Shown piece by piece: positions 1-64,000 of a stretch of 64,000 bases of DNA (position 1 is the first letter of the stretch; each line of letters opens with the position of its first letter). The translations under genes were made by a program, and so were the position numbers. The stretch lies in contig NW_020845065.1 of NCBI RefSeq assembly GCF_003704095.1, positions 1 through 64,000 on the forward strand. The letters are read 5' to 3'. The DNA comes from Pocillopora damicornis. Its lineage: Eukaryota. Under the pieces are notes generated by a model. The model saw nothing but the letters and a program-made list of their open reading frames with translations, did not search any database and was not told where the DNA came from.

Positions 1-11000: not shown

Positions 11001-14000
11001 TAGCGGGAGTTCAGAGTAAAAACAAAAAAACAGAAAAATAAAATAACTCAAACTGCGGCCCTCGATGAGTTCTTATTAAGTCTCTCCCTCTCTTGGAAGT
11101 GTCCTTCTCCAGTATATTCACCTCCCCTACCGGAAAGCCCTGGGAACTAATGAGCCCTTAGAAGGCTCATTACAATACACACGCTAATACTCGTCATAGT
11201 ATGATCATAATACCGACCTTCTGTTGCACAGCTGCCATACTCTCTTCTTGCTGTTTCTTCTTCTCCATTCTATCTTCCTCCCGTTGCTGTTGCACTTTTG
11301 CAAACTCCAAAATGCGTTCATTCTCCTCCTCCATCAAACGACGCTCGTGCGCTTTCCACTCAGCTCGCTTCGTCTTGAACTCTTCAATGTACCGCTGAGT
11401 AGCCAATTGTTTCTGCAGTCTATTTTCAAGCTCCCTTGTGACATTAACAATGAATAGTTTTAAGTAAGCACTTTTACCGATACATTTAGCTATGTATGGG
11501 TTAAGAATACGTCTCCCTCTATCTGTTTAAGAGACTACTCACTACTAGTTACGAGTTCAAATTATTTGTTGTGTGTATGTGTTAAGCCAGTGTAGGAGAA
11601 GGCAGTATGCGTGAACGTCTTGGGTACATGAAATAACATGTACCCCTCCCCCCCCCCTTCAATAATAATGTGTGCTAAACTGAAAAAATGGTGTACACTA
11701 AATAAATGTTTGATTTAGCTTCTAAACACGAATGAAGTCACAAATTACAAAACTATAGAGCAATTTCCGATTGATTGCCGAAAGAAAAAATATGCGTGTG
11801 CATTGGTTTTGCATTGATTCGCTCTGTGATTGGTCCAGAAAACTTGCGCCACTTTCTCAACCAATCAGATGCAAAACTAACTCCATTCACGACTTGCATT
11901 TTCCGCGCTTGAGGCAGTTCGGTTTTGTTTATACTGAGTTCTCACTGGCTCTTAGAGGTATTTTCCTATCTCCTGATTCCCCTTTGTGATCACTTTGGTT
12001 TGGTATTGCGACACTCGATCGAAAAGCGCTAAAATAGGCAGTGCCAAGTAACCGAAGAACAAACTTAACACCTAAGAGTGAACATCTTGCTACACACCTT
12101 TGATCTTCTTCGTAGATCTTCCTCACGATCTCATCAATCATGAGCTTTTCTTTCAAGAATTCCTCATAAGCCTCCTGTTTGCGGCGCTCCTTTTCTGCCA
12201 GCTGCTTCTCAAGTTGCTCCTGATAACGGACACTTTCTTCCCAGCGTTGATTTTCTTTCACTCGTTCCACTTCTTGTGCTCGCTTGTATTCCTCTTGCAT
12301 CTTAACATGTATTTCATCATCCCGTTTCTGGGTTCGCAAAACGGGCAAAGGAAAAGAAAGAAAAGAAACAAATTGAGAAAAAGATATTTTCACGAAATGT
12401 AGAACTCCTCTAAAAAAACACTTCTTCATCCTGTACGCAAGTGCCTGATTTTCAAATTGATCTGAAACCTACAGAAACTATCAAAGATATTCTGCCAACT
12501 TTCACATAATGCTGAGATCTCTAAACAATTAAAACACATATTTACATTTGATCTGAAACCCACAGAAACTATTAAAGATATTTCGCCAACTTTCAAACAG
12601 TGCTGAGATCTCTAAACAATTAAACATATTTACATTTGATCTGAAACCTACAGAAACTATCAAAGATATTCCGCCAACTTTCAAACAATGCTGAGATCTC
12701 TCATCAATTAAAACACATGTTTACATTTGATCTGAAACCTACTGGAAACTATTATAGATATTCTGCCAACTTTCAAACATTGCTGAGATCTCTCAACAAT
12801 TAAAGCACTCATATTTACACAATGTAAGGTGGACATTACTTAGCAGAGGACTCATGAAAAAGTTTCAAATTTTCAAAATATTTTTCAATCGATGTAAATA
12901 CAAACAGTTAACTTAACTTGAGGTAGAAAAGTACAAAAACTAAGGCTAACTCACAAGTAGGAAATTATTTTCCCATAAGAGTCAAACTGGAGTAAGATTT
13001 CAGTCTACAAGCATGAGAATAATGAGATATTATAATATCAACACCAAGAGCACATACAATTTGGAAAAACTGTCAGCATTACACCTCACCTTACTGTCAA
13101 GTGCCATGGCTCTCTTCTCAGCCAGTTGAGCTGCTCTTTCACGATTCATAAATCCTGCTTTTAATTTGGCTTCAAGTTCCCTCAATTCAACACTAAAAAT
13201 ATTAAATAAACACTTCAATCTTTTATCTCATAAAGACTTTATTTGTATGATGGTTTTCAGAGTATAGTCCTTGTTCAGTGAGTTCACTGTAGTTTGGTAT
13301 ACTTTTAGATGTCCAGATAGCTGAATGCTTTCAGGGAGCACAGTCACACTAATTGTGAAAAAGTTTGCATTGTCCCAACCAAAAGTGTAACTTCTTTCAA
13401 GCCAGAGGTACAAGGTGTCACATTACACCAGAGAGGGAAAGAGAGAGTGGCTGGCGGAAACTGCTATACATACACATACATGAATATTTAATTTAGAGAA
13501 GGGTCTGACAGTTGATTTGAGGGGTTTCTTGTAACATCTGAGTGTTAAGCCAACTGTCCATTTCACATCTTTTTATAAATACACAATTTTTGGGAATAAA
13601 AAAATTTACTGGAGGGTTTTGCACCCTCTAAGAAAGGTGAATGAATATGATGGCAGGAACTTTTAAGTTCAAAGCTGTAGGGTGCTTTTATTATCTTTTT
13701 TTTTAATTGTATAATGCCTTCTTTAGCCTGGTTTTCATATGTTGGGAAAATTCTGAAGGACCTGCAATTTCACTGTTCCCAAATTGTCCCTGATTTTGGT
13801 GATATAATGGGAAATAGACAGGTCTCATTACCAAATTCTTCTGCATGCCATTTTTTATTTGTGATTCAGTGGTACTGTAGCTAGGGATGGCAGCTTAGCC
13901 ATTCCTCTTTTTACCTAACACTGTGACAGTAAAAGTTTTCATAAATCCTGAATGATCAGCAATCATCACAGAATTCTGGGACATTTTCTGGATATTTTCT

Positions 14001-16360
14001 GGGAAAATAGAAATATTCCAGATTTTCCCAACTATCCCAGACAGTTTTCGTTTTTCTGAAACATCATGGTCTTACTGATCACATACTCACTGATTGCCTG
14101 AAATTTTCTGAACTTGTGAAAATAAGGCTCTATTTATCTCCATTCCCCCCACTGCCACCACTGACAAACAAAACTACTGTGTATATTCACTTCTTTGCAG
14201 CAAAAATATTTACCACAAATTCATACAAATCCACTGGATATTGCAGTATTAGACGATAACACATTACCTATTTTCTCGTATCTGCTGCGTCAGCTTCTCT
14301 TTTCGAAGACTCTCTAACTTCATCCTTTCAAGCTCCTGCATGATACAAAATTGATACAGATACTGGTTTAACTTTAGGTGACTGATGATCAACAAGCCAG
14401 GCACATTGACTGTACATGGCCTATCTTTTAATGAAATTAAAAAACATTTAGAGCCAAAATGTGACCTCTCAATGCTTCAAAGGGCCAACCATTTGTTTAG
14501 CATGTTATTGATCAGGCAGTTCTAGTAAATAAAATAGATGCACAAGTACATCAACACAAACTGCTTTAAACTTTGAACTTCCAAAAGTGATTAACAAGTA
14601 ACATCTCCCTATAATATTCACACAATATTCAGCAAAAGGTAATGTGGATACTCAAATCTATTAAGTACAAGTTGTTAACAAATTTACAAGGAAATGAGTA
14701 GCACCTACACTGTAGAGAAAGCAAATTAACAATCAGATCTAGGGAGTTAAAGGGTTTAGACTTACTTAATACATACATTTTACATTCCACAATTTGTCAT
14801 AAGTTTCTCTAGTTTTTGTACCTACCATACTCGCTCTATACTTAAAATCAACACTGACTGTATTTTGCCCTTAGACTAAGCAATGCAATCAGTGTAACAG
14901 TGTTTAAAAACAGCTCTCAGTTCAGGAAGATCCTCTGTTCAAGGTGCTAAATACCAATATTGTACACCCTGTTTAAACTCAAGCCCTAAAACCTGTACTC
15001 TACTTGGCAATACTAACTGGTTTAGGCCTAAGGGATGAAACATCCACCATTAGTATTGGGTCAGTGTGTGTACTAACCTTGGCCAGTCTTTCTTCCTGTT
15101 CTTGTTGTCTTTCCTGAAGAATCTTTTGTTCTTGTTGCTAGTGAGGAAACACAGTATCTGATGTTAATTCTGTGTAGTCTCATGTTAAATGCATGTAATA
15201 CAGTTTAGGCTTCCTTAAACAGGAACCATTGCCTTTGGGAAGCAAAAAAGTTCTTAGTTGGCTGTTTCAGGCAACAGCTGGCCAATATCTGATTTCACCT
15301 TGAGGTTCATGAGTAAAGCTGTTTACTCACAGCTAAGTCTGAAGGGAGCCTTCACTGTAAATACCAAGAAAAGTGTTTTCAGTTGAGCAACAATACCAAA
15401 AATGACAAATTAATGTCCACTTTGCCAGTTTGTATCTTATTCTGTCTTTGGATGACATACATATTTTTCAGTATTAAGTGAAACAGTTTGAAATTTCAAT
15501 CCAATAATCAACAATAGGAACTACAGATAATATCAAGTAAAAGAAATAAAATGGAACCAAGAATTAAATCACACAACAACTTGTTAGAGCAAGTTCCATG
15601 ACAATCCTCAACTTCATCTGAGTAACTGTCACAGCCCGTTAGGCTTTTGTCCTGAGAGATCTTAAATTGCAACAAGGCATATGTCTGCGAAACATTAGAT
15701 TTGTTTTCTATCTGGGGAGGGGGGTATACACTTTCAAACCAGTTTGTTTTGATTGTTCTTTTTTCCAATTTAAGATGTTGTTTAAATAAAAATTAGGAAG
15801 TAAAAACTAGAGATCAAACTGGTATGAACATGTTTAATCCCAGCAAAAAATTTAAACCAGAGCATACACATTTCTGCTATAGATATTGGGATACAGTTTG
15901 CAAACAAGAAGCCGATTACTTGATTGCTAAGTACGAAAGTGATCTACTACTTGCACGCGAAAAATTTACCCACTGTCATAAACAGATACTGAAAAGGAAA
16001 AGCCTTTACTTTTCTGATTCCTTCGTCCATTTCTCTTTCAGTCGCTTCCTGGTGAAGTCTACGTAGAAATCGTTTATTTTCTATCCTTTCTTCACTGGAC
16101 ATGTTAGCCTCTACAACACGTTCCTGGTTGATTCGCTTCAATTGATCTTCCCGAGCAATCTCTTTCCTTCTGTTCTCAGCAAGGAGTTTTTGCTGTTGAG
16201 CATGACTTAAGTTCATTCTTCGAACAGATGCCTTAAAGGAATTACAGAAATAATAATGCATTAAATGGATGCAATACTGAGGAAAACTCACCGTACTGAG
16301 TCATAGACAATCACCACAACTAGCAAGAAAATATCGTACAAATATGCCACTACTAACCAT
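8044..16360 (-). CDS. MNS1: Meiosis-specific nuclear structural protein 1 (ciliary microtubule inner protein), ~501 aa, 13 coding exons: 16358-16360 (ATG, tentative), 16010-16231, 15078-15137, 14268-14335, 13090-13192, 12098-12327, 11218-11434, 10532-10581, 10316-10373, 9844-9966, 9585-9719, 9130-9255, 8044-8154
   Basis: All exon phases are consistent. Recognisable MNS1 motifs: QIRENSVELRELEAKLKAGFMNRERAAQLAEK, KQEAYEEFLKEKLMIDEIVRKIYEEDQ, MLEKFAEDDRIEQMNAQKRRMKQLEHK, HASKLLGFLPKGV. Coiled-coil composition throughout. Confidence 0.93.
9316..9545. mobile_element. Short interspersed MITE-like repeat in an MNS1 intron
   Basis: GAGGACATTACACGGCCGCGCGGAGATAC...TTTTCGCGCGAAAGCTCATTTGGTATTTCATTGGTG; CpG-rich island in an AT-rich intron resembling common coral repeats (recalled, not searched). 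Confidence 0.4.
11757..12032. mobile_element. MITE-like dispersed repeat family (ATTGG/CCAAT-rich core); other copies ~24553-24720 and ~54035-54282, fragments ~5105-5190 and ~41205-41345
   Basis: Shared core TTTGC.TT...TGCTC.GTGATTGGTCCAGAAAA.T.GC...ACCAATCAGAT.CAA.ACTAA. Imperfect terminal inverted ends AGAGCAATTT.. and ..CGACACTCGATCGAAAAGCGCT. Confidence 0.75.
12456..12820. repeat. Minisatellite, ~90-bp unit x4, in an MNS1 intron
   Basis: TTGATCTGAAACCTACAGAAACTATCAAAGATATT...CCAACTTTCAAACAATGCTGAGATCTCT..CAATTAAA.CACATATTTACA recurs four times at ~89-91 bp spacing. Confidence 0.95.
14566..14758. mobile_element. Degenerate TTAA-type (piggyBac-like) MITE
   Basis: Begins TTAAACTTTGAACTTCC and ends GGGAGTTAAAGGGTTTA; similar organisation to 54508-54710. 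Confidence 0.5.
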
Positions 16361-16956
16361 AATATTAACACCAAAGAAGTAAATCAAATCCAAAGCGTAA
16401 ATTTAACTTCTGGGCCACTTTCAAATCTGTGAAAATGCAATATAAGCTTACTAAGACACTACTGGCTCTGATGGACCACCACAAGTACGATCTACTTGAC
16501 AAATTATGTTTGTTGCTGTAACAACGAACGGGCCTCATTTACATGTTCGCCTCAGTTCTCCAAGTTTCTCCTCGGTCTCGCATCACCTCGGAACAACGAC
16601 TCAGCCTGACTGGGTCAAAGTTACCGCTGAGTCCACACAAGTGCAGTCCATTGTTTTCTTGTCCAAATATAATTGTTGTCATGACAACTAGAGCGTCTCA
16701 GTGGGATTCTTTCCACGCGGAGCTTTGCACTGGAATGTCACGCGGGAAACAAAATTCTTACGTCATGCCGAGTTACCTGTTGGTTGTACCTTGCAGCTGC
16801 GGGGAATAGCAGAGGCCATTTTAATATTGTAGAAGGTTGTAATGCTTTTCATGTTGTTACACTGCACGTACCAAGCACCTCTGCACCTAAAGCACTAGCT
16901 TTGTCACTGAACTGAGTGAGGTATCCGCACAGCACAATTGAGGTGCAACTAGGCCC
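16361..16956. promoter_or_regulatory. Bidirectional promoter region between MNS1 and the RBPMS-like gene, with two RFX X-box-like motifs (16512-16525, 16675-16688)
   Basis: Divergent start codons ~600 bp apart. GTTGCTGTAACAAC and the perfect palindrome GTTGTCATGACAAC resemble the X-box GTTNCCATGGNAAC typical of ciliary genes. Confidence 0.6.
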
Positions 16957-19900
16957 ATGGACACCAAATCGACTTCAGATGATGAGGTTTGAGCACTTAT
17001 GCCGCGCGCTTTAGACACGATAGATAGAAGTGAATTCACCCACACCCTAGCGTCCGTAACATATTGATGCTTTCTTTTCTAGGTTCGAACCTTGTTCGTG
17101 AGCGGCTTGCCAATCGATGTAAAACCTCGAGAAATATACCTCCTTTTCCGAGGCTTCAAGGTACGCTGCGCTTTCTTCGGCACAAGTGTTTTGTCGCTAA
17201 TATTTTCCGTACAACATCATTTACGGCTCGGCTGAAAATGCCGAAAAGCGAGACATTAATCTTGAATGGGATTCGATAGGCATCAATCTAAATTTCTCTT
17301 AGACAAATCAGCGAAATAAATGAAGAGCTAAGTAAACTTATTTTACCGTTAAACGATTTAAATGACTGTCAATGTTTTGTAATCGACTTGGGCAAGGTCG
17401 CAGGGTTCAACTAGGTATTGAAAGAAACAAATGAATATTGAAAAGCGTTCGTTTCCCTTCGAGAAGCTTAAATGTTATAATAGCACGGTGCTATTTTCGT
17501 CTGAGCCTTACAGCTGCGACATAAGAGTTATTAGCAATAGTTGCAACAACTTTACGTAACTTTTGGTCTCCTGCAAAGTCAGCAGCACAGATTTTGGCAA
17601 ATATTTGCAGTGCGTCTGGCGCCGCCATTATGAACGTACACGATTTATGGTGTTAAGCTAACTCATCTTTTATGCAAACAAATAACAAAGAAGCGGCTTG
17701 TGAGTTCTCTTTTATTCTTCACAGGAATGTACACGACCCTAAATTTTATAAATAAACGAAGAAGTCTTGCGAAGTTTGCCCAAATCAGAAACTGGCGAAT
17801 TACGTTCAAAACGAAGAGGGTTGGCAATTTTGCGCAGAAATTGAAAGTTGTAATTATCACTTCGCTATGCTCACGATTCCAGGAGCAATTAAGGACAAGG
17901 AAAGCTAATTAGGTGCTCAAAAAGAATAGACAGAATTTGAAAGCGGCATGTGGTTAGAACATTTGCATGGAAGGTGATTACTTTGCGACCAAGTTGGTCA
18001 AATTAGAGATACATCTGTTACAGATCCACTTCGTAAACCAACCTGACGATTTAGCTTCGTTTTAGTTCAGGTTGTGATACATATCTGAATAAATTGTTTA
18101 TACCTCGTGTAAATCAAACACCATTATCGCGACTGACTGAGAAGTAAAAGGCGAAAACCTAAGTATCGTAAATACTCGATTGACGAAACCGTAGACCTCC
18201 CATTAGTCAACAGTTGAAAAGAATTAATTTGTGCAAGGCCCGATTTTGCTAAATAGATAACGGTTTATTCACTAGACATCGAAATTCACACAATACGGTT
18301 TGAGTGATATCAGGAAAAACTATTGTTATTCCGAATTGATCTTCTTGAAAACATACCATTGTACTAGCTTCAGTCTTCTTTTACGACAAGATCAACTAAC
18401 ACACCGTACTCGACTTTTAAGCAATACTAAGAATATGTATCATCAATAACTCAATCATTTCCGTAGATCATAATATAACACATGTAATTTTGCTTGTTCA
18501 AGATATATTTTTGCGTTGAAGCTCAAATGTACATGTGTCCTGTGTGTTTTAACACCGGCTTGGAATACAACGATAACTGAGTAGGCATTTTTTTACGAGA
18601 AGATTTATCTCATTCTCCGGAACGAAACAATGGGTGTTTTGAAAATACATATTCAAGTTTGTTTTCAATTGATTTGCTTCCCTTCTTTGCATAAAACATA
18701 ATGTTGCATTTACAAATATTCGATCCTTCGAGATCGGTCTGATATCGATCACCAACAACCCAGTATCGCCACATTAAAAAGCATTAAGATATTTTTGTAC
18801 GACTCTCGTTTCATGCCAAAACCTGACAAACAATAAGTTTTGTCTCCGCTTTTTCTCTGTTGCAGTTACAACAATTTTCTGCATTTAGAGATGGTTTTGA
18901 ATTCGAGATCTTTGCGTAAAATTAATTTTTTTTTCTTTCGGAATTTCTCGCAACCCACGCCAGCAAGATAATACTGTATTGAGAGCTGGCAATTTTCGCC
19001 CAGCGTGGAAGACTAAGAAAGTTTGTTATTATTGTTCCAGGGTTATGAAGGATCACTGCTTAAGCTTACAGACAAACAGGTAGGAATAATAATGATAATA
19101 GCAGGGTGGAAGAAACAATTATTAAGCCAACTGTGTCTCACTCTGTTGAATAATACATTTCTACCTTATGGTTCTCATTTCTCATTAACTCTGGGCTAAA
19201 TAGACTCGCAATGGATGTAGCGTTTGAGTCTTAAACAAATTGAATCATAAAAATACGTCAGACGTAAATCTACGTGAAGTAGAATATTTGGTATCTTTTT
19301 GCAAAGGACCACTTTTCGAAACCAATTTTAACGTGTGCCGTTGAATCTTCTAACATTCTGTTCTTGGGGTGGAATTCAATCTCAGGCCTCGCTGGTTTCC
19401 AGGCCGAGTCGAAGTTTCGAATTTAAGATGCTCCACTCCATAATGACAGGAAACTCTCTAGACTGCAAAAATTCAGTCTAAGCCATCAAAAAATAATATC
19501 TTAAGAAGTTTTGAAGTTAAAGCCTTTTAACTCCTTTTGTGGGGGGTAATTAACAATGTTAATCCATCCAAAAGTGCTCAGGGTGAGTGTTGGTATGACA
19601 TGAATTCCTTAAACAAAACATTCTGAGGCTTGCTGTGAGCATAGAAAACTTCCAATAGCTTTGCTGCAAAGAAAAGTATTCAACGATATAATTACCATCC
19701 CATGTGGTCTTGCAGGGCTACTGAATAAATTTTCTGTGCGGGAAATTGTTTCAATAGTGAGCCCGTAGCTTCTCTAGGTTCAATTTTTTTTAACTCACTT
19801 CCTAAATAATAATAAGAAACAAACTCCCTTGAAAAATGGCGGACATGAAAGCTATGCTCTTCATCTTTACCTTTGATTCTTCCAACAGCATGATTAAATA

Positions 19901-22900
19901 CTGAAAAATAAAGTTTCTGACAAAATCAGACAATCGATCATTATGACCAACTTCTAAACCTCTTGTATATCTTTTTTTTGTCATTACAACAGGGAAAACC
20001 TTCGGTAAGTGTAACAGTACTTATCATTCAATTCTCTTCGTGAAACTTGTAGTTCGTTTATTGATTGTGACACTGAAAAGATGCACGCATGTGATTGGTC
20101 CTGAGAAACCATAATTGATTTGTAGATTAAAGATAAAAAAGTCAAATTACGAAAATACTTTGGCTAAGCAAATTTTACACAAACACCTTGACGATAGAAA
20201 CGTATGAAATTAACTTTATGATTTCTTGGGATATTTCATAATAATTCAGAATATAATATAAGAAGTTTATGATGTTATCAAGTATACCCCCAGTGAGTTC
20301 TTTGCACTTTATAGTACCCAAACACATGTAACTGATAGGCGTTTCAGTGTGTGTCTCATTATAGCAACTTGTATTCTTAATAATTTCTGTCTAAAAACAA
20401 TTCATCTTTTGACCTTAGCCTGTTGCATTCGTCACGTTTGAAAGCAGAGAGGAGGCAGAGGAGGCTAAAGCTTCGTTGCAGGTAAGAAAATAAAAAACAA
20501 GCAAGTAATTCATTGTGTGCCCTACACTGATGAACGACAGAATATAGCTCTCACCACAACTGTTCAGTTATTTACAATATTTATACAGGTTGGGCATGTT
20601 CATCTTTAGAGCTGTGTTAAATGGGGGCCTGTATAAATAAACGAAAAAAAGCTACGTTCCCTACTATTTGCGAGAAGTGCGTTTTTTTTAACGTCCCCTG
20701 CTAAACGCACGCTGGGGTTGACTAGAAAAAAAACACGCACGTACCGGTTGCAAAGTTGATATTTGGGAAGTAAAAATGTAATCTGTTGAACTACACAAAC
20801 AAATTTATAAATGTTTAAAAACCCATTTTAATATGGAAAAATTTAAGACAACTATGCCCATATTTCAAAAACTAGACCAATGCCTTTTTCAAGAATACAG
20901 TTTCAATCCTGTATTTCTATCCTTAGGATAGTAAACTGAACATTTCGTACAGTTCTAATTCTTTTGTTAGTTTACTTTGCCTCAATTACGAGACTATTCA
21001 TGCTTTTTTTTTCTTTTAAATATTATTATTAAGGGTGTACGATTCGATCCAGATGTCTCGCAAACGCTTCGTTTGGAGTTTGCTCGCTCTAATACCAAGG
21101 TATCCAAGCCGGTGAACAAACAGGCTGTGTTAACTTCCGTTCCACCCTTCTTTCCTCGAGAGCCTCAGCTCAGTAAGTACAAAGTTCAAATATAATACGA
21201 TCTATTAACAAGTTTTATCAAGGACTTATTAGTTTGGTACGAATGATTTCAACAACATTGTCATCAGAAAAAGCATAAACAAAAAAGAGGAAAAACCTAG
21301 ATAGGGATTTATTAGCATATATAACTACACTCTGACTATATGCCCGGCAGCTGAACTATTTCCACAGAATTTCCACCGAAAATTTTTCCCTTCGAGTGTC
21401 ATACCCCATTCACGCCAGCAATACATGTTAAGTTAAACCGTGTTTAACTTAATAAAAATCAGAAACAGAGAAATGAAGAACTAAACTTTCCATAGGGTTA
21501 AAGCAGTCGGTAACTTGGATTTTAAATTTGCTAAATTTGAAGTCGACAAACACTAGTCTAAGCAGCTTGAGTGAAGGAAACAAATTTACACCGTGTTGAA
21601 CAAAACGTGTTTAATAAATGTTTCGGCTTTGGTATGAATGAGTTAATAATATACTCACCGCGTGTGCCTATGCTTTATGTTAATTGATTCGATTTTGCGC
21701 TGTCCTCTTTTCTTTTCGTGACGTTTGAGGTTATACCCCTTAGCGATTTCCACCTTCCTCATTGTCTCTGCGTTTCTTTTTCTTTCTTTTTTTCAGTGCA
21801 TACAGAGCTTGCTGCAGCAGGATTTCTGCCGGGACCAGAGCCGAGCATAGCATACCCTGCGTGAGTAAAGTTGAACTAAACTGATCTAAAAAGCACTCTG
21901 AAGCGTTGGTAACTTTGTAACATGTAAGGTGCAGTAATATGGCCTACATTCAGTGAGAATCTTACTCAAAATGTGTTTTATTGCATTGTTACTTTGCACA
22001 ATGACTTTTGCAGAACTTTCTGTTTCAGGAAAAAAAACTGTTTGTTTGTCTGAATCCACAAATGACAGAGAATTGTTTTGCATAATATTGAGTTATATGT
22101 CTTGTCCATATCGATGAGATGTACGAGTGTAAAACGCTTTCCCTCTCACCAAGCTCAAACCCACGACCCTGAGGTTGGGTCTTTTTTTCAAAATTCAGAG
22201 GGACTCTCAACTCGAGGGCGTGATAAATCACTTCTCCCCTGATACAATTAGCACGTTAGAAATAATCAGTTACTGTGCCAAAAAGAATAAGTACAGCGCG
22301 TTTTAAGCACAACTAAAAATGATGAACCAGTCACACCTTGAGGATTGTGTAACGTCTAAGTGTCGGTTTAACTTGTTCTAAACTTTCGCACAAGTTAGGT
22401 CCGCAGTACTAAGAATCAAGCAAAAACTACTTTCATTATAAGAAAAGTTAAAAAATAAATAACTGATGATAGCATCTCGTAATGCAGTCGATTTTTCTTG
22501 TCTTGTCACTCCAACAGGCCAATATTTAGCGACATCATGGCAGCTACAGCTCAACACACTTTCAATCATCATCCCTCCAGTATACTACAGCTACAAGTGC
22601 GTCTTACTAACTCTTACATAGCAAACTGAAGGCGTCTTTGAGTCTAAAAAAGAGAATATTAGTTTTTTGAAAGAATTTCCTTATATTTCTATTTTTTTTT
22701 TCTAATGAAGATTAAGACCAAACGGTCACTGATTTCATTAAGTCTGTATCCTGCAATAGCAAGTATGGTTAAAAACTAGGGAAAGACCTCTGGAAGTGTA
22801 TGGAAGCCCCTGTATTTCGTCGGTATGAATGAGTTATAACGGAAAGAAATCCAATTTATCAAATTTTCTCCAACAAATAATCGAAATGAAGAACTAAAGA

Positions 22901-24359
22901 CATACTAAATGTCATAATTCATTCTATATATTTCAAAGTCAAGACAAGATAGCAGGGCTACCAATATTTTGTACTACCTTTTCTTTTTCTGCTTTGTAGG
23001 CGTTCCCGCAGCACCATCCCATCATTCCAGCACTAGCGTCGCCAACATCCCTTCATCACATGGCCAGTCTGGGAAATCCTCCATGTTCAACACTCTTTGT
23101 GGCCAACCTTGGGAAGGGAAGCTCCGAACAAGAGTTAAGAGATCTTTTTGCTGAGTAAGTTAACAATTGATTGAACTGCCTCATAAATCATGTCTGTGAA
23201 CACTTTAGGGAGTTGAAGTTCCAGCTCCCTAAATGTTACCGTCACTTGAACTGTGCAGTGACTTCAACTCCTTTCCCAGCATCCAACATATATTTTTTCT
23301 CATAACGTAGTTGCAAATCAAACAAACTGCATTTGCATTTCTTCACGACAGTTTGACAGTATGCTTTCCTTATATTATTTCTTTCTCTTTTTTCCTTTAG
23401 CTTGCCGGGCTTTCGACGCTTAAAAATGCACAGTAAAGGGAGTAGCCCCGTCTGTTTCGTGGAATATCAGGTATTTTTCTATTTATTTTTATCAGTTGCT
23501 CATTATTTACTTAACATTTAGTTATAGTGATAGCTCTCATGAGATACAGTAAACATAAGGACACAAATTTCTCCGGAGAGAAAAAATACTTTCACAGTGT
23601 ACTTGTGATGATTTTTGCGACAGCCATCTCATTGCTTGGCAACCACTCTTTTTCCCCCTTTTTAAGGATATCTACACGGCGACTCATGCTATGAATGTTC
23701 TTCGAGGGTGAGTAGTGAGCATGTTTTTCAGTAGCCACCCTTTCGGTTTATCTAACAACGAGGTACAGCTGCACATAAAAATTTATCTCGGAGATTAAGA
23801 CAAATTTTGCCAATTTTCCTTTGAGAATTATTGTATCAGTATTAATAATTAAAATGATGATTTTCAGAGCATAACATGTCAATTTTGTGTCAACTTGTTT
23901 AGCCATAGTATAAGCTAATGGGGACACTGAAGTAAACTAAAGTAATCATTGCAGTAATCATGTAACTGCATTTTCTTTGAGCGTCTTTTTTGTGAAATAA
24001 AAAAATTGCAAAGTCACCATAGTTAAAAAATTGTACTTCGGTATCATAATCGTGGGGTGATAATAGTGATATACCAATTAATCCTCGACCAATAAAAATG
24101 CCCACGTCTCTTAAACGACCCAAGCAATTGTACCAAAATGTGTCGTTATGAAAAGTAAAAATTGAGGAAGGAAGTCAGTTATTGATCTAAACTAGGCCCT
24201 AAAAATAACTTTTGTAACAAACACGGAGTTTTAAATGTCTATTTTCTCATTTCAATTTTATCTTTACTTCTTTACAGCCATATCATGCAGTCTTCTTCAG
24301 AAAAAGGAGGCATAAGGATAGAGTACGCAAAAACCAAAATGGGCGAGGTACATGAATGA
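16957..24359 (+). CDS. RBPMS/couch potato/MEC-8 family RNA-binding protein with two RRMs; exons 16957-16986, 17083-17160, 19041-19079, 20419-20481, 21034-21172, 21797-21860, 22518-22596, 23000-23154, 23401-23470, 23667-23707, 24278-24347 (stop at 24359 if unspliced; last exon uncertain)
   Basis: RRM1: [84 protein letters not shown] (family hallmark). RRM2: [13 protein letters not shown]...[37 protein letters not shown]...[12 protein letters not shown]. All phases consistent. Confidence 0.92.
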
Positions 24360-27300
24360 CTCTTTGTGTCACGCCCTCGTGTGTAGGTACATTTAAGTGT
24401 GTTGTGCCACTTAAGGTAGTTTTATCAACTTTTTAGAGGTTTGGCTTGACTTTGTTTTTTAATTTAGTGTCTACTTTTCTACAATTCATCAACTACCATC
24501 ACTGAAATCAACGCTACGATTACTCATGGTTTATTGTTTTCATCGCCCTCCTTAGAGCAATTTTTAATTCAGTCGATAGCAATCCGAGACTGCATTGGTT
24601 TTGCTTTACCTTGCTCGGTGATTGAACCAGAAAACTCGCACCAATCTCTAAACCAATAAGATTCAATACTAAAATCAATCACGACTTGGTTACCCACCCA
24701 CAATCAATCGAAAAGTGCTCCTTCCTTCTTACTTTCTTTGGTCTGATTTTGATCAATAATTTCAAAACTGCTTCATTTGTGAGTTAAATTACACGGTAAT
24801 TCGTATTCATTGTAGATACAGCTGTGTGTAAGCCCATATCTTTTTGTTAGGTTTTTATTATTTTATTTTTACTATTATGTTTTGTGAATTACTTAGATAG
24901 GACGACGAATCATTTACAATACTCCAGGCATCTTTATAGTTACCAGCACTGGAGAACTCACGAACAAATTTTCTTCCTCTGAGAAAACTTTTAGGAATTC
25001 ATTTGCAACCCCAGTGGCCTGTAAAAATCTGTTTTTTCTTACGGTTTTACAAAAATTTTTAACATATGTCCTGGTAGGCATTTTAAAATAACTAGCAAAA
25101 AAACATCTAAGCCAATTTTGGCAGCTGCTGATTTTGAGGCCTCTTCTTGTCCTTTTTGCAGGGCAGGATTGACGGTATGGTCGCAATACCGATGCAATAT
25201 TGAGACGATATGGAAAAATTAAAGTTCCATTCCAAAAGCTGCTTCAGTGAGAAATAAGAGAAAAATACCAAGAAATAATCTAAAGCTACAGTGATGTTTT
25301 AGAAGATATTTGTTAAGAAATAGATTGAGCTAATTTATTGCAGTGTTTGCCTGTAAAAATGAACTGAAAATCAGATAACTAAGTATTTATGAAGGAATAG
25401 GGCTTTTTGCTGGCACGAAAGGGTCTTCGGATTTTTTTTTAGAAATAACTGATATTTATAACCCTGTTGAGCCGGCGAGAAAAAAACCGTTTTCTTCTCA
25501 TAATCATAAAAAAACGAAATTCTCGCTTCTAGCAAAAAATCTTCAGTTTGAATGTAAAAAAGGCTATAAGAAAAAAAGCTAGAATTCTTTTTCTGAAAAT
25601 GTTATATTTCCTTCTTATTTTTGTTTTTATTTTTCACAAGTGGCTATTTTTCTTAACTAGATGGGAATGGAAATGTTCCCTGTTCCGATAAAGGAAACAC
25701 AATTTTTTAACTTATTCGAAAAGAGGTGTGATTTGATTTCATCTATTTCCAGGTTTCAATCCAGATTGTAAATATTATTATTAATATTTTACATTAAAGT
25801 ATTGAATGAAACCAATATTACTCAGAGTTTTTACTCAGTTATCGCTGGATGAAGATCATCTTTAATCAATTTATCTTTACTTCCCATTTACCTTTGTTTA
25901 GCCGTCGGTAAACGTCTAGGCAATAAACTATGCTTTCAGTCAGGTGAATCAAGGGTGCTCCATCTCTCCTTTTGGCTGCGTACTAGAACTAGAACAACCT
26001 TGCGTTCACTCCTCTTTCTATGGTGCGCGAATCACATTTAATGTGTTCCCCAAGACCAAGAACTCTGCGTATTCTTTGAGAAGTGTAATGATCCCTCACC
26101 ATATATTGCGATAACAGTTTCAGCTGCTCAATAAAACGCACATATTACGTTTTTGTCGTCAAAATGATCACAATCGAAGAGCCATTGCTTTCTATGTGCT
26201 AAGTTAACCTTTTTCAACACATTACAAGAAATTTTTAAAATAGGGATCATTTTTAACTAACAGTTTGGTTTCATCTATGGGGATTAGCTCATTTATTACT
26301 AACTACTTACAGATTATGAAGTAATCAAAATATGAAAATAAAGAATATTAAAAACCGGTTAGGATTGAATCAGTACAAAGCCTGATTATTGCAGATAGTG
26401 GTTTTAAAAATTTGAAAATAAAAGGAAACAGAATTAGTCCTTCTTGGGATGAAAAGAAGTTTTCCTTTATGAAAAATAAACTGATATCATAAGCTGTGAT
26501 TTAAATTAGTGAAGTTATAATGCATTTTCGATACCTGTCTGGGAATCATGTCTAGCAATCTAGAATGAAAAGTGTGAAATTACACAAACATTCACACGGC
26601 ACCGATAAGCATTTTTATAATACTTCATCTTTACTTTCTCTGTTGTCAAACTTAAGCTTATTTCAAAACACCTTTTCGAATGTAATACATGTTTACTAAG
26701 TGAAGTTCAGCTTTGCTCTCTCACATAGTACTTTCCCTAAATTTAAAAACTCTATCATTAACGTTTTTGCCTATCTAACCTCTTTTCCGCTTTTTCGCTG
26801 GTTACAACTGATTTGTTTCCTACCGAGAAATAGCGTCATACTGATGAAAGAAAGCTCAGCGAGTCAGTAGTGTATATCAGATTGCTCTTCGTCTGATACA
26901 AAGAGGCTTTGATTTTCATTGTAAAAAATTTTCAACAGATACACGCTACTTGAACAGTAAAATGACTTTGGACAGCTCACTGAAGTCTTGGCAAATATAT
27001 AAGGGATCATAAGACATAAGTTCTATTTTTGCTGAACAGCTTGAAATTAAACGACTTTAAAGAAACCGAAATCAAGTTCATATGTTTTCAAATTGTAATT
27101 TTCAGAGAAAATTTTGCCACTGAATTATTACCATATCACTATTTACGGGGGCTGAAATTTCACAAAGCCAATATAACAGGATTGCTTATCGCTTTTCCGG
27201 CTTTCATATATAAAACTATTACCGACCTTAATTTCGTGGCTTGTTTTAAATTTAACAACCTTAAATTAACTGAATTCGGCTACAACGTGTGTAGCTTAGA

Positions 27301-29245
27301 ACCATTAGATAAAAAATAACGACATGCACAAACCAAACAGAGGCGTAATTCTCTGTGTCATTCCCAATGCCTTATTTTGGTAAATTTAAATTTAGTGGGT
27401 GACGCGTAGAAAATCCCCTTGAAGTAAAAACTTGCAAAGAAACTCTGCGGGGAGTCGTTGTTTTACCAAATCCAATTCTGAAAACTGTTTTTGTTACAAA
27501 AAAGATCACGTTTCATATTTGTGATTACTTTTGTAATTTTCTGTTATTATATTTACAATTCTTAAATTCATATGAAAAAAAAACCGTGATTTTATTTCAG
27601 AAATCATCGAACCCACAAAGAGAAGAGCTGTTTAGTTTTTTTCTTGCGGTTTAGAATTGATGCAGAAGGTACATTTTTCGTTGAGTAGCTTTAAGATACA
27701 ATCTCGTTGGAATCTTTTTTTTTCTTTTTTAAACCAAAAAGAGGTTTATTACTGCCTGGGTAACAACGGATAAAAAAAATCGGTCAAATGTGAAAAGAGT
27801 ATCAAAAATAATGCGATTGAGTAGTCTTCGAGATGATGTGTTTTTCTAATAACTTTTTAATTCAATAAAAGTCGAGACCTTAGAAGCAGTTATGTTTTTC
27901 CCAGGTCAAAATCTTCCCAGATTTATACTTATTTGTGAAAAGATACGAGGACTCGAATGGAAGATTTTTAAGCCTTAATAACTCGTACTGAAATGACAGT
28001 TGAAATAATATGTCAATAAAAGATGAGATGTAAGGAGAACGTGTTCCCTGCAACTGAATAAATAACCCATGCAGATTTCGTCACTTTGTATTTTCGTTTG
28101 AAATCAACTCGGTACCTAGATTTACTGCATAGCTTTTGGTAGTTTCATGTTGCTAGGTTACCTATTTCCGATTCGATTTTCCGAAATCATACACGGGCAT
28201 ATAAAAATCTGATATTTATCTACCCAAATATTTCCTTGATCAGAATCATAAAACGTGATGTTTCAAAGAGTAAAAGAAAGCTTTTGAATATTTAAACAGA
28301 GGTGCGGCTAGCTTTGGGCATTTAAATTCTGTTTCCCAGCTGCAAAAACAACGGTGTGGGGTCGCCTTTTAATCTTTCAAATGATGCAATTGTTGAATGC
28401 GCTCGATTCATTTTTATTTTTCTTTGCGAACATTGTTTCTTTCCTCTGTGTGTCTTCTTTCTGTCAGCCTTCTTTACCTTTTATGTGAAGGAACTCACAG
28501 CGTTTGAGGAATGAAATTATTCTAACGTTTCATAATAGCAGTATAAATAAAAATAGTCCCAATTGAATTATGCATAGCCCGGTCTATTTTTCGCACCAAT
28601 TTTTCGTCGCCTTTTGACTCACAAAAAGACATTGAAAGAACTCTGCGTAATTCAATTTGATTTTCCCTCTCCGCTCAAGTAACACAAAGTAGTTCCAGTG
28701 TTTATTTATTGCAGATGATAACTGTTGATCTTGGTTGTTTTAAAAGTGTTTTGCCGTGGAAAGCGGTGCCAATGAAAACCGCCAAAAATTCTTAAGCAAT
28801 TATTTGATGAGGCCTTTATGAAAGGCATCATTGTCACTCCTACGTATTGGCAACTCCCACTAATCATTGTTTTCATGACATCTAAAAATTTGTAAATGTA
28901 AATCTCGTTCTACAGTCTATAAACAGTTGGCTTCGACTGTTTACATTGGAGCCAAGGTGGTTTAAAGTGCTCCAAATTATATTATTTTCACGCAAGGTTA
29001 CTCCAGTCGCAGCAATCGTCACCTTATTCGGCGCGATCGTTCTCGGCATTAAGGACGTGGTCAACTCGATGACTCAAATTAACTTCGCCATATGAACGTT
29101 GCGAGATCATGATCTCTTCGTTCTCGGAGGGCTCTCGCTGAGATTTTACTCCATAGAGTCAAAGATTATGTTGATTTGAACGGCGTAATCTCTAAAGGTT
29201 TAGCTGGTACTTTTGGTTCAGTCGAGATTAACCTTGCGCTTTGGA

Positions 29246-32200
29246 ATGGAGAAGAAAAAGGTTTCCAGATCAGCGGATGACGATTCGTCGAAGCAATGTC
29301 AGAAATTCGAGGGAGAATCAATAAATTTGGCCAAAAAGATCTTAAATACCGTTGACAAGGACCTCGTCGTACCAAAATTGTCCTTCTTCTTCTTTTTTAT
29401 GGCAACCGGCGCTTTCCTTCCTTATCTTGGTGTGTTCTACAAGCAGCTGTGGCTTACAGCTCGACAGTCTGGAATTCTGCTTGGAGTTCGCCCTTTTGTG
29501 AAAATGTTATGCTCCCCTCTCTGGGGAATGGTCACGGATGTATGCAACAAACCGAAGCTTATTCTACTTGTGTCTATTCTGGGAACAACTGTGGCCCATT
29601 TCTCGCAAAGCATAGTCTCGCCGTTTCATTTACCTTGCTACCCTGATGTGAACAGAACAAACTTTAGCCAGATCCGGTCAAACTTGTTCGCCCAATACTC
29701 AACTGATCGTTCTTCGCGACAAAGTGGCTTCCCAGCCACTTCTACACGTTTGCAAGAAAATTCTCTCGTAAAAGGTGCCGACCAAACAAATTATTCATCA
29801 GCTGAAAATGCCGGCACTACAGTTCGAGGGTCGATGGCGCCAGAAAAATTCCTAAGAAATAATGATTTTAACAAACAGAAGGAGCTCGGGAAGGAAGTGC
29901 ATCCCTTCGATTATGGGACAGCTCAGGAAGAAAGCATGGAAGACACCGGACCAAGGCATGAAGATAAGCCGCGAGAAATCACCGACGCAAATTCCAAAAT
30001 ATTGACAAAAAACAAGAAACGCAAGAATCCTAACATGAAGAATGATTTCCGCGTCAAAGACAACCAAAGCATTTTTGCAACTTTGCTTGTGATTGTTTTT
30101 CTGGGTGAATTTATAGCTGCACCAGCTCCAATGCTGACCGATAGCGGAACGCTTGGTATCCTGAGTGGAAGGGAACACCAATACGGTCGACAAAGGCTGT
30201 TCGGTTCGGTAGGCTGGGGAATCGGTTCTTTGCTGTCAGGAGCCGTTGTGACAGCTTTCAATTCATGTCCGTATGAAGACAGCATCAACTATGTGGCGTG
30301 CTTTTACGTATTTGCCGGAGCCATGATTCTCGACTTCTTCGTCGGCCTGTTCTTCAATTTCGTACCAGCGCCGTCCAAACAGGATGTCTCTAACATGGAA
30401 AATGAGTTTTTAAGGGGACTGAAAATATTTTACAACCTAAAGAATGGAGCCTTCATCTGCACACTGTTGTTTCTTGGGTTCTCCCACAGCCTGCAGCTTT
30501 CTTTCTTGTTTTGGTTTCTTCAAGACATTGGTGGAACACCAATCCTTTTTACCCTCATTGTCGCTGTAAATTGCCTGTCAGAGGTGGTGATGTTCTTCCT
30601 AGCGACCTACTTTGTGCAGAAGATCGGCCACGACGCTGTTCTTTACACAGGGCTTGCCTGCTATGGGTTACGATTTTTGCTCTACTCGTACCTTAATGAA
30701 CCATGGTGGGTTTTGCCGCTAGAAGCTTTGCAAGGCTTCACATACGGAGGAGTTTGGACAGCAAGTGTTGCGTACGTTGGACCGCAACCAGGTGAGGAAA
30801 ACGGTTTATGTTCAGAAATTTGTGGCAAGAGACCGTGAGCCGTTTCTGTTTATTTTAAATCAAAAATCATGGTAGTCAAAATTTCAATTCTCTAAACTTC
30901 AGCAAATATCAGATCTAGTTGACATGCATTTCAATGTCACATTTCATCTTTTGATTAATTACCTGTGCTCCAGAAATAGAGAAAGCGAAATTTTTAATAC
31001 CGGATCGCACCGCTTAAATATTTGTTGTTTTGAAAGGAAATAAGATCAAACAAAACTAGTTATTCTCCCAGTCAGATTACAGTATTTGTTTTCGTTTGCG
31101 TTATTAGATACCGGACCTCATGCAAGGAAGTCGTAAACGACAATATGGAAAAGTTTCAGTGGGCTATGATTTAAAAACACCATTCATTTAGTCACTTAGA
31201 GTAGATCAAAAAAATCTCCCCTGATAGTAGATTTACATTTCAGTTGAAAAAAACTATCAAACAAAAGCAAAAGATATTTCAGGTTGAAGGCAAAATTATT
31301 TTTTTAGTGCATATAGAGTCCTGGAAAATGTTTCTTATGCATATCGAAGTTATAATTGGACTTAAAGCTAAGGACACTTTTTTTATGTCACCACCTCTCT
31401 ACATAAATGAGATTCTCAATTTTTGTAACACCCGCTCATCAAACTTAGAGGAAAATTCACTTTTTAAGCTAATTAATTTGTCTAAGAACCAAAAACCATT
31501 AACTGTATCGGTAAACCAACACCTCATGCCATAATGAAGCTTTGGCTCGAATGAATAAACTAAGTCGCCGTTATTAAAAACACTGTTATTCAAATTAGTT
31601 TACTCTCAAACGCAGAGTCTTGTTTAAATAGGTGTTTTTGTAAAGATTTTTTAATCCAGGGTCAACTCAACTACACTTCCTTTTCATTTAGTTCGAATTA
31701 TTTGACGGAATTTCAGTGGGCGCGTTGCTAAGATACCATTTGAAAGACTTTATTCCTTAATTTCGAACTGAACTAAGGCGGTGAATTATTGATATTTTCT
31801 TCATAAGCTTAATCCTGTTTTTCTTTTTAAACCATTCATCAACCTTCTTGTCTTTTCCGGAGCATCTGGTTTTTTCACCCAGGTTCTCTTTCAAAGGAAG
31901 TTAATTGATCTCCTTTCCATCTGATTTACTTGGCCCACCTCCCCCCACATAAAACCAATTATGAAAGAAATCATTTTTTGGGCCGTATGCTTTATAATTA
32001 AGCTGTCTTGGCCGCTTGTTAATAAGTAATGGTGATGAAAATTTCCTTTTATTTGACCATTGCAAATCTTCATAATCAGTGGAGAAAAAATTTTTTTTGC
32101 TGATTTTTTTTTTTCAATTATTATTATCATCATTCTCTAAATTTAAATAAGACAACGTCAGAAAGCTGAAAAAACAAATTCACAGTTGTAACGAATTTCT

Positions 32201-33426
32201 GAAACGAATACATAGAATGAGGTGAAAAAGCTATTTTTAAACATTTCAACAATTAGCCGCAGTTGGTGTTTCCTTAAAGTTTCAGTACATTTATCTGTCA
32301 TATCAATGATATCAAACGAGAGTCTGTGGACCCTACAGTAAGTATGTGAGGAGACCTGGGTTGGTCTATAATCGAGCTGACCAGATTTGCGTGATCGTTG
32401 GCAACGCAGGCTTTCCCATACAAAAAAAGACTCTTATCAAAACAATACTTTGAAAAGATTTTTAAGTAAGGCGGCTCATTTATCTGAATATTGAAAAAAA
32501 ACTAATTGAAATTGGATTCATCAAACCATTTTACCTCAGGTTTCTATTAAATCTGTCAAATTTTAAACACAAATGTCATCCTAAGTAAAGTCAGCGCGTG
32601 AAAGAAGCTTGCGATACAACTTCCCATCATTACGTTCAGCTTCTTTTTCTTGCTAAAATTATTTTAATTCCATTTCGGATCTGAACTCCGGCATCTCCAT
32701 CGCGTGCAAAGTGTGACCATGTGGTTTTTTATCTTTCATCGGTTTTTATGGCCATGATCACGAAACATCGAGTTAAACATAGTGCAGAAAAATGAAATAA
32801 ACACTTCCCCAAAAATCCAACTTAAGAGGCAAATATGTGAAAAAAATGTCATCATTTATTTCACACTTTGCTAGAGAACCAAGTATTTTACAGATCAACG
32901 AGTAAAGTTGATCTTCATTCAGTAAGTTGTTTTGTCTGTTAATTATATGGTAACAAAACATTGATTCCGATTACATTTTTCATGATATCAAGGCTTTCAA
33001 GCCTCAGATGATTAAAATCAACCTTGACCTTGAATATTTAATACTTCGCAAAAATCTCATCTGGAACGACAAGACTAAACTAAAATAAAGTTATTTTTCG
33101 ATTCGCTCTAATGAAATTTTTTCAACATATATTTGTTTCCAGGCTCCGGAGCCACGATCCAAGGCATAATCCACGGGGTGTATTGGGGTCTAGGTATGGC
33201 TGTAGGCGGAGTCATTGGAGGGTTGATGGTTCATTCGATTGGCGCACGTTTAACATTTCGGCTCGAAGCGGCCTTGTCCTTTGCAATTCTTGTTCTGTTC
33301 TTCGCGATCAACAATTTCCATCAGAAAAATTCTCAATATTCCCAGATTCCTTCGGAGCCTGCTCAGGACCCAGGGGATGAAAAAGAGAGCGCTGCAGATC
33401 AAGACACAGCAGGGGATGCTAAATGA
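29246..33426 (+). CDS. MFSD6-like major facilitator transporter, copy 1; exons 29246-30791 and 33143-33426
   Basis: KLSFFFFFMATGAFLPYLGVFYKQL, long hydrophilic loop after TM3, YGRQRLFGSVGWG, FLFWFLQDIGG, PWWVLPLEALQGFTYG, ATIQGIIHGVYWGLGMAVG; phase-1 GT-AG intron. Confidence 0.92.
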
Positions 33427-35390
33427 AGTAACTAATAAACAAATTTTTATCAATCTATTTATTAATTTGACTTATTTATTCATTGAACTCATTGACATGA
33501 GAATTTCTCAGGAAGGGAGATATTATATTTGGGTAATTTAGTTGTAAAATATTTTCAGAGGAAAATTTATTTTATTTTTCGATTATTACGAATATCGATA
33601 TCCGGGGAAACGTTTTGATTTTTTAAGCAATCATGGGACTGGGCAACGTAAGGTAAACACCATTAAATTCAAAAAGCACTTTATTTAAAAGTTAATATGA
33701 TTCAGATTTATGTTCTTTAGTTAATCTATGCTTTGCCATTAACAAATCTAACTGTAATTGTAACATTCTTAAGACGGAAAGAAAAAGAAGTTATGAATTT
33801 CAGTTTTTCTAATAACTGCTGAAGGAACGATTTTACAATAGACGATAGACGATTTTATGTTTACTAAATTCAAAACTGTCTCCTCGATTTCGTCAGAGGA
33901 AAAAAATATGATAATGATAAAGACATCTAACAAGTTTCTGTTGTTATTTTAAATGAATTATGCAATGAACAGGTGAATCACATGACTCTAATTTAGAAAT
34001 TAACTGTTAATGCTTCGTTTTAAGAGCAAAGCTCTACACCCAATGTCTTGAATTGGGATTGGTGCATTATCAAAGCGTCCATGACCAACCTATTAGTAGT
34101 AAGGTTAAGTGTAAGCCATGTTTGCTTGTAATTTAATTTGGACAGTTCCCCGGTGGACAGGTGCACGTGCTTACATACAATTTTCTTCTGCTTATGCGGT
34201 AGCATGTTTCAGGCGCTAATTGAACAAGGCGCGATATTAGCCCAAGGAGAAAAACGCAGGAGGGTTTGAGACGGGTTTCAATATTTCGGTTACGAGAGAA
34301 AACATTTGAGTATTTTGTTTTGTTTTGTTTTTTCTGCATCGCACTTGCCTTGAATGGAAACCAAAGGGAAAAAAGGGCCAAACGCAGGTTACAAACCTCC
34401 TCCCTTTTTTGGTTTTACGCAATTAACGCCCGTAACAGACCAGTTTTAAAGCATTTGTTAGCGTTTTAAGGTCGATAACGAATTTATTTTTAAAGTTAGT
34501 TTATTATTGATGAGATGATAAGGGGGGGCTTACCAACCGCCGAAGAGAATTAAAAAAGCGAAAATTTCCTGTTCTAGCCCTTCTTATCATTCTTGGACTC
34601 AACGCTGATTAAAGTCTTTTGTTTTTAGTTTGAGAAAGAAGTTATTGGTTTCTTTCCGAGTTTTTATTTTTTGTGACAAAAATTATTGAGGAAGGGAAGG
34701 AAATACTGGTAAAGGTATCTGGGCTAATGAAGAAGTGTGAGGAGAAGGTGACATGTGGAACTTGTTTTATGTCGCCGATCATGAATTCCTCTGCCACTTC
34801 GTTAAAATATTACTCGTCTCGGGGATTGATGTCAGGCTATGTAGGATTCGGAGCAGTATTATAATTTCGGTTGCAAAGTAGTGGTCAAAAGTCAGAGGAT
34901 GCACTATCATTGAAACGATAACGAGGGGGGCCGAAAGCTTACTTTTAAGTAAGGAGAACCAAGTTGCCTTACTGGAGCTAAAGACAACTATACTAGCCAT
35001 TAATTCATGAAATTTCTACAGCGTGAAGCGTTTGTTTTCCCTTTTCTGTTCAAAGATTTCTGTGAATACTTCAGTTATTAAACAAATTTTGCGTGATAGC
35101 TGTTTCTTATTTTGCGTGGCTGCTCAAACTTGACCCATTTGCGCATGCCCGTTCCTTTTGCGATGCATCGAAAGACGTTTTACTATTTTTATCGATCGAG
35201 ATTTTCCCACCCCACCCCCCAAAAAAAATTTTCATTGGTATCAGCCTGTCTTCACCGCAAACGAACGCAATCAAGTTCTTTTATAATATTCTGCGTACCA
35301 TTGTTGACAAGGTTTCAGGTTCTGACTTATCATCTATTGGAGGACAGATGCATGGAATACCTCACCATGAACAACTTTTTATTTCTCTAT

Positions 35391-35780
35391 TATAAAAAAA
35401 AATAGATTCCACGTCGCCGAGGATCCATTCAGTTCTAAATCACAGAAGAAGTTAAAATTTGGTAAGAACATCAATATCTCTCTCAGCTGCGCCTCATGTG
35501 CCATTCTTTTTGTAGCTACTGCCCATGCGAGTAGCTTCTATGCTATCGGTTTGATGGATAGGGACACTTTTACCGAGGGTTTTCGGAGACCTTCGGATCA
35601 CGATCGATTTTCTTGGCGCACGATTATGCCGGTAGTAAATTTGATAAGCATCCAATTTCAATAGACTTTACAGGTTATAAAAACACAAGCAAACGTATTG
35701 TTTTTTTGGTGTTCTTATTACATTTTGACAACCATCTGTGATCTATTTCTATACAGACTCAACATGGAGTCTATTTTTTA
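35391..35780. mobile_element. MITE with ~70-bp imperfect terminal inverted repeats and a ~190-bp central segment that may be a nested insertion
   Basis: AATAGATTCCACGT...ATCACAGAAGAAGTTAAAATTTGGTAAGAAC (35401-35469) is mirrored by GTTCTTATTACATTTTGACAACCATCTGTGATCTA...AACATGGAGTCTATT (35711-35775). Confidence 0.65.
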
Positions 35781-36660
35781 GGTTGATGTAACTTGTAAGT
35801 ATTGTTTACAAATTTGTGCTCGTTACCTTAACGTATTTATTTTTCATCAATTTTCATCGAAAGAAGACAAAAAGCAGTGGAGGAGTAGGCTATCAATATA
35901 AAGGAATTTATATCAGGAGACAACCTTTTCTAGAAAAAGTAAATTTTGCGTGCTTGAAATGTTTCAAGTATAGAAGGCCTCAGGGGGTAGTGTATCAATC
36001 AAACCATTCTTATCTAAACTATTGGAAGATCAAAATAATGCTCGTCAAAAATATTTTTGTTATGAACCTATTAGATGTGGCAAATGTTTTGAAAAGTGAC
36101 ACATTTAAGCAAATTTCACTTGATTTGTGTTATGCTAGAGGATAAAGATGTAATAAGTCTGCTAACGGCTTACAAACGACTTAATGATTTTGGCGCATCT
36201 AACAAATAACTGGCTTGTGAATAAAAATCATTAAAATGCAAAAGCCGTGCGAACAGCTTAAAGGGTTTGTCCTGTTTGATTTCTTCAAAAAAAATGAAAT
36301 AATTATAAGTAGTTGCATTTCTAGTAGTAGCTTTGTTATGACTTGCTTTGCTTTGTTTTTTGTTTTGTTTTTTAATTTTTCTGTGCGAGCGTCATCACTT
36401 TGAATCTAGGTCCTCTAGTTTCTTCGTTGCCACCCTGTTGACAGCAGTCGAGCCGGTTAGCCTGCGGTTGACTGCCCACATATGAATAAATATGAGACAT
36501 ATATTAACATATTGAGTTACGAAGGGAGACAGATAGACCTTTCATTCTTGCATGCTAATGCGATTACCAGCGTCGGTGACGAGAGAGCGGAGTTTGTTTT
36601 CGACTTCTCGAGCGATTCACAAAAAATGTGAGCAAGTTAACAGAAAGTGTGTTTCGTCGA

Positions 36661-39182
36661 ATGATGATTCCAACGTCATACCAGCCTATAGGATCTGACT
36701 CACCTTCAGAGAACGACGACAACCACGACGAAGAATTAGAAGACTCGCGACAGTCGACATGGCGAAGAGCTATTCAAAGAGTGCGCCATATAGATAAGAG
36801 CTTTGTGGTATCAAAAGCTTTCTATTTTTTCTTCTACACCGCATTAGGTTCGCTTTTTCCGTTTTTTAGCCTATACTACAAACAACTATGGCTGACTCCT
36901 GGGCAGATTGGCCTTTTGCTTGCTCTGAGACCCGCCGTCAAACTTGTATGCTTGCCGTTGTGGAAAATGGTTACGGATCGATTCAGTAGGCCAAAAGTGG
37001 TGTACTTCATCTCAATTTTCGGTTGGATCATTGGTTATTACGGCCAGTCCTTTGTTTTTCCGACCAAATTACCTTGTTATGGTTCTGCAACAGAAATTTC
37101 AGCCATTCAAGATATTGCATTTTCGACCCCAGCTTCAAATATAAACAGACTCAACTCTACCGCCAAATCTAGCAACATTACAACAAGGGAACTTACTTTG
37201 AACAAACATTTGTCTACTTTTGTACAAAAATGGGACCCAGAAAGTTATCAGAAATTAAGCAAAATGAAGAAAACAGATGGGAATTTATTGGAAAGTGTCG
37301 TTAAATCGGAAGACGCTTCTTCGAAAGCAAAACGTTTAACGTGGTCGCAATTGAATGGTCATTATGCAAATATCGACACAGATGCAAAATCAAGAAAGAG
37401 GAGCTTTGTTCAGCGAAGTGAAAGTACTTTTAACTTATTTCCACGCGAAGACGCATCAGTTGACGATTTGAGACAAGTCATTGACGATCCACAAAATGAT
37501 AATCGAGGAAAAAAACTTGTACTCAAGTCAGATTCAGCACAGGAAAACATCGTAACGAAGCATAAAAACAATGAGCTGCGGCCCTACGAAACAGTGAACG
37601 ATATGCAGAGAAGTCCAAGACCAAGTGAAGATTTCCGCGTCAAATACAATACCTGGGTTTTTCGTACTCTCATTTTAATAGTAATTCTTACAGAAATCAT
37701 AACGACACCTACGCCAATGCTAGCAGACAATGCTATCGTAAGATCTCTGGTGGAAACTGACAGTGTGTATGGTAAACAAAGACTTTTTGGTTCTCTGGGA
37801 CTCAGCTTAGCTGCAATACTTGTCGCTGTGTGGGTGTCGTTGGAAACCGACTGTGTGCATACAGACACCATCAACTATGTCCCGTGTTTTCACCTCTTTG
37901 AGATTGCCATTGGAGCTACGGTTTTGGTTTCACTCTGCGTTGAATTTAATAGACCTCTTGAAGAGAATCCGAACGAATTTGACTTCAAAGACGCGATGAA
38001 GCTGTTTAAAAACTTCAAAAACGGCGTGTTTATTGTTACACTGTTCTTGTTTGGATGTTTCCACAGCCTTCAGAATTCGTTCTTGTTCTGGTATCTTCAA
38101 GATCTTGGTGGAACCCCTACCTTATTCAGTGTTATCCTGCTCATTTATTGCCTGGCTGAGGTAGTAATGTATTTCATTTCGGGGTACGTGGGTGAGGCTA
38201 TTGGTCAACAAGGAATCATCTGCCTGGCTTTCGCCTGTTATACAGCCAGGTACCTCATGTACTCCTACCTGAAAGATCCTTGGCTTGTAATTCCTATGGA
38301 GATGGTTCAAGGGATTACTTATGGAGGAGTGTGGTCCATTGCCACGGTTTATGTGAACGCGCCACCAGGTAAGTTCAGGCCTTTCAATATCTCAATACAG
38401 ACAGTTTGACTTGATAATCGCTAGAAAAAACTATGCTGGCAATCCATTCTATACTTCTATGAAAAAGACGGATTTAACTTGTTCGGTACAAAACGATAGA
38501 GTCAGGGAATTAAGGGAGTTTACATCAGGAACAAAGATTACAGTCAACGCCATCTCGGAGACTTTGCAGTGGCTGCAACATCAAGCACAATGTAGGGCAG
38601 AGTAGGAACTGTATGCCATGTCTGACAGCAGTTACTGGATTTCAATTTAGCCTTTAAGGCGGTACACTGAAAATAAGAATTACCTACTCACCTAAATATA
38701 TTAATCATGCGCCTGGCAGGCTTTCATTAGGATGCTCGACGCGATTTCTTTTTTCCTACAACAAGATGTAAACAGAGAGAGCATCAAATCGGTTTATGTT
38801 TTCCCGTTAATACGGTACTGACCTTTTTGCACTATATCCCTCTTGTTACGTTTTTTCCTCAGAAGCGACGCCCATGGTTCAAAGCATTCTTCATGGAAGC
38901 TACTGGGGTCTGGGAATGGCTCTCGGTTCAGGAATCAGTGGTGTAATCATCGATTTCACCAGCCCGCGCTCCATGTTCCTCGTTGCAGCAGCAATCTGTT
39001 TCCTACTGTGCATGTTTCACTTAGGAATTGACATTTATAACAAAATGAAAGCTTTAGAGGAAGAGCAAGCTCAAAGGCTGGCAGTTCAACGCGGTGAAGC
39101 AAAGCCGTCTAAATCCCATGAAAGTGCCTTTATCGGGGCAGCGGCTGCTCCATTAGTGCCATGCCTTCTTTACGGCAGATAG
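36661..39182 (+). CDS. MFSD6-like major facilitator transporter, copy 2; exons 36661-38368 and 38863-39182
   Basis: KAFYFFFYTALGSLFPFFSLYYKQLWLT, YGKQRLFGSLG, FLFWYLQDLGG, PWLVIPMEMVQGITYGG, VQSILHGSYWGLGMALG. The intron is at the same position and phase as in copy 1. Confidence 0.92.
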
Positions 39183-39962
39183 CCTTGAAATATTTTTGTA
39201 ATTCGCATTTAAAATTTTTCCACGTTCATTTGGAGAAATCTTGTAAGGTCACTAACTTCGTCGAACTTTGGTTCTCTGTCTGTCCAAGTTATTTCGTTCT
39301 TAAATTTTGTTAAGGGAGTAAAACAATATTTAAAACAAGAACTACATACATAGCATTTGTACCTAGAAACATGATATTTAAAACAGTAAAGGTACGGTCA
39401 GTTACAGGAAAAAGACGTTGTTGTTGTTGTTTTGAGGGGAAGGGGGGGGGGGGGTTGACTCTTAACAAAAGTTTCTATCAGCTGTTTCAACTTGTGACCA
39501 ACTGGAATCGATAAAAATGCAACTGACAGTGCTAAGCGCCCAAGTCCCTCAAATTCCCCTTGAATCATTGAGACAGTTTGATGAGTTTCTCTAGGATTAG
39601 TAATCGCACTTCATTTTACTAACCTTGAAATACGCCCGAGCAGAGGTGACGTTAAGAAACCAGAGGAGCGATTAATTCTGAACGAGCGCTGCATTAATGC
39701 CATGCGGCTAAAAAATCGACAGAAACAGAACACAACACGCACACACTTTACCAGCTTGTTTTTCTATTTGACCGATCGTTACACAATATAAATGTATGAC
39801 ATGTATCACTCCGCAGTAAACCAACCAACTTAGTTGTCACGCATGCAGTCTCATGCATTTTCTATTTAGGATATAGGAACTATCCAGAGGCACTTGGGAT
39901 CAAATTCTGTGTGGCTACACAATGTACTTAATGGACCAGCTCAGAGCATCATGAACGTCTGT

Positions 39963-52127
<12,165 letters not shown>

Positions 52128-53449
52128 TACAAATTTCCGCCCGTGGCGTCTTTTTATTTCAAAGCTGTCACGAGATAAAGAGCTGTGCTTGGAGTACCAA
52201 CAGACCTTGTCTGACCCCTAGCTGTCGATTATGTCAGTTAATTGGTCACGCCATAGTCTCTAAAGCGGGCCGTTTCTGGGGGAGGAAAATGTGACGTGAC
52301 ATCGCAAATAAAACAAATAACGCCACATACAAGTGTTGTCACGCTCATCCTCTCCTCAGAACGAATTAACAAATACTGGGGAGAGAATGTCCTAACCATG
52401 ATGTGGGGTAACAGAAAGTGGTGTTTGCTATTTGTAGATAGGAAAGTAAAACAGTGATTACTTTTCCTTTTAAGACACTTAGCACCTTGTTTGTCTCCGT
52501 AATCATGATTTATTGTTATTTTGTACATACATAGATAACTTTATTTAGTACTACAGATATGAACATTCTGCCCAATTACTGAGTTAAAATAACTTGAAAC
52601 TGAAAAGTTAACTTGTTACTGAAAAGTTTTTTTTTATTAAATAATTTTCTTAACTTTTTTGATCATGTGATCTGATCAACTAATCGTGGCAGCACGGTGG
52701 GAGGATTTCGAGCTCAAGACTGATTCATGCATCACCTCCTCCCTATCTCCCAAAAATATATATCCCACCATTATGAATGGAAAGTAGCTTGCACTCAGAG
52801 ACATCAAAAATTTTCTGAGTTTCTTTTCCCAGTTGATTTTGATGGGGCTGAACCAAATTCTGACGGATCGCTGATTTCAGCTGGCAAGACGCCTACAAGA
52901 CGCCTACAAGAAACTGAATCACGTCAAACTAAAGTGGTATCAATGTCGACATCTCGACATTTCCCAGCCTTAGATACGAGATAACTGGGTAGTCCGTAAA
53001 GATAGTTAATAATTCATGTTAGAGTAGTTTTCCTAAACAGTAAATATCTAAGGCTGCAGTCCACCGACAAATAATTGGTTTTGCGACACTCTACAAAGCA
53101 TTTCCTTTTTCAAATTTGCATAACTAGATTTCTCTGATGGTATAAGTGCCGCATGAAACTGATTCAAGTAAAGTGAAGCGCCATAGAGAGTTTTGGCTCA
53201 ATGTCTGCCGCTCTCTCGAGTTAATGCCTTCGTCCTCGAGGAGCGTCGGTTAATTACTTGAACAGAGGCTGGCTATCGAGTTTTGGATAATTAAGAAACA
53301 TTGCCGTTTGAGTTTTAACCTTTGGCGGAACAAACGGGAACGGATATGTCGATTCACAACTGGAAAGTCGTATTTCCTCAACAATCGTGTCATTCAAAGT
53401 CAAACAGTTGCTTGATGATATTCAATGTCATTATAGGTAACGATTGTCC

Positions 53450-56400
53450 TTAAATGAGCTCATTATCATAAAGGAACTTAAGACAGCCTCTTTCTTCTAG
53501 GTCCTCTAGGAATCCCATATGCGATTGGACTGCTCTCTCAAAGTACGGTAACCACGTAACTGAGTGAGTGATGGTTTTCAAGGAGAGTTGATGCAATGCA
53601 TACACACAACACACCGCAATAAAAACGTTCATGAACTGTTCCGAGTTGAAAGTCATTCCACTTGACTTTTCCAATTGTTCTTGATAAAATCGAACAAGGT
53701 CTGTACGTCTTGTTATTTCACCTCTCTCTGGAAGAACAAATGCAAGGAACTCAACCACGTCATGCTGAGGTGCATGAACTGTCGCCATTTCCCAGTCATA
53801 GATACAAGACACTCGACATAATTTGTTGTTTGCGATAAAAAAGCGGTTGTGGTTATCTTCCGTTGGAAATTCTTGCTTGCGGAGGCACACATTTCTTGGA
53901 GTAAAATCATAGTGAACTAAAGTCCTTGGAAATGACTCGATTACTTTCCATACGCGGTCCATGTTGTCAATAAAACTTCTGACAAGATTCGTCCTAACAT
54001 TAAGAGAAAAACACAATTTTCATCATAATATTAAAACAATTTTTCAGTTAGTACAAAAGTGATCCGGGATTTCTTTTGTTTTGCTTTACCTTGCTCCGTG
54101 ATTGGTCCAGAAAATCCGTGAAACTTTCGCAACCAATCAGATTCAAGACTAAAACCAGTCGCCCCTTAATAACTTGCGTTTACGTGCCAAGGAATTTGCT
54201 GGTTTTAACTTTGAGTTCTCATCGGCTCTTTGTGATATTTTGATTTGGTTTTGGTTTCACGACACTCAATCTAAAAGCAGACCATACTCTTTGATCCACC
54301 CATTTAAAAGACAAGTAATCAATCTAGTTTAAAGTTGCTTAATGCCAGGGAATGCGCGAATCACATGCAACCAGTAAGGAGAAAAGAATACATCCATTAG
54401 GAGCCACTTACCGAGTGACAGCCTTTTTAAAGCGTTTCATTCAAGCTTGTTGCGAGAATTTTGCTTTTTAATTCTTTCGCAATTTTTTTTTTCAAAGAAC
54501 ACGGCGTTTAACCCTTTGATTCCTAACAATGATAAGCATCTAATTTTTCCCAACAGTATCACCCCTGAATCAAATATTTAGATCAAAGAAACAAATGCGA
54601 ACGAAAGAGGCCCTTGACTGTTAAACAATTTCTCCTTTTAAGTATCATGGGCAATGTACAGAGGATAGTTCGGAGAACTTGCATACTGATGGTAGGATGT
54701 AAAGGGCTAAGTTAACTTCTTTTTTTTACAAAGAGTGTGAAATGATTCTTCCATGGCTCATTGTTCTTTAGTTTAATTCTTACCCGAGTATTGCAGTTAT
54801 TGATTGAGTGAGTTTGATGTCTAGAATAACAGAGTTCGCCTTTAGTTTCCTTCGTCTTGAGAACGAGGCGTTTAAATTTTAGGCATGGGCAACAAAATTG
54901 AGAACATATCATTAGGCATGTTAGGGCTTAGTCACCTTTTCGTAGTCCACAGATCAGGAAATGTCACGCAGTTGTGACGCAAAAGGGCGTACCAAAAACC
55001 TGAGAGCGCCTTCATAACGCTTCCGCTGTAAAAGCACATCCAGGGCTCAGATTCTAGGTTAGTTACGTTGCCAAGATGGATGCTATGGAAACGAGCAATA
55101 TCTCGCAGAACCACCTTTGAAAATCAATCAGTCAAAATAGTAATTAAAATAATAATAACAATAATGACAGCAACTATGAAGATGATGATGATGATTTAGT
55201 AAAATCCCGTTAATACGGCTATTAAAACAAAAGCTGAAGTGTCAAGTGAACTTGACTGATTTAAACACTTTGTCTTCGCTATACAGGCAAAACTTCGAGA
55301 AGACCGGTCACTGTGACAAACATGGGGATTTGGAAAAGAGAACTTCCCACACGTGCTGATCATGGAAGTGAAATTACAAGAAAAATGTCTCCTTCGTGCT
55401 CTAAGACCCGACCTGAAAATCAGTGCCATCTTCTTGTGGCACTGAGTGGCATTATTGCTTTATGTTTCTTTTCTCCTTTCCATCAAATTACGAAAGATTC
55501 GTAGAGCGGTGGGACTTGCCTTAATATCTTCTTGATCCCAGACCTCTGACGCGTTATTGATGGTGTTAAAATGTGTCACGTGACCAGTAAGATCCTCCAT
55601 AACTATTACAAAAACCTCCTATTAACCAATAAAAGAATGAGTACGTAAGCAGCAAAAGAGGTAAGCAGGTGAGACAGACAGAATCGAGTGAACATCTTGC
55701 AGCAAAAAGGGTTCAATTTCGCCTTAGAATGCACTATCAACACGAAGGTGTAGTTTTGTCTTGTCTGCACTGAACTCTACTTTCTTTGAAAAAGGACTTC
55801 GGATAACGTTTGACAGTTTGCCAAGCTGCTAAAATGGCGCTTTGATTAACTCACGACCGGGAGATTTCCGAGAAAGAAGAGGAATAATACAGACTGCCCT
55901 TACCTTAGAAGGATCACAGACAGTGTGATAAACTTTCGGTGCAATGTCTGTGAACCTTGAGTCCTGCGTCCTCATGACTTTAATCTCTCTTACATCAGAG
56001 TTCCTAAAATCAATTTGATGGTCACACAAATATTAAAAGAAACACTCAAATTGCTCTCTATCGCTGGCAGTTTTCTCTTGTCTGATTATTTTCTGTCAAG
56101 TATTTTCCCCTGCTCTAACCTACAGAGGTGATGGATCAAGAAAGGAATTGTTGAAGTAAAGTGCCGTTGTCCGTTGCCACAAACACAGCACAATGCGCCA
56201 CTCAGTGCTCAAACCCAGACCTCTCGACCGGGCGTTGAGCCCCATGAACTGATCACTGCGGCTCCACTTTAGCTTGTTTGTTTGCTTTGCCCCGATACAG
56301 CTGGAGACGCAGTTGGGGTAGATGAAGATGGAGACCCTACATCTTTGCAACTAATCTATTCTGGAAAATTTTTACCTGAAATAAGACACCTGGCGAAACA

Positions 56401-57646
56401 TCTCAGCATACTGGCTTACTTCTCCGCTTTTTTGCTCGATCCAGCTTCCAAAGATGTTAACGAACTTGAGGGCCAGTGGCTTACACTTTGCGACAACTCG
56501 AAATGTTTTCCTTGCTGAATCTTCTACCATTCAGTTGGTGGAGGACAAAGAAAATACATCTTGTCAGCACATAAACGGTCTTATAGAGTCTAGAGCACCG
56601 AATTGTGTGGTCTTCTAAACTCTATACAGTTTCGGTTCATCTTGGTTAAGACTCGAGCTCGATTTGGCATTTTGCGGGGATTTGAGATCGTTTTTCAGTC
56701 CATCTATATAAGTTTTGAAACTGTTTTTCCAAGACCGTTTGAACGCAGAAAAAGCTGAGCGCAACTTTTTTTTCTCTCTAAGCCTACGTGTAAAGCTAAA
56801 AAAAATGAAAGTCAAGTATTTTTGAAATTTAACAAAGCAAGAAAAAGAAAGCTGAAGCTCACCAGAGCTTGTTCTGTAAGTGATTTCAAATCCTTGGTGC
56901 CCAATCATTCGATCGTCATCTTTTATGGCTTTACATGTTGTGGTTAGACCAATGCTTTGCTGAGGGATCTGAGTAAGCGATTAAAACATGTGTTTATACA
57001 GAATTTAATTAAGTTGTTGTAATCGTTCACGGCGGAAAATATATCGATGGCTCCGTTGAAAGATCTGGGAGCTACTCTGCAATTATTTTCCCAATCACTA
57101 AATTCTGAAAGGAAAACTTCAAATCTGTGAAAAGGTTGAGGTGCGCATAGTTAGTCATAAGCCTGTGAATACTCCCTACCAAAGACGTTCCTACTCATTA
57201 CTGCGCGCCGTGCACTTCATTCAACGAGCACTTCAAGCGCGTGCGCTAAACTTGAGAGGCAGTAACATATTTGATCCGTCAAAGTTTTCTTCGAATGGCG
57301 CGTAGTTTTGGTGTGCGTTTTTTTTTTTTTCATAAAGAGATGATGGAGAGTGGCAAGGGGAGAAACAAAGAAAAACACTTCAACTTTCTCCCCAACCATT
57401 TTACCTCGCGTCCTGGTAATTCCCACCTTTCTCAGACGATGTGCATTATCACTTTACCTCAAATGGATACCAAGAAACAAGTTTTCCTCTTTTTCCAAGG
57501 ATACTTTGGAAAAACTCAACCGTCAACAGAGATGCAGTTGCGCCTTTACTTTCCATGTTGTTGCTGTTTTTGTCTCGAGCCTTTTTAATACCTTCTTCAG
57601 ACAGGAAACACGGTCTGTTGCAGAATGGGGCACACAATTCTGCCAT
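53450..57646 (-). CDS. APH/choline-kinase-like (small-molecule) phosphotransferase, ~454 aa; exons 57458-57646, 56863-56968, 56376-56523, 55904-56003, 55520-55618, 54936-55114, 53450-53993
   Basis: Frame-consistent exons giving RVVAKCKP (ATP-binding Lys), DVREIKV (helix C Glu), IVMEDL hinge, IARFHS, Brenner-type LVHYDFTPRNVCL and CIYDWEMA..PQHDV. An acceptor just upstream of the ATG implies further 5' exon(s). Confidence 0.85.
54508..54710. mobile_element. piggyBac-like MITE (TTAA-CCC ends) in a phosphotransferase intron
   Basis: Starts TTAACCCTTTGATTCCT and ends AGGATGTAAAGGGCTAA (imperfect TIR, TTAA-like flanks). Confidence 0.65.
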
Positions 57647-60284
57647 TGAATATCTGTGATGAAAGTAAAATGAGTTAAGTTTCCGTCAATGCTTTCCCAA
57701 CCTAAAATTCTGAACTTGTTTTTACTAAAAAAAATCTCATACAATCCTAAAAATTCGCCCACGGCGCAATGTAAACATATTCGCATATTCACGGAGGCTC
57801 ATTGTGCGGGCTTGAGCTACCTATGCTTTACTCAAGGTAGTTTGTCAGCCAAAGACAGTTGACTACAGCTGAAAGTAAACACTGAGTAAATTACTTCTGA
57901 TTGCCGTATCACTTACAATAGACCTTCTTCGCCTTGTTGTTTTGTTGTGCCATTCGATATTACTTGAGGGATTATTTCCTTTGAAAATCGATCAAGTGAA
58001 AGGAGCCTAAATTACTTTTTTACAAGATTTCGAAATTTACCGAATTGTTTTCAGTATTATGATTGGAAATCTCTTACACTCTTGTACTCTTTACCATAGC
58101 GCTATTTATTCATTATCATTATTATTCTTTGAATCTTTTGTTCCACCTGAAATCATGCACATGATAGATGACCTCCGTCATGCTGTATGCTAATATTAAC
58201 AATTGCAATCAAAGATCAGGTTGAACTTAGGCTTTCTCTTGTTTGTGGTACTTTGGGTGCATTGAACAGTGAAGCGACAATATTGTATTATACTCAGAAA
58301 TTACTAAGCTTACATTTCGAAGCCAAGATTATTTTGTTGGCGCGTTTCTTGGTAAAAGGCGTATTGAAAGATTTTTGAATTGCAGACTGTCTGCCAACTT
58401 TGTCGTTAATACAATGCGCGAGCGCATGAGGGGATCGAAAGGTTGTTTTGGTATTATAAATGCAAATAGTTTTGATGATGCATAAAAGCTCTCTTATATG
58501 GATTTAGCCTCCATTAGCACCTAAAGTTAGTGATATGTTTCTGTAGTTCAATATAAGAGGAAAAACAAAGCTAGAAAATACTAGTTATCTAAAAATTTCT
58601 GACACTCTGTGTATACACAGACGATTACTTGCTATTGTAAGACACTTTTGGTTATTTTTCCTTTGGGAATGATTGTTTTCTCCACTGCTAGCAGGTTCGC
58701 CCTATTCGCTAGGACTCAAACAATCAAACAACAAAAATTCATTCATAAAGACTAGAAAGAGATTGTCAACCATTTTCGTGCAGAGTCGGAAACATCGTGG
58801 GTTTGTTACACGAAAAAGACAAAGCTTACCAGATTAAGGTTTACCCCAGTTCTTGAATGCAGCACTTATAAAATCACCGCAATTCTCGCTTGATCGAAGG
58901 TTAATTCTTGAGACAATCACGAGTAAACTTTACAAAAATAAGATAATGCTCAGTCAACGTGCAGGTTCCCACGTGGAACTGAATAGAGTCCTCACTGCAT
59001 GTGCATATTCCGACGGATTTTTGATCCGTAAGTAAAGTAAAACGCCAAATTCTATAAGTTCGCAAGTTACAGTTCCCTAGAAGTCTACCAGGTAGAATTT
59101 CTTTGCGAATTCTTACGACGATGCTCTCGTTCGTAGGTAGAGATGTATGTCACGCAAAGATGTTTTGAACCAAACCGCACCTCTTTGTTTTGGTTGAGTG
59201 ACAAATAGACAGGATGGACTCGTGGCATATGGACTTGGACTATGGAACGAGATGAAGATAAAGAAAAATATGACACAAGGAAAACGGAACTTAAAAAAAT
59301 GTGGGATATTATGTTGTATAAAATTTAAGAAAAGCAGATTTGCAAGAGAACTAGTAGTTCAACGGCAAACTCTATATTTTTACCATCTTCCCGCAACGAC
59401 TAAATAGCTACTGAATTTTTATTGCGGTAATGAGTGCATATATTTCTCTGCTGTGCAGGGTGATTATTTTTTACGGTGATTCAGATAAAAGTCAATACTA
59501 ACAATGTCGCTCAAGATCGCGACTGCTGTTCAAATTCCCGTCGAAAATTCAAATCTTTTAAGTCATTTGTTTAACTCTCGTCTAGAAAGAGACCAGAAAA
59601 TTTTACAGATGGGTGAAGAACCGATTGAAATTAAGACTGTAGGCATAAGGTCTCAACCAAGGTTTAAACAAATCTTGTGCACACGAGGCGCTTGTAATAA
59701 ACTTTCGAGGGCGACAAGCCGTCTCAGTATAAGCCTTGTTTTTAAACCTTATTTATCCGGCATTTGAATAATCGACCGCCAAAAAACACAATATCGATGA
59801 GCTGTATTCTGGAATGGATAAAACCTCCCCTTTTTTCAACAGCAGAAAAGGGAAGACAAACACTATAATTCGGTAATTGGGTTCTCGAATGCCGATTTCT
59901 ACTCAGAAAAATTAGGTCACGTTTCAGGTGAAAAGAGAAAAAACATATGCTTTTAAGTAATAAGTTTAAAAAAGAGGAAAATAAAAGGAAAAGAAAAGGC
60001 AAAAAAAATTATAAAAATAAAAAGCTTGCTACCGCCTAGAGTCGATCCCTCGACCTTTCAATTGCCGAGAAAAGCACAATTCACTGCGCAGAGTATGCAA
60101 ATGTAATTTAAAATTGGTAATGTGCTTTCAGCGAGTGGACCAAAATTTTCAAAATGCGAAGTCAATTCAGTGGCCTCGGTATTTTATCCTTCCATAATTC
60201 ATTTCCGCGTTTGACGGCCCTCAGCCATTTTGACTTTCACGTTTGTTCGCATCGTTTGCATATGGTGCTTTCCTGAGAAATAAG

Positions 60285-60440
60285 TAAATGGGGTAAGTTT
60301 TTAAAGAAACTGTGTCGCTGCGTTGGTGGGAGAGCATAACAGGGTAATTTAGTATTATCAGCTGAATTATAACTTACATTGGCCACCGTAAAGAGTTTCA
60401 AAGCTGACTTTTCGAACGTTAACCCTTCGTCGAAGCTTCC
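60285..60440. mobile_element. Penelope-like repeat fragment
   Basis: GGGGTAAGTTTTTAAAGAAACTGTGTCGCTGCGTTGGTGGGAGAG...AAAGCTGACTTTTCGAACGTTAACCCTTCGTC; same family as 3841 and 43883. Confidence 0.6.
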
Positions 60441-61206
60441 ACTGCTTTTCTGAGGGTCGAGCTAAATTTTATCACGGAAATGGTAGTTTTGATTTTAGTT
60501 GCGCAATTGTTACATTTATCACAGCATTCAATGACCTGACACGGTTTGATGCTACTCTAGTTTAAAGATTTAATGAATTAATGTAACCGAGAAGTTACGA
60601 CCAGGTTCCCATGTGAACTTTAATATATTCAATGACTTGTTTGCTTTGAGCCTTGCTTAGTTCGGGTAACTTTTTTTCCCGGTCGGTAACATGTCACGGC
60701 TGCACCACTGGTTTCATGAGTGACATAACCCTCGAAAGCTTACAGCTACATCATCTTTAGCTCTGCAAAATAAACCCTCGATCGATTTGCCTTGTATTTA
60801 AAGGACCTTTTTTACTAAAAGCGGCATTTAAAATATCCACTTGTAGAGAATTGAGCCTCGTAAAAGGATATTTGAGACCCAGGGTAAAAACAAAGAGCAC
60901 TGTAAACTCGTGTACCTATTAGGTGCCTACTTTTTATTTTGAATTGAACCTTGAATCCTACTTATTCAGATTAAATTTTATTTTGAATTATATTTTTTGA
61001 ATTATATTTTTTGCAGTTACCCTTGTGACCACGCATATTTTGGTTATTTATTTCAAGCACTCTAAAGAACAATATAAAAAAAATAAGAAAGTTCCTGTTG
61101 GTTGACCTCACTCCTACCGGTCTGAAACGATATTTGCCCTCAACAAGTAAGCTAAAAATTTCAAATGCAATGTACAAAAGCCACGGCTGGAATTAAATAC
61201 CAGTAA

Positions 61207-63745
61207 CAATTTGATATTTCCTATGCTCAACTAAGTGCAGCTGGTTTTAAAATGAAATCCAATCCAGTAAAATGGGAAACTATGCATCTCAGTATAACAT
61301 ATCCGATAAAGATTAATGAGAAAAGGATACTTCTGTCTATTTATTTTTTTAGAGGGGCCATCATGCATCAGTTTGTGACTCGCTCCGAGGGCCGACGAGA
61401 TTGTCTTCAGAAATGGTATTTCTGTGCTACAATTTGTTGCTTCCGCGAAAGTATCCTCGTTGCATTAGAAATAAAAAATCGCGCTTTCCAGCAGTAAGTT
61501 AGGTACTCGTGCCTACAAAGTATGCCTATCATTCGAGCTATAGGTAGATACATGTAGCTGTAAACAGTACATTAAGCGCTAAGATGTGAACTGAAGACAG
61601 TTGCAGACACAAGACTTACCGTTTGATGAGTCACAACAAGTCACGGAACTTAAAAGAACTTGGTAACATTTGTTCGAGGACGCTTAAATATTCCAACGAG
61701 CTGTCGAGGTTACTGTTTAAAACGACGCTATTTTTGTGTTCAACCATTTGCTTTTCTATATTCAGTGTGTACCTTGCTGTTTGGTCAAATGACTAAGGAT
61801 CGAGATATTGTTTACGCCCAGGCTCTGCCCTTTCTTGTACCCGTCTGAAAGCCTAGGCATTTTGCCAACGAAACTGAAAGCTTATACAGCGTTCAATTTC
61901 ACCAGCAGAAGATGTCAAACCTCAATATCTATCAGGAATACAATTGTGTCAATAATCTTGAGATCAGCGTAAACAGAAACGGGCCAAAGTACGCATGGGT
62001 TACCAAACTGGCTCAGAATTTGTATCTAATTTTGGGCATGCAATAGGGACCCGATTGACATAAAGGTATTATTAGAGTCACTGTTGTTAATCGGCTTTCT
62101 AAAGGGTCTACAGGAGATAATTATAATTTGCATGGGCATATTCACCCCCTGGAGAAGACTTTTGATTTTTTCACTCCTCCTTCAGCTCGTTTTTTAGTTG
62201 TGTAGATGTCTCCCTGACCCATGATTTCTTTGTAATCATTTATAATGAGAAGGCAATGTTTTCTAATGACTGAAAAGTTCATATGTCACGCAATAGCTAT
62301 GAAATTTAGGCAAATTTGTATTCCTCTTGATTTACCTTAGTCACTTAGCCGTGCGTGTAGTTTTCTTACCAAAATAATAACTAGGCTAGTGCAGTTATAG
62401 ACAATATGGTTCCATTTTCTTCCGTACGAAAACCGTAAGCCTAAAATGAGCAATATCGCACGTTTTCGTGGGGCCCTTGCTTTCAATCCTCATTCACTAA
62501 CAGAACCACCAGGTTATACTACTTATTATAAAATGAAAAGGGCAACGGGACTTTCCGAGGTGTCAACCTATACTAGATCCAACCTTCAAATTTAATCGGC
62601 CGTTTTTTCATTTCGAACGAAAGAGGAATACCGACTGGTCACGTGATAAACTGAGTTTTGGCGATCCCCTAGTAAAGGCCCAGTAAAAGGTAAACAAAAT
62701 GAAATAAGTGATAGAGACTGTCATCGAGACAAGTAAGGCAGAGTTGGTAAGCAAGTATCTGTCGAGAATTGTCGTCGAGCTTGCAAATCATGGATTGTTT
62801 CTGTTGCCTTTTCGAAGGAAGGTGGACAAGCGCGAGTGGAAAAATCCACGAGACACTCACGCGTGCTTTCACGTTTCAGCTTTTGCCTCGTTTTGAGACA
62901 GAGGCCAGTGAGAGTGTGGCGCCAAATATTACCCAGAGCTCAAATAGTGCTTTTGATATATTGTCACGTTTTTATGAATATTTTATCATTTACATTATTT
63001 CTCCTATTGAAACGAGGGGTACAATAGAAATGACAACAAATCTTATACCATCATCATAAGACCACAAGAAAAATGGTAGGTTTGTTTATGTTCAATGCTC
63101 GATGTTGTTCGCACCATCGCAACCGTTTCTCTCGTCTCTCGAAGTGAAGTTCGGCAATCTTTCGTTCTGACTCATTAGTCTCTTTCGGAAGAAGTATGAT
63201 TGAGAATAAGGAAATGAACTTGGTACTTTCGGTTTAGAAAAGCTAATATGATTAAGCGTTCTTTCGTACACTACGGACCGACTTTTCCTTCTTTTATTGA
63301 TTTATTCAAATGAAAATAAACGAAATTATGTCCAGTTCTACTGTGGGTTCAGCTAGAGTTGATATTGATGCAAGCTTTGCAAAATACTGCATTGGCTAAT
63401 AGTTGAAGCACAGACATTTCACTGTGCTCTGAAATTTTTAAGTTTTTCTGTATCATGAACCTGTCATTCATGAAAATATAGCCGTTGGTAAAGCATAATA
63501 TACGTTGATCAGGGAAAACATTGGTCTAAATAAGTGACTACTACATAAATAATTATTATGGTGAACGTGAAGTCTGTTCTTTCATTGTTTATATTTAACA
63601 GGCTTTGTTTCATGCGAATCTATGCCTAGTCTTGCTGCAATTCGATAACATTGAAATCGCTGAGATGCATAGTTTCCCATTTTATTGGATTGGATTTCAT
63701 TTTAAAACCAGCTGCACTTAGTTGAGCATATGAAATATCAAATTG
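61207..63745. repeat. 86-bp inverted repeat pair (61207-61292 and 63660-63745), 84/86 identical
   Basis: CAATTTGATATTTCCTATGCTCAACTAAGTGCAGCTGG...GAAACTATGCATCTCAG and its reverse complement, with two mismatches. Confidence 0.93.
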
Positions 63746-64000
63746 CACCCACGCCAAATTTTGATCGTTCGCTAAAGAGAGATAAGCTTACTTTTTGAAC
63801 CTAAAGAAAATGGCAGTTAACGTTTTTTATTTCCTCGGTACATTAGGTGTTTAAGAACTTAAGATTTAAAATATCCCTTTATTAAAAGTTCAGAGACGTT
63901 ATTTTGATGCACAATTGTGTATGTTTCTGTTGTTACTTTGAGCTTTTAAGTTTTTCGTTATGTTAAATTAAATGTTGATTATTTATGATGGATAAAATAT

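What the first reader, a model, noticed from the sequence alone, without database searches (positions are those of the whole stretch)
16860..17000. RBPMS/MEC-8-family gene carries a dense array of its own GCAC binding motif just before its start codon
Seen: GCAC occurs at 16864, 16875, 16883, 16892, 16927 and 16932 (six in 72 nt, against about 0.3 expected at uniform base composition), with TCAC at ~16904, another GCAC at 16993 just after the first donor, and CAC runs near 17036-17045. Known: RBPMS, couch potato and MEC-8 RRM1 dimers bind tandem (G)CAC motifs with variable spacing. Inference: a built-in autoregulatory element acting on translation or first-intron splicing, in a probable cnidarian, which would imply a pre-bilaterian feedback loop.
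Basis: partly seen in the sequence, partly recalled or inferred. Interest (0 to 1): 0.75.

Follow-up and report, generated by a model that had tools for sequence, protein, structure and literature searches.

The report
Conserved GCAC array in coral RBPMS/MEC-8 leader
A coral gene for an RBPMS/MEC-8-type RNA-binding protein carries six copies of that protein family's GCAC binding motif in the transcribed leader of its own mRNA, kept unchanged in several distantly related corals, which makes self-regulation likely but still unproven.

Summary
Six GCAC lie on the + strand at 16864-16935 and a seventh at 16993. No Markov simulation of the window reached 6 in 72 nt (0 of 2000).

In the 234-Mb genome I judged by eye about 12-15 non-repeat arrays of four GCAC. 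This one sits in the only RBPMS-family gene found.

Spliced RNA contigs from four studies start at 16709-16803 and join 16986 to exon 2. The array is therefore inside the mature 5' leader.

All six GCAC, two more CAC and the intronic GCAC are invariant in six sequences from about five coral lineages. One lineage clusters with Orbicella faveolata. Third codon positions are only 56-62% identical, and 17 of 76 array columns vary, none in a motif.

The protein keeps every GCAC-contacting side chain described for MEC-8.

Self-binding is the best reading: feedback on translation, probably through a conserved upstream ORF that overlaps the array.

Limits:
- No binding data exist.
- The most conserved part of the leader (16751-16859) has no CAC.
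- Nothing outside stony corals could be tested.
- Mammalian RBPMS is described as not limited by autoregulation, so "pre-bilaterian" is unsupported.

The parts
16864..16935 (+). Array of six GCAC (starts 16864, 16875, 16883, 16892, 16927, 16932). Spacers between neighbours are 7, 4, 5, 31 and 1 nt. Extra CAC at 16860 and TCAC at 16904.
   Evidence: All motif columns are invariant in six sequences, while 17 of the 76 columns vary.
16709..16956 (+). Minimum extent of the 5' leader (5'UTR part of exon 1), at least 248 nt.
   Evidence: Spliced RNA contigs cover 16709-16984 (X2), 16714-16984 (X3), 16777-16989 (X1) and 16803-16984 (X6). Contigs cannot fix the true start.
16664..16708 (+). Conserved core-promoter block, with a TATA-like AAATATAAT at 16665-16673 and a 14-nt palindrome at 16675-16688.
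   Evidence: 96-98% identical to L009 and L006, while 16560-16663 is almost unalignable. Calling it TATA-like and X-box-like rests on recall.
16735..16809 (+). Upstream ORF 1 (AUGs at 16735 and 16765, same frame, stop TAG 16807-16809).
   Evidence: AUGs and stop are kept in the genomic orthologues. I counted 4 nonsynonymous and 1 synonymous change by reading the alignment.
16842..16898 (+). Upstream ORF 2 (AUGs at 16842 and 16851, 18 codons, stop 16896-16898). It contains GCAC 1-4. GCAC 1 starts 22 and 13 nt after the two AUGs.
   Evidence: Start, stop position (TAG or TAA) and length are kept in all six sequences. The three codon changes are all nonsynonymous.
16751..16859 (+). Most conserved stretch of the whole locus, inside the leader. 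It contains no CAC.
   Evidence: The top 100-nt windows start at 16751-16811 and are 95-98% identical to L009 and L006. 16779-16859 is 98-99% identical.
16957..16986 (+). Coding part of exon 1 ([10 protein letters not shown]).
16987..17082 (+). Intron 1 (96 nt, GT..AG), with a conserved GCAC at 16993-16996 and a conserved CCACACCC at 17040-17047. Retention would give a stop right after the donor.
   Evidence: The joint is seen in 4 of 4 runs. One unspliced contig of X1 covers 16960-17110.
17083..17160 (+). Exon 2, the start of RRM1 (RNP2, helix 1, dimer interface).
   Evidence: Matches RBPMS2 2m9k at 1.8e-10, RBPMS 5det at 3.1e-10 and MEC-8 5bjr at 1.3e-9.
19041..19079 (+). Exon 3 ([13 protein letters not shown]).
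19993..20004 (+). 12-nt microexon encoding GKPS, flanked by AG and GT. Its Ser aligns with MEC-8 Ser73, a guanine contact.
   Evidence: The same 12 letters are in the contigs of all 4 runs; one search placed them wrongly, as four letters between 19080 and 20412. Alignment is and the contact residues.
20419..20481 (+). Exon 4 ([24 protein letters not shown]1).
21034..21172 (+). Exon 5, the end of RRM1 and its C-terminal extension ([12 protein letters not shown]).
21796..24356 (+). Remaining coding exons, with approximate limits from protein matches only: 21796-21861, 22519-22599, 23000-23155, 23405-23479, about 23625-23708, and 24285-24356. They include the second RRM.
   Evidence: tblastn of the L004 protein on the window. 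Exon ends were not checked against RNA.

Best explanation
The array is a conserved cis-element of the mRNA leader. It serves as a multivalent landing site for the gene's own product.

Shown:
- The six GCAC are in the mature 5'UTR, 22-93 nt before the AUG.
- They are strand-specific.
- They have been kept in corals whose synonymous sites are close to saturation.
- The encoded RRM1 has the dimer interface and all GCAC-contacting side chains of MEC-8.
- Several motif pairs have spacers (4, 5, 7 and 13 nt) within the 4-14 nt range that bound MEC-8, couch potato and RBPMS dimers better than a single motif.

Inferred: when the protein accumulates, dimers or higher oligomers coat the array and lower translation of the main ORF. 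The most likely route is through upstream ORF 2. The first GCAC starts 13 and 22 nt after its two AUGs. A bound protein there could hold scanning 43S complexes over the upstream AUG and divert them into the short ORF. This is the logic described for Sex-lethal on msl-2. The last two GCAC, 22-30 nt before the main AUG, could add a direct block to scanning or re-initiation. The result would be negative feedback on protein level.
For: Rarity:
- 6 GCAC in 72 nt was reached in 0 of 2000 simulations.
- A genome-wide census of four GCAC with 3-9 nt gaps gave 182 matches, nearly all in tandem or low-complexity repeats. By eye I count about 12-15 non-repeat arrays, this one included.
- Independence predicts about 1.9 such arrays per strand.
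- The family has one gene in this genome: 3 exon matches, all in this locus.

Transcription: spliced contigs in 4 of 4 RNA runs from 4 studies contain the array.

Placement in the mRNA: in the two orthologous cDNA contigs, 6 of 9 GCAC lie in the 5'UTR. The density is 3.1-3.4 per 100 nt, against 0.23-0.35 in the CDS and 0-0.11 in the 3'UTR.

Conservation:
- 0 of the 24 GCAC columns vary, while 17 of the 76 array columns do (P 5.7e-4; 4.6e-5 counting all CAC columns).
- A circular-shift control that keeps the clustering of variable sites gives 1 of 97 shifts with no hit in the motifs.
- Third codon positions are 61.8% and 55.9% identical between the window and L004 or L005.
- Four-fold sites are 47% identical between L004 and L005. 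Their 5'UTRs are 163 of 178 identical without gaps.

Preference for G before CAC: P 8.8e-4. This matches the GCAC preference of MEC-8 and couch potato (PMC5311487, section 4).

Protein: Phe34, Lys63, Thr65, Ser73, Phe77, Arg107, Glu109, Ser113 and Thr115 of MEC-8 are all matched. The two differences, Leu110 to Phe and Lys112 to Arg, are at backbone contacts.

Upstream ORF 2 keeps its start, stop and length in all six sequences.

Precedent for a protein-activated upstream ORF: PMC5488161, passages.
Against: - There are no binding, CLIP or reporter data for any cnidarian.
- The array interval as a whole is only 84-86% identical to the orthologues. This is about the same as the coding exons and 5-11 points above the introns.
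- GCAC 1-4 border the hyper-conserved block. With the wider frame 16779-16956, 15 of 178 circular shifts also give no hit in the motifs.
- Conserved blocks around GCAC 2-3 include the spacers, so the conserved unit there is larger than GCAC.
- The most conserved part of the leader has no CAC.
- In human cells RBPMS binds mainly 3'UTRs and activates translation. Messages bound at the 5'UTR were not significantly affected (PMC10058251, passages).
- Mammalian RBPMS is described as not limited by autoregulation.
- The finding is post hoc. A reader who knows the motif looked for it in one of very many windows.
- The true start site is not mapped. Contigs give only a minimum extent.
Confidence: 0.4

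Rival explanations
1. The leader is a conserved regulatory element read by other factors. These could be DNA-binding proteins at a promoter-proximal element shared with the divergent neighbour gene, or other RNA-binding proteins that like CA-rich or GCAC-like sites. On this reading the match to the gene's own motif is a coincidence.
For: - The peak of conservation (16751-16859, 95-98%) contains no CAC and runs on from a conserved core promoter.
- The neighbour on the - strand starts within about 200 nt.
- Conserved blocks around GCAC 2-3 are longer than the motif.
- There is no covariation and no stable fold, so nothing argues specifically for an RNA-level role.
Against: - Conservation does not explain why one tetramer occurs six times on one strand (0 of 2000 simulations). 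The antisense GTGC occurs once.
- Around GCAC 4-6 and the TCAC the conserved islands are tight and the flanks vary.
- The flanking bases of the six motifs share nothing. MEC-8 likewise shows no selectivity at those positions.
- G precedes CAC in 6 of 8 cases.
Confidence: 0.3
2. The gene's own protein does bind the array, but in the nucleus or for RNA fate. It might control removal of the 96-nt intron 1, mRNA stability or localisation, rather than translation through the upstream ORF.
For: - A conserved GCAC lies 7 nt into intron 1 and a conserved CCACACCC lies near its 3' end.
- Retention would end the frame right after the donor.
- One unspliced contig spans the intron in the random-primed run X1, at depth 3 against 9.9 for the spliced joint.
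- Family members are best known as splicing regulators acting through CAC clusters near exons (PMC6613909, passages).
Against: - Six of the seven GCAC are exonic and stay in the mature mRNA.
- The unspliced contig may simply be pre-mRNA.
- The listed pieces of the polyA and oligo-dT runs show only the spliced form, though 18 pieces were not shown.
- The TCAC at 17036-17039 is not conserved.
Confidence: 0.15
3. The cluster is a chance cluster of no function, noticed only because the reader knew the motif.
For: - Real DNA is clumpier than the null; seven other tetramers have denser clusters in this window.
- Triple GCAC is not over-represented genome-wide: 409 + 353 matches against 530 + 547 for the reversed control.
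- The scan looks at very many windows.
Against: - All 24 motif columns are kept across lineages with near-saturated synonymous sites, while 17 neighbouring columns changed.
- There is no tandem repeat.
- The chance that one of about 15 non-repeat arrays falls on the sense strand of this 250-nt leader is about 8e-6, or 3e-4 for the whole pre-mRNA.
Confidence: 0.1

Closest known systems
MEC-8 (C. elegans), couch potato (Drosophila), RBPMS/RBPMS2/Hermes (vertebrates): the protein
   Same: - RRM1 matches RBPMS 5det (3.7e-36) and MEC-8 5bjr (9.9e-35) through the orthologue L004.
- The window's exons 2-4 translate identically to L004; exon 1 and the first 32 codons of exon 5 each differ at one residue.
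- Dimer-interface and GCAC-contact residues are kept.
- A second RRM matches MEC-8 RRM2 6dg0 (6e-18), so the architecture is that of MEC-8.
- NCBI names the Orbicella faveolata member of L004's cluster 'RNA-binding protein with multiple splicing-like'.
   Different: - Vertebrate RBPMS has one RRM and lacks the four residues GKPS, which a 12-nt microexon supplies here.
- Leu110 to Phe and Lys112 to Arg, in MEC-8 numbering.
- RNA binding of the coral protein has not been measured.
Tandem GCAC / CAC-N(1-12)-CAC target sites of the family (Soufari and Mackereth 2017, PMC5311487; Nakagaki-Silva 2019, PMC6613909)
   Same: - Several GCAC with spacers inside the 4-14 nt range that bind dimers better than a single site.
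- No preference at the flanking bases.
- Clusters of 9-12 CAC act as functional units in mammalian targets.
   Different: - Known functional clusters are intronic, next to regulated exons, or in 3'UTRs. This one is in a 5'UTR, and in the regulator's own message.
- Three neighbouring spacers (7, 4 and 5 nt) are shorter than the optimum of 8 or more, or 10-12 nt.
Autoregulation of RNA-binding proteins through their own transcripts (for example PTB, Rbfox, Sxl)
   Same: A cluster of the protein's own motif sits in a highly conserved non-coding part of its own gene.
   Different: - Textbook cases mostly act by splicing coupled to decay or by 3'UTR binding. Here the site is in the leader with upstream ORFs.
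- I found no report of it for this family in searches.
- The mammalian literature describes RBPMS as meeting the criterion 'not limited by autoregulation'.
Protein-regulated upstream ORF: Sex-lethal on the msl-2 5'UTR (review PMC5488161, passages)
   Same: A short upstream ORF has an RRM-protein site a short way downstream of its AUG, in a leader that precedes a dosage-sensitive regulator.
   Different: - The protein and motif differ.
- Here the regulator would act on itself.
- Nothing has been tested. The distances (13 and 22 nt) are read from sequence only.
- That a block about 14 nt downstream favours initiation is recalled, not taken from a call.

Membership tests
RBPMS/MEC-8/couch potato protein family | N-terminal RRM with the family's sequence signature | tested here: met
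   Exon 2 alone matches 2m9k at 1.8e-10, 5det at 3.1e-10 and 5bjr at 1.3e-9. The orthologue L004 matches 5det at 3.7e-36 and 5bjr at 9.9e-35. Pfam finds RRM_1 twice in L004, L005 and P0007.
RBPMS/MEC-8/couch potato protein family | Dimer interface of RRM1 (MEC-8 Asp41, Lys43, Arg45, Glu46, Tyr48, Leu49, Leu50, Arg52, Val96, Phe98, Asp99, Pro100) | tested here: met
   All twelve are identical in the window's exons 2 and 5. This comes from the alignment and the exon translations. The residue list is from PMC5311487, section 4. Dimer formation itself was not tested.
RBPMS/MEC-8/couch potato protein family | Residues that read GCAC (MEC-8 Phe34, Lys63, Thr65, Ser73, Phe77, Arg107, Glu109, Ser113, Thr115) | tested here: met
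   All are identical. Ser73 is matched by the Ser of the microexon GKPS. Leu110 to Phe and Lys112 to Arg are at positions that contact RNA through the backbone.
RBPMS/MEC-8/couch potato protein family | Measured binding to GCAC or CAC RNA | not testable with these tools
   Needs recombinant protein.
MEC-8-type two-RRM architecture | Second, C-terminal RRM related to MEC-8 RRM2 | tested here: met
   L004 residues 200-285 match 6dg0 at 6e-18. The corresponding window exons are at 23000-23155, 23405-23479 and 24285-24356.
Autoregulatory cis-element of an RNA-binding protein | Cluster of the protein's own motif within its own transcript, on the sense strand | tested here: met
Autoregulatory cis-element of an RNA-binding protein | Conservation of the motifs in orthologues | tested here: met
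   Met within stony corals: 6 of 6 sequences keep 6 of 6 GCAC.
Autoregulatory cis-element of an RNA-binding protein | The protein binds the element and its level feeds back on its own expression | not testable with these tools
   No CLIP, reporter or knock-down data. Four literature searches aimed at autoregulation, by listing, and the passages I read report none for the family.
Protein-regulated upstream ORF (Sxl/msl-2 type) | Short upstream ORF with the protein's site shortly downstream of its AUG | tested here: met
   Upstream ORF 2 spans 16842-16898, and GCAC 1 lies 13 and 22 nt after its AUGs. It is conserved.
Protein-regulated upstream ORF (Sxl/msl-2 type) | Repression requires both the upstream AUG and the bound protein | not testable with these tools
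   Needs reporter assays or ribosome profiling.
Tandem repeat or microsatellite | Head-to-tail copies of one unit | tested here: not met
   TRF returns 0 rows at minimum score 30. The spacers differ in length and sequence.
Structured RNA element or known RNA family | Stable fold, covariation, or a match to Rfam | tested here: not met
   Fold z-score is -0.66. 0 of 52 predicted pairs show compensatory change. There are 0 Rfam matches at E up to 1. With so few substitutions, covariation has little power.

The most novel reading that the evidence does not exclude
The leader is a self-sensing translational switch conserved across stony corals. Dimers of the MEC-8-like protein bind the GCAC array just downstream of the AUGs of upstream ORF 2. 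This forces scanning ribosomes into that ORF and shuts off the main ORF, which would be a protein-regulated upstream ORF used for autoregulation. A 12-nt microexon supplies the serine that reads the G of GCAC, so it could tune how strongly the protein recognises its own leader. If orthologous leaders of anemones, hydrozoans or bilaterians show the same layout, the loop would predate Bilateria.
Probability: 0.18. Interest if true: 0.75.

Novelty: new member of a known kind. Interest (0 to 1): 0.55.

Why it matters
Many RNA-binding proteins hold their own level steady by binding their own transcripts. I found no such loop in print for the RBPMS/MEC-8/couch potato family, and mammalian RBPMS is treated as a master regulator free of autoregulation. 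A cnidarian orthologue whose leader carries a deeply conserved array of the family's motif, overlapping a conserved upstream ORF, gives a concrete and cheaply testable case. The test needs one recombinant RRM, one 250-nt leader and six point mutations. It would show whether feedback was ancestral and lost in vertebrates, or a coral innovation. It also flags a roughly 190-nt leader that is more conserved than the coding sequence and whose main function is unknown.

Tried and rejected
Tandem repeat origin: rejected. TRF finds nothing, and the array is conserved between deeply diverged corals.

Conserved RNA structure: no support. The fold z-score is -0.66, there is no compensatory pair and no Rfam match.

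Peptide-level selection on the upstream ORFs: rejected. I read the codon changes from the alignment. Upstream ORF 2 has three nonsynonymous changes and no synonymous one. Upstream ORF 1 has four nonsynonymous and one synonymous. What is kept is the start, the stop and the nucleotides.

Paralogue comparison: impossible. The genome has only this gene.

The bacterial-type promoter and terminator scan is irrelevant to this organism and gave nothing.

Earlier notes of the scan held nothing on this locus.

Supplements were not opened. The target tables of the human PAR-CLIP and eCLIP studies (for example table S3 of PMC10058251) might list RBPMS's own mRNA. I could not see them, so 'no reported autoregulation' rests on main texts and search listings only.

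Papers and what I saw of them:
- PMC5311487: passages, and part 1 of 2 of section 4.
- PMC6613909, PMC10058251, PMC5488161, PMC12179342, PMC9723635 and PMC10971380: passages found by term.
- All other titles: search listings only.
- Farazi 2014, Teplova 2016, Ray 2013 and Medenbach 2011 are known to me only as cited in those passages.

That the assembly size (234,350,878 bases, 4393 contigs) resembles the published Pocillopora damicornis assembly is my recollection, untested.

The count of 'about 12-15 non-repeat arrays' was made by eye on the listings, not by a script.


Full report
OBSERVATION. The + strand carries GCAC at 16864, 16875, 16883, 16892, 16927 and 16932, and again at 16993. CAC also occurs at 16860 and inside TCAC at 16904, and three more CAC lie at 17037-17043.

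The window as a whole is not rich in the motif. It has 273 matches on both strands, against 290.6 +/- 18 in shuffles. The cluster is the densest in the window: 6 in 72 nt, where the next best + strand cluster has 4 and the - strand maximum is 2. None of 2000 first-order Markov simulations of the window reached 6 in 72 nt; the maxima were 2 to 5, with 5 in three runs.

Real sequence is clumpier than that null. GCAC ranks 8th of 256 tetramers for its densest cluster, after four homopolymers, AGGG, TCAT and CATC. Tandem Repeats Finder sees no repeat. The bases flanking the six motifs share nothing. Six of the eight CAC in 16860-16935 are preceded by G, against 141 of 749 in the window (P 8.8e-4).

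GENOME-WIDE BACKGROUND. The assembly has 234,350,878 bases in 4393 contigs. Three GCAC with 3-9 nt gaps occur 409 + 353 times, and the reversed-pattern control 530 + 547 times, so the motif is not generally clustered.

Seven further patterns give a full census of four GCAC with 3-9 nt gaps. The matches number 29, 21, 43, 15, 17, 53 and 4, or 182 in all. The controls total 281. Nearly all matches lie in tandem or low-complexity repeats. By eye I count about 12-15 arrays with unrelated spacers, this one included.

Independence predicts about 1.9 such arrays per strand. The chance that one of 15 falls on the sense strand of a given 250-nt leader is about 8e-6, and about 3e-4 for a 9-kb pre-mRNA. 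These figures are post hoc.

THE GENE. The coding exons and their evidence:
- Exon 1: coding part 16957-16986.
- Intron 1: 16987-17082.
- Exon 2: 17083-17160.
- Exon 3: 19041-19079.
- Microexon: 19993-20004, 12 nt encoding GKPS.
- Exon 4: 20419-20481.
- Exon 5: 21034-21172.
- Later exons: to about 24356.

Exon 2 alone matches RBPMS2, RBPMS and MEC-8 RRM1 at 1e-9 to 2e-10.

A search with exon 5 alone found 12 close relatives at E of 1e-10 or better, among them two full-length two-RRM proteins. The cDNA-like contig L004, fetched later, encodes a 286-residue protein. Its first RRM matches RBPMS (3.7e-36) and MEC-8 RRM1 (9.9e-35), and its second RRM matches MEC-8 RRM2 (6e-18). Pfam finds RRM_1 twice.

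The window's exons 2-4 translate identically to L004. Exon 1 and the first 32 codons of exon 5 each differ at one residue.

Against the residue lists of Soufari and Mackereth (PMC5311487, section 4), all twelve dimer-interface residues are kept. So are all nine side chains that contact GCAC. The two differences, Leu110 to Phe and Lys112 to Arg, are at backbone contacts.

The serine that reads the guanine (MEC-8 Ser73) is supplied by the microexon. All four RNA contigs contain the microexon. The reads tool mis-laid those letters, showing four letters between 19080 and 20412.

The genome has no second family member: 3 exon matches, all in this locus.

IS THE ARRAY TRANSCRIBED? Yes. Of 21 runs that hold the stretch, 13 are on record as RNA, from coral or marine metagenome studies. 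I laid four RNA runs from four studies, all kept as contigs. The contigs cover:
- X2: 16709-16984.
- X3: 16714-16984.
- X1: 16777-16989.
- X6: 16803-16984.

In each run the 16986/17083 joint is seen, and the contigs of X2, X3 and X6 run on into the later exons. The leader is therefore at least 248 nt, and the array lies 22-93 nt before the AUG in the mature mRNA.

Contigs cannot fix the true start. A conserved TATA-like element at 16665-16673 would place it near 16700, which is inference. One low-depth contig of X1 spans intron 1 unspliced. A divergent gene on the - strand has exons at 16065-16230 and 16357-16503, so the promoter region of about 200 nt is shared.

The one metagenome scan, seeded with two tool-returned orthologues, gave 12 loci:
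- L004 and L005: cDNA-like contigs with 191 and 178 nt of leader.
- L006 and L009: genomic contigs.
- L010-L015: six near-identical genomic contigs, 99.3-100% alike.
- L007 and L008: contigs that start at or after exon 1.

L004's protein clusters at 90% or more with 'RNA-binding protein with multiple splicing-like' of Orbicella faveolata, family Merulinidae.

Divergence is deep. Third codon positions are 61.8% (L004) and 55.9% (L005) identical to the window over 102 codons. L004 and L005 share 47% of four-fold sites, and their 3'UTRs barely align (413 of 759). Their 5'UTRs are 163 of 178 identical without a gap.

In all six sequences compared (window, L004, L005, L006, L009, L010), several features are identical and identically spaced: the six GCAC, the CAC at 16860 and the TCAC at 16904. 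In the four genomic sequences (window, L006, L009, L010) the intronic GCAC at 16993 and the CCACACCC at 17040 are also identical.

In 16860-16935, 17 of 76 columns vary and none lies in the 24 GCAC columns (P 5.7e-4; 4.6e-5 counting all CAC columns). A circular-shift control that keeps the clustering of variable sites gives these numbers of shifts with no hit in the motifs:
- 1 of 97 shifts for 16860-16956.
- 2 of 59 shifts for 16898-16956.
- 15 of 178 shifts for 16779-16956.

Support at the level of single motifs is therefore real but moderate. These sequences share ancestry, so they show retention, not repeated origin.

In both cDNAs, 6 of 9 GCAC lie in the 5'UTR. The density is 3.1-3.4 per 100 nt, against 0.23-0.35 in the CDS and 0-0.11 in the 3'UTR.

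WHAT ELSE IS IN THE LEADER. The most conserved 100-nt windows of the whole locus start at 16731-16821. They peak at 97-98% for windows starting at 16761-16771. The array interval is 84-86% identical, exons 82-88% and introns 75-81%. The core promoter 16664-16708 is 96-98% identical, and sequence upstream of 16650 does not align. The peak stretch 16751-16859 contains no CAC, so the leader has at least one further, unknown function.

Two upstream ORFs are conserved in start, stop and length. Upstream ORF 1 spans 16735/16765-16809 and upstream ORF 2 spans 16842/16851-16898. Their few changes are mostly nonsynonymous, which I read from the alignment. The constraint is therefore on the nucleotides and on the presence of the ORFs, not on the peptides.

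GCAC 1-4 lie inside upstream ORF 2. The first starts 13 and 22 nt after its AUGs, and the fourth abuts its stop. GCAC 5-6 lie between that stop and the main AUG.

There is no sign of a conserved fold. The z-score is -0.66, 0 of 52 pairs are compensatory, and Rfam gives no match.

MECHANISM. Shown:
- The array sits in the mature leader, on one strand only.
- It is retained across deep divergence.
- The protein is equipped to read GCAC as a dimer.
- The spacers of 4, 5, 7 and 13 nt fall within the 4-14 nt range that bound dimers better than a single site. The stated optimum is 8 or more, or 10-12 nt.

Inferred: the protein binds its own leader and lowers its own translation. The most likely route is to favour initiation at upstream ORF 2, as described for Sex-lethal on msl-2 (PMC5488161, passages), and to block scanning just before the main AUG. 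I put this at 0.4.

Rivals:
- Other factors read the leader and the match to the gene's own motif is a coincidence (0.3).
- Self-binding acts on intron 1 splicing, stability or localisation (0.15).
- The cluster is chance (0.1).

AGAINST A FAMILY-WIDE OR PRE-BILATERIAN LOOP. Human RBPMS binds mainly 3'UTRs and activates translation, and messages bound at the 5'UTR were not significantly affected (PMC10058251, passages). Mammalian RBPMS is described as meeting the criterion 'not limited by autoregulation'. Searches for RBPMS, MEC-8 or couch potato with autoregulation, and for RBPMS with Nematostella or cnidaria, listed no report of such a loop. Supplements, which may list the protein's own mRNA among CLIP targets, were not seen.

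VERDICT. The autoregulation reading is the best available but unproven, and the claim about age is unsupported. This is a new candidate member of a known kind, an RNA-binding protein that regulates itself. It has an unusual placement, in a 5' leader together with an upstream ORF.

Noticed in passing
window 19993-20004: A 12-nt microexon (GKPS), flanked by AG and GT, is present in the RNA contigs of all four runs. Its Ser aligns with MEC-8 Ser73, which contacts the guanine of GCAC. Human RBPMS and the anemone protein P0013 lack these four residues. The reads tool mis-placed the letters next to exon 4.
   Followed up: partly
window 16751-16859: This is the most conserved stretch of the whole locus: 95-98% identity to corals whose third codon positions are about 56-62% identical. 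It lies inside the 5'UTR and has no CAC. It holds a CAGCTG and a GGCCATTTT; the YY1-like reading of the latter is recalled. Its function is unknown.
   Followed up: partly
window 16665-16688: A conserved TATA-like AAATATAAT is followed by a perfect 14-nt palindrome, GTTGTCATGACAAC. The palindrome fits my recollection of the RFX X-box pattern. It sits in a roughly 200-nt promoter shared with a divergent gene.
   Followed up: no
window 16065-16503, - strand: A divergent neighbour gene has exons at 16065-16230 and 16357-16503, joined in two RNA runs (intron CT..AC on the + strand). The exon translation is rich in charged residues and has no Pfam match.
   Followed up: partly
window 16791; L004, L005, L006, L009, L010: Where the window has T at 16791, all five other coral sequences have A. 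This creates an extra upstream AUG (CCATGC) in their leaders.
   Followed up: no
window 25565-25820: A block of the 3'UTR aligns with the 3'UTRs of L004 (69%) and L005 (76%), although those 3'UTRs otherwise barely align.
   Followed up: no
window 16960-17110: One contig of the random-primed run X1 keeps intron 1 (depth 3, against 9.9 for the spliced joint). Retention would stop the frame right after the donor in this genome.
   Followed up: no
window 29213-30838: A long open frame on the + strand downstream of the gene matches Pfam MFS_1_like at 3.6e-69, so it is a transporter gene.
   Followed up: partly
cluster of L004's protein: Orbicella faveolata has two annotated isoforms, of 301 and 287 residues. 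Logan transcripts of 286-302 residues are in the same cluster. This suggests alternative splicing in the linker between the two RRMs.
   Followed up: no
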